Below, piece by piece: positions 1 through 64,000 of a stretch of 64,000 nt of DNA. Every line of letters starts with the position of its first letter. The stretch's first letter is position 1. A program made the position numbers and the translations under genes. The stretch is from positions 16,586 through 80,585 of the IMG/VR virus record IMGVR_UViG_2895221163_000002; one strand, given 5' to 3'. Source of the stretch: a virus. Lineage: Duplodnaviria; Caudoviricetes. The notes beneath the pieces were generated by a model. It was given only the letters and a program-made list of their open reading frames with translations. It was not told the origin of the DNA and did not search any database.

Positions 1-186
1 GCCAAGGATCCGATATCGCCGCGCCTTCTTGCCAAGGTCTTCAACCCAGACACCTGCGCGTCCGGGATAAGCATGCTCAGCCTGTTTGCGCCCACTGGAG
101 CCGCCGCTGCCGATCACGACAAACGGCACTCCACGGAACGAGCACTGAAGGTATTCAGCCGCCGTTCTGGCGAGAGTGCCGCTCAT
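1..186 (-). CDS. DNA circularization protein N-terminal part (Mu gpN-like), truncated by the window edge
   Basis: Manual translation MSGTLARTAAEYLQCSFRGVPF...GRKQAEHAYPGR..VEDLG; directly follows the tape measure gene. Confidence 0.85.
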   Translation of the reverse strand, partial: MSGTLARTAAEYLQCSFRGVPFVVIGSGGSSGRKQAEHAYPGRAGVWVEDLGKKARRYRILG

Positions 187-213
187 GTTAATTTTTCATC
201 CCTGATTTGAAGG

Positions 214-2076
214 TTAATTCCCCACAGCGGTCAGCGCCGGATCCATCGCCCGATGCTGGCTGATGGCATGGACTTTCAGCCCCGGTGTCGTGCTTTTCAC
301 CTGTACCGATGATCCGGGCGGAGCATTCCGGTGGTCGATTTCGACGCGCAGTTGGGCAGTTTTTTGATCAATACTTTGCAGCGCCGGCGGCAGGGATAAC
401 TTGGCATCACTGAGTTTGCTGGCCCAGTGATCCGCCATCTCACCACGAATAGAACCTTCGTCTGCCAAATTGGCGGGAACTTCATACCCATACGAAACGG
501 CCTGCGCCGCCTCTTGAGGGTTTCGGGCCATCCGGAGATTAGCGTCCGCGAGGGGGTACTTGTTCTTCAACTCCCAGTCATAGAACTGAAGCTGCTCAGC
601 AAAAGTTGAGTCCCGGATATTCTTACCCATGTGCTTTTCGAAAAGCTTCTGCCGGTCCGGATGCCATTGTCCAATCCCGTAAGCCGATCCATTGTCTCCA
701 ACGCTGTCAGGAAGGAACTGGCTTTCACGGTCGATATTCGCGACCATGCCAAGCGATTCAGTGCGAGAGCGACCTTGCGACCGAAAATAGTTATAAGCCG
801 CCTGCGCCTGCCCTTTTTCGCCTCCGGACAGACGCCAGATGCCGCGGCCGATGTGGTTACTGGCAGACGGCGGAGCGGTTTTAGGATCTTTGTAGTGCTC
901 CCACGCAAGATAGAGCGCCCCAAGTCCTGCTATTGCACCGGTTGCAGCAAGGCCAATCCCCCCGATCGCCGTTGAGATACCAAGTATTGCCGTCGCAAGA
1001 GTTGCGACCCCAGCCAACACTGGCGCCGCATACAGCACCGCAATCCCTCCAAGAGCGATTTTCCCGGCAGTTCTCCAGCCACCCAAACCATCAACGACGA
1101 GCAGAACTTCGTCATATACGCCCCTGATATCACCCTTGATTTGGCTCCATCCGCCTGTCCGAAGCCAGGTGATGAAGCGGTGAACATATCCGGCGATATC
1201 CTGGGCAATCCACTCTCGGTTTGCCGAAATCCAGTCCCGCATCTCATTGACGACAGGCGTGATCACTGGCTCAACAGCCTGAGCCAGCGAATACCCAAAC
1301 CCTTCAACTGCTTCCGTAAGTCCTGTCTGAGCCTGACGAAGCCGATCAGCGGCGTCAGCTCCGGCCCGGTTCATGACGCCCAGTCGTTCAGCTTCCTTTA
1401 CGTTGGCCTGATACTGCTCTTCGGTTTGTTGCAGGATTGGCATCAACCCTTGCGCCGCCCCACCAAAGATCTGCGTTGCAGCGATCACCTTGGCGGCCGG
1501 GTCACGGATCGAACGGATACGCTTGGCGACCCGTTCAAACATGTCATCGGGCTTCATCCGCTGCAGTTCCTGCAGACTGATTCCAAGAGCTTTGAACTGG
1601 ACAATAGCTTCCGGAGCAAAGCCGTGCGTAGCTTCCCAACGGGTCTGCGAAAGTCCCTGCAAAGCGCTGGACATCGCCTCTTCAGAGCCACCTGACAGAC
1701 GCGCCGCGTTTTGCATCGCCATGAGACGATTAGGCGCCATCCCCATGGAATTTGCCGCGGTTCTCAGGTTCGTTCCGAACTGGCCCCAGGCACTTGCCAG
1801 CTTATAGATGCCCGCTATGGACGCTGCTCCCGTAATCGTCCCGAGAACAGGAACGATCTGCGAAAGCGAACGGAACATGCCAAGACCAGCGCGGGCAACC
1901 TTGCCGACACCGCTTTGGAGGCGTGTCAGACCTGTAACGCTTGAAAAGCGATTGACGGCAGCCATTGTCCGCCGAACAGGAGCCTGAATAGCCGCGATCC
2001 TGGCATTGATGCGCTCAAGCGTCTGAGACGCCCGATCGACAGCCGAGATCGTTACCTTAACGCCTTTGTTGGCCAT
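214..2076 (-). CDS. Tail tape measure protein with C-terminal phage tail lysozyme domain
   Basis: Ala/Gly-rich helical protein after the chaperones; C-terminal GMVANIDRESQF..GDNGSAYGIGQW motif. Confidence 0.85.
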   Translation of the reverse strand: MANKGVKVTISAVDRASQTLERINARIAAIQAPVRRTMAAVNRFSSVTGLTRLQSGVGKVARAGLGMFRSLSQIVPVLGTITGAASIAGIYKLASAWGQFGTNLRTAANSMGMAPNRLMAMQNAARLSGGSEEAMSSALQGLSQTRWEATHGFAPEAIVQFKALGISLQELQRMKPDDMFERVAKRIRSIRDPAAKVIAATQIFGGAAQGLMPILQQTEEQYQANVKEAERLGVMNRAGADAADRLRQAQTGLTEAVEGFGYSLAQAVEPVITPVVNEMRDWISANREWIAQDIAGYVHRFITWLRTGGWSQIKGDIRGVYDEVLLVVDGLGGWRTAGKIALGGIAVLYAAPVLAGVATLATAILGISTAIGGIGLAATGAIAGLGALYLAWEHYKDPKTAPPSASNHIGRGIWRLSGGEKGQAQAAYNYFRSQGRSRTESLGMVANIDRESQFLPDSVGDNGSAYGIGQWHPDRQKLFEKHMGKNIRDSTFAEQLQFYDWELKNKYPLADANLRMARNPQEAAQAVSYGYEVPANLADEGSIRGEMADHWASKLSDAKLSLPPALQSIDQKTAQLRVEIDHRNAPPGSSVQVKSTTPGLKVHAISQHRAMDPALTAVGN

Positions 2077-2248
2077 TCCGCTTGGCGTCCTTTTGGTGCT
2101 GTTCTGAGATCCGGTTCGCTTCTTCGACGTATCGCCAAAGATCTGTTCCGGTCAGATCTTCAGTTTCTGACCTGGACCAACCCGAGAAGAACTGGCTCAG
2201 ATCTCCTGGTAGGCTGTCCCAGTTGGCGGGCCAGGTATAAAAAAACCC
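2057..2248 (-). CDS. -1 frameshift extension of the tail assembly chaperone (P2 gpE'/lambda gpT-like)
   Basis: GGGTTTTTTT slippery site at 2239-2248; the -1 frame reads YTWPANWDSLPGDLSQFFSGWSRSETEDLTGTDLWRYVEEANRI...stop. Confidence 0.75.
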   Translation of the reverse strand, partial: GFFYTWPANWDSLPGDLSQFFSGWSRSETEDLTGTDLWRYVEEANRISEQHQKDAKRNGQQRR

Positions 2249-2883
2249 GTCACGTAGTCTGCCGCCTCCGCAAACTTACTGATCGGCAGCCGCAGCAACG
2301 CAGCGCGATGCCATTCGCTGATTTCCTCTACCAAGGCCATTTCAGCCCGGAGCGCAGCCTCAATGGTGCCGGCACCTTCCCCCGATTTGAACCGCCGGCG
2401 TTCAGCTACAGAAGGCTCACGCAGCCTCATTTCGCTAAATTCTTTGCCGCCGCCTGGAATAGCGTCCCTAAAGATCAGGACCTTTTCAGGCCGGAGATCG
2501 AGGCTGCCCTGTAGATCGGGATCGTTCATTTCCCGCCGTGCGCCACGCTCAAAGGCTGTGACGTATTCAACAGCACGATCCAGCGCGCGCGACGGCAGTT
2601 TCTGGATAACCACCTGCGGCACCCCAGCCGCTTTGGCGACAAGGACAATCTGGCTGTCATAGATGGACTGGAGCGACGGACGCTTGCCAATTACCTGAGC
2701 TGCGCCAAGGACGTCATACAATGAAGGCTCACACAGATTGAGCCGGTCATATTCCTTCCCCTGATGCAGGATCGGAGTATCGAGTACGACGACACTATTG
2801 TCCTCTTCGTCGCTCTCGACGCCCTGGAAACCACTCGGAGAATAGAGCTCGAGGAGTTCCGCGTCAGACAACCCTCGGCTCAT
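2197..2883 (-). CDS. Tail assembly chaperone with a tandemly duplicated domain
   Basis: Lies between tube and TMP; two copies of GKE(Y/F)..L.L.EPS...YVT.F. Confidence 0.8.
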   Translation of the reverse strand: MSRGLSDAELLELYSPSGFQGVESDEEDNSVVVLDTPILHQGKEYDRLNLCEPSLYDVLGAAQVIGKRPSLQSIYDSQIVLVAKAAGVPQVVIQKLPSRALDRAVEYVTAFERGARREMNDPDLQGSLDLRPEKVLIFRDAIPGGGKEFSEMRLREPSVAERRRFKSGEGAGTIEAALRAEMALVEEISEWHRAALLRLPISKFAEAADYVTGFFIPGPPTGTAYQEI

Positions 2884-3266
2884 CCCGACACCACATCCAC
2901 GGTCACGCTGTCGCTTTCAACGTGCAGCTCGAACGTGCCTTCCTGAGTGTTGATATTGATATTCTCGGTCTGCCAACCATTATCGACGGTCACGACTTTG
3001 CCGTTGGCCTGTTCGATAATGATCGTCAGGCCGCTTGCGCCCTGGAAATCCAGCGGGTTCGTGTCACGACGGTCACGCAGGGTCATCTGAGCGAAACCCT
3101 GCGTCGGCATCTGCGAGAAACCCTCGACAGCGGACTGCCCCTTGAGGGTTTCGTTCTGCATCCCTGCCGCCTGATACTGGCACTCCCCCACGACGTTATA
3201 GACGACGCCGTTAATGGTCGCGGTCGCGGTACCCGCAAGGGGGCCACGATATACGGATCCCGACAT
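2880..3266 (-). CDS. Tail tube protein (Mu gpM-like)
   Basis: 128 aa directly after the sheath gene; LAGTATATING...ETLKGQ..VEGF motif. Confidence 0.85.
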   Translation of the reverse strand: MSGSVYRGPLAGTATATINGVVYNVVGECQYQAAGMQNETLKGQSAVEGFSQMPTQGFAQMTLRDRRDTNPLDFQGASGLTIIIEQANGKVVTVDNGWQTENININTQEGTFELHVESDSVTVDVVSG

Positions 3267-3275
3267 GGGCCCTCC

Positions 3276-4754
3276 TTAGGATTTTACGAACTGGACGCTG
3301 CCGGCGATGATCCGGAGCTGATTGGCGAAGTCGTACGGCATCAGCAGCTTGACGACGCCGTTGCCCGTATTCTCCGCAACGATATTGGCGGCGAATGTAT
3401 CTGCATTCTGAACCCAGAGCTGTGTTGCCTGCCAGCGGTACCGCGATGCACAGGCCTTGCCGATCAGCTTCGCCGTGGTCGCTTTGGCACCAGCCGGGAT
3501 CTTGGTCCCGTCAGCGACAAGGATGCACCCGCCATACTGGCTTCCGAGGAAGATCCGCATGTCTTGCATGCAGATCTCTGCCGTCAGCATGGTCTCGATA
3601 TCGAGATAGCTGTTATCCGGTAGACCCGAGGCGTTGGTCTGGTAGGTTGTCACCAGGCGCTCGATATTGACCGTGCCGCTGTCGTCGACGGTGAAGGTCG
3701 AGAGGCCATCATACAGGAGGCTGTTGCGCTGCTCTGTTGAGTAGCGGCCAGCATCGGTCGGCGGCATGACAGTCAGGGACAGTGCCGTGATCGGCAGCGC
3801 CGGATTGCTCCGCATGCTCATCGCCGTTCGCGCTGCCACCTGAGCCGCCCAGGAAAGAGGATCAGACGGACTGTCCCCGATCGGCATGACCGTCGCGTGC
3901 TGATCATTCTGTGTCAGCCCGAAAGCTGTCGCCTGCCCGTATGTTCCACGATAGGCCGTGATGGCATGCCCGTAGAGCTGAAGCATCGGCGACCACCGAC
4001 CAGCCGTATCGTTCAGCCATGCCTTCAGCGCGACCAGAGAGCCGCTATCCGTATAGGGGTGGCTGATCAGGTCATAAACGCGTTCGCCCTGTGTCGCGAG
4101 AGACGTCGCCAGCGTGGTCGGGTTCGTCTTGCCTCCGGACATCTGACCCAGAGCAACCGTCAGACCAGACGGAACCGACTGACCACCGGCAGTTCCGAGT
4201 ACAGCAACTCCCAGAAGAATATCATTGCCAGACATTCCCTTGTTAATCGCAGTCAGCGTCACCGTCCCCGTTGACGAGGTCACAGATACCGGCAGAGCCG
4301 AGACGGCCGCCGCAGCGGTAGCGACACCAGAAGCGACCGTCGCGGCAGTATCACCCGCATTGACCGCGACACTGATCAGCTGATCGCCGACGTACAGCGG
4401 AAGCGTTCCCGCTTCTGTCGCGGCCCCGGAAATCGTGAATGTGCCTGTGGCAGCAGTAGCCGATGAATCATCGGTCAGCGGAAGAACCCAGATCTCACCT
4501 TGCGTGTCGATAGCCCGGTAGGCCTTGACCAAACGCGCGCACTGAGAAGCCGCGCCATATTTGCTGACCGCATCCGAATAACCGCCCGAGAGCGTGGCAA
4601 CGCCAGCAACACCGCTGCCTGCGACCATCTGACCAATGATCAGCACGCGACGAGCGACAGCAGCCGTATTGGCCTTGGAGTTATCCAGAGCAAAGTAGAG
4701 ACCCGGAACCCGGTTCGTGTCCGAGTAATTCGGTACCGTGATGGATCCGCTCAT
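3276..4754 (-). CDS. Tail sheath protein (Mu gpL-like)
   Basis: RVPGLYFALDNSKAN, RNSLLYDGLST and YQTNASG..DNSYLDIET motifs. Confidence 0.93.
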   Translation of the reverse strand: MSGSITVPNYSDTNRVPGLYFALDNSKANTAAVARRVLIIGQMVAGSGVAGVATLSGGYSDAVSKYGAASQCARLVKAYRAIDTQGEIWVLPLTDDSSATAATGTFTISGAATEAGTLPLYVGDQLISVAVNAGDTAATVASGVATAAAAVSALPVSVTSSTGTVTLTAINKGMSGNDILLGVAVLGTAGGQSVPSGLTVALGQMSGGKTNPTTLATSLATQGERVYDLISHPYTDSGSLVALKAWLNDTAGRWSPMLQLYGHAITAYRGTYGQATAFGLTQNDQHATVMPIGDSPSDPLSWAAQVAARTAMSMRSNPALPITALSLTVMPPTDAGRYSTEQRNSLLYDGLSTFTVDDSGTVNIERLVTTYQTNASGLPDNSYLDIETMLTAEICMQDMRIFLGSQYGGCILVADGTKIPAGAKATTAKLIGKACASRYRWQATQLWVQNADTFAANIVAENTGNGVVKLLMPYDFANQLRIIAGSVQFVKS

Positions 4755-4966
4755 GCCGCGGGTTCCTTTTCGGGCTCAGGGATTGCAGGAGACGCAGCCA
4801 CTTCCGGCGCGGCGGGGGAGGCCTGCTCTTTGACCTCTTCGATATCGCCGTGCTTCAGGGCGAGAAGCCAGAAAGAGGTTTCAGGCACTTTCTCACCATC
4901 CGACTTGAGCAGCCGCATGGATCCGGGCCAGCGCACCGCTCGCCCGTCAGCAGGTTTTACAAACAT
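4751..4966 (-). CDS. DUF2635-like small tail protein (Mu gp38-like)
   Basis: MFVKPADGRAVRWP...VPETSFW...GDI, immediately upstream of the sheath gene. Confidence 0.8.
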   Translation of the reverse strand: MFVKPADGRAVRWPGSMRLLKSDGEKVPETSFWLLALKHGDIEEVKEQASPAAPEVAASPAIPEPEKEPAA

Positions 4967-4974
4967 GGATTCCC

Positions 4975-5496
4975 CTATTCGGACGGAAACTTAACCGTCA
5001 TGCCCGCGAATACGGGCTGGTCTGCCGTCCTGAGAGTTGCATCAATTTCGGTGAGCGGTACGCCATCAGGCGGGTAGGTCTCGATATACTGGAAACCGAG
5101 GATCATCTTGAACTCGCCGATGTGCGCGTTTCCCTCGCTGCTGATTTCCGTCGCGGTGGAAAATTCGGAAACCTGACTGATTGCGGCCTGCAGAGGCACA
5201 TCCCGCATCAGAGCGAGTTCGATTTCTTCAGCGAACCTGTCGAGTAAAGCTTCGACTTTCGAAGGCGTCCCCGCTGAAACGTATCCCCTGATTCCCATCG
5301 TGGACGTACGTTCGAACTGGACTTGGGCAGGACCCGGGCTTTCCCCACGATCCTCATAAATCTGCAGGTATAATGCTGGGAGGTTCCGCTCCCCGATTGG
5401 CAAAGACCGGCCTACGAAGACATTCTCACCAGCCATTGTGCCGGCACACTTGAGCGCCGAGACCGCGAGATCACGGATAATCACCCGGTAGAGCAT
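4975..5496 (-). CDS. Putative tail completion/terminator protein
   Basis: Position in the neck module; VFVGRSLPI...LPALYLQ pattern; start chosen at MLYRV. Confidence 0.6.
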   Translation of the reverse strand: MLYRVIIRDLAVSALKCAGTMAGENVFVGRSLPIGERNLPALYLQIYEDRGESPGPAQVQFERTSTMGIRGYVSAGTPSKVEALLDRFAEEIELALMRDVPLQAAISQVSEFSTATEISSEGNAHIGEFKMILGFQYIETYPPDGVPLTEIDATLRTADQPVFAGMTVKFPSE

Positions 5497-5836
5497 CGTT
5501 TTCTCCGGTCGCATCATTCAGAATGAGCAGAGCCCCTCCTCGCCCGTCAGGCTGTACCTCATGAATGCGATACATTTTGCCGCGCATCTCGATCAGGTCC
5601 CCCTGATCAGGCTCAACTGCCAGCGCGCTCAACTGAATCCCGAGAACCGGACGGGATGTCGTGACGTGAACACCACCCATCCCATCATCCCCACCAAGCG
5701 GATCCAGAGGATAATAAGCGTCATCGTATACGCCCGTCATCGCTACCCAATCGCCCAGGCGGCCGGACTGCCACCTTGCAGACTCTGCAAAAGTCGTCAT
5801 GCAGGGCCCAAGCGCCAGCTTGTCGAAATCAATCAT
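5471..5836 (-). CDS. Head-tail joining protein (lambda FII-like)
   Basis: PDQGDLIEM..YRIHEVQPDGRG motif; synteny. Confidence 0.7.
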   Translation of the reverse strand: MIDFDKLALGPCMTTFAESARWQSGRLGDWVAMTGVYDDAYYPLDPLGGDDGMGGVHVTTSRPVLGIQLSALAVEPDQGDLIEMRGKMYRIHEVQPDGRGGALLILNDATGENDALPGDYP

Positions 5837-5860
5837 TGATGGCCCTGCTTTCAAGATGAA

Positions 5861-6175
5861 TCAGGCCACGACAGGCGGTTTTGGTGGGGGAGGATCAATA
5901 GGAGGCGGCATGGCCTTACCCCCCGAAACAGGGTCGCCCAGATCCTTGTCGCCCTCGTTTTCCTCATCCTGATCATCAGGATCGAGATCAGGGCCTGTCA
6001 TGTCTTCGTCCGTCGTCGGCATGCGTGCCGGCAGACAGTGTCCACAAGCCACCATCTGTCGGGCTTCTTTCGCGGCGAGCACGACAATGTCCCCCTCCTC
6101 GAGGAGTTCACCGTCATGCCGAAAACGGCGCCCAGAGGCGACTTCAACTGCGAGTTTGCGATCTTTCCGGGCCAT
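5861..6175 (-). CDS. Small hypothetical head-associated protein
   Basis: Follows the capsid gene; RFRHDGELLEEGD motif with an acidic/Pro-rich tail. Confidence 0.5.
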   Translation of the reverse strand: MARKDRKLAVEVASGRRFRHDGELLEEGDIVVLAAKEARQMVACGHCLPARMPTTDEDMTGPDLDPDDQDEENEGDKDLGDPVSGGKAMPPPIDPPPPKPPVVA

Positions 6176-6177
6176 GA

Positions 6178-7257
6178 TCAGGTCGCCGCGCTGGTGACAG
6201 TGGCTGCCAGACAGGCATTAACCCGGCTGGGGATAACGAGCGGCGCAGACTGCATCATCAGGAAACGCTGAGCCGGGTCTTCCTGCATCCAGGACTTCGG
6301 CGCATAGGCTGTCGCCACATAACCCAGAGCAGGATCCTTGATGGCGCCATAAGCGCGGCTTCCGTTGAGCTGGTCAGAAACAGCCAGAACAGTCCCATCC
6401 GGGATCATCGGCAGTTCCTTATTGTCGTCGTCGACGTACCAGTCGTTATACAGCCAGACGCGATAGGTGCCCCAGTATCCCATCAGGACTGCACCAGGAG
6501 CGGCTACAGGCCCCTGCATGAGACGGGTGTCGTCGTTGGCGCGTACCGCCGAGTTCAGGATGGCGTTCTTGACCTCATCATCCTTGATGAGGGCGTTGTA
6601 AGGCGAATTGGTGAAGATCAGGTCGGTAATCTGGGCTCCACTGGCCTTCAGCATCTGAACCGACCACTCCCGGACGCTGTTCGTCGGGTTGGCTACGGTG
6701 CCCGCAGCGTCCCACAGGCTTGTGCCAGTTTCGACGATTGTCAGGCTCGGGTCGCGCTGGAAATCGATGGTCGAGGTCGGGAAACCATCTCCCGAGACCG
6801 TCAGCTTGCCCGTAACGAGCGCCTGGGCTGCCATCCATTCCTGACGACGCTTGAGCATGTCGACCTGATCGGCCAGCTCGAAGACCAGATTGGCCTCCAT
6901 ACGCTCGCCAGCCGTCAGGGGAGCGCCGCCGTTGATCAGCTCACCGCCCGCGATGCGCTCGCCAAGCATACGGCGGACGGGACGCATCAGATCCGGAGCG
7001 CGCTTGTCCTTGATGTAAGGCGGCTCGAAGACGTTCGTCTGGATACGACGTGCTTCGACAAGTCTGCCCTCTACGAGCGGACTGACGAACGGCGACATCC
7101 GGCGCTTGCCGACGTCGACATCGATCGACACGTACTGAGTGTCGCTTTCCACGATGTTCGGAAAGAAACCGTCCAGCAGAAAGGTCTGGGCCACCTTGAG
7201 GTTGGCAACAACCTGAATCAGGACGTTTGTGTCAAAGATGGAGATCGCTTGAGTCAC
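6178..7257 (-). CDS. Major capsid protein (lambda gpE family)
   Basis: RRMSPFVSPLVEG, RRQEWMAAQAL.TGK and KSWMQEDP..RFLMMQSAPL motifs. Confidence 0.95.
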   Translation of the reverse strand: MTQAISIFDTNVLIQVVANLKVAQTFLLDGFFPNIVESDTQYVSIDVDVGKRRMSPFVSPLVEGRLVEARRIQTNVFEPPYIKDKRAPDLMRPVRRMLGERIAGGELINGGAPLTAGERMEANLVFELADQVDMLKRRQEWMAAQALVTGKLTVSGDGFPTSTIDFQRDPSLTIVETGTSLWDAAGTVANPTNSVREWSVQMLKASGAQITDLIFTNSPYNALIKDDEVKNAILNSAVRANDDTRLMQGPVAAPGAVLMGYWGTYRVWLYNDWYVDDDNKELPMIPDGTVLAVSDQLNGSRAYGAIKDPALGYVATAYAPKSWMQEDPAQRFLMMQSAPLVIPSRVNACLAATVTSAAT

Positions 7258-7268
7258 AACGCTATTCC

Positions 7269-7691
7269 TCAGGTCGGGTCAGCCGCGCTTACGGCAGACT
7301 TCAGGTAGATGTTGTTCGGGCGGAAGGCGGCTTTCAGGGTGGCAGCTGCCCAGCCGGTACCCATGGTGACGGCGTTTTCATTGAACTCGCCTGTCAGATA
7401 GACACCCGCCCCGACAACGTCTCCGGCGGTCGTGTCATAGGTGTCGGCCAGGATCACCACCGGGGCCTGACTGCCATCGGTGGCTGCCGATGCGGACGGA
7501 ATATACTTGCCGGAGGCCGTCACGAGCCCAAGGGCTGTTCCACGCGCCACAATGCCATTTCCGCCCGCAAGTGTGACGTTGTCGGTGACCCGAGGGTAGA
7601 CGCCGGCGATCAGCTGATCGGGCTGATACGTGGCATCGAACATGGCTGGCGTCTGGGGATAGATGCCGTTTACGGAGTTGGTATCACTCAT
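7269..7691 (-). CDS. Head decoration protein (lambda gpD family)
   Basis: RGTALGLVTASGKY...ATDGSQ.P..IL...YLTGEFN motif. Confidence 0.9.
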   Translation of the reverse strand: MSDTNSVNGIYPQTPAMFDATYQPDQLIAGVYPRVTDNVTLAGGNGIVARGTALGLVTASGKYIPSASAATDGSQAPVVILADTYDTTAGDVVGAGVYLTGEFNENAVTMGTGWAAATLKAAFRPNNIYLKSAVSAADPT

Positions 7692-7696
7692 GATGC

Positions 7697-8374
7697 TTAC
7701 TTCCTGAAGGCGCGAGCGCGTTCGACCATACGGGCCGCGACGGATCTCGGTGATGACGGATCAGGGCGCCCCTGCCGCTCTTCCTGCGCAGGGATTGGGG
7801 CGCGGCGAGAGCGCGACATGCGCTGATCGAGGGCGCTGATTGCGGAAGATTGATTCTCTTCCTCAAATTCTGCCTCGACCGCAGACGCCTTTGCTGGCGC
7901 ACGAACACCAGACGCCATCGATCCATTCAGAATGCTGATGGCCTTGCTGCGCGGCAGATTTGTCGTGAAGGCCAGCTCCGCCGCGAGCGCAGGGTTTGCG
8001 GCAGCACCAGGCGCGGAGAAGATTGCCGCTCCACGGCCACGCTCACGGGCGCGGGCAGAGGCCTTCTCCCCGTCGTCTTCATCCTCTTCGTCGGAAGCAT
8101 CATCGCCCTCTTCTTCAGCGACCTCATCGTCCTGTCCGTCCGAATCCTCGTCGCCGTCATCATCGGCGCGACCCGCCTTCTTGGCCTTTTTGGCTTTCTT
8201 GGACTTGTCAGCGCGACGCGCCTTACGGTTCTTGGGCTTCTCGTCTTCACCCTCGTCCTCACCGCCCTCGTTTTCAGACGAGTTGGCGTTGTGATCATCG
8301 GTGTTGTTCTCATCGTCTTCCGCAGCCCGTGCGGGCGCGCGGAAAAGGTGGGCAAACCGGGAAGGCTTGGCCAT
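7697..8374 (-). CDS. Putative capsid scaffolding protein
   Basis: Lies between protease and decoration genes; highly charged low-complexity sequence followed by ARERGR.AAIF. Confidence 0.55.
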   Translation of the reverse strand: MAKPSRFAHLFRAPARAAEDDENNTDDHNANSSENEGGEDEGEDEKPKNRKARRADKSKKAKKAKKAGRADDDGDEDSDGQDDEVAEEEGDDASDEEDEDDGEKASARARERGRGAAIFSAPGAAANPALAAELAFTTNLPRSKAISILNGSMASGVRAPAKASAVEAEFEEENQSSAISALDQRMSRSRRAPIPAQEERQGRPDPSSPRSVAARMVERARAFRK

Positions 8375-8393
8375 AGACTGTCTCCCAGACATG

Positions 8394-8413
8394 AAAAAGG
8401 CCCCAGAGGGGCC
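8394..8413 (-). terminator. Intrinsic terminator-like hairpin
   Basis: GGCCCC-TCT-GGGGCC-TTTTT on the minus strand. Confidence 0.5.
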
Positions 8414-8425
8414 GGTTTTTGAAGT

Positions 8426-9223
8426 TCAGAGCTTGAGAAAGGCGGCTATGGCCTCTTCCGGCGTGGCGATCTCGTCTGCCAGGCCGATCTCCACCCCATG
8501 CCGCCCCAAATAGGTACCGGCCTGGGTATTTCTCACCACGTCCGCTTCAATCCCGCGATTACGCGCGACTGTCTGCACAAAGAAATCGCCCATTTCATCG
8601 ATTTCTGCCTGCGCCCGCTCACGAGCAGGATCCGTCATCGGCGTGGTTGGATAACCATCAGTCTTTCGGGCGCCGTACTGGAATGTCGTCACCTTGATGC
8701 CAGCCTTGTCCAGCGCATCCGTGATGTCGACATGCATGCCGACGCAACCGATCGATCCGGTTCCACCCATCTGCGGAACCGTGATGAAATCAGCTGCTGA
8801 AGCGACGGCATAGGCCGCCGAGAAGGCTGCATCATTCAGGATCGCCCAGATCGGCTTTTCCCCCCGCGCCCGATAAATCATCTCGGCAGTATCAAAGCAT
8901 TCACTTACGGTCCCGCCTGGAGAATTCACCATCAGTGCAATCCGGCTGACGGATGCGTCGTCAAGCGCCGCATTCAGGGCTTTTCGGATGTCCTGATAAT
9001 ATGTTGCCCCAGACCAGCTCCATCCGGTTCCCGGAAGAAGAATTCCGGAGACCGGGATCAGAGCGACGCCCTGCACGACTTCATATGACTGGGCCTCAGT
9101 GTCACGCTCACCAAAGAAGGCCTCAGCCCCCGCTCCGGCCTCAAACGACCGCTTCAGCAATGCTGATCGAGCGTTCGACAGCATCAGTGGCCGATTCAGG
9201 AAAAGAGATGCGGCCTGTGTCAT
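8426..9223 (-). CDS. S49 family prohead protease (lambda gpC-like)
   Basis: VNSPGG, AFSAAYAVASAAD and GSIGCV motifs; ATGA overlap with the portal stop. Confidence 0.92.
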   Translation of the reverse strand: MTQAASLFLNRPLMLSNARSALLKRSFEAGAGAEAFFGERDTEAQSYEVVQGVALIPVSGILLPGTGWSWSGATYYQDIRKALNAALDDASVSRIALMVNSPGGTVSECFDTAEMIYRARGEKPIWAILNDAAFSAAYAVASAADFITVPQMGGTGSIGCVGMHVDITDALDKAGIKVTTFQYGARKTDGYPTTPMTDPARERAQAEIDEMGDFFVQTVARNRGIEADVVRNTQAGTYLGRHGVEIGLADEIATPEEAIAAFLKL

Positions 9224-10908
9224 TTCGCGTCCTCCTCCTTTGGTTGAGCGGCATCCTCTGCCGCAACACCGCTGAGCGCCCATTCCGGAGGTGTGAGCCC
9301 CAGTTCCCTGAAACGATTGACCTCGACAGCACGTTGATCGACCTTTTCTTCCCAGTCCGCCCCACTGTTCTCGGCGATCTCGTCCTCGAGCGTTGTCAGG
9401 CCGGCATCGATGCCCATGATCGAACCTTTCCGTTCGGCCACAGGATCGATCCAGCCACGTCCGGGTCCAAGCCAGTTACACCGTGAAAGCGGCGTTCGCA
9501 GGCGGGGGAAATACTTGGCCAGAAACCCGCGCGGCGCACCTGCCGGCAATGGCAGTTCGTCATAAAGAGCTACGCATTCTTCAAGCCATGCGGTTCGCAT
9601 GGGAGAAGCGTAGCCCTGAGCGAAGTTCTTTCGCCGACGATCCATCGTCTTCCATGCCTCGAGCATGGCCGCACGAGCAGAAGAATAGTTCACGTCTGAC
9701 CAGTTATTACTGACCTGCATGGACGAGACCCCCGCGCCGGAGGCAACATTCCGCAAAACGGCGCTCTCGAACGCTGCAAAGTTGGAATTCGGCCGCGCTG
9801 CATCAACAGTGTTGATCTTCTCGCCCGGAGCCAACATTGGCATGCGAACCCCACCCAGCATGACCCGGTTTTCATCATGGAACGCCGTCCGGACGTCCTG
9901 ATAAGCCATGACACCGTCACCCCCACCCGCACCCAGAGCGTCTGCCACCATCTCCTGATCGTAAGGAGATTCGACGTACGCCCCGAAAATGGAATTGACG
10001 ATCGCGGCGTCCAGTTCTGTTCCATCATACTTGATGAGCATCTTCAGCCGTTGAACGACTGGGGCGAGAATTCCCGCTCCGCCGCGATGCTGGCCTGCAC
10101 GCTCAGTCTGGAAATGGTGCACCATACTTGCGCGGCCCCATTCGGTCTCACGCTCGATATAATCCCATTCCTGCGTTTCTGCCGCCGAGAACCAGTCTCC
10201 CTGATGAGCCCGCCGAATATGGTATCCGAGTGGTGCACCCCATTCGTCGATCTGGACGCCGCCGCGGCAGTATTTCAGATCCCAGTTATTCTGGGGGACA
10301 GACAGTCTGTCCGGATCGATCAGGTTGAAACAGGTTGCATATTCGGCCCGCCCTTCCCCGATCCGCTCTGGAAGCCAGCAGACTTGGGCAAGGCTGTCGC
10401 CATCCACCAGGTCGTGCCGCAAGCCTGTCCAGCACATTTGCGTAAAGCTGAGCCTGCGGCCGACATCGCAATATCGATTTTCGTCTTCAGCGAACCCCCG
10501 CCAGTGGCTGTCGACAGCCCTCCCCCATTCGTCCGCCCATACCGCATCGAATGACAGGCCGGTCTTCACGCGCAATGCACGATAGTCTGGCTTGCTGATT
10601 GCGCGAAAGGAGCCGCCGATTGCGTTGTCCAGAACACGGGTGATTGTGCCCGAAGCCCAGCCATCGTTTCGAACCAGGTCCCTGATGCGGGAGACGATTC
10701 GGTCGCGATAGACATTCAGCTCAACGTCCGGCGACCACAGCAGCGGATTCCAGGCCTCCATGTGAGGCCCGGTGATGTCCGCGGCATCATAAGGGGTCTG
10801 CCCCCAACCACCCGCCAGTCCCATCGCGCGACGACGACGTGGCAGCGCAGGCGTCCGGGGCATCCCTTTTCCATCAGGCCCGAGAATGACTGCGCTGCGA
10901 TCTGTCAT
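9220..10908 (-). CDS. Portal protein (lambda gpB family)
   Basis: RDLVRNDGWASG, NYSSARAAMLE and GPGRGWIDPVAE motifs. Confidence 0.95.
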   Translation of the reverse strand: MTDRSAVILGPDGKGMPRTPALPRRRRAMGLAGGWGQTPYDAADITGPHMEAWNPLLWSPDVELNVYRDRIVSRIRDLVRNDGWASGTITRVLDNAIGGSFRAISKPDYRALRVKTGLSFDAVWADEWGRAVDSHWRGFAEDENRYCDVGRRLSFTQMCWTGLRHDLVDGDSLAQVCWLPERIGEGRAEYATCFNLIDPDRLSVPQNNWDLKYCRGGVQIDEWGAPLGYHIRRAHQGDWFSAAETQEWDYIERETEWGRASMVHHFQTERAGQHRGGAGILAPVVQRLKMLIKYDGTELDAAIVNSIFGAYVESPYDQEMVADALGAGGGDGVMAYQDVRTAFHDENRVMLGGVRMPMLAPGEKINTVDAARPNSNFAAFESAVLRNVASGAGVSSMQVSNNWSDVNYSSARAAMLEAWKTMDRRRKNFAQGYASPMRTAWLEECVALYDELPLPAGAPRGFLAKYFPRLRTPLSRCNWLGPGRGWIDPVAERKGSIMGIDAGLTTLEDEIAENSGADWEEKVDQRAVEVNRFRELGLTPPEWALSGVAAEDAAQPKEEDAK

Positions 10909-11192
10909 CGGAATACAAACCTTACTGGACGCCTGCGAGAGATCCCCAGCTGCTTCTGAAGGAGCTGGATATACTGAAGAAGGTCCGTCTTATTGGCTGC
11001 GGTATAGGTGACGGATCGGGACCCGTTTACCTGCGAGTACGAGACCGCAACCGGCTTTCCGCCGATCATCAGGTCGTTATAGGCCTGTTGTGCTGCAGCC
11101 AGATTGGCCTGAAGCTGCGCTGTCGTGACCCCAGACATGCTGGTTTGGGGAGGCCTGCGGACATACTGCCCGCGTCCGGTAAGGGATGTCAT
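10905..11192 (-). CDS. Head-to-tail joining protein gpW
   Basis: AYNDLMIGGKPVAVSY...VTYT.AN...L..YI..LQ.QLG motif. Confidence 0.88.
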   Translation of the reverse strand: MTSLTGRGQYVRRPPQTSMSGVTTAQLQANLAAAQQAYNDLMIGGKPVAVSYSQVNGSRSVTYTAANKTDLLQYIQLLQKQLGISRRRPVRFVFR

Positions 11193-11941
11193 CGCAAACC
11201 TCTTCTGCGGAAAACTTTGATGATCTCTTCATTGACGACCCGGTCCTGACGGCGCGCGATTGTCTCATTCACGATCTGCTCTACTGGCAGACGCGCCTTG
11301 TAGTGAGGCTGTGACACGAACCGGAGAATTTCTCCGATCTTACCCGGCCCAATCAGCTTGAAAATCCCACGCGGACGTCGGTTTCCGCGCTCGTAACCCA
11401 CAAAGAATTCGCTGTGCGATCCGCGAGCATTTTTGAGCTGTTTTGCAATCCGTCGCGCCGTCCGGTCGCCCATGTTTGATGTCGGGTCAAGCATGAGGTT
11501 CAGACGACTCAGGATCTGGATGATGATGCCCCGCTTGATGTTTCCGTTTTCGTCCAGCGGACAGTCTTTTCCTGGAACAACATATTGACCGCCCGATACC
11601 GTTCGAAGCGCCTTTTCAAACCGTTTCATGTCGCGCTCGCCGCCATGGATCTGTGGCCCAAGATAAGTAATCGCAGGCGTCCCGCGCCGCGCAAAATCCC
11701 GGGTCGCCACCCAGGCTTCCAGATTTTTCCCGGTCGCAGGCCTCGTAAAGAACCCGTTCAGCGTGAAGGCATTGGGCCGGTCAAAAACCTCTTTCATCCG
11801 GTCAACGACCTTCATACGGGCTCCAGTAGCCAAGCGGTTCAGTGCAGAAGCTGCAGCCTTGGGAATTTCGTTTTCTGCCAAGGCGCTCAGATCTCTCTGG
11901 AGCGCCTTGGCATCGAGGCCGACTTTAAGATCCATCGGCAT
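11189..11941 (-). CDS. Conserved phage protein (possible virion morphogenesis/gpZ-like)
   Basis: AAASALNRLA...FDRPNAFT...YLGPQIHGGER pattern; basic protein. Confidence 0.55.
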   Translation of the reverse strand: MPMDLKVGLDAKALQRDLSALAENEIPKAAASALNRLATGARMKVVDRMKEVFDRPNAFTLNGFFTRPATGKNLEAWVATRDFARRGTPAITYLGPQIHGGERDMKRFEKALRTVSGGQYVVPGKDCPLDENGNIKRGIIIQILSRLNLMLDPTSNMGDRTARRIAKQLKNARGSHSEFFVGYERGNRRPRGIFKLIGPGKIGEILRFVSQPHYKARLPVEQIVNETIARRQDRVVNEEIIKVFRRRGLR

Positions 11942-11951
11942 CTTGAATTTC

Positions 11952-14105
11952 CTATCCCGGTAGACGCTTAACCAGGCGGCGCAACCGCTCCTGTCGAGAC
12001 TGGCGAGCTGTCTCGACGGGTTTCGGTGCTTCCGCCCTTTTCTCGTTGCTCCAGCCGCTTACGACCTGCGTAATTTTCGACAGGTTTTCCACGAGGATTT
12101 CTGTCGATGAGACCACATTACTGTTCTCGTCCCACGGAGCTGCCCAGACAGGCGGAGAGTTCCATGGCATCCGGGCAATTCCGAACAGGAAAGCCAGGAC
12201 GTTCGTCATAACCATCAGATCCAGCGCCTCATTCCGGGCCGATGGTGTGACTTTCGCCCACCGTCCGTCTGGACGCCTCTGTTCCGCCACTAGCTGCTCG
12301 AAAAAGGGATGCGGAGGTTCATTCGCCAGCAAGCCTGCCGGAAAATGAACGCGCCAGGCCCCGATGTCAGCGACCTGTAACTGGGTCGAAGCATCATCCT
12401 TGAAGCGGTTCGGGTTGAAGAACCCAACCGGGATCTCGCCTCGTGCCGCTGCCGAACGATCTTTTCTCTGAGTGTCCGGATAGGTGACCACCAGCGCCGG
12501 AGCGTTGATTGTACTCGCACCCTTGAGCGGGAGGATGGTCCAGCCATCCCGCCCGTCAAACCGCCCCATCCGTTTTGCGCTCCGCCGCCTGCGTGCCCTC
12601 CTCCATGCGCCATAGGCCTGTAGGGTCACGCCGTCCTGACCGCCGCTGTCATATCCGACCGCGAGGATCTTCATGGCGCGGCTTGAGCCATCAGCAAGGG
12701 GATATCTTGCCTCCTCGAGAGAGGTCAGTAGATCGTCCCAGTCCTTCTGGCTCGTCGCAGGATCTGCAGCGACCTTCTGGTAATCGATGATCCAGCTTTC
12801 TCCGTCGACCCCCCAACCACGCACCATGTACTCGAAGCGATTAGCCTGAACGTCCACGGCAGCCGTCAGGAACCGGACACCCTCAGGGATAAAGCCGAGA
12901 CGAAGCCCCGGTTCTGCCCGGTTGGCAATTGCCTGTGAGTCCAATGATCCAGCCGCCCTAGGCGGCTGGTATGGAAGTCCCCAGCGCTTGACCGTGACGG
13001 CCCGGAGATCCTTGTCATCACCTGTTGTCTCGAAGTCACGCTGCGCTTTGACCATGTCATAGGCGAGCGATCCCATGCCGCCGATAATGAAAGGCGACAT
13101 AAGGCCTGTGATCCAGAAACCGGCCGTGGTGCTCGCCACCAGTTCGCCAGACACCTCACCATCATGACTGATGTCCTGACCTCTGCCGACCCAGACCCCG
13201 TCCCGGTTCATGGCGCGACGCCACTTGTCTTCGATCAGTGTTCCACAATGCGGGCACAGGAGCGCCGCGTTGTCGCGGATCTCATCGAGCGGCGCGTCTG
13301 CATTCCAGTGCAGTGTCATCGGCACAGATGACGTCGGGTTCGGACTGGAGAAGCCGTTGCAATGCGGGCATGGCCACCACCAGATGCGGCGATCGCTGTC
13401 CCGATAGAGCTTCATGATCCCGTTTGTCCACCTGGACGGGTCGCTGCCGAGAGCAGCGTCAGGATGACTCTCGGCAAGCACCATGCTCTCTTGTCCGAAG
13501 GTCTCACGCCTGATGGACGCCAGAGCGTAAGCATCACCAAGATTGGCCGGATAGGCATCGATTTCGGTCATGATGATCCGCGGTGCGGACTTATTGATCA
13601 GGTTGTTGTAGGCGGCCGCCAGAAACTCGATCCACATGGACCGGAAGCGCTTGAACTTGAGTGAATTGTCGACCGGACGCGTACCCAGCTTTTCCTTCAT
13701 AGAAAGATGGGCATCGATCATGGGCGCGATTTCGCGCTTGACGTAACTTTCGATGACGTCGTCGGTCTGGGCATAGACCAAGAAGTCTGCAGGGTCGACG
13801 TCCACTGATTGAAGAAGCCAGTTCTGCCCAATCGTCGTCTTGCCCGACCGCGCAGGTCCGACCACGGCCGTCGTGAGGTATTGCTGCTCTGTCAGGGCTT
13901 CCATGGGCCCTACGAGGTAGGGGGCCTCATCATGGCTCCAACGACCCACGAAGCCGCCGCCCCTGTTGTCCAGAATCCGATGCTTCGCAGCATAGTCGGC
14001 AACATTGATCTCTTCGGCAGGACGGTATGATTCGATCGCCTGGGCGATGATGGAGCGTGGATCAGCGAACAGGACTTCCTCAGGTGAGATGAAGCTGTCG
14101 CTCAT
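11952..14105 (-). CDS. Terminase large subunit (lambda GpA family)
   Basis: Walker A-like GPARSGKT, WWWPCPHC, CPHCG and LTAAVDVQ motifs. Confidence 0.95.
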   Translation of the reverse strand: MSDSFISPEEVLFADPRSIIAQAIESYRPAEEINVADYAAKHRILDNRGGGFVGRWSHDEAPYLVGPMEALTEQQYLTTAVVGPARSGKTTIGQNWLLQSVDVDPADFLVYAQTDDVIESYVKREIAPMIDAHLSMKEKLGTRPVDNSLKFKRFRSMWIEFLAAAYNNLINKSAPRIIMTEIDAYPANLGDAYALASIRRETFGQESMVLAESHPDAALGSDPSRWTNGIMKLYRDSDRRIWWWPCPHCNGFSSPNPTSSVPMTLHWNADAPLDEIRDNAALLCPHCGTLIEDKWRRAMNRDGVWVGRGQDISHDGEVSGELVASTTAGFWITGLMSPFIIGGMGSLAYDMVKAQRDFETTGDDKDLRAVTVKRWGLPYQPPRAAGSLDSQAIANRAEPGLRLGFIPEGVRFLTAAVDVQANRFEYMVRGWGVDGESWIIDYQKVAADPATSQKDWDDLLTSLEEARYPLADGSSRAMKILAVGYDSGGQDGVTLQAYGAWRRARRRRSAKRMGRFDGRDGWTILPLKGASTINAPALVVTYPDTQRKDRSAAARGEIPVGFFNPNRFKDDASTQLQVADIGAWRVHFPAGLLANEPPHPFFEQLVAEQRRPDGRWAKVTPSARNEALDLMVMTNVLAFLFGIARMPWNSPPVWAAPWDENSNVVSSTEILVENLSKITQVVSGWSNEKRAEAPKPVETARQSRQERLRRLVKRLPG

Positions 14106-14682
14106 GTTCGGTGTCTGTATCCTGTTTGAGCATGGTCAGAACGCTGTTGACTGACTTTAGCTGTACGTCCTTTAGGCGGCTCTCAGCCTGTCGCAGGACT
14201 GCGTCAGGCCAACTCTGATCCCGGGCCAGCTGACGCAGAAACGCTCCGGTGTCCCGAGCCAGCATTGCGAAGGCCGTGGCCATCATGTCCTGCATCTGAT
14301 CTGCGATGACCAGCTTGCCGCATCGCTCGGCCTCTTTCCGCTTTAAATCGCGAAGGCGCCAGATATCGATCTGCTCTTTGGTGGAGACGAAGCCAGACCG
14401 TGCAGGCTGTTCCTCTTCCGCGAAGAGATCATCGAACTGCAACTGCAGTTCCATGAGTTTTTCGTCGCGGCCGATGGTCGCCTTTTCTTCCTCTTCCCGC
14501 CTCGCGGCAAGAAAGTCGAAGACGGCGTGAGGATTGAAGCTCCAGCTCTTGCCGTTGGTGCCTCGATGATCGGCAGGGAAGTCTGGCCACCGGTCGATCC
14601 AATTGGTGAGGGTCGGCAGCGAGACCTTCAGTCGCTTGGCCATCTGGGCTTTGTTCAGCGTGACTGCCTCATGCGCCTCCAT
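14080..14682 (-). CDS. Terminase small subunit (Nu1-like wHTH)
   Basis: LNKAQMAKRLKVSLPTLTNW HTH; upstream of terL. Confidence 0.85.
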   Translation of the reverse strand: MEAHEAVTLNKAQMAKRLKVSLPTLTNWIDRWPDFPADHRGTNGKSWSFNPHAVFDFLAARREEEEKATIGRDEKLMELQLQFDDLFAEEEQPARSGFVSTKEQIDIWRLRDLKRKEAERCGKLVIADQMQDMMATAFAMLARDTGAFLRQLARDQSWPDAVLRQAESRLKDVQLKSVNSVLTMLKQDTDTEHERQLHLT

Positions 14683-14734
14683 TGCCGGTTCCTCATGAGA
14701 CGACAACAACAACAACACCAACCCATTTTCAGAT

Positions 14735-14805
14735 TTGCTCGAAAAGTGCCTCTTACCGGGGTGCGAATTACCCCCGGACGGCTACCCCTCCAGGAGGGAC
14801 CCACG
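14735..14805 (-). other. Putative cos/packaging initiation region of prophage L
   Basis: Non-coding GGGTCCCTCCTGGAGGGG...GGGGGTAATTCGCACCCG just upstream of terS, typical of lambda-GpA phages. Confidence 0.5.
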
Positions 14806-14921
14806 AATTCTGTGGCTTTCTGGCCACACGACCCCGCCCCGACCGCCCGGTCGCGCATCAGAGCGACCCAACGAGAAAGGGGACGCAGCCCTTGCGAGCA
14901 TACGTCCCCTCATCATGCCAA

Positions 14922-15395
14922 CTACATATGTTCAAAATGGCGGATGTGGCGAGAGAAAAATTCACTACGGCTGATTTTTTTTCCTACCGCCGCGCATGCC
15001 TCTGCATGCCAGTCTTTGGCAGTCTCATGGTTGATCCCCAGTTTCCCGCCGATTTTGCGCCACGTCCACCTGTGCTGACCTGAAATCGGATGAACGATCA
15101 ATCGCATGTTGACCACGGCCTTTTGCCCGCGATCAGTCAGCATCGGCACCCATGACAGCGCAAGATCCATGCGGCTCACTTCATCTGACGTCGGCGTGGG
15201 TGGTCGAATGTCGCTCTCCATTGGCCAGTCGAGATCATCACGGTCGGCGACAATGTCAGGCCAGTAGGATCGCATTCCGCCAGGCCAGCATCCGTTCGCC
15301 GGCATGGCCGCTAGCGTGAAGGCTGCATCAGTCAGCCAGTCCGCCACCTGTTCTGGCACGTCGCGCCCAAGATCGATCCGCTTGACGCCCTTCAT
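14922..15395 (-). CDS. Putative late transcription regulator (DUF6362-like, C-terminal HTH)
   Basis: Last early gene before the cos region; SRMDLALSW...WTWRKIG..LGINHETAKDW. Confidence 0.65.
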   Translation of the reverse strand: MKGVKRIDLGRDVPEQVADWLTDAAFTLAAMPANGCWPGGMRSYWPDIVADRDDLDWPMESDIRPPTPTSDEVSRMDLALSWVPMLTDRGQKAVVNMRLIVHPISGQHRWTWRKIGGKLGINHETAKDWHAEACAAVGKKISRSEFFSRHIRHFEHM

Positions 15396-16336
15396 GCCGC
15401 AACCTGGACAAGGAAGTCAGCCAGTTCCGGACGACGCAGGCCGATTTCACCGCTTGCGATGGCGCTGGAATAGTCCTGCATGGCCTGCTCCCATGCACGC
15501 TCTGCCTTGCGCTGTTCTGCAGTTTTCGGCGCTTCAGGGATATCGCCTTGAGCAATCGCCTGCTCGACCGCCTTCGTGAAGTAGCCCAGATGCGAAACCG
15601 GAGCGCCGCGTTCCCGCTGCCTCTCTGCCACTGCTGTCACGACGGATGTCACCAGCAGTTCAGTCTGATCGTCCGTCAGGCCTTTCGCGACCGCCGCAGC
15701 GCACCAGGTCCGAGTGATGCCGTAGTTCGGCATATCCTTCGCGTCATCGAAGCCAGCCGCCGTAAACGCCTTAGGTCCAATGCGTTTGAACATCGCGTCC
15801 AGCCTAAGCTTATCTTCGGAAGAAGATTTAGAAGCTAAGCTAAGCTTATCGCGCGCACCCGTGAGGTGGGTTTTCGCTGGGTTTTCGCGTGCCACGTCTT
15901 TGCCTCCGGAAATGGGTAGAACAATGTTGCCCTGGCGCTGATCCGCCACGACGCCTGTTTTCGGTGTTTTTCGCGGTCTTCCGCCCTTTGCGCCATTCGC
16001 ACGGGACGCAATCTGCCGTGCTGTCATCCCGAGGCCAGCCGGGAGGCCAATGGTCTGCGCATCGCGGTTCCAGGTTATCAGCTGGGTTTTGGCGTAGGTT
16101 TCGAGGTAGGTTTCGATCAGGTTTGCGTCACAGAAAACCTTTGTCCGCGCCAACGCCGCCAGCGCGCCCGGAAACGACACGTCCAGCACGCCGTCTGCCG
16201 TGTTGAGGATCAGATATGTGACCAGACGTACCCAGGACAGCACCTGAACGGCCTCTAGGGCATTGAGCGCCAGATTTTCGACCTGCATCAGGGCGATCCG
16301 GGACAGCTGGTCGCGATGTGTTGCACTGACCTTCAC
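15392..16336 (-). CDS. Putative replication initiator
   Basis: SRANGAKGGRPRK motif shared with 32032-33234; internal iteron-like repeats; downstream of dnaB. Confidence 0.6.
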   Translation of the reverse strand: MKVSATHRDQLSRIALMQVENLALNALEAVQVLSWVRLVTYLILNTADGVLDVSFPGALAALARTKVFCDANLIETYLETYAKTQLITWNRDAQTIGLPAGLGMTARQIASRANGAKGGRPRKTPKTGVVADQRQGNIVLPISGGKDVARENPAKTHLTGARDKLSLASKSSSEDKLRLDAMFKRIGPKAFTAAGFDDAKDMPNYGITRTWCAAAVAKGLTDDQTELLVTSVVTAVAERQRERGAPVSHLGYFTKAVEQAIAQGDIPEAPKTAEQRKAERAWEQAMQDYSSAIASGEIGLRRPELADFLVQVAA

Positions 16337-16387
16337 GTCAGAAACTCCTGCACCCGCCAGCGTGGCGGGATTGAAAACCTAGAAAAC

Positions 16388-16669
16388 CTAATAGGATGCG
16401 AGCCGGTATCCGGATCCGACGGGCTCAAGCACGCCACACTGGACGAGTGAGGGCAGAGCATCGCGAACCGCACCGGCATCCGCCGCCAGATAGCGGGCGA
16501 TGTCGTCTGACGTGGCACCGGTGCGGCCAGGCGCGCGGATGCTCGGCACGACGTCGCCGACATCCGTCAGCCCCAGCCAGATTGCCCGCGCCGCGAGCGA
16601 CAGGGGCTGCCAGCGTCGATCGGACATGACGGCCCGCGCGTGCTTTCCCGGACGCTCGCGGCGCGACAT
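16388..16669 (-). CDS. Small winged-helix protein of the replication module
   Basis: W..LSLAARAIW..L...IARYL...VRDALPSLVQCGVL; TGATG overlap with dnaB. Confidence 0.6.
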   Translation of the reverse strand: MSRRERPGKHARAVMSDRRWQPLSLAARAIWLGLTDVGDVVPSIRAPGRTGATSDDIARYLAADAGAVRDALPSLVQCGVLEPVGSGYRLASY

Positions 16670-18219
16670 CAGGCGAACTCCAGACCTGCACCCCATGCCG
16701 GGCTGCGCATGTCCTCGCCCGCATCGCGGAACCATGTCGTTTCATTGTCGAACAGCATCCGGCAGCGACCTTCAGGTCCGTGCCGGTTTTTCACGACGAA
16801 CACGTCGCCCTTACCGCGCGCGGCATCAAGACGCTCCTGAAACTCCTGACAGCGCACATTGAATGCGTCGTGGGTTTCCTTGTCCCGTTTGACCAGACCG
16901 CCCGAGGACGCCTCTTTCTGAATGTAGTAATGTTCGCGATGGATCAGGGCTACCGCATCCGCATCCTTCTCAAGAGAGCCTGTATCTCCTAAATCCGACA
17001 TCATTGGCCGCTTGTTCTCCCGCTTTTCCGATTCACGGTTGAGCTGAGCCAAAACGACAAGGGGTACCCCTAATTCCATGGCGAGCGATTTTAATTCTCT
17101 ACTGACTTCCGATAGCTCCTCATGGCGCATGCGCCCTTGGACACGCGACGAGCCCTTCATCAGTTGCACATAATCCAGCACAATCGCGTCCAGTCCGCGT
17201 TTGGATCTCTTCATGCGGCGCGCACGCGAGCGAAGTTGTCCGACGGTTAGACCTCCACGGGAGTCGATCTCGAGCGGAAGCTTCTGGGCTTCGTCACAGG
17301 CTCCTTGAAGAGCATTCCATTGCCACGCTTCGAGTTCCGGCTGCTGACCGGTTTCTGCGTCCTCGGGTACATCCCAGCGACGGCCCGAAAAAACAGAGCG
17401 CAGATTCAGGCCAGCCCTTGCGGCCCCACCACGAGCACCGACCTGTTCGGCCGTCATTTCACCGGACCAGAACAACGTCCTCTTGCCACCCGATGCGATG
17501 CGCAACGCGATCCCGAGGCCAAGAGATGTCTTGCCCATCGCTGGCCGTGCCCCGATCACATACATATTCCCGCCGACCAGACCGTTCGTCAGCCGATCGA
17601 GCGACCGATAACCCCAGGACAGACCGGCCAGCGCGGAACCGCGTTCGACGGCTTCACGGGCCGAGATCAGGGCATTGCACAGAGCCTCGTGGAACGTGAC
17701 GTTCGGCTGACTGTCAGACATGCCCATGGCAATGTGCAGCAGAGCTGATTCGTGCCCTTCGACAATATCTTCCGCACGCTGATCTTCCGGCCGACTGCAC
17801 AGATCTGATGTCTGCTGACACAGCGTCATTAACTCACGACGCATTGCAGCGTCGCGGATCTCACGGGCATAATCCAGCGCGACCAGCGGGCTGACATAGG
17901 CATTCATCAGCTTGGCGAGATATTCTCGGGGGTTCAGTTTGCCCCAGACCAGTTCGTCCGGATGCTCGAAATGCCTGATGATCGTCAGGATATCGACCTT
18001 GCGCGCCTCATTGTACATGAGGAGAGCCTTCTCATAGATCTGGGCGTTCACCGGATCCGAGAAATGTTCAGGCCGCAGGATCTCTTCCACGGCTTCCAGT
18101 GTCTTCTTTGAGTCGACCAGAACCGAACCCAGCAAACCATGCTCACACCCAAGGTTCTGCGGCACCGACCGCAAAGCGCCACCGAACAGGCCGGGATCAA
18201 CGGGTTTATGAATACTCAT
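16669..18219 (-). CDS. dnaB: Replicative DNA helicase DnaB-like
   Basis: GARPAMGKT Walker A, IVLDYVQL, LAQLNR, GSLEKDAD and KNRHGP motifs. Confidence 0.95.
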   Translation of the reverse strand: MSIHKPVDPGLFGGALRSVPQNLGCEHGLLGSVLVDSKKTLEAVEEILRPEHFSDPVNAQIYEKALLMYNEARKVDILTIIRHFEHPDELVWGKLNPREYLAKLMNAYVSPLVALDYAREIRDAAMRRELMTLCQQTSDLCSRPEDQRAEDIVEGHESALLHIAMGMSDSQPNVTFHEALCNALISAREAVERGSALAGLSWGYRSLDRLTNGLVGGNMYVIGARPAMGKTSLGLGIALRIASGGKRTLFWSGEMTAEQVGARGGAARAGLNLRSVFSGRRWDVPEDAETGQQPELEAWQWNALQGACDEAQKLPLEIDSRGGLTVGQLRSRARRMKRSKRGLDAIVLDYVQLMKGSSRVQGRMRHEELSEVSRELKSLAMELGVPLVVLAQLNRESEKRENKRPMMSDLGDTGSLEKDADAVALIHREHYYIQKEASSGGLVKRDKETHDAFNVRCQEFQERLDAARGKGDVFVVKNRHGPEGRCRMLFDNETTWFRDAGEDMRSPAWGAGLEFA

Positions 18220-18665
18220 GCCGCGACGGCCTCCCCGGCCGGTTTCGTGGAGCGACGCCGGTAGCAGGTCAGCCGCACATAGCCCATGACGCGGAGCAGA
18301 TCGTCCGTCGCCTTGGCTTCATCATTGAGGAATTTGGAGACGCTCGAAGCGTTGAGGCCGTTCACCCGACAAAAGCCGCGCAACGAGCCCACAGTGCGAA
18401 TGCGTGTTTCCACTTTTGTAAAAAACTGGAAGTTATTGATCAGCGAAGCATCTTTCCCGCCGCCGACCGCGCGATAGCGTGGAAAGCAATCAAAACCAGC
18501 TGCATCCAAGAAAGCAGCCGACGGGAGCCGTCTGCCGTTCAGGATCTGCGAAACCGTCGTATGCGACATGCCGATCTGCTCGGCATATCGAACCTGATTT
18601 CCAGCCGCGCTGACGTCTGTTTCCAGTTCCGCACAAAATCCAATGAAATCCAGAATGTCAGCCAC
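18216..18665 (-). CDS. Tandem double XRE-HTH protein
   Basis: QVRYAEQIGMSHTTVSQILNG and LRGFCRVNGLNASSVSKFLND. Confidence 0.7.
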   Translation of the reverse strand: MADILDFIGFCAELETDVSAAGNQVRYAEQIGMSHTTVSQILNGRRLPSAAFLDAAGFDCFPRYRAVGGGKDASLINNFQFFTKVETRIRTVGSLRGFCRVNGLNASSVSKFLNDEAKATDDLLRVMGYVRLTCYRRRSTKPAGEAVAA

Positions 18666-18936
18666 GCCCTGAACCCCACTGCGCCGGCATCTTCATGCGC
18701 CCACCCTCGACGAGCGTCATGCCGGACGAGAAGCGCCGCACCTGATTGTGCAGATCGGGCCTGATGCGCGCACTCTCGCGGATCGCTTTGGCATCGAGAG
18801 GTTCGGGGAACCGAACGTAAGCTCCCTTCCCTCCGACCGGCCATTTCTCATGGCGCGAACCCTCAACAGGCAGCGCGCACTCGCCCTGAACCAAGCTTTC
18901 TGCCACAGCCTCGGTCATGCCTACGCGATCAAGCAT
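18658..18936 (-). CDS. Hypothetical phage protein
   Basis: Coupled overlaps with both neighbours in the early operon. Confidence 0.5.
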   Translation of the reverse strand: MLDRVGMTEAVAESLVQGECALPVEGSRHEKWPVGGKGAYVRFPEPLDAKAIRESARIRPDLHNQVRRFSSGMTLVEGGRMKMPAQWGSGRG

Positions 18937-19171
18937 TGACGCCTCCCAGCACGAGACCCATTCCAACCGGCATCGGTCGACGAACTGGGCGCCGCCGCGT
19001 CGTGGTCGCGACGACCTGTCGCGTCAGCCCCAGACGGCCAATCAGGCCATGAGCGCTGCCAACGGAGATCCCCGCCTGGCGCGCGATGCGCTGCACACCA
19101 TGGCCGTCCGCGTGAAGGCGACGCACCATAGGTTCGAGACGAGTGTAATCATGGGAGGGTCGGGCCATCAT
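18929..19171 (-). CDS. Small HTH protein
   Basis: LHADGHGVQRIARQAGISVGSAHGLIGRLGL. Confidence 0.65.
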   Translation of the reverse strand: MMARPSHDYTRLEPMVRRLHADGHGVQRIARQAGISVGSAHGLIGRLGLTRQVVATTTRRRPVRRPMPVGMGLVLGGVNA

Positions 19172-19175
19172 TTCC

Positions 19176-19367
19176 TCAGAGGGTCTGGATCCAGCCTTCG
19201 AGGAGACGCATCACTTTGCGGATGCGCCTGTCTCGACGCTGGATTGATTGGATCTCCCGTCCGATCCACCACTGCACAATGAAAATGACGACGCCGCGCG
19301 CCCTGAAGCGCGCATAAATCAGCCAGTTTTCAGCAATGGGACCGAACAGAAAAACGAGAACTGTCAT
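19176..19367 (-). CDS. Hypothetical small protein
   Basis: ATGA-coupled to the upstream gene. Confidence 0.45.
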   Translation of the reverse strand: MTVLVFLFGPIAENWLIYARFRARGVVIFIVQWWIGREIQSIQRRDRRIRKVMRLLEGWIQTL

Positions 19368-19714
19368 GCGGCGCCCCTGTCATTGAGGCTGTCCAGCTGC
19401 TGCTGGAGCCGGAGCTGCCGCGCCTGAAGTGTCTGAATGCGGGCCTCGCGAACGGCTTCCCATTCGCCAGCCGTGACCGAACGGATCTCATGGTGCCAGC
19501 AGGCGCGAACGCGGCGCTCCGTCAGGCCGAACAGGCGCGCAACCTCACGGAATGCGCCCTTCAGCCCGAGGCCGCGCCGATCGCGGACCTCCTCATTCAC
19601 CATGTCCTGGAAGCGTTCGGTCAGCGCATCAGACATGGCACTGAACCGGGCCTTGGGTGAAATACCCGCGCGCTTGGGTGAAATACCCAACATCTTGGGC
19701 GTCCTTCCTGTCAT
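19364..19714 (-). CDS. CII-like HTH regulator
   Basis: AFREVARLFGLTERRVRACWHHE followed by a coiled coil; position after cro. Confidence 0.55.
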   Translation of the reverse strand: MTGRTPKMLGISPKRAGISPKARFSAMSDALTERFQDMVNEEVRDRRGLGLKGAFREVARLFGLTERRVRACWHHEIRSVTAGEWEAVREARIQTLQARQLRLQQQLDSLNDRGAA

Positions 19715-19902
19715 TGTTCTGGGTGTTGAGTGCCGGAACAGTTGACGGGAAGAAGGAGACCAAATGACGAAGAGCAGCCTTTACGTGGGATATTGTGAAG
19801 CCCGGTTCAGGATTGCGAATTTTCCAGTAATGGCCGGGGATTCGACACCCCGGCCATTTCGGATCACCATGGAAGGGACCAACCAAACCCATGGAGATTC
19901 TG

Positions 19903-20148
19903 ATGTCAGAAACCCAGTCGGCACTTCCCGTCATCATGAGCATGAAACTGAAAGAAGGAGGAAACCTGAAGGTAAAAGTGTATCTGCCGCCTTCGGACCC
20001 GGCATACGTCGGCCATGAACTCACCCTCGCCATTCCCGTTCTTGGCAGCGGCATTGGGGAACCCAACCGACAAATGCTCGCAAATGCACTGGAGCGTCTG
20101 GGGCAAGACGTCGATACCGCAATCATGCGCCTTCGCGGCCTTCGTTAG
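19903..20148 (+). CDS. Small hypothetical protein antisense to the early operon
   Basis: GGAG RBS; globular-looking beta/alpha sequence. Confidence 0.5.
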   Translation: MSETQSALPVIMSMKLKEGGNLKVKVYLPPSDPAYVGHELTLAIPVLGSGIGEPNRQMLANALERLGQDVDTAIMRLRGLR

Positions 20149-20596
20149 AGACTGCGCGCAAATATGGCTGGTGGCGTCCAGCGACGTCCCAAACGCTTTC
20201 GTGAGAGTCCGGACGCTTTCGTGCAACCTCGGCAAAGCTCACCATGAGGCGATTGATCTGGTCCCGAAACTCAGGAGCACTCATCGCCTCAACGGTCTCG
20301 GCATACGGCGCACAGGCATCGATCGCACGACGTGCATGATTCAGCGCGCGAAGAAGTTCTGCCCGTTCATCAGCCGCCCCGACTACACCAAGCGCCATGA
20401 ACCGCTTCATTTCCTCACGGCGCTGAGTCATTGCTTCGAGCCAGTATTCGGAGCCGGTCTCTGGCGTGCTGTCGCGGGATTCCTCTTCGCCCTTAAAAAG
20501 ATTGGAGAAATCGAATTGCAGATTCATGAGATTCTCATCTCGATCATTCCGCCGTGAAAGTCGCTGCCGGATTTTCTGTATGATCGAACGCATCAC
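20123..20596 (-). CDS. Hypothetical phage protein
   Basis: Helical protein in the PR operon orientation. Confidence 0.5.
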   Translation of the reverse strand: MMRSIIQKIRQRLSRRNDRDENLMNLQFDFSNLFKGEEESRDSTPETGSEYWLEAMTQRREEMKRFMALGVVGAADERAELLRALNHARRAIDACAPYAETVEAMSAPEFRDQINRLMVSFAEVARKRPDSHESVWDVAGRHQPYLRAVSNEGREGA

Positions 20597-20694
20597 GCTG
20601 CCTGCTCCCGGTTCTGTTCGGGGCCGAAAACATCAGGGCGGAAAAACGCCATGATGCTTTTCCCGATTGGCCCCATCATTAAAGAGAAGTTGAT

Positions 20695-21234
20695 ATGCAG
20701 TTTATTGTTGGCGTGATCGCCCTTGCGGGTCTTATCGCCTACTTCACTGGCATAAATTTTATCAAAGTCACCGAATACACTATCGGAACGATAGTTGTTC
20801 TGTGGATCACGTGGATTATTACCTCGGCGGTTATGGTATTCACGCCGCTTGGCGACCGGTTGCCTACAGCCCAGAAACAGCGATTCAGAGGGAAGAATGC
20901 CCCCGGAACGCAGATCGAACCACCCAACACGCGTCGCCGGGAAGACGCTGCCCACACAGATTCGATCCGCATTGAACATGTCCGCGTTACGATCCAGTTC
21001 AGCGCTTGGGGTAGCGGGCGCGGAATTGTTACGTCGCGAACGATTGTTCCCTACGAGATGCATTATTTCGTCGACCGCAAGGGTATCACTGTCCCGACCG
21101 CGATTGAGGCCTACTGTGAGCTTCGAAAGGAAATGCGAACATTTCGCTATCGTCGCATTATGAATGCGTATGATCCCATTACGGGCGAGATCATTGATAA
21201 TTTGGGATTGTACCTGTGGGACCGGCAGCGATGA
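20695..21234 (+). CDS. Membrane-anchored WYL-domain protein
   Basis: Two N-terminal hydrophobic segments; C-terminal RTIVPY...IEAYCELRKEMRTFRYRRI, typical of WYL domains. Confidence 0.7.
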   Translation: MQFIVGVIALAGLIAYFTGINFIKVTEYTIGTIVVLWITWIITSAVMVFTPLGDRLPTAQKQRFRGKNAPGTQIEPPNTRRREDAAHTDSIRIEHVRVTIQFSAWGSGRGIVTSRTIVPYEMHYFVDRKGITVPTAIEAYCELRKEMRTFRYRRIMNAYDPITGEIIDNLGLYLWDRQR

Positions 21235-21239
21235 GTAAA

Positions 21240-21458
21240 TCATGCGGCTTGCCCCGGCTCTTCAATAGAAATCTCGTGAATGAGATCACTCGCCGTAACT
21301 TGCCCGTCGGTGGCTCTGTGTATTGCTCCCAGCATTCGTGGCGAGGGAATGGTTTGCCGCGAAATCCACCGTGAAACAGTCGTATGCGACACACCCAAAC
21401 GCCGCGCGAGCGACATTTGGTTTTCTCTGTTGGCCGTCATCCATGCTTCGAGCTTCAT
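21240..21458 (-). CDS. cro: Cro-like repressor
   Basis: QMSLARRLGVSHTTVSRW..IP...IHRATDGQVTASDL; divergent from cI. Confidence 0.85.
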   Translation of the reverse strand: MKLEAWMTANRENQMSLARRLGVSHTTVSRWISRQTIPSPRMLGAIHRATDGQVTASDLIHEISIEEPGQAA

Positions 21459-21467
21459 GTAATTTAT

Positions 21468-21498
21468 GTGCACCCCATGCACTGTGCATGTCAAGCAC
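21468..21498. promoter_or_regulatory. OR-like operators with the -35 of the cro promoter
   Basis: GTGCACCCCATGCAC (21468-82) and GTGCATGTCAAGCAC (21484-98); TTGACA on the minus strand at 21489-94. Confidence 0.75.
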
Positions 21499-21550
21499 AT
21501 TGTGCGTGAGGCGGCGTGGCATCTCCCTGAAAGGGGCGTGAGACTGCGAT

Positions 21551-21871
21551 ATGCCTAAGATGAACCTCTCCCTTCAGTCCCACCTACGCGCATGGCGCAA
21601 ACAAGTAGGGTTGTCACAAGAACAATTAGGGAACAAAATGGATGTCGCGCATACAACTGTAGGCCGATGGGAGCGTGGAGAAGTGCCACTTACGTCCGAC
21701 CAATTCGAGCATTTGGCCCGGATTTTCGAGGTTTCTCCAGCTGAACTTCTTGTCGCGCCACCTGACGCAGCCTCCGTCCGAGTCCTGCATGAAACATATG
21801 AAATAGTCCGGAACATGAGCCCTGAGACGCTTAGGCACTGGCTCGAAATCGGCAAGAAGCTCAGTTCATAA
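21551..21871 (+). CDS. CI-like XRE repressor without a peptidase domain
   Basis: LRAWRKQVGLSQEQLG...TTVGRWERG. Confidence 0.85.
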   Translation: MPKMNLSLQSHLRAWRKQVGLSQEQLGNKMDVAHTTVGRWERGEVPLTSDQFEHLARIFEVSPAELLVAPPDAASVRVLHETYEIVRNMSPETLRHWLEIGKKLSS

Positions 21872-21879
21872 ATTTATAT

Positions 21880-21929
21880 GTGCATGGTGCGCACAATTTA
21901 GGTTGACAGACAATGTGCACGAAATGCAC
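21880..21929 (+). promoter_or_regulatory. OL-like operators and PL-like promoter
   Basis: GTGCATGGTGCGCAC (21880-94), TTGACA (21903-08) and GTGCACGAAATGCAC (21915-29). Confidence 0.75.
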
Positions 21930-21964
21930 ATTCCTCCCATCGCCACCCGCGATGGAGAGGTTTC

Positions 21965-22255
21965 ATGTCGTTTCAGTCGACCCGCGGACATCACTTGCGG
22001 TCCGCCCTGGACACGGTCCAGTGCTTTTTCCCAAAGATATTCCGTAGCTATCACCGCAGTCGCAGTCTTGCCCGTATAGCCGCGCTTCCGACCGAGGCGT
22101 TCCTCGCCCAGGCAGACAGCTACGACAAACTCGCCCAGTTCTATGGCACCGCCCCTGCTGGCAATCCCCTCGCCGTCCTGTTCCGCGATCTCGCCGACAG
22201 ATGGCGCTGCCGCGCCCCGTCACGCCAGATCGCGCATGATCGAGGTGCGGCATGA
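21965..22255 (+). CDS. Hypothetical early protein
   Basis: First gene after PL; GGAGAGG RBS. Confidence 0.6.
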   Translation: MSFQSTRGHHLRSALDTVQCFFPKIFRSYHRSRSLARIAALPTEAFLAQADSYDKLAQFYGTAPAGNPLAVLFRDLADRWRCRAPSRQIAHDRGAA

Positions 22256-22677
22256 TCCGCAAGCCTCATCCCGCCGTTGGTGGACACACGCAGGAAAGCT
22301 TCGACGACTTCCTGCGCGGATATCATCCGGACATCCGTGAGCAGGCCCGCGACCTTCGGACGCGCATGGACTGGTGCCATATGTTGGCCAATGACTACGG
22401 CTCCATTGAGCCGCGAACTGAACGGTTCACTGTCATGGCGAAAACGTGGAGCGAGTCAGCCGACAGTCTGGAAGAGCAGCTCATACTGCTCCTTTATGCG
22501 AACCGGCTTCCGGATCCTGTCCCGGGCATTCCGCCCGTCCCCGCCCATGCCGTTCAGAGCACGCCTCCTGTGGCACGTCAGTCCTCTCACGAAAGAGCGC
22601 GCCTGCGGACGTGGTGCGACAAGGCTGTCCGCAATCTGAGAGTGCTCGCCTACGCTGCACCGCGGGAGGGCTTGTGA
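22252..22677 (+). CDS. Conserved hypothetical early protein (homolog of 29949-30413)
   Basis: Shares HP...GHT..F..(F/Y)L and LI.LL.A.R..DPVP with the prophage R gene. Confidence 0.7.
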   Translation: MIRKPHPAVGGHTQESFDDFLRGYHPDIREQARDLRTRMDWCHMLANDYGSIEPRTERFTVMAKTWSESADSLEEQLILLLYANRLPDPVPGIPPVPAHAVQSTPPVARQSSHERARLRTWCDKAVRNLRVLAYAAPREGL

Positions 22678-22910
22678 TGGCCGGCAAACGTCGCAGCAAC
22701 AAGCCATTCTCGATCTGTGATGGTCGAGGACAGATTGCTGCCCGCTACAGCACCCTCTGGCATGCCCATATGGCTGCTTCCGCATGGTGTCGGCAGAAGC
22801 GCGTCTCCGTCCCTGTCCGCAAGGGATGCAAGATCGTCGCCATTGCGCGCCCCATCGAGGGCGGTCGCGTCACGCTCGACTGGGGCGATGCCCAGGAGCT
22901 GGCGCTATGA
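22677..22910 (+). CDS. Hypothetical early protein
   Basis: TGATG/ATGA coupling with its neighbours. Confidence 0.55.
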   Translation: MAGKRRSNKPFSICDGRGQIAARYSTLWHAHMAASAWCRQKRVSVPVRKGCKIVAIARPIEGGRVTLDWGDAQELAL

Positions 22911-23377
22911 CCGTCACGATCGTCGACATCCTTCAGGCGCTTCGTCGCAGGAAGGAGCCTGTTGCTGTAGCGGCTTTCTTTGAAATCCCAGAAACAGCCG
23001 TCCACGAGGTGTGGGATAATCTGTTCGAGTGCGGGATTGCTGCCGCGACGGTGTATCCGGCCGAGGTTACCGAACCCGCCGTCGTCGAAACGAGCCCGCC
23101 AGAAGGCATCACTGAACTGCCGCCCGCCAAGCCACGGCGAAAAGGCGATCCGCCCCCTACTGGACGCCCAAAAGGCGGACGGCCGGTGCCCAGCCACAGT
23201 TCCGACCCTTCAAAGATGAGCCCTCTTCACCAGGAAATGCTCCGCCTCCTTAAAGAAGGGCGCGGTACCGCCGAAGTCTCCCGAATGCTGAACGTGACGA
23301 CCGCCACGGTCTCGACGCGTCGCCGGAAATTCGAGGACGCCAGCCTTCTCCCGGTCTCAAAATTCAGGAAACCCTGA
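22907..23377 (+). CDS. Protein with C-terminal LuxR-type HTH
   Basis: MSPLHQEMLRLLKEGRGTAEVSRMLNVTTATVSTR. Confidence 0.7.
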   Translation: MTVTIVDILQALRRRKEPVAVAAFFEIPETAVHEVWDNLFECGIAAATVYPAEVTEPAVVETSPPEGITELPPAKPRRKGDPPPTGRPKGGRPVPSHSSDPSKMSPLHQEMLRLLKEGRGTAEVSRMLNVTTATVSTRRRKFEDASLLPVSKFRKP

Positions 23378-23378
23378 C

Positions 23379-24059
23379 ATGTCTCGAATTCTCATTGAGG
23401 CTCGCGCACTGGCGTTTGCTTCATTTGCCGTTAACCCCGACAGCAATCGCTACCATCTGCGTGGAGTGCGGATTGAGCATCATGCCGGTCATGCCGTCTG
23501 TATTGCCACTGATGGCCTCATGCTGCTGTTTGCGCGGTCTTCCTTCCAGACGGATCCGTTCGAGCCATTCACCCTGAATTTTCGCAAGAGCGGGCGCCTG
23601 TTCGTCTGCGCGCGCAAGATGGGTCCCATGGTCTCAATCACTATCGGTCCGGATGGAGAGGCGGTCTGGGCAATCGAGCGCATGAACGGCACCGTGATCG
23701 AACGCGGGTTCGTTGAATTGCTGGATGCTGAAGATCAGTTTCCCGAATGGCGGGCCCTTCTGCCTCGTAGTCCTGTTCCTGTCTCACCAATGCCGATCGA
23801 TGTCTGGCACAAGCCGATACGCTGGCTCTGCCGCGCCGTCGATAATTATCAAGGTGACGTTGCCTGCACACTCCGTCTGGCCTCCCCAGGTCCGGGACAA
23901 CCGATTGTTGCCGTTCTGCCCGCCACGCCAGGAGTCGGCGGCCTGATCGTCCCCGTCTCATGCGAGCAAGGCATGGAGATCGTTTTCCCTGACTGGACGA
24001 TGCTGGAGCCACAGAACGGAGAGGCAGCCAAAGACCCGGTCGTGGAGGATGCAGCATGA
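23379..24059 (+). CDS. Beta sliding clamp-like protein (partial clamp)
   Basis: RYHLRGVRIE...IATDG.ML...FPEWRALLP resembles the DnaN middle domain. Confidence 0.65.
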   Translation: MSRILIEARALAFASFAVNPDSNRYHLRGVRIEHHAGHAVCIATDGLMLLFARSSFQTDPFEPFTLNFRKSGRLFVCARKMGPMVSITIGPDGEAVWAIERMNGTVIERGFVELLDAEDQFPEWRALLPRSPVPVSPMPIDVWHKPIRWLCRAVDNYQGDVACTLRLASPGPGQPIVAVLPATPGVGGLIVPVSCEQGMEIVFPDWTMLEPQNGEAAKDPVVEDAA

Positions 24060-24268
24060 GGACGTCTTCTGATTTCCGAAGCCTGCGCGCCCAAGCGGCC
24101 TGCATGGGCTGGAAGCCATCAAAGACCAATGGCGGCCACATCCGCTGGCGTCATGCGTGCGGTGCAATTGTATTCGCCCCGTCCACCCCAAGTGATTGCC
24201 GTTCACGCAAAAACACTCTGGCACAATTGAAGCGCTCCACTCCCGCGCTGAAAGCACAGGCATCATGA
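24056..24268 (+). CDS. HicA-like small protein
   Basis: GW....GGHIRWRH..G.IVF.PSTPSD.R. Confidence 0.65.
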   Translation: MRTSSDFRSLRAQAACMGWKPSKTNGGHIRWRHACGAIVFAPSTPSDCRSRKNTLAQLKRSTPALKAQAS

Positions 24269-24819
24269 GCAAGATCCTGATCACAAAGGCCGGTCAGGAC
24301 GTTCTGGCCCGGAAAATGAAGCACGCCCTTGATACAGCATTGCTGGAGGGGCCTCGGACGACTGAAGAGATCATGATCTCTCTGGTGGTCCTGCTGATTG
24401 GCGGAAAATATGACTACAAGGTCATACTGGACCGCATCACGGGCCAGGATGGTGACGGCGGATTTCGTCGCATGGAGCAGGTCGACGTCGAGGACATAGC
24501 GATAGAGACGATCCAGCGTCTCACGCAGATCATTCCTCCGTACAAGCGCACAAGCGCTGGCCGACCGGATGAATCCTGTCAGGTCGGCGAACTGATCGGT
24601 GCGATCGTCAACGCCGACACCTATCTGCCGAACATGGCGACTGAGGACGTCCTGACACACGTTCCCAGGCACACACTTCTGGAACTCATCCCCGCAGATT
24701 CTGGCCCAGAGAAGCATGTCAGGCGCGCGAAGCTTGGAGATCTCCGCGCCATGATCGTGGAGGCGAAAGCCGAATGGCACCCCACGTCCTTCAGCTCATT
24801 CACGGAGGATCTGTCATGA
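24265..24819 (+). CDS. Hypothetical phage protein
   Basis: ATGA-coupled ORF with typical codon usage. Confidence 0.65.
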   Translation: MSKILITKAGQDVLARKMKHALDTALLEGPRTTEEIMISLVVLLIGGKYDYKVILDRITGQDGDGGFRRMEQVDVEDIAIETIQRLTQIIPPYKRTSAGRPDESCQVGELIGAIVNADTYLPNMATEDVLTHVPRHTLLELIPADSGPEKHVRRAKLGDLRAMIVEAKAEWHPTSFSSFTEDLS

Positions 24820-24940
24820 AGAGCTTCCTGAAGCAAATCTGGCGCGTCTTTAGCGCGAAGCTCGCGCTGCCTAAGCGGTGGGCTGAAGACGAATATCAGG
24901 GCAGCGACATTCATATGGATAACTGGTGAGTTCGTGACTG

Positions 24941-25336
24941 ATGAAGATTGATGAAATTCCTAAAGTCTACACCGTCAACGATCTTCTGGATCACCTGAAG
25001 GGTCGTATCGGTCGGGGAAAACTGATGCAGCACCTTTCTCAAGTCCCTGAGTTCGGCGATGGCCCCACGCACCGTCGCTGGTCCAACCGGATCGTTTTTT
25101 ATCCCGAAGATATTACCCGTCTGCTGTCGAGCCTCGAATGTCCCTTAAAATCGTCAAACGCCACAACACGAACAACCTCTATATCCGCGGCACCATCCGG
25201 GGCACGAGCGTATGCGAAAGCACTGGAACTTCTGACCCCACGCGGGCGGAAGAATTCCGTGCCAAGCGCGAGGCCGAACTCTGGACCGAGAGCATCTATG
25301 GCAAGAAGGCAACCGTCACATTCGCCCATGCCGTAG
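24941..25336 (+). CDS. Putative excisionase overlapping int
   Basis: wHTH-like YTVNDLLDHL..RIGRGKL...THRR...IVFYPEDI; homolog at 29033-29407. Confidence 0.7.
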   Translation: MKIDEIPKVYTVNDLLDHLKGRIGRGKLMQHLSQVPEFGDGPTHRRWSNRIVFYPEDITRLLSSLECPLKSSNATTRTTSISAAPSGARAYAKALELLTPRGRKNSVPSARPNSGPRASMARRQPSHSPMP

Positions 25337-26247
25337 CGGCCTATCTGGAGGCAGAGGAACGATCAGAGACGACCAAGTTCCACCTCCGCCGCCTTCTGAA
25401 CTATTTCGGCACCACGCGACTGATCGAGATTGCACAGCCTCAGCTGGACGATGCCTATCGCAAGATTCTACGGGACGGTATTGCCGCCAGCTCCGCCACA
25501 AAAATGCGCGGCGTGCTGACACCATTGCGCGCTGTTCTAGAGTTCGCCGCGATTCGCCAATGGTGCGATCGACCGGCTTTCGACACGCCCCGCATTCAAC
25601 GCGGTCGAACAACCTATCTGAAGCCGGCCGAGGTCAGGCGTCTGATTGACGCCGCCGCCCCTCACCTGAAGCCGCTGCTGACGTTCTTGGTCGGAACAGG
25701 CGTCAGGATGTCCGAAGCGTTGGATCTGGAATGGAAGGACGTTGATCTGCGCGGGAAACAGGCTGTCGTCTGGCAAAAGCAGGGGAATGAACGCAGACTG
25801 GAGCTTGTGCCAGTAGTGATGGAAGCGCTTAAAGCCCTGCCCCACCGACACGGCCACGTTTTCCGTCCGGTCCAGATCCGTAGACGATTCAAGGGAGCCG
25901 ATCCGGAGAGGATTATTGGCGAGCGCTACCATAACAACGGCCGCACTAGCGGTGGGCAGATTAAATCAGGTTGGGCGGCCGCATGTCGCAAAGCTAAGCT
26001 GCCAGGAAAATTCCGGGTCTGGATCCCCAAAGGCGAAACCACAGAGCGCCGCGTCTTCGTCCCTGACATCACTCCTCACGATCTCCGCCATACCTGGGCC
26101 ACCTGGCATTACTGTCTACACAAAGATCTCCTCCGTCTGAAAGACGAAGGAGGCTGGAGCACGATCAATATGGTGACGCGGTATGCGAAGCAGATGTCTA
26201 TTGTCTATATTGCTGAAGTCAAAGAATTTATATCATCTTATAAGTGA
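25138..26247 (+). CDS. int: Tyrosine integrase of prophage L
   Basis: GVRMSE, HDLRHTWATW and GGW...VTRYA catalytic motifs. Confidence 0.95.
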   Translation: MSLKIVKRHNTNNLYIRGTIRGTSVCESTGTSDPTRAEEFRAKREAELWTESIYGKKATVTFAHAVAAYLEAEERSETTKFHLRRLLNYFGTTRLIEIAQPQLDDAYRKILRDGIAASSATKMRGVLTPLRAVLEFAAIRQWCDRPAFDTPRIQRGRTTYLKPAEVRRLIDAAAPHLKPLLTFLVGTGVRMSEALDLEWKDVDLRGKQAVVWQKQGNERRLELVPVVMEALKALPHRHGHVFRPVQIRRRFKGADPERIIGERYHNNGRTSGGQIKSGWAAACRKAKLPGKFRVWIPKGETTERRVFVPDITPHDLRHTWATWHYCLHKDLLRLKDEGGWSTINMVTRYAKQMSIVYIAEVKEFISSYK

Positions 26248-26250
26248 CAG

Positions 26251-26781
26251 TTAATCATTCTTATACTCCTCACTAAAAAGTGCATGTGATCTTTTTGTTA
26301 CCATAAGTAAATTAAGTAGGAAATGAGAATAAATAAATGCGGATATGTCGGAATATAAAATTCTATTAGACATTTTTGTTTGAGTTAATATGGAATACAC
26401 CAGAATAAAATAAACAAGAGATATTATACATATAAAAACAAGATAAGATATATTACAATCCACTTCGTTTATAAGCTTATTTCTGATTTCAAACTTATAC
26501 TCTACTATGATATTCTCATCTGAATTTTTTGACCACTTCCTAGTAAATATGCCAAAGATTGCAACTTGTATGTTCAATAGCAGTGCTATAAAAATCCCAA
26601 AGAATGTTATTGATGTATTATAAAAATCTTTGTCAAAGCGAATATGTAATAAATTTATAATTACCCCAAATATTATTGGCACCACAAAGAAAATAAAAAC
26701 ATCAAAATTGTTAATTTTTTTATTTTCATCTCGCAAGGTATTAAAGTGGTCTATAACAATATCTGTCATGGAGATTTTCAT
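26251..26781 (-). CDS. Four-TM membrane protein (candidate RexB/gp31-like effector)
   Basis: Four hydrophobic segments; very AT-rich; ATGA overlap with the upstream gene. Confidence 0.75.
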   Translation of the reverse strand: MKISMTDIVIDHFNTLRDENKKINNFDVFIFFVVPIIFGVIINLLHIRFDKDFYNTSITFFGIFIALLLNIQVAIFGIFTRKWSKNSDENIIVEYKFEIRNKLINEVDCNISYLVFICIISLVYFILVYSILTQTKMSNRILYSDISAFIYSHFLLNLLMVTKRSHALFSEEYKND

Positions 26782-27689
26782 TCTTTTTTACCTATAAATC
26801 TATGAGAGATGCTCCTTTGTATCTCGGCAGATTGTTGAACTAGACTCTGCAAGGTCGGATGGCCATTAGGCGAAAAATCAACATCTTCTGAAATATCTAT
26901 CAGGCCAGCATCTTTATTGATTCCAAAAATAGAAACTTTACGTGTTTTTCCACCAATATTTATGCTTGCATCAGCCTCGTTAAAATCTATTCCGGAGCAA
27001 GTTATTAGAGATCCTTCAGAGTGCCTGAACTTTTCTACTACTTCTCCAAGAATGCCTATTTTCTGCTTTCGTCTAGCTGAGATGGTTAGTTCAATGTCTA
27101 CTGACTCTGGCATTGTGTTTACAAGAAGATCAGCGATATCCGTGCTTGTGTTTCTTTTTATGAAAGTAACTTTTTTGACAGGAGAGTCCTTTAGAACACC
27201 ATCTGTAAAATCCTGAGGAATTACTCTTTGGAACCATAGTTTGTATCCGGGATGAGTCCTTTCGAACCACTCTCGCAATACAGTCCAAGTCAATGACACG
27301 CACGATTTGCCCGAAAAAGTTTGTAGAGATAGAAATATGTTTCTATCATCAGGCATCCAAAAATCATAGAAAAGAGGTATTTCTTCGACGTCTGATGACT
27401 TTCTAGCATATTTTTTAGTCTTGGTTCTAAGGTCTTTTATAGTGCTCTCATATCCAAAGGTGCCATAATCTATATATCCATATATTCTATTTGGATCATT
27501 ATTAAGTTTTTCAATTACCCAGCTTCTCTCAGTTTTGTGGTCTGCAACATGAGTATTTTGTCCCTGAATGAATTCACTAACAAAATTCACCAGCTCGTTG
27601 TTCTTTTTGTATTTTACTTTTTCTACTGGGTTACTGGATTCCTCGTAAACGCTTATAGCATAAATGCGTAGACCAATTGATGCGGGCAT
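26778..27689 (-). CDS. Cytoplasmic protein (candidate RexA/DUF4747-like sensor)
   Basis: AT-rich 303-aa ORF coupled to the 4-TM gene next to int; family not verified. Confidence 0.7.
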   Translation of the reverse strand: MPASIGLRIYAISVYEESSNPVEKVKYKKNNELVNFVSEFIQGQNTHVADHKTERSWVIEKLNNDPNRIYGYIDYGTFGYESTIKDLRTKTKKYARKSSDVEEIPLFYDFWMPDDRNIFLSLQTFSGKSCVSLTWTVLREWFERTHPGYKLWFQRVIPQDFTDGVLKDSPVKKVTFIKRNTSTDIADLLVNTMPESVDIELTISARRKQKIGILGEVVEKFRHSEGSLITCSGIDFNEADASINIGGKTRKVSIFGINKDAGLIDISEDVDFSPNGHPTLQSLVQQSAEIQRSISHRFIGKKE

Positions 27690-27993
27690 AGTCTATTTCC
27701 AAATCCCTCGAAGTGTTCGCCGAGGCTAACTCATGTTTCAAACTAAGACTATATGAATCGCAAACCAAATTTTTCTCTGACTTCTTTGGTTTATGGCTAA
27801 ATTCATTTCAGGAATATGAAATGAATTGGACGCGATAAGAATCGCCTTAGAGCGCACAAGTCTTCAGGGGTATCCGGATTTTCTCCAGATTCATCGCCGA
27901 TTCAAACAGGCAGATTCAATCTGAAACGACATATAGATAAAGTCTGAACATCATCACTGATGATGAATTATATGTATTTTTAAGGAGTTAGGA

Positions 27994-28041
27994 TGGTGGG
28001 CGCGACAGGGATTGAACCTGTGACCCCTGCCGTGTGAAGGC
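27994..28041 (-). tRNA. 3' fragment of tRNA-Val(CAC), interpreted as the att core
   Basis: Minus strand GCCTTCACACGGCAGGGGTCACAGGTTCAATCCCTGTCGCGCCCACCA has the anticodon loop, T-arm and CCA but no 5' half; adjacent to int. Confidence 0.9.
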
Positions 28042-28085
28042 GAAGGAGGCCTTCTGTAAGTATCTGATAAACAGATATTTTAGTT

Positions 28086-29213
28086 CTAATTTCCTTTGCG
28101 GGCACCGATTTGGCACGTCAGGACAATATCAGGCCAGTCCGTGTGTGCAAGCCAGCGGATCACGCCTTCCCGATGATAGTCAGGCATCTTCTTGGCATAG
28201 CGTGTCACGATCCCAATCGTCTGCCAGCCCCCCTCTTCCTTTAGTCGTAATAGATCTCGATGAATGCAGTAGTGCCACGTCGCCCATGTATGGCGCAGGC
28301 AATGCGGTGTGAGGTCGGGCACGAAAGTCCGTTTCTCTGTGAGAGATCCTTTGGGTATCCAGATTCTCTCTCGGCCGGGCAGACCAGATCTCTTGCAGGC
28401 GTAAGCCCAAGCATTCTTGATCTGACCGCCACCATTGCGTCCGGTGTCATGGTACGCGTCGCCCATCGCTTGGCCGCGATATGGCCTAAATACCCTTCCC
28501 TCTCTGTGTGGTAGTCCACTTAAAGCCAGCACGACAACGGGCGGCAAATCAATGTGACGTTCTGTATCCTGTTTTTGCCATACTACGACGCGTGCGGCTG
28601 GCAGATCCACGTCTCGCCAATCCAATTCCAACGCTTCAGACATGCGAGCGCCAGTGCCGATCAGGAATACGAGCAGCGGCCGTACATGGGGCGCGGCCTC
28701 ATTTACCAGGTCCGTTGCCTCGTTTGGTCTCAGGAACTGCATTTTCGTACGGGGGATCTTCGGGCTTGCGAAGGCTGGCTTGTCGCACCAGTCTCTCAGC
28801 GCTGCAAATTCTAGAATGGCCCGAAGGGGAGTTAAAACGCCCCGGAGCTTTGTGGCCGGAGCTGCTGCCGCTCCCTTCGAGAGAATGGCTTTATATGCCT
28901 GGTCGACGTCTTCTTGCTTGATGGCATTCAGCTTGCGCGTACCAAAATGCCGCAGTAGCCGTTCGATATGAAACAACGTCGTCTCGCTCCGCTGTTCAGC
29001 CTCCAGATAAGCTGAAACGGCGGATGCAAAAGTTACGACCGCGCGTTTGCCGTAGACTGATTCTTCCCAGAGTTCCGCTTCCCGTTTTGCTCTGAAAGCC
29101 TCTGCCTGCTGCGGGTCAGGTGTGCCAGCGCATTCGTATATGCTTTGTCCTCGGACGGTTCCGCGGATGTAAAGCGATTCGCGGCCTTTCCGCTTGACGA
29201 CTGACAGGGGCAT
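28086..29213 (-). CDS. int: Tyrosine integrase of prophage R
   Basis: GARMSE, HCLRHTWATW and VTRYA; closely similar to 25138-26247. Confidence 0.95.
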   Translation of the reverse strand: MPLSVVKRKGRESLYIRGTVRGQSIYECAGTPDPQQAEAFRAKREAELWEESVYGKRAVVTFASAVSAYLEAEQRSETTLFHIERLLRHFGTRKLNAIKQEDVDQAYKAILSKGAAAAPATKLRGVLTPLRAILEFAALRDWCDKPAFASPKIPRTKMQFLRPNEATDLVNEAAPHVRPLLVFLIGTGARMSEALELDWRDVDLPAARVVVWQKQDTERHIDLPPVVVLALSGLPHREGRVFRPYRGQAMGDAYHDTGRNGGGQIKNAWAYACKRSGLPGRERIWIPKGSLTEKRTFVPDLTPHCLRHTWATWHYCIHRDLLRLKEEGGWQTIGIVTRYAKKMPDYHREGVIRWLAHTDWPDIVLTCQIGARKGN

Positions 29214-29407
29214 TCTAGGCTTTCGATAAGGGTTCGGATGTCTTCAGGACGAAACATGATTTTGATGCCGATACGGCGGTGGGTCGGTGCTCCGTTAAAC
29301 TCGGGCACTTGTTTGAGGTGATGCAACAGTTTCGTGCGCCCGATGACGCCCTGTAGGTCATCAGCGAGAACTGAAGCCATGCTTCGGAGAACTATGCGAT
29401 CACTCAT
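29033..29407 (-). CDS. Putative excisionase overlapping int
   Basis: IGRTKLLHHLKQVPEFNGAPTHRR...FRPEDI..L..SLECP, homologous to 24941-25336. Confidence 0.7.
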   Translation of the reverse strand: MSDRIVLRSMASVLADDLQGVIGRTKLLHHLKQVPEFNGAPTHRRIGIKIMFRPEDIRTLIESLECPCQSSSGKAANRFTSAEPSEDKAYTNALAHLTRSRQRLSEQNGKRNSGKNQSTANARS

Positions 29408-29580
29408 GCCCGTTCCTCCGCGTCCATAGCTGCGTCGATGGCGGCGCGGAATGAAGCGCGCCAATTACCGCCTCGGACGTCCCACTCCACACCTTTGGTG
29501 GAATCATTCCATCTTGATCGGGCCCGCGCGCAGTTCTGATCAAACCAATCGAGCAGTTCTGTGTCTGTGCGCTCGCTCAT
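29404..29580 (-). CDS. Small hypothetical phage protein
   Basis: TDTELLDW...FRAAIDAAM motif common in phage early regions; ATGA coupling. Confidence 0.6.
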   Translation of the reverse strand: MSERTDTELLDWFDQNCARARSRWNDSTKGVEWDVRGGNWRASFRAAIDAAMDAEERA

Positions 29581-29825
29581 GCGTAACGGCTCCCGAAGTC
29601 CGTCAGGTCCACCGAGATCTTCCCGGCGAAAGACGGGGCGCTGACGGTGGCGACCAGACGGCTGCCGAGATAGATGTCGTGAGCGCAGATCGTGCGGCGC
29701 GTGTCTTCTTTGGCGCGGCGTTCGGCGTCCCGGTATTCGGCAAAGCCCTGATCCCGCTGTGGGCTGGGCCGCATTCCCAGCAGAGTGACGCGAAAGAGGT
29801 CCGGCGATCGGGATGACGCTCTCAT
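29577..29825 (-). CDS. Hypothetical early protein
   Basis: GGAGG RBS; ATGA coupling. Confidence 0.55.
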   Translation of the reverse strand: MRASSRSPDLFRVTLLGMRPSPQRDQGFAEYRDAERRAKEDTRRTICAHDIYLGSRLVATVSAPSFAGKISVDLTDFGSRYA

Positions 29826-29959
29826 GGCGCCTCCTTCGGGCCGAGCCCCTGCATCCACGCGTCAGCCTTGGCGATGACAAGCCCGGTGATGATCCCTGCC
29901 CCATACAACCCGGCAACCAGCGCGCACGGGAGGAGCACGTCTATGACTTCAGTGGACAT
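29822..29959 (-). CDS. Small single-TM protein
   Basis: Manual translation MSTEVIDVLLPCALVAGLYGAGIITGLVIAKADAW...; GGAGG RBS. Confidence 0.5.
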   Translation of the reverse strand: MSTEVIDVLLPCALVAGLYGAGIITGLVIAKADAWMQGLGPKEAP

Positions 29960-30413
29960 CGCGCCCTCCCGGAAGAAGATCCGTGCAGAAGCGCAGGAAG
30001 CTCGCGATGCGAAGACCGCGGACTTGCGGGGCGGAATGCTCCAGCAGCTCGTCCAGCGTCTGCGGGCCGATCACAACAGGCGGCTCGGGAAACGGCACCG
30101 GATCGGCCGGGCGCGTTGCGTGCAGTAGAGCGATCAGTTCGTTCTCTACTTCGTTCGCGGTCTGGGCATAGGCCTTGGCGATGCCTGCGTTGGGCGCATC
30201 TTTGGCCCGTTCCCGCGCATAGATCAGGCAGACACGTTTCTCACGTGCCTTGCCCTGAACGGCGACAGACCGGTCGGACAGATATTCTGTGAACGTGCGA
30301 TCCGTATGACCCCGCAGCAGAGGGTGAAGCGGGCGCAGTAAGGGAACGGAAGCGGCAGCCCTGAGGCTGATGGTTGCGTGAGACTGGCGCGTCTCACCTG
30401 CGGGCAATGACAT
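29949..30413 (-). CDS. Conserved hypothetical early protein
   Basis: First PL gene; homolog of 22252-22677. Confidence 0.7.
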   Translation of the reverse strand: MSLPAGETRQSHATISLRAAASVPLLRPLHPLLRGHTDRTFTEYLSDRSVAVQGKAREKRVCLIYARERAKDAPNAGIAKAYAQTANEVENELIALLHATRPADPVPFPEPPVVIGPQTLDELLEHSAPQVRGLRIASFLRFCTDLLPGGRDVH

Positions 30414-30447
30414 ATCGATCTCCATCGCGTTGGTGCGATGGAGATAG

Positions 30448-30496
30448 TTTCACCAGAAGAAACTTATTGGTCAATAAAAAATTTCATCAGAAGAAA
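30448..30496 (-). promoter_or_regulatory. OL-like operators of prophage R
   Basis: TTTCACCAGAAGAAA (30448-62) and TTTCATCAGAAGAAA (30482-96), with TTGACC between them on the minus strand. Confidence 0.7.
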
Positions 30497-30500
30497 TTTC

Positions 30501-30851
30501 TTACTTTCCTTTCATTGCTTTTCCAGCATTGATCCACGCATCAAATGCTCCGGCGTCCAAGCTGGCTGCCAATGCAGCAGCCTCTTTATATCGCTGTGAC
30601 ATATCAAGCTCAGAAGGATCGAAAAGAAGAGATTCTGGGGTAGTTTCAAGAATTTCTGCCACCCGCACGAATTGCGATAACGTCATATTAACCTTGCCAT
30701 TCAGCCATTTAGAGACTGATGGTTCGGACATATCTAATGCTTCAGCCAATTTCCGTTGCGTATATCCCTTGAGCTTCATCCATGCCTTAACAAACCGCAG
30801 AGTATGTCGGTTTTTGGCGACTTCTTGAGGGGAGAGCTCTTTCTCGATCAT
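30501..30851 (-). CDS. CI-like XRE repressor without a peptidase domain
   Basis: GYTQRKLAEALDMSEPSVSKWLNGK. Confidence 0.85.
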   Translation of the reverse strand: MIEKELSPQEVAKNRHTLRFVKAWMKLKGYTQRKLAEALDMSEPSVSKWLNGKVNMTLSQFVRVAEILETTPESLLFDPSELDMSQRYKEAAALAASLDAGAFDAWINAGKAMKGK

Positions 30852-30903
30852 GCTGCCATTTTGGCGGCTAAAGCGTAAAAGCGGGATGCCTCCACATGAA
30901 AAC

Positions 30904-30934
30904 TTTCTTGACCTGAAAGTTTCATCAGAATAAA
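30904..30934 (+). promoter_or_regulatory. OR-like operators and PR of prophage R
   Basis: TTTCTTGACCTGAAA (30904-18) and TTTCATCAGAATAAA (30920-34); TTGACC -35. Confidence 0.7.
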
Positions 30935-30942
30935 TTTTCTGC

Positions 30943-31182
30943 ATGTCGTTGAAAGCTATCCTCATCGAGCGCGGGATCACCCAGACTCAACTGGCTGCAC
31001 AAGTGCAAATGAGCGAGCCGACCGTATCTCGGTGGGTGAAAGGGGCTTCGTGCATCCCTACGCACAAGCTGAGAGAAGTCGCGTCAGCGCTAAATGTGTC
31101 ACTGGACGCTCTCGTGCCGCTTCGTTCGGCAAGATCCAATAACGCCTCACAGCACGGTTCGATTAGTGAGACAGCAGTATGA
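30943..31182 (+). CDS. cro: Cro-like repressor
   Basis: GITQTQLAAQVQMSEPTVSRW; divergent from cI. Confidence 0.85.
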   Translation: MSLKAILIERGITQTQLAAQVQMSEPTVSRWVKGASCIPTHKLREVASALNVSLDALVPLRSARSNNASQHGSISETAV

Positions 31183-31269
31183 GCATCCTTCATAAACCCG
31201 AAGGTAAGCAACGCTCATGCTGCCGTCAGCAAGATGATGTCTTGCAGCCTTGCCCGTTCTTAACGGGGC

Positions 31270-31521
31270 TTAGTGGATCTCGCCTTGCGGCTTCTGAAGA
31301 AGAATTTCCGCAGCATCGAGCAGATCACGCCCCAGTTCGGCGGCCGTCTGCGGAGACAGTGAGAACTGTTCGAGCTTATCGCCTTCCGGGAAGTGCTCTG
31401 GCGCGGTTGCGGCCTTCACCTGCAGCACGACAGCGCCGTCCTGAATCACCACCGTGCGGAAGCCTGTCAGGCTCGAAATATCGAGATTGCCGTCTTCCTT
31501 CAGTTTCCATTCATCAGCCAT
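31270..31521 (-). CDS. Small protein, possibly BssS-like
   Basis: GGAG RBS; LTGF...AVVLQV...FSLSPQTAAELGRDL. Confidence 0.55.
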   Translation of the reverse strand: MADEWKLKEDGNLDISSLTGFRTVVIQDGAVVLQVKAATAPEHFPEGDKLEQFSLSPQTAAELGRDLLDAAEILLQKPQGEIH

Positions 31522-31585
31522 GTGCCGTCACTCCGTTCGCTTTAGATGCGCGCAAGATGGCTGATCGTCGTGCGTGGGTGAAGCC

Positions 31586-32035
31586 ATGAATCACGTCCCT
31601 GCCCTCAAGACGGCCACGCAAATGGCTGTTCGGGCGATTGGCGGCATTGATGCCGCGGCAGCCGTTACCCGCGTCGGTCGGGCTCGGATTTCGGAATATC
31701 AAAACCGAAACTCCACAACGACAGCCCCGGTAGATATCGCCATTGTGCTGGACGAGTTCGCCCAGGAGCCTTTCATTCTCCAGACCATGGCGCATGAGCT
31801 TGGCTACAACCTGACGCCGATCCAGTTGGGTCATGGCGATGTGGCCGAGATCATGGAAGACGTGGCGGACAAGGCCAACGACACCATGAAGATGACGATC
31901 CGCGTTCTGGCGGATGGCATTGTGACGGTCGAGGAAGCCCACAGCCTTGGCCATGAGCTGACCAAGCTACGCCGCGTTGTGGATCATGCCCTCAAGATCG
32001 TGCGCGGGATAGAAAAGACAGGAGCCTCGGCATGA
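31586..32035 (+). CDS. CII-like phage regulatory protein
   Basis: LKTATQ.AV.AIGG..AAA...RV; ADGIVT.EE; position between cro and rep. Confidence 0.65.
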   Translation: MNHVPALKTATQMAVRAIGGIDAAAAVTRVGRARISEYQNRNSTTTAPVDIAIVLDEFAQEPFILQTMAHELGYNLTPIQLGHGDVAEIMEDVADKANDTMKMTIRVLADGIVTVEEAHSLGHELTKLRRVVDHALKIVRGIEKTGASA

Positions 32036-33234
32036 TGCTCCAGATCCCCACCACCTTCGATCGGGACGACGTTCCGTCTATGGCCTTTCTAAAGGTTCTG
32101 CCGGCCGAGCTGCGTGGCGTTTTCCATTCCCTGATGGACGCTCTGAAATCTGCCCGCGACGTGGTGTTCCGTGTCGGCGGCCGTGCGCTCGATGACGTCC
32201 AAGTGGCGCAGATGGCGTGTGAAAACGTCGAGGTGTTGCGCCGCGTCCTGCCGGAACTCGAGTTCACGCGGTTTATCCTTCGTGATGAAGACGGCGCGCT
32301 CTACAGCCCTCACCTCGTGGAACGGCAGATCCGCCGTGAGGAACGCGCTCAGGCTCGTGCTGAGCGGCAGCGTCGTCTGGAAGAGTTTCAGGCCCGTCAG
32401 GAGGCCGGAGAGTTCGCACCAGAAGCCGGCGTGAAGGCTATGACCTCTCGGGCGAATGCCTCCAAGGGCGGCCGCCCGCGCAAGGGGGAGAAAGCAGAAG
32501 ACGCTTATGTGCGTCGGCAGCGCGAAGCCGTCGAGCAGCGTGAAATGCGCTTGCTGTCGTCTATCGACGGTGGGGCGATTTCGGAAACCGAAAACCAAAA
32601 CCAGTTTTCAAAAGCGGTTTTGGTTTCCGGGGTTTCGGTTTCAAAACCGGTTTCTGGGTTTTCCGTAGATCTAGAATTAGAGAAAGATATATCCCCTTCT
32701 GATTCTAATTCTACGAAACCGGCAGAAACCGAAACCGACAAACCGGCCTTGGAGATTTCGGAAGCCCTGATCTCCCAGACCGTCGCCCGCGTCCTCAAGG
32801 TTGGACGTCTGCCAGACGGTCAGGCCGGGTTCGCCAAGAGCATCTGCGGTCGTTTCCTTCGGGACGGCGTTCCAGCCGATGTGTTGGTCGAGGCTGTGAA
32901 GCAGCATGCCGAGAAAATGGCTCTGAACGGCGACACAGCCTACAAAATGGGCGCTTTCCGCAAGCCGATCGAGCGGTTCTGGGCAGATCATCAAGCCGGC
33001 GTCTCAACCGCACCGGCTCCAGAGCCAGTGGCTCGGGAAGACTGGGAAGAACGCGCGCTGGGAGTCTATGCCAAGGCACAAGAGGTCTGGAGCGAAGCCT
33101 TCCGCCTGAAGCGAGATTTCTCGGCTGTTAAGCGGGACTGGCCGGAGCTGGCGCAAGCCCATGACCTACCCACCTGCCCCGTCGAGCGCGCTGCGTATCT
33201 GGACTGGTATCGCCCGCAGGCTCAGGCCGCATGA
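32032..33234 (+). CDS. Replication initiator protein
   Basis: N-terminal wHTH (DEDGALYS..LV), SRANASKGGRPRK and internal iteron cluster. Confidence 0.7.
   Translation: MMLQIPTTFDRDDVPSMAFLKVLPAELRGVFHSLMDALKSARDVVFRVGGRALDDVQVAQMACENVEVLRRVLPELEFTRFILRDEDGALYSPHLVERQIRREERAQARAERQRRLEEFQARQEAGEFAPEAGVKAMTSRANASKGGRPRKGEKAEDAYVRRQREAVEQREMRLLSSIDGGAISETENQNQFSKAVLVSGVSVSKPVSGFSVDLELEKDISPSDSNSTKPAETETDKPALEISEALISQTVARVLKVGRLPDGQAGFAKSICGRFLRDGVPADVLVEAVKQHAEKMALNGDTAYKMGAFRKPIERFWADHQAGVSTAPAPEPVAREDWEERALGVYAKAQEVWSEAFRLKRDFSAVKRDWPELAQAHDLPTCPVERAAYLDWYRPQAQAA
32580..32750. repeat. Putative origin of replication (iterons plus AT-rich inverted repeat) inside rep
   Basis: Many (G/A)AAACC / GGTTT(C/T) repeats around TAGAATTAGA...TCTAATTCTA. 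Confidence 0.65.
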
Positions 33235-33443
33235 AGGCGCTGCGCAGAGCCCTCGCCTCTTTCACCCATTCTGAATTCCTCACGGTTCGCTCCGAACGTG
33301 ACCAGGCGCAGCATGCTGCTCTGGCACTGGAGCGGACTGTTGCGGATCAAGCCCTGGAGATTGTCACGCTCCAGGCCCGTCTGGCTCGGCTCACCTCGAA
33401 CCGGGATGCCGACGGCCGATTTATGAAGCGCAACCCCACATGA
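33231..33443 (+). CDS. Small coiled-coil protein
   Basis: ATGA-coupled; ends in RDADGRF. Confidence 0.6.
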   Translation: MKALRRALASFTHSEFLTVRSERDQAQHAALALERTVADQALEIVTLQARLARLTSNRDADGRFMKRNPT

Positions 33444-33450
33444 ACGTGGA

Positions 33451-33957
33451 ATGCAAATGACTACTGCCGCTGAGGCAACTCGACCAATTGAAGAAGCCGT
33501 CCCCATGCAGGGGGCTTGGAAAAACCGCATCGCTCTGGCTGAACTGGACCAGGGAAAAGACAGGCCACCAATCGAAGTCCTACGCCGTGGAGCTGGCCTC
33601 TACGGCTTGCTACGTTCCGGCACGATCACCCAACGTCACGTCGACGCCGCCCAACGTTGGGCATGTGATTTCGAGACGGGAATTATGGGTGCTTCCAATC
33701 CCGAGATTCGGTCAACGGGGCAAGGAAGTCTGGAGGACTCTCTTCTAGCGAGGTCTTTTGCCGTCGCCCGATGTGAAGGCGTCCGGAGGACACTAGGCCG
33801 ATATGCTGGCGACCTTCTCGTGCTGTTAGTTTTGGACGGTCTTTCGGTAGCAAGGATCTCTGAAATGTACGGTAAAAACCGTCAAGGGATGACTGGCGCA
33901 ATCGAACTGCTTCTTGAGCAACTGACCGATTATTATGAAGGAAGCCAAATCCATTAA
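33451..33957 (+). CDS. Putative late regulator (DUF6456-like)
   Basis: LLRSGTITQRH.DAA...C-terminal HTH...LL..L.DYY; end of the early operon. Confidence 0.6.
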   Translation: MQMTTAAEATRPIEEAVPMQGAWKNRIALAELDQGKDRPPIEVLRRGAGLYGLLRSGTITQRHVDAAQRWACDFETGIMGASNPEIRSTGQGSLEDSLLARSFAVARCEGVRRTLGRYAGDLLVLLVLDGLSVARISEMYGKNRQGMTGAIELLLEQLTDYYEGSQIH

Positions 33958-34198
33958 AAACCTGTTGACCTGAAACAGATTTGGACAGTAATAGTATATG
34001 ATTATCGATGGGCGTGTGGCTGGAATAAGCCTGCGCCCTTTTTTGTTGATGTTCTGCCTTCTTTTAATGGGCAATATCGTAGCTCTCTCAAACAAAGCAT
34101 GGCTATGGCGCTTACTCCCTAAATTTAGGTAAAATCACAAATTCATTGACGTAACGGGATATTTCAGAATTATTGTAAAATAATAATTACTGTCCGAG

Positions 34199-35356
34199 AT
34201 GGCAATGTACTCAACCCTTATTACGTCCAGCAAATCGCTCTTACATGTATCCGAAGGCGTTCTCGGTCACGCTAGCCCGACCGAAGTCGTAGACCCTGTT
34301 TATGCTTGGCGCGCGGAAGCTAACAGTGATGTAATCTACCTAATGGCTGCATCTGGAGAGCCATTCTGGATCATGGGTGATTTCGGGCAGAGGGCGATAT
34401 TTTCGTTTAAAATTCGTCGCCAAGTTGGTGGTGGAATAGCAATCGAACATCCCAGCAACGCAAAAATATTCAGGGCTTCGGATGATGGACGGATCTACAT
34501 TGATGGAGAAAATGGCGGATTAGATAAAATATTTTTTGAAGAATCCATTAATATTTCTCCGAATGAGATACGTATAAAATACCAGAAAATACTTTCAAAT
34601 ACCCTCGAAAATAATCTTATTTCTCTATCGAAAATGTCACCATTCGTCGAGATGGCTGATATGGCCTATGCGATAACACGGCTTGAGAGTTTTTCATCCT
34701 ATTCACATGTTATCGATCAAATCAAAGAGCTCCCAAGTTACGAGTTTATCTTCCCGTCGATTCAATTATTGATGAAATCTGAGTTTGCAGGCAGCGGACG
34801 AAATTTTCATGCTCATTACGCGTGGGGCGGCGGTGATTTCGTCGATGTAGGAAAATATTCCTACGGTTTTCCACGTATCCTTCCATACCCGCCAGCACGG
34901 CTGAAGGTTAGTGCGTTTTGCTCGATTGCTGAAGACGTCACAGTTGTGCTCGGAAACCATCTAACCAAAGCCGCAACCACGTTTCCGTTTCAGGACGAGG
35001 CTTTTCGGTGGCCTTCGCGGCACGCAGACATCGGAAAATTTGAAGATAGTATCTCCTCGGGGGTGGTGATCGGCAATGATGTTTGGATTGGTCGTGGGGT
35101 TACCATTCTTCCTGGTGCAGTTATAGGAGACGGCTGCATCGTTGGCGCTGAATCTGTGGTTCGAGGAAAAGTCGAGCCTTACTCAATATATCTGGGTAAT
35201 CCGGGGTATGTTTTGAAACCACGATTTGATGCCCAAACCACCTCTCGCCTGTTGGCGCTCAAATGGTGGGAGTGGCCAGAATGGAAAATTGACCGATACT
35301 GCGGAATGATGATGACCGATTTGCAAGGTTTTTTGGATAAAGCCGAAAAGATCTGA
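34199..35356 (+). CDS. Hexapeptide-repeat (CatB/Vat-like) O-acetyltransferase with N-terminal extension
   Basis: VGKYSYG, FCSIA, VVIGNDVWIG..VTILPG.VIGDG.IVGA and LKWWEW motifs; AT-rich moron. Confidence 0.85.
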   Translation: MAMYSTLITSSKSLLHVSEGVLGHASPTEVVDPVYAWRAEANSDVIYLMAASGEPFWIMGDFGQRAIFSFKIRRQVGGGIAIEHPSNAKIFRASDDGRIYIDGENGGLDKIFFEESINISPNEIRIKYQKILSNTLENNLISLSKMSPFVEMADMAYAITRLESFSSYSHVIDQIKELPSYEFIFPSIQLLMKSEFAGSGRNFHAHYAWGGGDFVDVGKYSYGFPRILPYPPARLKVSAFCSIAEDVTVVLGNHLTKAATTFPFQDEAFRWPSRHADIGKFEDSISSGVVIGNDVWIGRGVTILPGAVIGDGCIVGAESVVRGKVEPYSIYLGNPGYVLKPRFDAQTTSRLLALKWWEWPEWKIDRYCGMMMTDLQGFLDKAEKI

Positions 35357-35416
35357 CGTTTGTCTGAATGAGGGTCTCCATACCCTTTAGAAATGACAAT
35401 TAGAGTGCTTTAGCCC

Positions 35417-35519
35417 GACACGATAACTCGGAGTTATCTGACAAGCCCGAAAGGACAGACTGTCAGATAACCCACCGAAAGGGTTCGGAACCCGTCAGAT
35501 AATTACAGTTATCTGACGG
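35417..35519. promoter_or_regulatory. Recombination/resolution site with repeated recombinase boxes
   Basis: CCGTCAGATAA-TTACAG-TTATCTGACGG (35492-35519) plus GTTATCTGACA (35433-43) and TGTCAGATAAC (35461-71). Confidence 0.75.
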
Positions 35520-35560
35520 TTTTTCAGGGTCTCCGCAGGATCGGAAACCTTTATAATTCA

Positions 35561-36436
35561 ATGACTTGTCGGAGACCTGGGCCAATGGCACCAGCAGCGG
35601 TCGCGAAAACGCCCCGTATCTCTGATGACGATCGCCTCGTGAATATGTGGCTTCATAATCGCTCAGTGAACACCGCCCGCGCCTATCGTGCGGACGTGGA
35701 CGCCTTCCGCCAGTGGGCTGGCAAGCCTCTGGCAGATGTCGTGCTGGACGACCTGCAAGGCTGGTTTGATAGCCTCACGGGATCGGATGCCACACGCCGC
35801 AGAAAGCTGGCCTCCGTCAAATCGGCTCTGGCCTTCGGGGTCCGCGTTGGTTTTCTGGATGTGGACGTTGGCGCAGCGCTGCGCCTCGAGCGCGGGCGAG
35901 ATCGTCTCAGTGAGCGCATTCTCACGGAAGAGGATGTGCGGCGCATTATCGACCAGGAGCCGTGCCCACGAAAGCGGGTCGCGCTCCGGGTTCTGTACTT
36001 CATGGGGCTGCGCATTTCTGAAATGTGCGCCCTCACTTGGCGAGATATGACACGGCGTCAGCAGGGAGGCGTGGCCTCCGTGTTCGGCAAGGGAAACAAG
36101 ACACGTCATGTGCTTGTGCCCGCAAAGCTGTGGAAAGAGATCGTGGCTGTGAGAGCTGACGACTGGCGTCCTGAAACGCCTGTTGTCCCCGGCCACGATG
36201 GGAGCCCGCTTCACTTGAGAGCTGCACATCGCCTCGTGAAGCGGGCGGCGAAGCGTGCCGGATTGCCAGATGCCTCGGCGCACTGGTTCCGGCACGCCCA
36301 CGCCTCACACGCCCTGGACAATGGCGCGCCCGCGCATGTCGTCCAGCAGACTTTGGGACATTCCGACCTGAAGACCACGACACGATACGCCCACGTCCGC
36401 GAAGGCGACGGTGGCGGCAATTACCTGAAAGACTGA
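35561..36436 (+). CDS. XerC/D-like tyrosine recombinase (resolvase)
   Basis: GLRISE, GKGNK, HWFRH, LGH and TTRYAH motifs; SAM-like N-terminus; no arm-binding domain. Confidence 0.92.
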   Translation: MTCRRPGPMAPAAVAKTPRISDDDRLVNMWLHNRSVNTARAYRADVDAFRQWAGKPLADVVLDDLQGWFDSLTGSDATRRRKLASVKSALAFGVRVGFLDVDVGAALRLERGRDRLSERILTEEDVRRIIDQEPCPRKRVALRVLYFMGLRISEMCALTWRDMTRRQQGGVASVFGKGNKTRHVLVPAKLWKEIVAVRADDWRPETPVVPGHDGSPLHLRAAHRLVKRAAKRAGLPDASAHWFRHAHASHALDNGAPAHVVQQTLGHSDLKTTTRYAHVREGDGGGNYLKD

Positions 36437-36478
36437 CGCCTCACGAAAAGGCGGCGTCGGCCATTAGTGGAGAGCGAA

Positions 36479-36676
36479 ATGAGCACTCGATACCGACGCC
36501 GACCTGAAACGCCTGAGCAGATCCGGGCCGAGCACATCGATTTCTGGACCCGGACTGCCGAGCGTTACGAACGCACGGCGCAACATGCGCGGATGCCGGG
36601 AATGAAGATCTGGGCCGCAGCTGAAGCACGCCGCGCCCGCGCAATCGAAGCCGATCGCAAGCGAGAACAGGCATGA
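36479..36676 (+). CDS. Small hypothetical protein
   Basis: GGAG RBS; ATGA-coupled to the next gene. Confidence 0.55.
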   Translation: MSTRYRRRPETPEQIRAEHIDFWTRTAERYERTAQHARMPGMKIWAAAEARRARAIEADRKREQA

Positions 36677-37284
36677 GCCACAATCCCGACGATTACATGA
36701 AGGATTCCGCTGGCCGTCTGGTGCCACGGGCGAACGTGAAGCCGGAAGACCTGTTGCAGGACGAGCTGGTGCGCAAGCTGTTCGAGCGTGCGCGCTCCAT
36801 TCGTGAGATCATGCGCCAGTTTCGTGAGGATGCAGACAGCGACATTCGCGCTTTTCTGGATCTTCTGGCGGAACAGTACGGAGCCAAGAAAGGTGGTGCC
36901 AAGGGCAATCTGACGCTGGCGACCTACGACGGCTGCGAGCGCGTGACTATCGCCATCAGCGACACCATCACCTTCGGCCCGGAACTTCAGATCGCCAAGG
37001 AACTGGTGGACAGCTGCCTGACGCGCTGGACGGAAGGCGGCAACGCCAACATCCGCGCCGTCGTCACCGATGCCTTTGACGTCGGCAAGGAAGGCAAGCT
37101 GAACGTGTCCAAGATCCTCGGACTGCGCCGTCTTTCGATCGACGATGATGAATGGAAACGCGCCATGCAGGCCATCACCGACGCGGTGAAGGTGAACGCA
37201 TCGCGCAGCTACATCCGGTTTCACGAACGCGCATCACCGGACAGCGCGTTCGTTCAGGTACCCTTGGATATTGCCAAAGCATAA
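36673..37284 (+). CDS. DUF3164 family protein
   Basis: DSAGRLVP, GG.KGNLTL.TYDG, FGPELQIAK.L.D and W..AM.AI.DA motifs. Confidence 0.85.
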   Translation: MSHNPDDYMKDSAGRLVPRANVKPEDLLQDELVRKLFERARSIREIMRQFREDADSDIRAFLDLLAEQYGAKKGGAKGNLTLATYDGCERVTIAISDTITFGPELQIAKELVDSCLTRWTEGGNANIRAVVTDAFDVGKEGKLNVSKILGLRRLSIDDDEWKRAMQAITDAVKVNASRSYIRFHERASPDSAFVQVPLDIAKA

Positions 37285-37343
37285 AAAAGGCCGGAACAAT
37301 GTCCGACCTTTCGCAGTTAACGGCGCTTGGTCACGTTTCAGAA

Positions 37344-37649
37344 TCAACAGGCATAGTCTCTGAGCTGACATACGGACTGAGTATCGCCTTCAGGCAGCCT
37401 TACTCTGACGATGAATGCCATACCCGATTCGTTATTCGGATCCTGCATAATAGTTTTGAAGGATGACGGAGCTGGCATGTCACATCCTTCCTCGATCATT
37501 CCTTCAATGTGAAAAGCCAAAGCCTCGTAGGCCATGACGTGTGCTTCAGCCAATGTATCACCAACTGTTATGCAGCCCGGAAAGTCTGGGAAACTGACAC
37601 CGAAATCGCTATCGGGATCTTTGTGAACGAGACCAAGGTATTCAGTCAT
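37344..37649 (-). CDS. hicB: HicB-family antitoxin (short form)
   Basis: FGVSFPDFPGCITVGDTLAEA...EAL..HI.GM...P.PS. Confidence 0.9.
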   Translation of the reverse strand: MTEYLGLVHKDPDSDFGVSFPDFPGCITVGDTLAEAHVMAYEALAFHIEGMIEEGCDMPAPSSFKTIMQDPNNESGMAFIVRVRLPEGDTQSVCQLRDYAC

Positions 37650-37658
37650 TACACCGTC

Positions 37659-37916
37659 TCAATGAGACAATGAGGCTTTAAGCGCCTCGTTAATTCTTGT
37701 CTGCCAACCAGCACCTTGCCGCTTGAAAGCGTCCAGGACGTCAGCATCCAGTCGCAACGTGACCTGCTGCTTTCGATGCGGATTAGTCGGACGTCCGCGA
37801 CGCACGACCGTTTCACCGTTCCGAACGGTTGCGGCTTCAAAGAAAGCATCGGTGAGTTCCGGAGCATCGTCCGGATCAACCCATTCTGGCTTTCCACTCT
37901 TGTTCTTCGCGTTCAT
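37659..37916 (-). CDS. brnA: BrnA antitoxin
   Basis: DPDDAPEL...RGRP...K..VTLRLDADVL..F...G.GWQTRIN.AL. Confidence 0.92.
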   Translation of the reverse strand: MNAKNKSGKPEWVDPDDAPELTDAFFEAATVRNGETVVRRGRPTNPHRKQQVTLRLDADVLDAFKRQGAGWQTRINEALKASLSH

Positions 37917-38148
37917 GTGCATGCCTCATGGAGATAATGCGGCGAGCATCGCCACGTGGTGTCCAGACCATCACGACAAGGCGTTCATTCAACATCCCGG
38001 CCGTAATGAAACGCTCTTCGCCATAGTCTTTTCGTAAGTCCGGCGCGGTTGCTGTCATCCCTTCGAAAACGGCAGCAGCGTCGGCGAAGTCGAGACCGCG
38101 TTCAGACAAGGTTTTATCGCGCTTGGCGTTATCGAACTCGACTTTCAT
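37876..38148 (-). CDS. brnT: BrnT toxin (RNase)
   Basis: EFD.AK...L.ERGLDFADA...YGEERF...RRIISMR. Confidence 0.92.
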   Translation of the reverse strand: MKVEFDNAKRDKTLSERGLDFADAAAVFEGMTATAPDLRKDYGEERFITAGMLNERLVVMVWTPRGDARRIISMRHAHEREEQEWKARMG

Positions 38149-38156
38149 GAACTTGA

Positions 38157-38201
38157 TGTAGCTACGAATAATCCATAAAGCAAGGATATAATGTAGTTAC
38201 A
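38157..38201. promoter_or_regulatory. Putative BrnA operator palindromes
   Basis: TGTAGCTAC (38157-65) and TGTAGTTACA (38192-38201) upstream of brnT. Confidence 0.5.
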
Positions 38202-38220
38202 AATAATAGCGAGAAGCATC

Positions 38221-38535
38221 ATGGCACTGCTGCGTTGCATCAACAGCGGGCTGACAGTGCTGGACACCAGCATCGCCCGCGAACCCCCCAAGCGCGCGGA
38301 CGCGTTCTACGTCTCGAAGGAATGGCGCGCCCTGATGGGCACCATCCTGAAGCAGCGTGGACGCGTCTGCGAGCGTTGCGGCCGCTCAGGCTGCCGGATC
38401 TTCGGTGACCACATCGTCGAACTGAAAGACGGTGGCGCGAAGCTGGACCCCAAGAACGTCCAGCTGCTCTGCGGCTCGTGCCACACGGCCAAGACGGCAC
38501 GGGCAAAAGCACAGCGCGCTGCGAAAAACTGGTGA
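38221..38535 (+). CDS. HNH endonuclease (terminase-associated)
   Basis: CERC...DHIVEL.DGG...N.QLLC.SCH..KT. Confidence 0.92.
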   Translation: MALLRCINSGLTVLDTSIAREPPKRADAFYVSKEWRALMGTILKQRGRVCERCGRSGCRIFGDHIVELKDGGAKLDPKNVQLLCGSCHTAKTARAKAQRAAKNW

Positions 38536-38599
38536 AAAACAGCGGAAAACAGCCATTTTCTCACGTTTTCGACCCAAAAGCTGACCAAAACGGTCCGGA

Positions 38600-38680
38600 T
38601 TGAGGGGGGCGGGTCAAATCTTCGGCCCGACCGCGGGGGCGTAACCGCGCCAGTTCCACGCGTGAAAAATTTTCCTGCAA
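38600..38680 (+). other. Putative cos region of prophage R
   Basis: GGGGGGCGGGTCAAATC...GTAACCGCGCC...CGCGTGAAAAATTTT between HNH and terS, typical of HK97-like phages. Confidence 0.6.
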
Positions 38681-38723
38681 TTACGAAATGAGGTGCGCAC
38701 CATCCTGCGCAGGACGGTCCAGA

Positions 38724-39323
38724 ATGTCGAAAAAACCGCCCGCAAACTGGGAGGATATTGCCAGCGCCTACTGCGCAGAAAGCCTGTCAAACCGCCAGAT
38801 TGCTAAGAAATTCGGGATTGCGGAAAGCACCCTGCGCAAGCGTATCGCGTCTGAAGGATGGGAGAAAGCAGGTGCGCAAAAGGTGCGCACTCGCACTCCA
38901 AAAGTGCGCACCGCTGCGCACTCAGAGCAGCCTGCGCAAAAACGTCCCTCCCCGATCGTCGCCGAAGCCATCCCGGACGACATCGAGGGCCGCCTGCTCT
39001 GCCTGGCAGAACGCATGACCGACGAACTGGAGCAGATCACGGCGCACCATGGCGAGATTACGGAAGCCATCGAAATTGAGACGATGGACGACGAAAACCC
39101 GCGACGCCGTGAGGCAATGCAGAAAGCCATCAGCCATCCAGTCCGAGCCAATTCGCTCAAGACGCTTGCGCAGTCCGTCGCGCTGCTGGGCGGAAAAGCT
39201 GCGGGCAAAAAAGGTAAGAAAGAGCAGCTCAAGGATGCTGCTGACACGGCATCCTCTGGGAAATTTGCGCCCATGACTCAACCGAAACTGGTAGTGAACA
39301 ATGGCAAGCGACGGGACAGTTAA
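38724..39323 (+). CDS. Terminase small subunit
   Basis: N-terminal HTH (SNRQIAKKFGIAESTLRKR); GKKE...A...GKFAP C-terminus; upstream of terL. Confidence 0.75.
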   Translation: MSKKPPANWEDIASAYCAESLSNRQIAKKFGIAESTLRKRIASEGWEKAGAQKVRTRTPKVRTAAHSEQPAQKRPSPIVAEAIPDDIEGRLLCLAERMTDELEQITAHHGEITEAIEIETMDDENPRRREAMQKAISHPVRANSLKTLAQSVALLGGKAAGKKGKKEQLKDAADTASSGKFAPMTQPKLVVNNGKRRDS

Positions 39324-41082
39324 AGTTAGCTCTCGGGGGCGGAAAACTGCATCCAGCCGGACTGGAATGCGCAAGGCTCTCAAGCAAGCTCCCGTCCCTC
39401 CTGCGCTCACATGGTCAACGGCGTGCCACACCTGGGAAAAACGGATTGTTGCCCGCGAAAGCATCATCCCCTGCCCGCCGCTTTTCCCGGCAGCAGCCAA
39501 GCAGGGCATGGATGTCTTCAATGCTCTGAAGCTCGTCGATGTGATGGGCGAACCGACGATCGGTGAGTCCTGCCGATCCTGGCTGAAGGACTTCGCGGAA
39601 TCCTTCTTCGGGTCCTACGATCCGGATACCGGTGTCCGGCACATCAGCGAGTTCTTCCTGCTGGTCAGCAAGAAGAACACCAAGTCGACCATCGCGGCTG
39701 GCGTCATGCTGACCCAGCTGGTTCTGAACTGGCGCCGTTCTGCTGAATTCCTGATCCTGGCACCGACCAAGGAAGCGGCCGACAACGCCTTCAAACCCGC
39801 CCGGGACATGGTCCTGAACGACCCGGACCTGGATGCGATCTTTCACGTCCAGAAGTACAACCGCGTCATCGAGCATCGCCAGACCGGGGCCACGCTCAAG
39901 GTCGTGGCTGCTGACGGCCAGTCGGTGGTCGGCAAGAAGGCGACCGGCATTCTGGTCGACGAACTCTGGGAGTTTGGCAAAAAGCCGACAGGCGAGAACA
40001 TGCTCATGGAAGCCATGGGCGGCATTTCGTCCCGTCCTGAAGGCTTCGTCATCTATCTTTCCACCCAGTCGGATGAAGAGCCAGCCGGCGTCTTCAAGTC
40101 GAAGCTGGAATATGCCCGCTCCATTCGGGACGGGAAGATCCAGAATAAGAAGTTCTTTCCTGTCATCTACGAGTTTCCGGCCGCGCTGATCGAGGCTGAG
40201 AAACACAAGGATCCGGACTACTGGTACGTCCCCAACCCAAACCTCGGCCTGTCGGTCGGGACCGAGTTCCTGACCAGCCAGTATGACCAGCAGAAGGAAG
40301 CCGGCGAAGGCCCGTTGCGGGTCTGGATGGCCAAGCACCTCAATGTGCAGGTCGGGCTCTCCCTGGGAGAGAAAGCCTGGGCGGGTGCGAAATATTGGGA
40401 GCAGCGAGGGGATCCCAACCTCACCCTGGACGATGTGGTCAGACGCTCCAGTGTCCTGGTCGTGGGAATCGACGGTGGCGGCCTGGACGACTTTCTGTCC
40501 ATGGCCGTTCTGGGCTGCGATGCCGAGACCGATGAGTGGCTGCACTGGCAGCGCAGCTGGGTCTATTGCGATGTGCTGAAGACCCGAAAGGAAGAAGCGC
40601 CTCGGTATCTCGATTTCGAGAAACAGCAGGACCTCGTGCTCGTCACGACCATGGCGGACGATATCATCGAGCTGGGCGAAATCGCCGCGGATCTCAACCG
40701 ATCGGGCAAGTTGGCGCTAATTGGGCTCGACCCAGCCGGCGTGGCGGAGATCGTCTTCGAGCTGCGTCGGCAGGGGATCGAGGAAAGCCAGATCGTCGGT
40801 GTCAGTCAGGGCTGGAAGCTCACCGGCCCGATCAAAACGCTTGAACGCAAACTGGCAGATGGGTCTTTCCACCATGGCGGCCGGCCGATCATGGCCTGGG
40901 CCGTTGGCAATGCGAAAGCCCAGGCCAAAGGCAACAACATCGAAATTACCAAGCAGCTGGCGGGCGGAAAGAAGATCGATCCCCTGATGGCGCTGTTCGA
41001 TGCCGTGGCCTGCATGTCCAAAAACCCGGAGCCACCCGGACCGAAAAGCATTTTTGACCGTGAGGACCTATGGGATTCCTGA
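39301..41082 (+). CDS. Terminase large subunit
   Basis: SKKNTKST, LVDELW, GIDGGGLDD and KIDPLMA motifs. Confidence 0.95.
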   Translation: MASDGTVKVSSRGRKTASSRTGMRKALKQAPVPPALTWSTACHTWEKRIVARESIIPCPPLFPAAAKQGMDVFNALKLVDVMGEPTIGESCRSWLKDFAESFFGSYDPDTGVRHISEFFLLVSKKNTKSTIAAGVMLTQLVLNWRRSAEFLILAPTKEAADNAFKPARDMVLNDPDLDAIFHVQKYNRVIEHRQTGATLKVVAADGQSVVGKKATGILVDELWEFGKKPTGENMLMEAMGGISSRPEGFVIYLSTQSDEEPAGVFKSKLEYARSIRDGKIQNKKFFPVIYEFPAALIEAEKHKDPDYWYVPNPNLGLSVGTEFLTSQYDQQKEAGEGPLRVWMAKHLNVQVGLSLGEKAWAGAKYWEQRGDPNLTLDDVVRRSSVLVVGIDGGGLDDFLSMAVLGCDAETDEWLHWQRSWVYCDVLKTRKEEAPRYLDFEKQQDLVLVTTMADDIIELGEIAADLNRSGKLALIGLDPAGVAEIVFELRRQGIEESQIVGVSQGWKLTGPIKTLERKLADGSFHHGGRPIMAWAVGNAKAQAKGNNIEITKQLAGGKKIDPLMALFDAVACMSKNPEPPGPKSIFDREDLWDS

Positions 41083-42395
41083 AGAGTATTTTCGGCGGCT
41101 CTCAGCGTCCTCCTTCGGAGCGCAGAGAGCCTGTTCTGGCGCAGAGCCTCGAAAACCCCAGCACGCCTCTGTCTGAGATTGGCAACTGGAGCGAGTTTCT
41201 AGGACTACCGGGGAGCAGTGATGACTGGATACCACCCACCAGTGAGCGCACAGCCATGGCCTGCTCGGCCGTCTATCGCTGCGTCACGCTGGAAGCCGGC
41301 GTTATCGCCGGACTGCCTCTGAAGATTTATCGTCTCTCGGCCGATGGGCAGCGCGAAGAACTGCCGAACCATCGACTGATACCGCTCCTTCAGACAGCGC
41401 CGTTTCCAGGACGTTCTCTGACGGCCTTCTCATGGCGGGAACTCTGGGGGGTGAATGTCCTGCTCTGGGGCAACCACTACAGCGCCATCCGATATGACGG
41501 CGCAGGTCGTGTGATTGGCTTTGAAGCCTTTATGCCGTGGCAGGTTCGTGTGGTGCGTCTTCCAAGTAAGCCAGGCGTGAACTTCTATGTCCTGACGCAT
41601 GAGGATGGCAGCGTTGAAACCCTTCATCAGGAAGACATGCTGCACATTCCTGGTCCGGGTTTTGACGGGATCAAGGGGCTCTCCCGGATCCAGTCTTTCG
41701 CACGCGGCTCTGTCGGGCTGGCGCGCTCTATGGAAGAGCGCACGGGTCGGGTCCATCAGAACGCCTCGATGCCGAGCGGCATCATGCAGGTGCAGGGCAA
41801 AATGTCAGATGACGGCTTTCGTCGTCTAAGACGCCAACTTCAGGAAGCCCATTCCGGCGTTGCCAACTGGGGAAAGACTGTCATCGCGGATGAAGGGTCG
41901 AAATACACGCCCTTTCAGCTGTCTCCACAGGATCTCCAGACGATCGAAGCCAGACGCTACCAAGTCGCCGATATCTCGCGTTTCTTCGGTGTGCCCCTGC
42001 ATCTTCTGAACGAAACGGACAAGACATCGTCCTGGGGGACCGGTCTGTCCGAGAACACGCTGGCTTACCTGATCTTCTCGCTCGATGCAGACCTGCGCCG
42101 GATCGAAAGTGAGCTGAATTACAAGCTGTTCTCCAACAGTCCTCTTTTCGTGGAATTTGACCGTGATGGCTTGCTGTCTATGGATCCGGAAAAGACCGCA
42201 ACGGTCATGCAGAGCGAGATCTCCAGCGGTGTCAGCACGATCAACGAGGCACGCCGGAAGAAAAATCGTCCTCCCGTACCGGGCGGCGATACCCCGCTGA
42301 TCAACAGCACCAACGTGCCGTTGACGACACAGGCGGCGAAAGGGCCAGACCAGCCCGCGCCTGTTCCTCCACCTTCACCAGGGCAACAGGAATGA
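41070..42395 (+). CDS. Portal protein (HK97 family)
   Basis: SAVYRCV..IAGLPL, LLWGN.Y, ISRFFGVPLHLL and TINEAR motifs. Confidence 0.95.
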   Translation: MGFLKSIFGGSQRPPSERREPVLAQSLENPSTPLSEIGNWSEFLGLPGSSDDWIPPTSERTAMACSAVYRCVTLEAGVIAGLPLKIYRLSADGQREELPNHRLIPLLQTAPFPGRSLTAFSWRELWGVNVLLWGNHYSAIRYDGAGRVIGFEAFMPWQVRVVRLPSKPGVNFYVLTHEDGSVETLHQEDMLHIPGPGFDGIKGLSRIQSFARGSVGLARSMEERTGRVHQNASMPSGIMQVQGKMSDDGFRRLRRQLQEAHSGVANWGKTVIADEGSKYTPFQLSPQDLQTIEARRYQVADISRFFGVPLHLLNETDKTSSWGTGLSENTLAYLIFSLDADLRRIESELNYKLFSNSPLFVEFDRDGLLSMDPEKTATVMQSEISSGVSTINEARRKKNRPPVPGGDTPLINSTNVPLTTQAAKGPDQPAPVPPPSPGQQE

Positions 42396-43126
42396 AACGC
42401 TATGATGCCCAGGCGGGCCGGTTTTCGAACCGAGCCCTTCTGGCCTTCACGCAGGCAGGGCTCCCGCAGACCCTGAGCAGCCGGCCACGGGCTGACGGCA
42501 AGCCGGCCGAGATCCTGCTCTATGACGAAATCGGCTTCTGGGGCGTGACGGCCAAGGACTTTGCCGGCCAGCTGGCGCAGGTCGGTCCCGGGCCAATTAA
42601 TCTACGGATCAACAGTCCAGGCGGGGATGTCTTTGACGGCCTCGCCATCTATTCGTCGCTCAAGCAGCATGATGGCGCAGTCAACGTCATCATCGACGGC
42701 CTGGCGGCCTCGGCGGCCTCCTATATCGCTCTTGCCGGCGATACGGTCTCGATTGCGCCCAATGCGTTTATGATGATCCACAACGCCTGGGGGCTTGTGA
42801 TCGGCAACAAGGCCGACATGACGGCAACGGCAGGTGTCATGTCCAAGATCGACGGCCAGATGGCGGCGCTCTATTCGGGCAAGACAGGCCAGAGCGTCGA
42901 CGCCATTTCGGCCCAGATGGATGCCGAGACCTGGTTCACGGCCCAAGAAGCCCTGGATGCAGGTCTGGCGGATGTCATTGTCGATGATGACCGCTCCGGA
43001 GGCAGTGCTCCTTCCGCCAAGGCGACGCAGTCTCCGCCTGAGGATCTGCTCGCTCAGGCTGGGGAAATCGCCCTTGCGTCGCGCCGGCGTATGGCCCGTC
43101 TGGCTGAAGCCGAAAACACTCTCTGA
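42392..43126 (+). CDS. ClpP-type head maturation protease
   Basis: INSPGGDVFDG, GLAASAAS, MMIHNAW and ETWFTAQEA motifs. Confidence 0.95.
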   Translation: MKRYDAQAGRFSNRALLAFTQAGLPQTLSSRPRADGKPAEILLYDEIGFWGVTAKDFAGQLAQVGPGPINLRINSPGGDVFDGLAIYSSLKQHDGAVNVIIDGLAASAASYIALAGDTVSIAPNAFMMIHNAWGLVIGNKADMTATAGVMSKIDGQMAALYSGKTGQSVDAISAQMDAETWFTAQEALDAGLADVIVDDDRSGGSAPSAKATQSPPEDLLAQAGEIALASRRRMARLAEAENTL

Positions 43127-43230
43127 CCATGCCCTGACCTCCCTGCGAGGCAAGATCAGGTCATGACCCTTTTGGGATGCCGCCGATAGAGCGTGGCAGC
43201 CCCCCTTTCATTGCAAAAACAGGAATATCC

Positions 43231-44475
43231 ATGCGTTCCAAGGAACTGCGCGCCAAGCGTGCAAAGCTGATTTCTGACGCCAGCGCCCTGATCAACGGCG
43301 AGACCGTCACTGCCGAACAGACTGCCCAGTTCGATGCCATGATGGCCGAAGCGGACGAGCTCAAGGCGCGAATTGACCGCATTGAGAGCGCAGAAGCGGC
43401 TGAAGCGGAACTGGCTGGCCAGATCGCGGCTCGTGGCGAAAACGACGGTCGTGGCGCTGATGAACAGCGCGATCGTGAGACGCAGGAAGTCCGCGTTTTC
43501 GGTGCGTGGCTTCGTGGCGGCATGGATAGCCTCTCTGGTGAGGATCGGGCTTTTGCTGCTCTGCAAGCGCAGCGTGGTAGCGAATTCCGCGCCGCTCAGA
43601 GCACACAAACGGGTCCTGCTGGTGGCTATCTCGTTCCGCCCCTTTTCGCAGACCAGATCCTGACAGCTCTGAAGGCTTACTTCACGGCTTTGGATCTGTT
43701 TGACGAAATCCCGACCGCAACAGGCGCTCCCCTGCCCTGGCCTACCAATGATGACACGGCCGCCCGCGCCAAGATCATCGGCGAGAACACGACGATCGGC
43801 ACAAGCGACCTGAAATTCGGGCTGTCCAACGTCTTGGCCTATCTGTACGCCACAGACGCCGTTCTGGTGCCCTGGACGTTGATGCAGGATTCCTTCCTGG
43901 ATCTGGACACCTTCCTCACCTCTGCTCTGTCCACCCGTTTTGGACGTACGTTGGCTGACGATTTGACGAATGGCACGGGCACGAACATGCCACAGGGTGT
44001 CTGCACTGCGGCTGGCGTTGGTTTTACGACAGCGGCCGTGGATATCGGCTATGACGATATCATCGAACTGATCCATAGCGTGGACCCGGCTTATCGCCAG
44101 GGTGCGACGTTTATGTTCAACGACACGACCCTCAAAGTCCTGCGCAAGATGAAGGATAATGAAGGTCGCCCGCTTTGGTCGCCCGCGGTCGCAGTCGGCG
44201 CGCCTGATACGTTTGCCGGCTATGCCATGAATATCAATCAGAGCATGCCAAGCGTTGCAGCTGGCAATAAAGCCATGCTGTTCGGCAGCTTCAAGAACTA
44301 CAAGTTCCGCAACGTAAAAGGCATGTCCGTGGTGCGCCTCAATGAGCGTTACGCGGACGCTTTGCAGACGGCTTTCTTCGGATATGGCCGTTATGGCGGC
44401 GGCATGCCGACGCCTGGTGCTGCCATCCAGGCTCTCGTCACTGGTGCCGCTGCCAGTGGCGGCTCAGGCGGCTAA
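43231..44475 (+). CDS. Major capsid protein (HK97 fold)
   Basis: N-terminal coiled-coil delta domain, GGYLVP, NGTG..PQG and KD.EGRPLW. Confidence 0.95.
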   Translation: MRSKELRAKRAKLISDASALINGETVTAEQTAQFDAMMAEADELKARIDRIESAEAAEAELAGQIAARGENDGRGADEQRDRETQEVRVFGAWLRGGMDSLSGEDRAFAALQAQRGSEFRAAQSTQTGPAGGYLVPPLFADQILTALKAYFTALDLFDEIPTATGAPLPWPTNDDTAARAKIIGENTTIGTSDLKFGLSNVLAYLYATDAVLVPWTLMQDSFLDLDTFLTSALSTRFGRTLADDLTNGTGTNMPQGVCTAAGVGFTTAAVDIGYDDIIELIHSVDPAYRQGATFMFNDTTLKVLRKMKDNEGRPLWSPAVAVGAPDTFAGYAMNINQSMPSVAAGNKAMLFGSFKNYKFRNVKGMSVVRLNERYADALQTAFFGYGRYGGGMPTPGAAIQALVTGAAASGGSGG

Positions 44476-44496
44476 TGACACGCAGGAGGCTGATCA

Positions 44497-45147
44497 GTGA
44501 GAAGCATTCCTATCGGATCAGCTCCTGTAACGGTTCCCCTGGCATCCGTGCAGGATCTGATGACGGATCTGGGCATCACGGATGCCCAGGCCTCAGATAC
44601 GCTTGAGCAGCATCTTCTGGATGCAACCGAGGCCGTTCTGGCGTTCATCGGCCGGCCGATCCTGTCCCAGACCTGGCAGGATCAGGTCTTTGTCCGACAC
44701 TTCCCCCGGACCTTGTCCCTTCTGGTTGCGGCCTACCCCGTCCAGAAGGTTCTGGGGATCGTCCGCAACGGGACAGCGTTGTCTCAGGATGAAATTGACG
44801 GTCTCGTCATCGCGGATGAAACCGGCGAGATCTTCCGTCCGGATGCAGAGCGTCCGTTCTGGCATCCAGGACGCTATGAAATCACCTATCAGGCCGGATA
44901 TCAGCTTCCGGCCACGCAGGACGATGGCACGGCGCTTCCTGGGAACATTCCTCGGCCGATCCAGCTCGCTGTCCGCAGGGTTGCGGCAGCGGCCTACTAT
45001 GCAGAAGGTCGTGACCCCTCCCTGAAGTCCGAAAGTGCCCAGGGCATTGGCTCGACCAGCTGGGTCACACCTGACCCAGCCCTGGGTGGCCTGACACCTG
45101 AAGCGGCTGGCCTCGTCCAGCGCTACCAGTCTCCGGGGACGGCGTGA
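44497..45147 (+). CDS. Head-tail connector protein
   Basis: After the capsid gene; ITYQAGY...IP..IQLA...KSES. Confidence 0.7.
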   Translation: MRSIPIGSAPVTVPLASVQDLMTDLGITDAQASDTLEQHLLDATEAVLAFIGRPILSQTWQDQVFVRHFPRTLSLLVAAYPVQKVLGIVRNGTALSQDEIDGLVIADETGEIFRPDAERPFWHPGRYEITYQAGYQLPATQDDGTALPGNIPRPIQLAVRRVAAAAYYAEGRDPSLKSESAQGIGSTSWVTPDPALGGLTPEAAGLVQRYQSPGTA

Positions 45148-45473
45148 TGGGATATCAGGCAGACTGCCGTCGTCGGCAGATCCGCAAGAAAGGCCGGCTG
45201 ATGACACTGTCACGGCCGAGCGAGAGCAGCCCGGTCACGCTGATGGCCTATGCCGCACCGCCCGCGACAGCCGCACTGGAATCAGGCGTGTCCGTCATGC
45301 CGTTTGTGGCCGAGACCCTGAATGACGAGCTGGCGGCAGCGGGTTACGGCCAGCCCCGGAATGCTGACATCCTAACGGATGGCGGTCGTCAATACGCGCT
45401 GACAGACGCCACGCCCGTTTATGACGGTAGTGAAATCTGCGGCTGGAAACTCATTGCAGCAGGTGGAACATGA
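45147..45473 (+). CDS. Head closure/head-tail adaptor
   Basis: Synteny and size. Confidence 0.55.
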   Translation: MGYQADCRRRQIRKKGRLMTLSRPSESSPVTLMAYAAPPATAALESGVSVMPFVAETLNDELAAAGYGQPRNADILTDGGRQYALTDATPVYDGSEICGWKLIAAGGT

Positions 45474-45892
45474 CCTCTCCCATCGTCTGGCAGGATGCCT
45501 TTGACCGTGCCACGGCCGCTGCTGCTCCGCTGGGGCTGGCGGTCAAGGACATTCTTGCTCAGAACCTCGATCAGAACACGGCCCCATGGGTCTATTTCGA
45601 GACAGCCAGTGCCTCTGCCGGCCGCCTGGGCATGGGTGAGATCGTCGACGAAGAAACCGGCCAGATCTGGCTGCACCTAATGGTGCGGCGCGGAACGGGC
45701 GCGATCGACGCCATCACGAAACGCAAGGCTCTGTCCGTCGCGTTTCGGGTGCCGGTCGCGCCGCTCCCTGCCGGTCTGTTCTACGATGATCAGGGCTTTG
45801 ATCCGCCCGACGACGACCAGACCGGCAACTGGGTCCGCTTCTCCCTGATGGTGGACTATCGCTACCAGGACATCGTCCTGCCGGCATCCTGA
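45470..45892 (+). CDS. Tail terminator-like protein
   Basis: PWVYFE...EETGQIWLHL.V..G.G; just before the tube gene. Confidence 0.65.
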   Translation: MTSPIVWQDAFDRATAAAAPLGLAVKDILAQNLDQNTAPWVYFETASASAGRLGMGEIVDEETGQIWLHLMVRRGTGAIDAITKRKALSVAFRVPVAPLPAGLFYDDQGFDPPDDDQTGNWVRFSLMVDYRYQDIVLPAS

Positions 45893-45904
45893 AATTCCTG
45901 ACAC

Positions 45905-45928
45905 AGCCACCTCCGGGTGGCTTTTTTT
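45905..45928 (+). terminator. Intrinsic terminator
   Basis: AGCCACC-TCCG-GGTGGCT-TTTTTT. Confidence 0.7.
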
Positions 45929-45940
45929 ATGAGGTGAGAC

Positions 45941-46909
45941 ATGGCCTTTACCGGTGCCACGGCAGGCTATCAGGCCGCCGCGCAGGCGAACGATACCGCC
46001 ATTTCCTATGCCATGGAGCCGAACTACGGCGTCCCGGCCACGGGAAACTACCAGCGCACCCGCTTTACGGGTGAAAACTTCAAACCGACGGACACGACCC
46101 AGCGCCCGGACGAGATCAACGCTGACATCGAAGCGGCGCAGGCTGTCCTGACGCAGACCTCTGTGGCCGGCACACTGTCGGGCGCGCTGTCTTATGGCAC
46201 CTATGACGACATGCTGGCGGCCGTGCTGGGTGCAGACTGGGCTGACAACGTCGTGCAGAACGGTGCGGTCGTGAAGACCTGGACGCTCATCGAAAAGATG
46301 AACGCCAAATGGCTGGTGCGTCCAGGCAGCTACTGCACACAGGCACAGCTGACTTTTGCCCAGGGCAGCTTTGCCTCTACGTCTTTCGACTTCTCCTGCA
46401 AGCAGCAGACGCTCGCGGATGCCGATCCGGCCACGACCTACACGGACGCGCCCACAGGGCGTGTGTTCAACACGGTCGACAACTTCGTCGGCATGACCGT
46501 GAACGGCGTGGCTCCGGATGGCTGCGTCAAGCAGGTCCAGATTACGCTGGCCCGCGACGGCTCGGGGTCGGACTATGGCATGGGCCATGCCGATGCCTGC
46601 GGGATCCGCCCCGGCCAGATCCTCGCCTCCGGATCGACGCAGATCTTTTTCAAGACCTGGGATCTGTATCAGGTCTGGGCCAATGGAACGCAGGGACCGA
46701 TCGCCGTTACGGTCAAGGATGCGGACGGCAACAGCTATGTCCTGACCTTCCTGAATGCGGCGCTGCGCAATCCGGTGATCGATGTCGGCAGCAAAAACAC
46801 CTCGATCATCGCCACCTTCGACATCGAGGGCAATCCGCAGGCCGGCGGTGGCACCTTCAAGATCCAGCGCATCCCGGCCGCACCGCCAGCCGCGCCTTCT
46901 GGCGGCTGA
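45941..46909 (+). CDS. Major tail tube protein
   Basis: E..YGV.......RFTGE...DEI...GTL...LSYGTYDD.LAA.L motif. Confidence 0.85.
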   Translation: MAFTGATAGYQAAAQANDTAISYAMEPNYGVPATGNYQRTRFTGENFKPTDTTQRPDEINADIEAAQAVLTQTSVAGTLSGALSYGTYDDMLAAVLGADWADNVVQNGAVVKTWTLIEKMNAKWLVRPGSYCTQAQLTFAQGSFASTSFDFSCKQQTLADADPATTYTDAPTGRVFNTVDNFVGMTVNGVAPDGCVKQVQITLARDGSGSDYGMGHADACGIRPGQILASGSTQIFFKTWDLYQVWANGTQGPIAVTVKDADGNSYVLTFLNAALRNPVIDVGSKNTSIIATFDIEGNPQAGGGTFKIQRIPAAPPAAPSGG

Positions 46910-46960
46910 TCCCCGGAGCTCCGAACTTTTTATCCCTCATTTCAGACTGGAAAAATTAAC

Positions 46961-47398
46961 ATGGCCAAGCTCTCTGCCTTTTCGCGCGACCTCAGCAAGG
47001 TGTCTTCCGGCGAGGAGATCGAAGTCGGTCCGGAAGGGAATACCTTCTTCATCACCACGCGCGGCTTCACGCCGGCGTACCGCGACACGCTCTATGCGCT
47101 GCGTCTGGAAGCAGCCCGTGAGCTGAACCGCTCCCAGCGTGCCGGTGCTGGTTTCTACGCTCCGGATGCCCTGCCCCCGACCACGGATGATGTCTGTCAG
47201 GGCAAGGCGATTGCCCGTGAATGCGTCCAGGGTGTGCGTGGTCTGGAGGGTACGGATGATCAGCCCGTCTCTGTCGATGACTTCCGCGGCATGCTGGAAA
47301 GCGGCAACTACCCGGCTCTGACTACGCTCGCCATCATGGCAGCCGGCCGTGTCGGCAGCGACCGCGCCGAACAAGCCAAGGCCGCAGCGGGAAACTGA
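46961..47398 (+). CDS. Tail assembly chaperone (gpG-like)
   Basis: Between tube and TMP; ends in the slippery sequence G GGA AAC TGA. Confidence 0.8.
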   Translation: MAKLSAFSRDLSKVSSGEEIEVGPEGNTFFITTRGFTPAYRDTLYALRLEAARELNRSQRAGAGFYAPDALPPTTDDVCQGKAIARECVQGVRGLEGTDDQPVSVDDFRGMLESGNYPALTTLAIMAAGRVGSDRAEQAKAAAGN

Positions 47399-47775
47399 TT
47401 GCAGCACTCCAGTGGGAACTGGAATGGGGTGCCTTTACCGGGGAGAATGAAATCCCCGAAATCCGGGAAACGGCCCTGCAATACCGGGTTCTTCCCGATC
47501 CTTGGAACGAAGTCCCCTGGCGGGCGTGGCATGAACTCCAGCATGACCGCGTCTGGACCACTGATGGGGTCGGCGCATCCATGGGCATGATCCGCGTTGC
47601 CTCAAGGCCTGGGCCGATTTCCTGGCTCGCCATCGATCGCTGGTGTGAAGCCAACCGGGTGACGGATGATGAGCGGGTTTATGTCTTCGACCTGATCCGC
47701 GCCCTCGATGTCGTCTTCCTGAAACATCGCAACAACGCAATCACTCAGGACATCCAGACCCTCATGAGGAAATGA
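47389..47775 (+). CDS. -1 frameshift extension (gpT-like)
   Basis: GGGAAAC at 47389-95; the -1 frame is open to 47775 (LIAALQWELEWG...PISWLAIDRWCE...LIRALDVVFL). Confidence 0.8.
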   Translation, partial: GKLIAALQWELEWGAFTGENEIPEIRETALQYRVLPDPWNEVPWRAWHELQHDRVWTTDGVGASMGMIRVASRPGPISWLAIDRWCEANRVTDDERVYVFDLIRALDVVFLKHRNNAITQDIQTLMRK

Positions 47776-47776
47776 C

Positions 47777-48421
47777 ATGGCCTCTGCGCGTAGTGTGGCC
47801 CGCAATATTCGTCTGTTTCGGGACCAGGCGCTATCTCCGGCCGCGCAGTCCGCAAGGCTTGCAGCTGTCGCCATCAAGGCGCGGGATCAGGCGGTCAGCA
47901 GCGGAGACGCGCCGCCGCACTGGGTGACGATCGTGGATGGTCGGCAGGGCGTGCCAGAGACGGACGTGAGGCCGGACGGTTTCATTCTCTACAAGTTCAA
48001 CGTCATGGGGCTGGCGGCCAAGGCTGCGCTTCAGCTGTGCAAGGATCGCTCTCCGGTACGATCGGGCCGCTATCGCGACAGCTGGATGGTTGTCGTCGAC
48101 GGCAAGCCCTGGACGCAGGACGTGGCGGACATTCCGGAAGGCACATCCGTCATGATCGTCAACCCGCAGCCCTATGCACGCAAGATCGATACGGGCGCGA
48201 TGAAGAACATGTCTGTGCCTCCGGGCATCGTCGATGCCGTGCGCAAGCTGGTGCAGCGCAAATTCCCGACCGTGAACGCAGCCCGCGCCTTTGTGAGCAT
48301 TCCCTCCGGCCTGATGGAAAATGCTCCCTACATCCTGCGGCGCAGCAAGGGCCGCAGCAAAAGCCGAGCCGCCGGAACGGCCCTGACCTATCCGGCAATG
48401 ATCCTGACAAAACGCCTCTGA
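47777..48421 (+). CDS. HK97 gp10-like tail component
   Basis: SPVRSGRYRDSW...N.QPYARKI motif. Confidence 0.65.
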   Translation: MASARSVARNIRLFRDQALSPAAQSARLAAVAIKARDQAVSSGDAPPHWVTIVDGRQGVPETDVRPDGFILYKFNVMGLAAKAALQLCKDRSPVRSGRYRDSWMVVVDGKPWTQDVADIPEGTSVMIVNPQPYARKIDTGAMKNMSVPPGIVDAVRKLVQRKFPTVNAARAFVSIPSGLMENAPYILRRSKGRSKSRAAGTALTYPAMILTKRL

Positions 48422-48433
48422 AGGAACGCGACC

Positions 48434-51400
48434 ATGGCAACGGTTGAAGAGATTGAAGTTTCGTACCGTAGCCAGATCGCATCGCCAGCTCAGGCGGATG
48501 CAGCAGCGCTCGATGCGGTCGCGGATGGCCTGGATAAGGTTGCCGATAGCGTCGAGGTCACAGACGCAAAGATTCAGCGCAGCACCAAAAGCGGTGTCGG
48601 ATTTCGCAACAGCCTTGATGCGGTCACGAAGTCGACCAATGCCCTACAGAGCGCCCAGAACAAGCTGACCGAGGTCGCGCAAGCCGTGTCTGACAGTGTG
48701 CGCCGTGGTGAGATTACACAGGCAGAGGCAGCACGCACGATCGATGCGCAGGCCGCCAAGGTCCAGAAGCTGACGCAGGCCCATGAAGCGGCTGTGCAGG
48801 CGTCAAAAGGCGTCACAGTCGCTGTGGCCGAGACGACAGAGACCGCACGTCTTTCCAGCCAGCAGATGGGTATTCTGGCGGATGAAGCGCACAAGTTCTT
48901 TGACCAGGTCATGGCGGGCGGATCTGCGTTTCAGGCCGCCTTTTATCAGGTGCCGAACATGGTCCAGATCATGGGCGGTTTTGGCAGTGCTCTTGAAACC
49001 GTCGCAGGCTGGATGGTCGGGCCTGCCGGTGTGGCGCTCGCAGCTGGGGCGGCAGCGGTCTCCGTTTACAAACTTGGGTCTGCTGCCGAAGCCGAACAGG
49101 AACAGCTTGCCACACTGTCGCAGCATCTACGGGCCACTCGTGATGACTACACGTCCATGGCCAGCGCGGCTGAAGGTGCGGCGCGTCAGCTTTCCGCCGG
49201 CAGCGGCCTGTCGCTCGATGACAGCCGCAGCGTCACCACGACCTTTGCAGCCATACCGACGATCGACAGTTCCAGCCTGACGTCCCTGACGCAGGAAGCA
49301 CGGGATCTGGCCGAAGTCATGGGCGAGACCGTGCCGGAAGCTGCCAAGGACATGGCGAGCGCTTATGCCGACCCCGCCAAGGCCGCACAGGACTTCGCCG
49401 ACAAGGGTCTTCTGGGCGTGCATCAGGGACTGGTCAGCCAGGTCAAGGATCTTCAGGACAGCGGCAACCGGATGCAGGCCTGGCAGCTGCTTATGGGCCA
49501 GCTGGAATCCGCCACGCGCGGCGCTGTCGATCAGGGTCTGACGCCGTTTCAGCAGTCGGTCCGCAATCTCAAGGATGCCTGGGCCGGCCCGATGGAAGGC
49601 GTCGAGAACTTTGGCAACAAGATCGGGGACTTCCTGGTCGCGCAGACCGCCAAAACGATCGACGGCCTGACGAACCTGATCAACAAGGTCAAAGAACTCA
49701 AGGGCTGGATGGACAGTTTCCAGCCAGAGCATGTCGCCTATGAAACCCGGCAGCGGCAGGCCCAGCAGGGCAGCAGCTCTGGCATGTCGGGGCTGATTGA
49801 TACGGTCGGGCAGCAAATCGGCGCGAATTCCGAAGTCATTTCCCTGGCACACCGGATCCAGCCGGTCGAAAGCTCGACAGGGCAGTATGACCGCAATGGC
49901 GCGGTCGTGACGTCCTCGGCCGGTGCGATTGGCGGCATGCAGGTCATGCCGGCAAACGCTGCCGGCAACGATCTGACGGATCCGACCGGAAACGTCACTG
50001 CGGCAGAGCGCCTGCTGGTGCGGCTATATTCCAAATACAGCGGCAATGAGCAGCTGGTCGCCATGGCCTATAACTGGGGCGAAGGGAACGTCGACAAATA
50101 CCTTCAGGGGAACACCACGGTCCCGCAGTCCGTGCAGGACTATGCCCAGAAAGTTACAGGCGGCCAGATGTATGGTGCGACAACGCTCGCCACCATGCAG
50201 GGCAAGGTCGATGACGCTCTGAAGACTTCGGATGGTTCGACGGCGTCTCAGGTGACGGATCAGACCAATGCCATTAAGCAGCTGACCTCGGCTCAGGAGG
50301 CGCTGGATACGCTGCATAAGGCCGGTGCTGTGTCGGATGCCGATTATGCGGCCCGAACACAGGATCTGACGCAGCGTCTGATGACGCATAAGGGCGCGCT
50401 GAACGATCTGCGAGATCCGATGCAGGAACTGGCGCATCAGCAGCAGCAGTTAACGGATGCGGCCTGGGCGGGCACGGCTGCGCAGAAGGCCATGGTGCAG
50501 GTCGACCAGCAGGTCGAGGAAGCAGCCCGCAAGATGGGTCAGTCCCATGCAACGGCAGCCCAACTCCTGAAGGCGGAATCAAACGAGCAGCAGGTCCTGA
50601 CGGGCCAGTTCAACAGCGCGATCGATGCGATGGACCGCAAGACATCAGCCCAGAATACGCTGCTGTCGTCCTATGATGCCTCCAAGGGCAGCCTGGACGA
50701 TTATCTGCGCTCCGTGGAAGCCTCAGACACGGTTCAGGCCACCTCGATCGCGGGTACGCAGGAACAGGCCCGACAGACGGCAGTTCTCACGGACGCGCTC
50801 AAGCGGCAGGCCGAGGCGCAGGTGGACATTACGACCGCCCGCAAGGCGTATGGCCAGAGCCTTGATCTGGAGACGATCAAAGCCGAAGCCACTGCGATCG
50901 GACAGGATTCCGATGCTGTCTCGGTCCAGATGGCCGTCCTGAAAGAGCGCAATGCGCTTCTGGAGAACGGTGCAGATCTGACGTCCAAGGCCTCGCAGAC
51001 CGATCTGGAGAACGTCGCGGCGATCCAGACGGCCACGAACGCCTATCAGAAGCAACAGGACACGCTGAACGAACTGACCAACGATATCTCCTCGGCGGCC
51101 GACACGTTGTCGAGCAGCTTCACGCAGGCTTTGGTCAACGCCTCGAATGGCGGGGTGACGTTCAAGTCCGCCATGCAGGGTGTGGAAAGCCAGCTGATCT
51201 CCGTGATTGCCAAGTTGGCGCTGATCAATCCGCTCCTGAGTGCGATCGATGGCAGAAGCCGGACAACGCTGGGGGATGTCTCGTCCATTCTGTCGGGAGC
51301 CTCATCGCCTTCGATCAGTGATGGCGCGGCTGCGATCAGTCAGGATTCCGGTGGTTGGGGATGGAATCCTCTGACAGCAACGGGCGGATCTGGTGGCTCC

Positions 51401-53104
51401 ACGTCCTGGCTGTCTTCTGGTCTCAAGACCAACCTGTTCGGCACGGCCACGGTGGGCAACCTCCTGGGCGGGATCGGCGGGGGTTTCGGGATCGGGTCGG
51501 CCCTGTCCGGAATCGGCGGTGGGACAAAGACCAATGGCATGATCGGCAGCGGCGTTGGAGCGGCCGCTGGCGCTGCGGCCGGATCGTTCATCCCGGTGGT
51601 TGGCACCATGCTGGGCGGTCTGATTGGCGGCGGTCTGGGCGGGCTTCTGGGGGGCCTCTTCGGACACAAGAAAAACCCGTACACGATCGACCAGGTCATG
51701 ACGACGGGAGGCTCGCTCTCGCTTGGCAAGACATGGAATCAGGCCCAGACCGATCAGATCACGGAGCAGCTCAAATCCGACATCGCGTCGTTCAACAAGG
51801 TTCTGTCCACGGATGGGGTCACGATCGGCGGCGGCGATGGCGGACTGCTGGGAACGGTCCGCGATGACAAGAACAACAAGGACAAGTCGCTTCAGTCCGT
51901 CTCGCTCACGGATCTTCTGAAACAGGCGACCTACAGCACGTCGGACGCCACGTTCCAGCAGGCTCTGCAACAGGGGCTGCCAAGCGATGCAACATCCGTC
52001 TCGGATTATGCAACGGCGATCGCCAACCTGAAAACCATGGCCGACACGGTCGACCAGCTGGGCGTGGCCGTCTCGAAGTTCAATTCGGACGGCACGGTCA
52101 CGGTCGGCAGCTTCACGAAAGCCACCGGCGATCTGAAAACCGCTCTGGATACGGCGCTCGATGGCAAGTCGCTGTCGACCTCTGATCTTCAGACCCAGAT
52201 CTCCACCATCACGACCTTCGTCGACACGACGATGCCAGGGCTGCTCAAGGCCACGGTCTCTGGGCAGCAGTCCTGGGTGGGTCAGATGGCCGCACTGAAA
52301 CAGACCTATGAGGCAGCAGCCTCGCAGGCCAATCAGTACGGACTGGACGGCACCCAGCTGAATGCGAAGTACCAGTCGCTTTATGACCAGGGCTTTGCCT
52401 CACAGCTGGACACGCTGCGGCAGAGCGATCTGTCGGTTCAGGCGCGGTACCAGACGGCGACGGGCAATGATGAAGGGGCGGCGCTGACGAACTTCGACCT
52501 CAGCGCGGATCAGCAGAGGCAGCAGCTGGCGGACAACTGGAAGAACTTCCTCGGGGACGCCTACACGTCCCAGCAGGAATATATCAGCCAGTCGGCCGAC
52601 CTCGAAAAGACGCTGTCGGCGGAGCGTCTGAAGATCCAGCAGCAGTACAATGATCAGGCGCTACAAAGCGCTGAAAGCGTTATGTCGAGCCTGGAAACCT
52701 ATGGTGCGGGTCTGGCCACGTCGGATGCCTCTCCGCTGTCGGCCGCCGATCAGTACAAGGTCGCGAATGACAACTTCACGACCGATCTGACGGCTGCCCA
52801 GGGCGGCAGCTTCACGGCGCTTCAGGCGATGCAGGGCGACATGCAGACCCTGCTGGCCCAGAGCAAGACCTTCAACGGGTCGGGCACGGCCTACGCCCAG
52901 GACTATGCCCGTGTCATGCAGGCGCTCCAGAGTCTGGGCAGCATCGGCACGGATGATCTGACGGCCTCCGTCATGAAAGAGGCGCTGAAGACGTCCACCG
53001 ACACGCTCAACACGACGCTGGCGCAGCTGGTCGAGCTGGCCACGAAGCAACTGAGTGAGACCCGCATGCAGAGCATGAAATCCACCACTGGAAAGGCAGC
53101 ATGA
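48434..53104 (+). CDS. Tape measure protein with internal lytic transglycosylase (SLT) domain
   Basis: 1556 aa, helical; VESS...SSAGAIGGMQVMP...AYNWGEGNV; glycine-zipper segment. Confidence 0.92.
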   Translation: MATVEEIEVSYRSQIASPAQADAAALDAVADGLDKVADSVEVTDAKIQRSTKSGVGFRNSLDAVTKSTNALQSAQNKLTEVAQAVSDSVRRGEITQAEAARTIDAQAAKVQKLTQAHEAAVQASKGVTVAVAETTETARLSSQQMGILADEAHKFFDQVMAGGSAFQAAFYQVPNMVQIMGGFGSALETVAGWMVGPAGVALAAGAAAVSVYKLGSAAEAEQEQLATLSQHLRATRDDYTSMASAAEGAARQLSAGSGLSLDDSRSVTTTFAAIPTIDSSSLTSLTQEARDLAEVMGETVPEAAKDMASAYADPAKAAQDFADKGLLGVHQGLVSQVKDLQDSGNRMQAWQLLMGQLESATRGAVDQGLTPFQQSVRNLKDAWAGPMEGVENFGNKIGDFLVAQTAKTIDGLTNLINKVKELKGWMDSFQPEHVAYETRQRQAQQGSSSGMSGLIDTVGQQIGANSEVISLAHRIQPVESSTGQYDRNGAVVTSSAGAIGGMQVMPANAAGNDLTDPTGNVTAAERLLVRLYSKYSGNEQLVAMAYNWGEGNVDKYLQGNTTVPQSVQDYAQKVTGGQMYGATTLATMQGKVDDALKTSDGSTASQVTDQTNAIKQLTSAQEALDTLHKAGAVSDADYAARTQDLTQRLMTHKGALNDLRDPMQELAHQQQQLTDAAWAGTAAQKAMVQVDQQVEEAARKMGQSHATAAQLLKAESNEQQVLTGQFNSAIDAMDRKTSAQNTLLSSYDASKGSLDDYLRSVEASDTVQATSIAGTQEQARQTAVLTDALKRQAEAQVDITTARKAYGQSLDLETIKAEATAIGQDSDAVSVQMAVLKERNALLENGADLTSKASQTDLENVAAIQTATNAYQKQQDTLNELTNDISSAADTLSSSFTQALVNASNGGVTFKSAMQGVESQLISVIAKLALINPLLSAIDGRSRTTLGDVSSILSGASSPSISDGAAAISQDSGGWGWNPLTATGGSGGSTSWLSSGLKTNLFGTATVGNLLGGIGGGFGIGSALSGIGGGTKTNGMIGSGVGAAAGAAAGSFIPVVGTMLGGLIGGGLGGLLGGLFGHKKNPYTIDQVMTTGGSLSLGKTWNQAQTDQITEQLKSDIASFNKVLSTDGVTIGGGDGGLLGTVRDDKNNKDKSLQSVSLTDLLKQATYSTSDATFQQALQQGLPSDATSVSDYATAIANLKTMADTVDQLGVAVSKFNSDGTVTVGSFTKATGDLKTALDTALDGKSLSTSDLQTQISTITTFVDTTMPGLLKATVSGQQSWVGQMAALKQTYEAAASQANQYGLDGTQLNAKYQSLYDQGFASQLDTLRQSDLSVQARYQTATGNDEGAALTNFDLSADQQRQQLADNWKNFLGDAYTSQQEYISQSADLEKTLSAERLKIQQQYNDQALQSAESVMSSLETYGAGLATSDASPLSAADQYKVANDNFTTDLTAAQGGSFTALQAMQGDMQTLLAQSKTFNGSGTAYAQDYARVMQALQSLGSIGTDDLTASVMKEALKTSTDTLNTTLAQLVELATKQLSETRMQSMKSTTGKAA

Positions 53105-53105
53105 C

Positions 53106-54782
53106 ATGACAGTGATCCGGGCAGTCGAGATCGACCTGGTCGATACCCTGGCTGTCCAGGTCGATGACCTTCCAGCCCATGGCAGTCGGCCACGCGGAAC
53201 GCTGCGGCGGAACGCGGGGTCGCTGGAGACGGTCGAGACCCTGCGCTTCTCCGACATGGGTTACGTTGATGAAAACCACGTCCCCTATGTCCCGATCGTC
53301 ACCCAGGCGTTTGATCTGGACCGCGGCATTTCCCTGACTTCGGACGCGCTAGGGGGCACGTCGTCATTCGGATCGGTCACGCTGATCAATGACGGCTCTC
53401 TTGATGCGCTCGTCGCCAGCCGCACGAACGACCATCTGCCGGTGCGGATCCTGAGCGGGCGCAAGACGCTCGATCGGGACCGGGGGATCTGGCGGGATCC
53501 AAAGCGTGCGGATCTTCAACCGGTCTTTGCGGGTCTGGGAACGCTCTGGCAGGCGGGGCGACGGACCCTGACCGTTCCCCTGCTCGGAGCACTGTCCTGG
53601 CTCGATGTGACCATGACGGGCCGGATCTATGGTGGAACAGGTCGTCTGGACGGGGATGCCAACGTCTCCGGCCGCGTCATGCCGACTCTGCGGGGCACGG
53701 CCTGCAACATCACGCCCGTCCTGATCGATGCCGTGAATTATGTCTATCAGGTCAGTGACGCGCCGGCCGAGATCTCCGCGCTCTATGAGGGCGGCTTTGC
53801 GGGGGGCATCGCCTTCAGTGGCCTGGTCGCGGATCTCTATGCCCAGTCCCCTGCCCCTGGCACCTATCAGATCCAGAGGGGCGGTAACGGAACATGGATC
53901 CGGCTGGGCACACGGCCCGTCTACGGCATTACCGTGGACGCGGTCGGATCGTTCCCTTCCGGAGCCGCGCCGCAGAACGTCCTAGACATCCTGCGCATGA
54001 TGCTTCTGGAGGATTTTATTCTCCCGGAAACCTACATCGACGCGCAATGGCCCGCGCAAAGCCCCCTGGCTCCTTGGCGAGCGGGGTGGTTCTGGGATGG
54101 AACAGAAACAGTCACAGGGCAGGACGTGGTCCGCACACTGCTTTCCGGGCTGGCAATCTCGATCGTTCCGACACGGTCGGGCACCTTACGGCCTATCCTT
54201 CTGGAATCAGTGGATGACCTGGCCGCATCGACCCTAACGCTTGATACGAACGTCATCACCGAAATCGAGCCTGTCTCCCTCGATGCTTCGCTCAGTCCTC
54301 CGACATGGCGCTGGCGCATGGGCTGGCAGCATAATTTCACAGTCCAGACGGCGGGCTCGGGTCTGCATCCGCAAGCCCCGGCTGACCGGCAAGCCTTCAT
54401 CGCCATGGCCGATCGCAATGCCGTCTGGTCGGATGCAAGCCTTCGGATGCGCTGGCGAGTACCGAATGATCCCACGCCGATCGTCACAGCCTTGGCGTCA
54501 TCAGAAGATGCTCAGAGTGTTGCGAATTCACATGGGCAGCTCTGGGGGGCTTATCGGACCCTCTGGGCCATCACGATTCCTGTGGACCTGAGCTGGCAGG
54601 TCGACCTTGGCGATACCGTCTGGATTCAGGCGCCCGTTCCTGGGCTGTCCAATGGCTGCCTGGGCGTGATTGTCGCGGAGCATGTCCGCGGCGGCGACGC
54701 GACGGCAACCCTTCAGATCCTGACCCTGTGGACCGTCCCGCAAGACATGGACGACGGTGATTTCGGGCCGGATATTATGTGA
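53106..54782 (+). CDS. Tail tip/hub protein
   Basis: Follows TMP; YGGTG.LDG...P.LRG..NITPVL motif. Confidence 0.65.
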   Translation: MTVIRAVEIDLVDTLAVQVDDLPAHGSRPRGTLRRNAGSLETVETLRFSDMGYVDENHVPYVPIVTQAFDLDRGISLTSDALGGTSSFGSVTLINDGSLDALVASRTNDHLPVRILSGRKTLDRDRGIWRDPKRADLQPVFAGLGTLWQAGRRTLTVPLLGALSWLDVTMTGRIYGGTGRLDGDANVSGRVMPTLRGTACNITPVLIDAVNYVYQVSDAPAEISALYEGGFAGGIAFSGLVADLYAQSPAPGTYQIQRGGNGTWIRLGTRPVYGITVDAVGSFPSGAAPQNVLDILRMMLLEDFILPETYIDAQWPAQSPLAPWRAGWFWDGTETVTGQDVVRTLLSGLAISIVPTRSGTLRPILLESVDDLAASTLTLDTNVITEIEPVSLDASLSPPTWRWRMGWQHNFTVQTAGSGLHPQAPADRQAFIAMADRNAVWSDASLRMRWRVPNDPTPIVTALASSEDAQSVANSHGQLWGAYRTLWAITIPVDLSWQVDLGDTVWIQAPVPGLSNGCLGVIVAEHVRGGDATATLQILTLWTVPQDMDDGDFGPDIM

Positions 54783-54788
54783 GACTTC

Positions 54789-55544
54789 ATGGAAAACTGT
54801 GGACTTGGCTATCAGAACGCCGTGCTCTCCGCCGTCCTGTCGGCCGACAGCGCCGCAGCCGCGCTGCCTGTCACAAACCTGACCTCCCCGCAGGGTAATC
54901 CGGCCTATGCCTGGCGAGCTGATGTCACGACAGCCAGCCTGACAGTGGCGCTGTCGCAGCGCGGGGGCGTTCGGGTTATCTCGGTGCATCGCACCAACCT
55001 GACGGCGCAGGCCAACTGGCGGATCGTCGTCAGCAATGTAGGCAACGTCCTGCACGATACGACCCAGCCCATGACGGCCGTGGCGGGTCAGGCTGTCTTC
55101 GTCCTGCCTGCCGAGCTGCAATGTGACGTCGTAGCGATCACGATCGCGGATCCAGACAATCCAGATGGGTATCTCTCGATCCCCCTGGCCTATGTCGGGC
55201 CGCTCTGGCAGCCAGTCCGCAATTTCTCCACCGACAGCAGCTCAGGCTTCAATTTCGGGGTCGATGAAGTGACGGCGCTGTCTGGCGCAGAGTTTCCGCA
55301 GATGCGCTGGATCCAGAGAAAGGCCTCGATCGCGCATCAGTCTTATGGCGCGGCGGAGACCGCGATCCTGCGGCAGATCCAGCGGGTCGCGGCATCTGGG
55401 GAGAATATTCTCTTCCTTCCGGACCCAGGGGCTGCGGCGCAGGAAGAAACCCTCTTCGGTCGCCTGAGTGGCGGCGACATTGGCAACCCTTACGGCTCTG
55501 CCGATCGGCGGAGCTGGACCTTTACCCTGACGGAGCGATTGTGA
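54789..55544 (+). CDS. Tail tip/distal tail protein
   Basis: Synteny; beta-rich; GPLWQP..NF motif. Confidence 0.55.
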   Translation: MENCGLGYQNAVLSAVLSADSAAAALPVTNLTSPQGNPAYAWRADVTTASLTVALSQRGGVRVISVHRTNLTAQANWRIVVSNVGNVLHDTTQPMTAVAGQAVFVLPAELQCDVVAITIADPDNPDGYLSIPLAYVGPLWQPVRNFSTDSSSGFNFGVDEVTALSGAEFPQMRWIQRKASIAHQSYGAAETAILRQIQRVAASGENILFLPDPGAAAQEETLFGRLSGGDIGNPYGSADRRSWTFTLTERL

Positions 55545-56623
55545 TGACCATGCTGGCCAATTTTGTTCTGGAGACTGCCAGCAGTCCGGGCGTCAGCAGT
55601 TTCGTGCTGAACGGCGCGGTCGCAGATCGGAGGGCATTTTCCCAGGCGTTTCCGGATGGCGGCCGGATCTTCTATTTCGCGGATGACGGAACGCAGGCGG
55701 AATGGGGCGTGGGAACGCTGACGATCGGCAATCCCTGCACGCTGGCCCGCAGCCGGGTGATCGGCAACACGCAGAATGGCACGGACCTGATGCGCTTCTC
55801 CGGAGGTGTGCAGGTCTATAACGAGATCCCGGCCGAGTTCCTGGTTCAGCTGGATGAAAACGGAGCTGTGAGCCTCAAATCGCTGACCGTGCTCTCCGAG
55901 CTTCTGGTCCCGCAGGTCTCGGACTGGAACAGCAATCAGGCTGTCAGGGCGGCAGATGCGAAGGGCTGGTTCGTCAAACAGGGCTGGAGTTTCAGTAATT
56001 TCGGCGGCAATGCAATCTACGTAGGCTGGCGCAATGACGGATCCGGTCTTGGCCTGGGTGTGGATCAGACAGATATCGGAACCTTTGCGCTCAAAGGTTG
56101 GGTTTCTGATAATTATGCGACCACGGTTCAGGTGAATACGGCGCTGTCGGCAGCAAATTCTGCCCAGGGCACAGGGAACGCTGCGTTGGCAGCTGCGAAC
56201 ACTGCGAACAGCACCAAGCTCGATGCCAATAACGGGCAAGCCACGGTTCTGAGTGTCTCATACGGGCCGAACAAGGCCTCCTTTCAGGGGGACGGAAATT
56301 TCGTTCTCTATGCCGGCATCAATGCTTTTTTCGCTGTCAGCACGTCTTCCATTAATTGGAACGGCCACGACTTTGTCTTCACGGAAGACCTGCCCACGGA
56401 TCCGGGACAGAAAATCGTCATGGACGTCGCGACAGGCGTTTCTTCAGGCGGCCGTGTGACCTTTGCTGTGCCGTTTTCGGATACGCCGAGGGTCATGGCC
56501 CAGAATTTCGGGAATGGTGACGTGAACTGCCACGCCTATGCACCAGACAAGAATGGCTTCTCGCTCCACATCAACAATGGCGGGACGACGGATATCACCT
56601 ACATCGCCAAGGGTCCGAAATAA
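55541..56623 (+). CDS. Tail fibre/receptor-binding protein
   Basis: N-terminal V.ET...G...L.GA, EWGVGT; C-terminal VTFAVPFS..P.V...F...YIA.G (H-lectin/gp53-like). Confidence 0.7.
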   Translation: MMTMLANFVLETASSPGVSSFVLNGAVADRRAFSQAFPDGGRIFYFADDGTQAEWGVGTLTIGNPCTLARSRVIGNTQNGTDLMRFSGGVQVYNEIPAEFLVQLDENGAVSLKSLTVLSELLVPQVSDWNSNQAVRAADAKGWFVKQGWSFSNFGGNAIYVGWRNDGSGLGLGVDQTDIGTFALKGWVSDNYATTVQVNTALSAANSAQGTGNAALAAANTANSTKLDANNGQATVLSVSYGPNKASFQGDGNFVLYAGINAFFAVSTSSINWNGHDFVFTEDLPTDPGQKIVMDVATGVSSGGRVTFAVPFSDTPRVMAQNFGNGDVNCHAYAPDKNGFSLHINNGGTTDITYIAKGPK

Positions 56624-56655
56624 GCGTCCCCCTGCTCTTCTGAATTCTTCTGTCT

Positions 56656-56679
56656 GCCGCCTTCAGGGTGGCTTTTTTT
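56656..56679 (+). terminator. Intrinsic terminator
   Basis: GCCGCC-TTCAG-GGTGGC-TTTTTTT. Confidence 0.6.
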
Positions 56680-56690
56680 ATGGAAAAACG

Positions 56691-57020
56691 ATGCCTGTTT
56701 CCCAAGCCACCGAAGACACTCTGTCCAGCCTGCGGGCCGAAATCCGCACCCTTCAGGATCGGACCCTCAAGCTCGAAACCTACGCGGACGGCCTGAACGA
56801 CAAGCACGACACTCTGCGAAGTGAAGTCCGCACGGAAATCGCCTCTCTCCGCAACCAGATCGCCAGTCTGGAAACGAAGATGGAAACGGCGAACAAGCAG
56901 ATCAACACGAAGCTGGACCGCCTGTTCGGTGCCCGCTCTGTCGTCACGGCTGCCATCACCCTGCTGACTTCAATTCTTGGATCCGGGGTCGTGCATCTAG
57001 TGGTCTCGATTGGGAAGTAA
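56691..57020 (+). CDS. Coiled-coil protein with C-terminal TM (holin/XhlA-like)
   Basis: Heptad repeats followed by a hydrophobic C-terminus; start of the lysis region. Confidence 0.55.
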   Translation: MPVSQATEDTLSSLRAEIRTLQDRTLKLETYADGLNDKHDTLRSEVRTEIASLRNQIASLETKMETANKQINTKLDRLFGARSVVTAAITLLTSILGSGVVHLVVSIGK

Positions 57021-57088
57021 GGTCAGGAATGGGGGGTAAGCCGAATGTCGGTTATAAGAGTAAGATGTTGAGAAAGCGGACAAGGCGC

Positions 57089-57117
57089 TTGCATATGCGC
57101 ACATTAATGACTATCAT
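57089..57117 (+). promoter_or_regulatory. Sigma70-type promoter
   Basis: TTGCAT-17 nt-TATCAT. Confidence 0.65.
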
Positions 57118-57123
57118 ACACCT

Positions 57124-57374
57124 AAGCTGATTAAAGACAGCTACAGTTTTTGCGTTATCCTAATTCGGGCCTTAGCCGTACACGCGGTGGAACGCTCAGT
57201 GGCTTGTAAGTCATATTATCGATGGTCATTTGATCTGTGGAAACCGGGTAACTAAAACTTTGAGTTTTGGGACTTTGGTGATCTTAAAGTTGGTACCACC
57301 AACTTATCGATGGAAAACGAAGGTAACGCAGCATATGTAAAGGGCGGCCAGTAAAGGCCGCCCTTTACTTTTTT
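57124..57374 (+). ncRNA. Putative structured non-coding RNA of about 250 nt
   Basis: Promoter upstream, strong terminator downstream, no substantial ORF, nested long-range helices and several hairpins. Confidence 0.55.
57337..57374. terminator. Strong, probably bidirectional terminator
   Basis: Perfect 13-bp stem GTAAAGGGCGGCC-AGTAAA-GGCCGCCCTTTAC followed by a T run. Confidence 0.85.
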
Positions 57375-58428
57375 ATTTTACAATATTTCCTGTTACGACA
57401 TCGCTGGGGAAGATATTAGTATGGTCACCACTAATGTTGATATTGCCTTTTGTTCTGCATGAAAACACTTGACGGTCAAACAGCCTTCCATCCTCGAATT
57501 GTGCATCATGCTGAAAACCCGCCGGTGTTAGGGGGGTGCCAAACCTATAGCGACTCTCTAGCGTGTGGTTAAGCAACATGGAGCGGACCTCTAGCGTCTC
57601 GTCCGGCTCAGCGCAGGCTTTGATAGTTGCTTCGTATTCAATCTCGTGAACGCCGCCGTCCTGACCAACGTTACTTTTGGCAAACACAATACCACGTGCA
57701 TCAATCGCGAAGCTTTTCCCACGCCCTCCCACACGCTTGTAAAACGCTTTCAAACGTTCGTAACAAAATTTTTCAATGATGATACCTTCTTCGATCTGAG
57801 CAATCCCAAGTTGATTTTCCATGAATGCGCGAAAGCGTCCGATCAACTGTTCTTGCCCATCCAAGTGAAAGTTTCGGCCAGGGAGCAGCAAAACGTCATC
57901 CGTCCGCCGAGCTTCAAGTCGTAGGCGCAGATCCCGGGCAGGCTCAGCATCCGCTGTGTCGATCGCATGCCGCAACAGCTGGGTTACTGTTTCGATGTTG
58001 TGACGCCAATGCATACCTTTCGGCCAAGACCAGTCAGGATGCTCAAGGCGGAGCGGCCACACTGCATGACCGAATACATGCCACAAGCGCTCGGATTGAG
58101 GGGCCGGGACATAGGCAACCACGATCCGGCTCGGAGTTGGAACTTTGTCGGCGCCTGGCCGGGCCTTCATAGCAAAACTGCAAACCTGTATTCCGAGGTC
58201 GAGAATGGCACGGTCTTTTGCGTAAATACGATCGTTTCCATTCGAGAAAGGAACTGCAATCGCTCGCCACTTAATAGTATCGTCGTTGTCAATCGTCGCT
58301 GCAGCAGCTTGGGCTGTGGTCTCAGGAAGGCCCGCAATTACAAGCAAAGGAGACGGACCAGGCGAGCCACGATTCTGGGATCGACCTGGCTGAGTCGATT
58401 TATTTCTCTTTCCCATATTCTTAGGCAT
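57373..58428 (-). CDS. Uncharacterised protein, possible toxin/nuclease effector
   Basis: Coupled (ATGCCTAA overlap) to the upstream gene; C-terminal RYRFG..GFQHDAQ...C...HTNIFPSD. Confidence 0.7.
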   Translation of the reverse strand: MPKNMGKRNKSTQPGRSQNRGSPGPSPLLVIAGLPETTAQAAAATIDNDDTIKWRAIAVPFSNGNDRIYAKDRAILDLGIQVCSFAMKARPGADKVPTPSRIVVAYVPAPQSERLWHVFGHAVWPLRLEHPDWSWPKGMHWRHNIETVTQLLRHAIDTADAEPARDLRLRLEARRTDDVLLLPGRNFHLDGQEQLIGRFRAFMENQLGIAQIEEGIIIEKFCYERLKAFYKRVGGRGKSFAIDARGIVFAKSNVGQDGGVHEIEYEATIKACAEPDETLEVRSMLLNHTLESRYRFGTPLTPAGFQHDAQFEDGRLFDRQVFSCRTKGNINISGDHTNIFPSDVVTGNIVK

Positions 58429-59095
58429 GCTTGAGCAAAATCTGAGCAATGTCGGCAGGAATAATTAATCCCGACATGATATCAGGGGATTGAGCGGCGA
58501 TTAGCCGGGCAAGCGCGTTACTGGTTTCGCCATTGCGAAACGTTTCTATATCAATGCCAATCTCTTGCGTCCAAGTGAGAAATAATCCCCAAAGTATGGC
58601 ACGCTCCTGAACTGAAGCATTACGGAGCGGGAGGCCGGGTCGGCGCAACGAGTTAGGGATAATGCGCTGGGTTGGGCGAATAAGATCTGGCACTGTGACT
58701 TTAGAGTAGCGGAATGGTCGGACTATATCGAGTGCAACATGCTCGGCGGCTTCGGTTCGTATACAGAATGCGAGTTTCACTGAGCTAGGCAAACCATCGA
58801 AAAAGTTTGCAGCCTGATGTTGGCTGGCGCTCTCTTGTTTGATTTCTAGTCCGACGCTGCCTGCAATTCCCGTCGGCGCTATGGTTTCGCGACCAATTGT
58901 TGTATCAACAAAACGAAGATTTTCTTCTCCTGCGGCCCGAACAGCGGCAGCCAAGGAACCGTAATCTGACTTCAATTGAGCGAGCAATTCTTTGTTGCTC
59001 TGCCCAAATCTGGACAGCAGCAACGGCTTTGGGTCCTGCTCCTCATAGTGCTCCTTAACTGCCTTAACGAGCGCTTCCAAAGTCTTTGACAACAA
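58421..59095 (-). CDS. Protein with N-terminal OST-HTH/LOTUS-like domain
   Basis: TTG start with AGGAG RBS; PLLLSRFGQ...YGSL.AAV resembles OST-HTH. Confidence 0.6.
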   Translation of the reverse strand: MLSKTLEALVKAVKEHYEEQDPKPLLLSRFGQSNKELLAQLKSDYGSLAAAVRAAGEENLRFVDTTIGRETIAPTGIAGSVGLEIKQESASQHQAANFFDGLPSSVKLAFCIRTEAAEHVALDIVRPFRYSKVTVPDLIRPTQRIIPNSLRRPGLPLRNASVQERAILWGLFLTWTQEIGIDIETFRNGETSNALARLIAAQSPDIMSGLIIPADIAQILLKHA

Positions 59096-59337
59096 TGTAT
59101 TTTCTCCTGCCTCGGAGTCTAAGAGACTACATAAATAGCTACGATGAGACTAATTTTTTCCATAGCATGAAACTCAAATAATAGACGAAAATGCCTCACC
59201 GCTGCTAATTATCTGATAACCCGATTCAACCACATGTCTTTAAGTCAGATTATGTCCGCTATGCGGAAATCAATATCACGGCCAGAGCGACCGGGATGAG
59301 GCGAAAGCCGCCATCCTGTCTGAAGCTCCCCCTGCCA

Positions 59338-59364
59338 AAGCCGCCCCAACCGGGCGGCTTTTTT
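59338..59364 (+). terminator. Intrinsic terminator
   Basis: AAGCCGCCC-CAACC-GGGCGGCTT-TTTT. Confidence 0.65.
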
Positions 59365-59377
59365 ATGGAAAATCCCC

Positions 59378-59881
59378 ATGAATAACACTGCCATCGTGTT
59401 GGCCACAGCGCTGCTGCGGCTGCCCGGGTTCGAAGGATTCCGGTCGAAGCCCTATGTCTGCCCCGCAGGATACTGGACAATCGGGTATGGCAGCCGTTGG
59501 CTGGCCAATGGACAGCCCGTCACGGACCGGACCGTCCCCATCGATCAGGCAGACGCAGGCAGCCTTCTACTCCAGACCGTAACGGCGCTCGATGTGGCAC
59601 TGTCCCGCCTGGTCCGGGTGGCGCTGTCAGACGTCCAGCGCGTAGCCCTGCTGTCCTGGCAATACAATGTCGGAACCGCCGCCGTCGAAAGCTCAACCCT
59701 GCTGCGCAAGCTGAATGCCGGTGACTATGCTGGCGCGGCCGACGAGCTGCTGCGCTGGGACAGGACCACCGTGCACGGACATCTGGTCGAACTGCCCGGC
59801 CTGAAGAGCCGCCGCGCCCGTGAGCGCGCGCTCTTTCTGGGCCTCATTCCTCCCCCAACACCGAAGGACAGGACCGTCTGA
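59378..59881 (+). CDS. Endolysin (GH24 phage lysozyme)
   Basis: FEGFRSKPY.CPAGYWTIGYG, YNVG, STLLRKLNAG and GL..RR..ER motifs. Confidence 0.93.
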   Translation: MNNTAIVLATALLRLPGFEGFRSKPYVCPAGYWTIGYGSRWLANGQPVTDRTVPIDQADAGSLLLQTVTALDVALSRLVRVALSDVQRVALLSWQYNVGTAAVESSTLLRKLNAGDYAGAADELLRWDRTTVHGHLVELPGLKSRRARERALFLGLIPPPTPKDRTV

Positions 59882-59961
59882 TGGCCCGGAATTTTACACC
59901 GACCCAAAAGTCCGCCATCGATAGACGGCAGCCCTTCCCTCAGCTCGGCATGGCCGGAGTC

Positions 59962-61590
59962 ATGAAAATGCGACTATTACATCTGACGCTTGCTCTGGCG
60001 TTTCTGACTGCTCCGTCGGCTTTTGGTCAAAGCATGCCGTCCTGGAAATCTGCCACCCAGACGGGAAACGTCAGGGATCTTGTACAGTCGGCGGGAAACG
60101 ACAATTCAGTTGCAGCGTGGCTAGGAAAGAAAGTTGACGTTAGTTCAATCAATCGGCCTAACGGGGTAGCAGGCTTGGATCATGATAAAAACCTGATCGC
60201 CAACACCTTCTCAAATTTTGCTGCTGTCTCTGGAAAGTCGTATCAATCCCTCGAAAACCAGATGCGATTACCGACCAATACGGTCACTTGTCCTGGAATA
60301 ACAGGGCCTAATGGGCGAAGTGGCGCATGTACAACGTTACTAAACGATGGATCAATCTTTAATACAACAAGTGGACCTGTCGGAAGTAATATAAACGTAG
60401 TTCAGCTGGATAACGCAGTAGGTGCTTCAGTTGGTCAGTTCATTGGAACCATAAATTACAGCACTACACAGCCGCTCTGGGCATTTAACATCGTGATGAA
60501 TCAAGCTCAGAATGCAGCGTTTGAATCTGGTATTGAATTGGATATGAACCGATCGATAACTGGTTGCTCAGTTCCGTTAGATGTCGATGTGGGAGCTGCA
60601 AACGGTTGTTCATCAATGACCGGCTTTTGGGCAACAGGTATCAATGCTTCTGGCACTACAGGCGGTGCTGCATACTATGCCACCATGAGTGGTACTGGCA
60701 CGCATGCTCCTCTATGGGCGGATGGCTTTGCTGCTGAAGCGAACTCCATTCGGGATACCGTATTCCTTGACAACACAGCGGCTCCTACGACCTTGAAGGC
60801 ATTAAATGGTCATTATGCAGGTATTGACTTCTCTAACGCTAAATTCTGGAATTCAGCCATAATGCTGGCAGATATCGGGTCATCCACACCCAATTTACCA
60901 ACTACACAGGGCATGTTCTGGACTACAACACCAACCGCGACCATTACCGGAGACCCAAAATTTACCGCATCCATATCTGGAGGCGGTGGTGCCGGCGCTC
61001 TGTTTTTCGATAGCAATAATAGCTTCTACTTTAATGTTGATAAAACCACTACGACAGACTTTGAAATTGGCTCACAAAAAACAATGAAAGATCTCGTTAT
61101 TGACGAGCATACTTCTGGCATTTCCAACGATTACGATGAGCGTTTGTACTTCTCTGGTGGCTTAGGTGCAGGTAGCATTACTGCAATTGCCCCAGCGCAC
61201 ATCACCGCAGCGACGAGTGTGTTTCAGGTTTACAATACTTCTACAAGTTCCGCAGACACGACTGACGTAGAAATAGGCTCCACAACTACAGCGCAGAGCA
61301 GCGCACTAAACTTTCATACTAGCGGATCTTCCAATACATATGATGCACAGATCGCTTCGAGCGGTGGAGATGGTCGATCAGGAAATAACGGCCAAGGGAA
61401 TCTGGCTCTCACAGCTTCGAGAATCAGTATTAACGGAGTTCTGAATATCCAAAGACTCACTAAAACTCAAATTCTCGGTATTTCTTCACCAGTTGAAGGC
61501 ACTATCGTAAACGACAGTGACGATCACGTGCCGGTCGTTTACGAAAATGGGCACTGGTATCCGATGACACTCGGACCCGCCCTTCAGTAA
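59962..61590 (+). CDS. Signal-peptide-bearing tail-fibre/adhesin-like protein
   Basis: MKMRLLHLTLALAFLTAPSAFG signal; NGVAGLD and repeated EIGS...HTSG..N.YD motifs; Ser/Thr/Asn-rich; lower GC. Confidence 0.65.
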   Translation: MKMRLLHLTLALAFLTAPSAFGQSMPSWKSATQTGNVRDLVQSAGNDNSVAAWLGKKVDVSSINRPNGVAGLDHDKNLIANTFSNFAAVSGKSYQSLENQMRLPTNTVTCPGITGPNGRSGACTTLLNDGSIFNTTSGPVGSNINVVQLDNAVGASVGQFIGTINYSTTQPLWAFNIVMNQAQNAAFESGIELDMNRSITGCSVPLDVDVGAANGCSSMTGFWATGINASGTTGGAAYYATMSGTGTHAPLWADGFAAEANSIRDTVFLDNTAAPTTLKALNGHYAGIDFSNAKFWNSAIMLADIGSSTPNLPTTQGMFWTTTPTATITGDPKFTASISGGGGAGALFFDSNNSFYFNVDKTTTTDFEIGSQKTMKDLVIDEHTSGISNDYDERLYFSGGLGAGSITAIAPAHITAATSVFQVYNTSTSSADTTDVEIGSTTTAQSSALNFHTSGSSNTYDAQIASSGGDGRSGNNGQGNLALTASRISINGVLNIQRLTKTQILGISSPVEGTIVNDSDDHVPVVYENGHWYPMTLGPALQ

Positions 61591-61614
61591 ACGGAAGAAC
61601 ATCCCCCTTAAATT

Positions 61615-61636
61615 AACCGCCTCCGGGCGGTTTTTT
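61615..61636 (+). terminator. Intrinsic terminator
   Basis: AACCGCC-TCCG-GGCGGTT-TTTT. Confidence 0.65.
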
Positions 61637-61654
61637 CATATCTGGAGAACGCCC

Positions 61655-61990
61655 ATGGACTGGACCACCCTGTGCCAGACGGTCCTGCCGTACCTGCCTG
61701 CGCGGTATGCGAGCGACATCGTCTCGATCCTGACCTTCCTGATCGCGGCGGCCGCTCTGGCCATGCGCTTCTGGAAGCCGCCCGCCTCGGGTAGCAGGCT
61801 GGCGCTGCTCTACAAGGTCGTTTCCAGCCTGGCACAGTCGAAGGGCTGGAACACCAACGCCTATCAGCCCGATGCCAAGGCGCTGATGATCCCGGCCGAG
61901 GCCAGCCGCACGATCGAGGCGGCAAAGCTGGGGCTCGATCCGGCTTCCACCCATCCCAAGGCGGGCGCGCCTCCCAAACCGACCGCCTGA
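61655..61990 (+). CDS. Putative holin
   Basis: One or two TM segments (IVSILTFLIAAAALA; LALLYKVVSSLA); lysis region. Confidence 0.5.
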   Translation: MDWTTLCQTVLPYLPARYASDIVSILTFLIAAAALAMRFWKPPASGSRLALLYKVVSSLAQSKGWNTNAYQPDAKALMIPAEASRTIEAAKLGLDPASTHPKAGAPPKPTA

Positions 61991-62035
61991 CCCGAAGGAG
62001 GCAGGCCCCCCGCCTGTCAGACCGCTCTTTCTTCC

Positions 62036-62059
62036 GCCGCCCTCTGAGGCGGTTTTTTT
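62036..62059 (+). terminator. Intrinsic terminator
   Basis: GCCGCC-CTCTGA-GGCGGT-TTTTTT. Confidence 0.6.
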
Positions 62060-62074
62060 ATGTCTGGAGACATC

Positions 62075-62575
62075 ATGCGCAATCGCTTCCTCGCTCTCAG
62101 CCTCGGTGCCCTTCTTCTCGGCTCCACGGCGGCCTGCACCACGACCGCCAACATGGCCAGCTTCAACACAACCGCACTCAATAATGACGCTACGGCCATC
62201 GCTTATGCGGTCCAGGCGATCGAGGGCATTCCCGAACTGGAAAGCCATCTCTCCGCCTCCGACAAGGCCAAGTTCGACAACCTGATCGCGCAGATCCGCA
62301 GCGTGACAGCGCAGGTGGCGGCCAACTCCAATGGCTCGATTGCGGTCGCGACCGGCAAAGACTGGGCCAAGTCACTCGGCACGGATCTCGAAACTCTGCT
62401 GGCGATCGCAACGCCGATCGTGAAGGTCTATTCGCCCTCGGCTGCGACCTACATGCAGACCGTCCAGGCGATGATTCCGCTGGTCGAGGCGCTGGCTGGT
62501 GTCACGGCCGCGCCCTATGCCGCACCTCTCCAGTCGCCGGAGCTGATCCGCGCCCGGATCTATCAGGGCGTCTGA
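62075..62575 (+). CDS. Lipoprotein
   Basis: MRNRFLALSLGALLLGSTAA-C lipobox; helical body. Confidence 0.7.
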   Translation: MRNRFLALSLGALLLGSTAACTTTANMASFNTTALNNDATAIAYAVQAIEGIPELESHLSASDKAKFDNLIAQIRSVTAQVAANSNGSIAVATGKDWAKSLGTDLETLLAIATPIVKVYSPSAATYMQTVQAMIPLVEALAGVTAAPYAAPLQSPELIRARIYQGV

Positions 62576-62597
62576 TCTTTCGATCCTGACCAGCATC

Positions 62598-62633
62598 AGG
62601 GGGAGCGGCTTTTGGCCGCTCCCCTCTTTTTTT
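62598..62633 (+). terminator. Intrinsic terminator
   Basis: GGGGAGCGGC...GCCGCTCCCC followed by a T run. Confidence 0.65.
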
Positions 62634-62648
62634 GTTTCCGGAGATCTT

Positions 62649-63398
62649 ATGCAGGACAGAAGACTGGGCAAGCGCGCCCCGAAACACGATCCGCGCACCT
62701 ATCGCCTCGGCCGGGTGCTGGCCGTGCGCCTGCCGGCCGTGCCTGACGCGCGCGACTGGTCGCAGAACGTGCCTTATCAGATGTGGGGCAATGACCGCTT
62801 CGGCTGCTGCGCTTTCGCCGCTCACGCCGCGCTGGTGGCGACCTGGACCAAAGCTGCGCAGTCTCTGGTCATGCTCTCGACCGAAACCGTGCTGGCCAAC
62901 TATGCGGCGCTGACGGGCTTTAATGCCGAAACCGGGTACGATCCGGGCACCATCCTGCTGGACGAACTCAACGCCTGGCGCCGTAACGGACTGCTGCGAC
63001 CGGGACAGACCCGCGATTACCTGACCGCCTATGGATCGATTGCGCCGACTGACGTCGTGGGCATCCGTCGTGCCATTGCCTATCTCGGCGGCGTGCTGGC
63101 GGGTGTGCAGGTGTCGCAAGGCTTCCTCGATCTGGGTCTGGGCGAGACCTGGGACTGGGAGGCGATCAGTGACCATACGCCCCGTGGAGGCCATGCCATC
63201 GCGCTTGTCGGCTACAATCCAGAAGGCGTGTTCTTCAACACCTGGGGCACGCGGACTTTCATGCCGTGGGGCACGTTCGTGCGGATCGCGGATGAGGCTT
63301 ACGGCCTGCTGTCACGGGAGAACTGGCTGGGCATTCCCGGCACGGCGCCGACCGGGGAGGATTTCGAGGCGCTGCTGGCAGAAGTGAGGGCGGCATGA
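62649..63398 (+). CDS. Papain-like (C1) cysteine peptidase
   Basis: RDWS, GND.FGCCAFA (Cys), GGHAIALVGY (His) and NTWG motifs. Confidence 0.8.
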   Translation: MQDRRLGKRAPKHDPRTYRLGRVLAVRLPAVPDARDWSQNVPYQMWGNDRFGCCAFAAHAALVATWTKAAQSLVMLSTETVLANYAALTGFNAETGYDPGTILLDELNAWRRNGLLRPGQTRDYLTAYGSIAPTDVVGIRRAIAYLGGVLAGVQVSQGFLDLGLGETWDWEAISDHTPRGGHAIALVGYNPEGVFFNTWGTRTFMPWGTFVRIADEAYGLLSRENWLGIPGTAPTGEDFEALLAEVRAA

Positions 63399-64000
63399 GG
63401 ATCCTCGCACTCTGCGCGCTTCTGGCCCTCGCGGCCTGCTCGGCCGGATCGGTCGCGCCCGTCACCATCAGTCAGGCCATTGCTGGTGTTCAGGCAGATC
63501 TGACGAAAGCTGGTGTCGTCAGTGTCTCGGGCGTGCAGCACTGGACAGCAGATCAGGCTGCCCGGTTCGATGCCAACGTCCGAGCACTCCAATGCGCGCA
63601 GCACACGTCAGATCCGGTTGTAGCGATGATTGCCGGGCCGGTCACAATGGATCTGTCCGGGACATTCAGCCAGTCAGGGTCGTTCTCCGTCTCGGCGTCA
63701 TCCGCCCTGCCCGTCTTCGGGCTTCAAGCCGATGCCAGCCGAACGAAAGCACAGACGATGAGTGTTCCTGTCCAGTTCGTGCCGCTCTCTGCATTGGCTG
63801 ATGCCGAGGCTGGACGGGAAGTCGGTTATGCCGGAGCGCTCTTGGTGCAGAATGATCAGGTGCGACAGGCTGTGGCAGCACGGATCGAGGCCGATCGGAT
63901 GGCGCTGGCAGCGCATATTGGATCTCTGATCAGAAAATATGCCGCTTCCTGCCCGACCGGATTAGGTCATTCTTTCGTTGGGATACGCCGTGCTACGTAA
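63395..64000 (+). CDS. Lipoprotein
   Basis: MRILALCALLALAA-C lipobox; ATGA-coupled to the peptidase. Confidence 0.7.
   Translation: MRILALCALLALAACSAGSVAPVTISQAIAGVQADLTKAGVVSVSGVQHWTADQAARFDANVRALQCAQHTSDPVVAMIAGPVTMDLSGTFSQSGSFSVSASSALPVFGLQADASRTKAQTMSVPVQFVPLSALADAEAGREVGYAGALLVQNDQVRQAVAARIEADRMALAAHIGSLIRKYAASCPTGLGHSFVGIRRAT

Follow-up and report, generated by a model that had tools for sequence, protein, structure and literature searches.

A conserved, covarying RNA convergent with a two-gene operon is part of a probable new RNA-protein accessory module on mobile DNA

In type III toxin-antitoxin systems and related RNA-controlled Abi systems (ToxIN, CptIN, and TenpIN), the antitoxin RNA is made of tandem direct repeats and is encoded upstream of the toxin on the same strand with a terminator between the two, and the toxins are endoribonucleases of the ToxN/AbiQ/CptN/TenpN families. 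RNA-dependent defence is also found in retrons, DRT2/DRT9, and UG27. A retron consists of a reverse transcriptase beside a noncoding RNA (ncRNA); the msr-msd RNA is closed by inverted repeats and gives rise to msDNA through a branching guanosine. Large structured RNAs of bacteria include OLE with its OapA/B/C proteins, HEARO/IscB omega-RNA, ROOL, GOLLD, and raiA. In the type I toxin-antitoxin pairs txpA/RatA and bsrG/SR4 of Bacillus subtilis, an antisense RNA is convergent with the toxin gene and overlaps its 3' end. A preprint reports a phage-encoded AbiF with an ncRNA in Clostridioides difficile (bioRxiv 10.1101/2025.04.15.648962).

The locus described here lies in a 64,000-nt stretch of viral DNA (the window) and, as in the type III toxin-antitoxin and Abi systems, has an ncRNA gene beside protein genes on a prophage or another mobile element. 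The RNA gene (57123–57374, plus strand, ∼250 nt) converges with an operon on the minus strand that encodes a 224-residue protein, B (58421–59095), and a 347-residue protein, A (57373–58416). The RNA also seems to be more abundant than the protein messengers, for which RNA contigs give a hint here, and in the logic that we propose the RNA would restrain a protein effector and the system would fire on infection, again as in type III systems. In contrast to these systems, the RNA has no tandem repeats and forms a single multibranch fold of ∼250 nt; it is on the opposite strand and 3' of gene A, both in the window and in all 79 loci with a confident RNA; and it is accompanied by two proteins, not one. 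No ToxN/AbiQ/CptN/TenpN/AbiF-type family was found for A or B in Pfam or PADLOC, nor in Pfam for 33 members of the A family and 26 members of the B family.

The resemblance to retrons, DRT2/DRT9, and UG27 is that a structured ncRNA closed by a long-range helix (P1 in our RNA) is carried with accessory proteins in prophages or islands and co-evolves with its protein partner. Unlike in those systems, the RNA of the module is on the opposite strand, and no reverse transcriptase or polymerase-like domain was found in A, B, or the immediate operon with Pfam or among PDB folds. Since it has no tandem repeats and no reverse transcriptase partner, the RNA does not fit the description of a type III antitoxin or of a retron RNA. 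With OLE, HEARO/IscB omega-RNA, ROOL, GOLLD, and raiA it shares an ornate, covarying structure tied to protein genes or mobile DNA, but it is smaller, no Rfam model of these families matches it, and A and B have no detectable homology to the Oap proteins, IscB, or the proteins of other described families.

The architecture of the RNA comprises a 5' hairpin (P0), a closing helix (P1), a nested helix (P4), five other helical or hairpin elements in the interior (P2, P2a, and P5 to P7), the hairpins P3, P8, and P9, and a terminator. A first-pass annotation of the window, made from the letters alone, had proposed several of these parts, and they were borne out. The putative promoter it named, TTGCAT-17-TATCAT, is present upstream on the plus strand (57089–57117), with TTGCAT at 57089–57094, a 17-nt spacer, and TATCAT at 57112–57117, which predicts an RNA start near 57124. 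This element was absent from the output of a simple promoter consensus scan because TTGCAT agrees with TTGACA at only three of six positions; an aligned CTTGC box resembling a −35 element is found in 13 of 20 distinct RNA homologues, and one more has CTTGAC. The 5' hairpin P0 (57125–57142), formed by AGCTG (57125–57129) and CAGCT (57138–57142), was recovered by folding within one base of where it had been placed, and the hairpin is kept among homologues though its sequence varies.

The closing helix P1 pairs TGCGTTATC (57151–57159) with GGTAACGCA (57322–57330), at exactly the positions first proposed, and covariation supports it: the corresponding helices 1 and 2 of the covariance model have six pairs, four of them compensatory, with 98.7 to 100% of cells paired. 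Within P1, the two copies of TTATCGATGG (57216–57225 and 57304–57313) can pair with each other because their core is ATCGAT, and both the repeat search and the covariation (model helix 5: seven pairs, five compensatory) agree with the earlier suggestion that they form a nested helix, P4; the last bases of its 5' arm continue into hairpin P5. This 10-nt pair is the sole internal direct repeat of the RNA, and no tandem repeats were detected in 56900–59400 at a minimum score of 30. Two other hairpins that had been noted, AAAACT/AGTTTT and AAGTTGGT-ACC-ACCAACTT (P9, 57288–57306), are both present in the minimum-free-energy fold, and for P9 (model helix 9) four of the seven pairs are compensatory. 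The RNA ends in an intrinsic terminator (57337–57375) with a perfect 13-bp stem (57337–57349 with 57356–57368) followed by TTTTTT; here the model has 12 pairs, seven compensatory (helix 10). As the first reading held, this terminator is shared with the convergent operon: the stop codon of gene A (57373–57375) falls within the T run, so that the hairpin is common to both convergent transcripts.

Folding of 57118–57374 gave −89 kcal/mol, compared with −65.7 ± 4.5 kcal/mol for 200 dinucleotide shuffles (z = −5.2), and none of the 200 shuffles was as stable as the real RNA. Homologues were reached through gene A, whose 87 homologues led to 22 genome loci and 68 metagenome loci. When nhmmer was run with the RNA of the window, matches were obtained in 23 loci, directly downstream of A and on the opposite strand. 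The 20 distinct sequences among them align with long invariant blocks and evident compensatory changes, and RNAalifold on this MAFFT-based alignment predicted 55 pairs, 23 of which show compensatory double changes. A covariance model built from the 20 homologues (R1) scored the window RNA at 208 bits (E = 2.5e-57), assigning it to what we call type 1, and identified 29 confident loci, partly non-independent since several are identical copies, including diverged ones at 41 to 68 bits that nhmmer barely detected or did not detect. In the R1 alignment of 25 distinct sequences, 97.2% of cells were paired and 36 of 55 pairs were compensatory, a count that favors structure since this alignment was fitted to the model structure, although the MAFFT-based RNAalifold result agrees in direction. 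None of 500 column shuffles reached these values, and only 29 to 46% of cells were paired when partners were slid by one to three columns. The hairpins P0, P3, and P8, which lie in insert columns, form a single hairpin (for P0, of at least 4 bp) in 22, 21, and 21 of the 25 sequences, respectively, despite differing sequences. Conservation is very strong in the internal loops and junctions, TTATCCTAATTCG and GGAAACCGGG among them.

The window contains a 36-codon ORF at 57230–57340. This ORF is what could be cited for the view that the element is not an RNA gene at all, being instead a short gene for a protein, a 3' element that regulates A in cis, or a fold that arose by chance. However, the longest ORFs of the 25 homologous RNAs differ in strand, frame, and position, and none is conserved, so the original remark that there is no credible ORF stands. 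The compensatory pairs and the fold stability given above also oppose this view, as does the fact that the element has a promoter-like box of its own and does not share the strand of A. We consider it very improbable, and 57123–57374 is almost certainly a genuine gene for a conserved, structured RNA that is linked to the B-A operon.

The RNA did not correspond to a described family in the collections searched. An Rfam 15 scan of 55000–60000 on both strands at E ≤ 10 gave no family at its gathering threshold; the best overlapping match, to MicX, was driven by the terminator hairpin and scored 28.2 bits where the threshold is 75. Such terminator-type matches below threshold were all that Rfam offered, in line with the first-pass view of a multibranch ncRNA outside the described families. 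ARAGORN found no tRNA or tmRNA gene in the whole window. By DNA search, the RNA was absent from the phage collection, and 200 genomes of the family gave terminator-size matches only. A motif scan of viral contigs returned 18 loci, which the covariance model scored as chance (best 10.4 bits).

A search of the main texts of the literature gave no account of the RNA or of the A and B proteins. Terms for the RNA gave no match in passages of two Breaker-laboratory motif surveys (PMC11109978 and PMC8632094), and neither the RNA nor the proteins are described in the outline or abstract of an ncRNA-mining preprint (bioRxiv 10.64898/2026.09.22.753630, 2026). Literature matches to sequence motifs of the RNA were unrelated primers. 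Within these searches, the locus is an undescribed structured RNA class with two partner proteins that have no known fold relatives, located on mobile DNA.

Signs of the RNA as a discrete unit came from public transcript assemblies. Five metatranscriptome runs from two studies contain 5 to 7% of the sampled words from a 2.2-kb query. When four of these runs, from both studies, were mapped on 56900–59300, each gave exactly one contig, and each contig lay wholly inside the RNA (57138–57347, 57183–57346, 57177–57347, and 57175–57338) with at most one mismatch. No contig in the four runs covered 56900–57137 or 57348–59300, where the tail gene, A, and B are located. These contigs hint at, but do not prove, a transcript of the RNA that is discrete and comparatively abundant, because assembled contigs carry no strand, ends, or level and all come from RNA runs.

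We examined how firmly the RNA is linked to the operon. In 79 of 91 homologous loci, which are not independent observations as several are identical copies, a confident full-length RNA is convergent to and directly 3' of gene A. Of these RNAs, 29 are the type-1 RNA recognized by R1, and 50 are a full-length second type, for which a second covariance model (R2) was built; one locus (L044) is matched by both models. The other loci comprise two in which the RNA match is cut by the contig end, five marginal ones (L026, L028, L041, L023, and L068), four with at most 173 nt of downstream sequence, too short to judge, and one (L089) with about 3 kb of downstream sequence and no RNA match. The type-2 RNA has the same place and orientation, a similar size, its own TTGAC box, and its own terminator, and RNAalifold predicted 30 pairs for it, 18 of them compensatory. 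With tblastn, 64 of the 91 loci gave a homologue of B, which lies upstream of the A match in those that were checked; contig ends truncate many of the loci without one. The module was found in Alphaproteobacteria, Acidobacteria, and other lineages, with isolates of Sphingomonas (L008), Brevundimonas (L016), and Aureimonas (L012) among its cultured carriers.

The two RNA sequence types follow the divergence of the proteins. Loci in which A is at most 32% identical to that of the window are without type-1 RNA and have the type-2 RNA instead, and within type 1 the pairwise identity of the RNA correlates with that of protein A (Spearman 0.89), a value that none of 999 Mantel permutations equaled. 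We also sampled one genome from each of 150 further families of the class. None contained gene A, and R1 gave five weak matches, whose scores of 24 to 28 bits equal those of matches to the terminator alone; the module is therefore rare, and none of these genomes convincingly carried the RNA by itself. Signs of a transcript, covariation, and the RNA beside nearly all homologous operons examined, the three observations on which the first-pass proposal had been made to depend, were each found.

These data bear on the idea that the RNA is an independent small RNA of prophages or islands, such as one that regulates genes of the host or the phage, and that it merely travels beside B-A. It does have its own promoter-like box and terminator, and no other part of the island appeared in RNA contigs. 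But it keeps one position and orientation relative to A in the 79 confident loci, across phyla and in unrelated neighborhoods; it diverges in step with A; and no confident RNA-only or protein-only genome was present among the 150 sampled. Independent travel is thus highly unlikely, and the RNA, B, and A are co-inherited as a three-part unit.

The convergent arrangement also recalls txpA/RatA and bsrG/SR4, in which the 3' ends are likewise complementary at a shared terminator. It could be that the RNA is an antisense regulator, similar to a type I antitoxin, that acts on the B-A messenger by way of the 3' overlap or other pairing and tunes mRNA stability or translation without binding a protein. 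The geometry agrees with this: the genes converge, the terminator and its T run overlap the A stop so that the two transcripts are complementary over about 35 nt, and homologues show the same abutting arrangement. Unlike in the B. subtilis pairs, however, the overlap is limited to the terminator, and the bulk of the RNA, about 210 nt of conserved and covarying structure, lies outside it, far beyond what an antisense RNA needs. When the RNA body was paired with the start regions of B and A, the duplex energies were no better than with shuffled targets (28 tests at 14 loci, z from −2.2 to +2.3, 15 positive and 13 negative), so there is no pairing signal of that kind. Finally, A and B, at about 335 to 347 and 224 residues, look soluble and are not small hydrophobic membrane peptides. 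We regard antisense control as unlikely.

For the proteins, the start of A was set at the ATG that aligns with the homologue starts, within an ORF listed to 58449, and the A encoded in these operons is about 335 to 347 residues long. The stop codon of B is 4 nt ahead of the A start on the minus strand, a spacing that suggests the two may be translationally coupled. AlphaFold (AF2) modeled A with a pLDDT of 87.1 and a pTM of 0.84, and B with a pLDDT of 90.5. In its model, A has an N-terminal alpha/beta domain of Rossmann/flavodoxin-like type, a helical middle domain, and a beta-rich C-terminal domain. The invariant residues of A include H, D, N, Q, and R, and two motifs that never vary, GFQHD.Q and H.N....D, point to an active site that may depend on metal; on these grounds A is plausibly an enzyme, as the first-pass annotation had it.

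Neither A nor B matched Pfam, PHROG, PADLOC, or NCBIfam, and the Pfam result was the same for the 33 A-family and 26 B-family members. Against the 5027 models of PADLOC-DB 2.0.0 at E ≤ 1, no family was hit, and neither protein matched a toxin family. Foldseek comparisons of A and B with the PDB and BFVD gave nothing at E ≤ 0.001, PDB profile searches were empty or at noise level, and the ESM Atlas held no usable relative. At 50% identity, 1.84 billion representatives yielded 372 clusters of the A family, 197 of them at E ≤ 1e-10; the best 150 of the 372 clusters have at most 356 residues, being full-length proteins of about 290 to 356 residues plus shorter fragments, with no fused form among them.

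The first-pass annotation had called B OST-HTH/LOTUS-like, and this part of it found no significant support. Residues 1 to ∼75 of B do model as a winged helix, as in OST-HTH/LOTUS proteins. The similarity to the LOTUS domain of TDRD7 (3rco_A) is nonsignificant (E = 1.4, probability 0.51, target-normalized TM-score 0.60 over 79 columns), and other winged helices (ASFV I73R and Reut_B4095) score as well or better. None of the 26 B-family members matched the OST-HTH profile of Pfam (PF12872) at E ≤ 1. As the resemblance is nonsignificant and one of many, the label is not established for B, which we describe as having an N-terminal winged-helix-like domain.

The module lies in a low-GC insert (57021–59336), in which the GC fraction is 0.43 to 0.55, with one interval at 0.59, compared with about 0.62 in the flanks. 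The insert has prophage tail-region genes on one side and, on the other, a phage lysozyme gene (59378–59881), which is followed by a tail-fibre PHROG (59881–61590); this junction of tail and lysis genes is the kind of site where prophages hold accessory cargo. A search for a sister prophage without the insert gave one weak match only. Elsewhere, the neighbors of the module include integrase-type genes (L018 and L030), a MobA/MobL relaxase (L030), a HEPN-nucleotidyltransferase protein (L010), and a DUF5677 protein (L013). Among 150 de-replicated ORFs within 3 kb of the module, there are four phage integrases, two Zorya ZacC, one Lamassu LmuB, one type IIG restriction enzyme, and two PDC-M27C. 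Defence genes are a minority of these, about 8 of the 150 as a raw count, and the context fits mobile islands that would sometimes hold defence genes.

No relatives of A were found by a protein scan of IMG/VR viral contigs, and tblastn with A gave no match in 50,697 phage records, so the prophage site seen in the window may be the exception and not the rule. In plasmids, tblastn with A gave two matches, a truncated copy next to an IS110 transposase and a distant one.

The linkage, co-divergence, and conservation described above would apply equally if the module were a ribonucleoprotein enzyme with no part in immunity or addiction, that is, an RNA-templated, RNA-guided, or RNA-modifying enzyme serving the mobile element (in transfer, integration, or replication control) or host RNA metabolism, with the RNA as cofactor, template, or substrate and not as inhibitor. 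Strongly conserved loops and junctions are what a functional RNA core is expected to have, the invariant residues of A are enzyme-like, and integrases and a relaxase occur nearby. On the other hand, the variable parts of the RNA are all paired hairpins, which leaves no obvious guide or template segment, and profile and fold searches recognized no polymerase, recombinase, or nuclease domain in A or B. Moreover, a DNA search found a single copy of the RNA in its own genome, and the module occurs in scattered, unrelated insertion contexts, not at the ends of elements. An enzyme of this type is a doubtful explanation, though a less remote one than antisense control.

We hypothesize instead, in line with the first-pass suggestion of a ribonucleoprotein for defence or toxin-antitoxin action, that the RNA-B-A unit is an RNA-dependent defence or addiction module, which is the most likely reading of its context. 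The RNA would be bound by A, by B, or by both; B would be a likely nucleic-acid-binding adaptor, acting through its N-terminal winged helix; and the RNA would control or scaffold A, the probable metal-dependent enzyme. Carried on prophages and genomic islands, the module would act as an anti-phage (abortive-infection) or addiction system, in which abundant RNA would hold the effector in check until the balance of RNA and protein is upset by infection or by the element being lost. The full statement, that the RNA gene is an obligate third part of a mobile RNA-B-A module for RNA-dependent defence or addiction, with the function included, we judge to be evenly poised between true and false. A bolder form is more tentative and, to us, somewhat less probable: that the ornate RNA of ∼250 nt is a sensor or switch that licenses A, an enzyme of novel fold, by way of B, a novel adaptor, in an RNA-centered immune or addiction machine without homology to CRISPR, retrons, type III toxin-antitoxin systems, or catalogued defence, whose RNA has diversified along with the proteins, across phyla, into two or more types.

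Few new classes of structured RNA from bacteria are both well supported and conserved in architecture over more than 200 nt, and here three linked unknowns appear at once: an RNA without an Rfam family and two confidently modeled proteins without fold relatives. Whatever its function, the RNA is well suited to become a new Rfam family, with about 80 representatives, two subtypes, and a covariance model already made. Sitting on mobile DNA, partly beside known defence systems, the module probably represents an RNA-protein accessory system of a new kind. Should the RNA control or scaffold an enzyme, the module would be a compact three-part system of about 2.3 kb, open to direct laboratory testing, and would represent a new design among the few RNA-dependent immune or addiction systems of bacteria.

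Behind distant homologues of the two-gene A/B operon lies a second structured RNA (type 2), which has a sequence unlike that of the type 1 RNA of the window and occupies the same convergent place. It was found at Acidobacteria-type and other loci with A-family matches (L019-L025, L027, L047-L066, L068-L088, L090-L094 and L096); an example lies at 4917-5181 of L021, on the minus strand. The type-2 RNA has a TTGAC box and a terminator of its own, and RNAalifold yielded 30 pairs, 18 of them compensatory. At one locus, L044, the covariance models of both RNA types gave a match. Locus L090 carries two full-length type-2 copies on opposite strands within 3.6 kb, one at 639-899 (minus strand, 213 bits) and the other at 3370-3629 (plus strand, 193 bits), and this arrangement suggests that two modules adjoin each other there.

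Marginal RNA matches of about 20 bits were observed on the Ponticoccus and Citreicella contigs (L026:4158-4407 and L028:160-409, both on the minus strand), where the terminator of the match looks intact. Of A, no more than the final ~50 residues could be recognised there, and neither an intact open reading frame nor a B gene was found; the two loci may represent decayed modules or orphan RNAs. A truncated A homologue, annotated as a hypothetical protein, is encoded on plasmid p1 of Agrobacterium leguminum (L115; NZ_CP119973.1:92779-93363; 60% identity, residues 19-217), with an IS110-family transposase gene ~500 bp downstream.

Among the open reading frames neighbouring the homologous loci (set A7), known defence components were found within 3 kb of the module at some loci: ZacC (two matches), LmuB (one), a type IIG restriction enzyme (one) and PDC-M27C (two), together with two weak matches to DrmD-like helicases. 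The same set also contains a protein with an NYN domain, as well as a Tle1-like phospholipase (T6SS).

In the window, the 160-aa open reading frame just 5' of the RNA gene (56538-57020, plus strand) gave Pfam and PHROG matches of coiled-coil type only and has a hydrophobic C-terminal end; the product is possibly a prophage tail-associated or membrane protein. Directly 3' of the lysozyme gene, a 569-aa open reading frame (59881-61590, plus strand; GC 0.44-0.54) with a weak tail-fibre match (phrog_25788, E=2.3e-7) is a second compositionally foreign, low-GC segment of the prophage. Between the low-GC insert carrying the module and the lysozyme gene, the plus strand has a 10-bp hairpin with perfect pairing (AAAGCCGCCC / GGGCGGCTTT) and TTTTTT after it (59337-59364), 14 nt upstream of where the lysozyme gene starts (59378). 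Within the insert, this hairpin is preceded by no plus-strand gene; it may originally have served as the tail operon's terminator and have been displaced by the insert.
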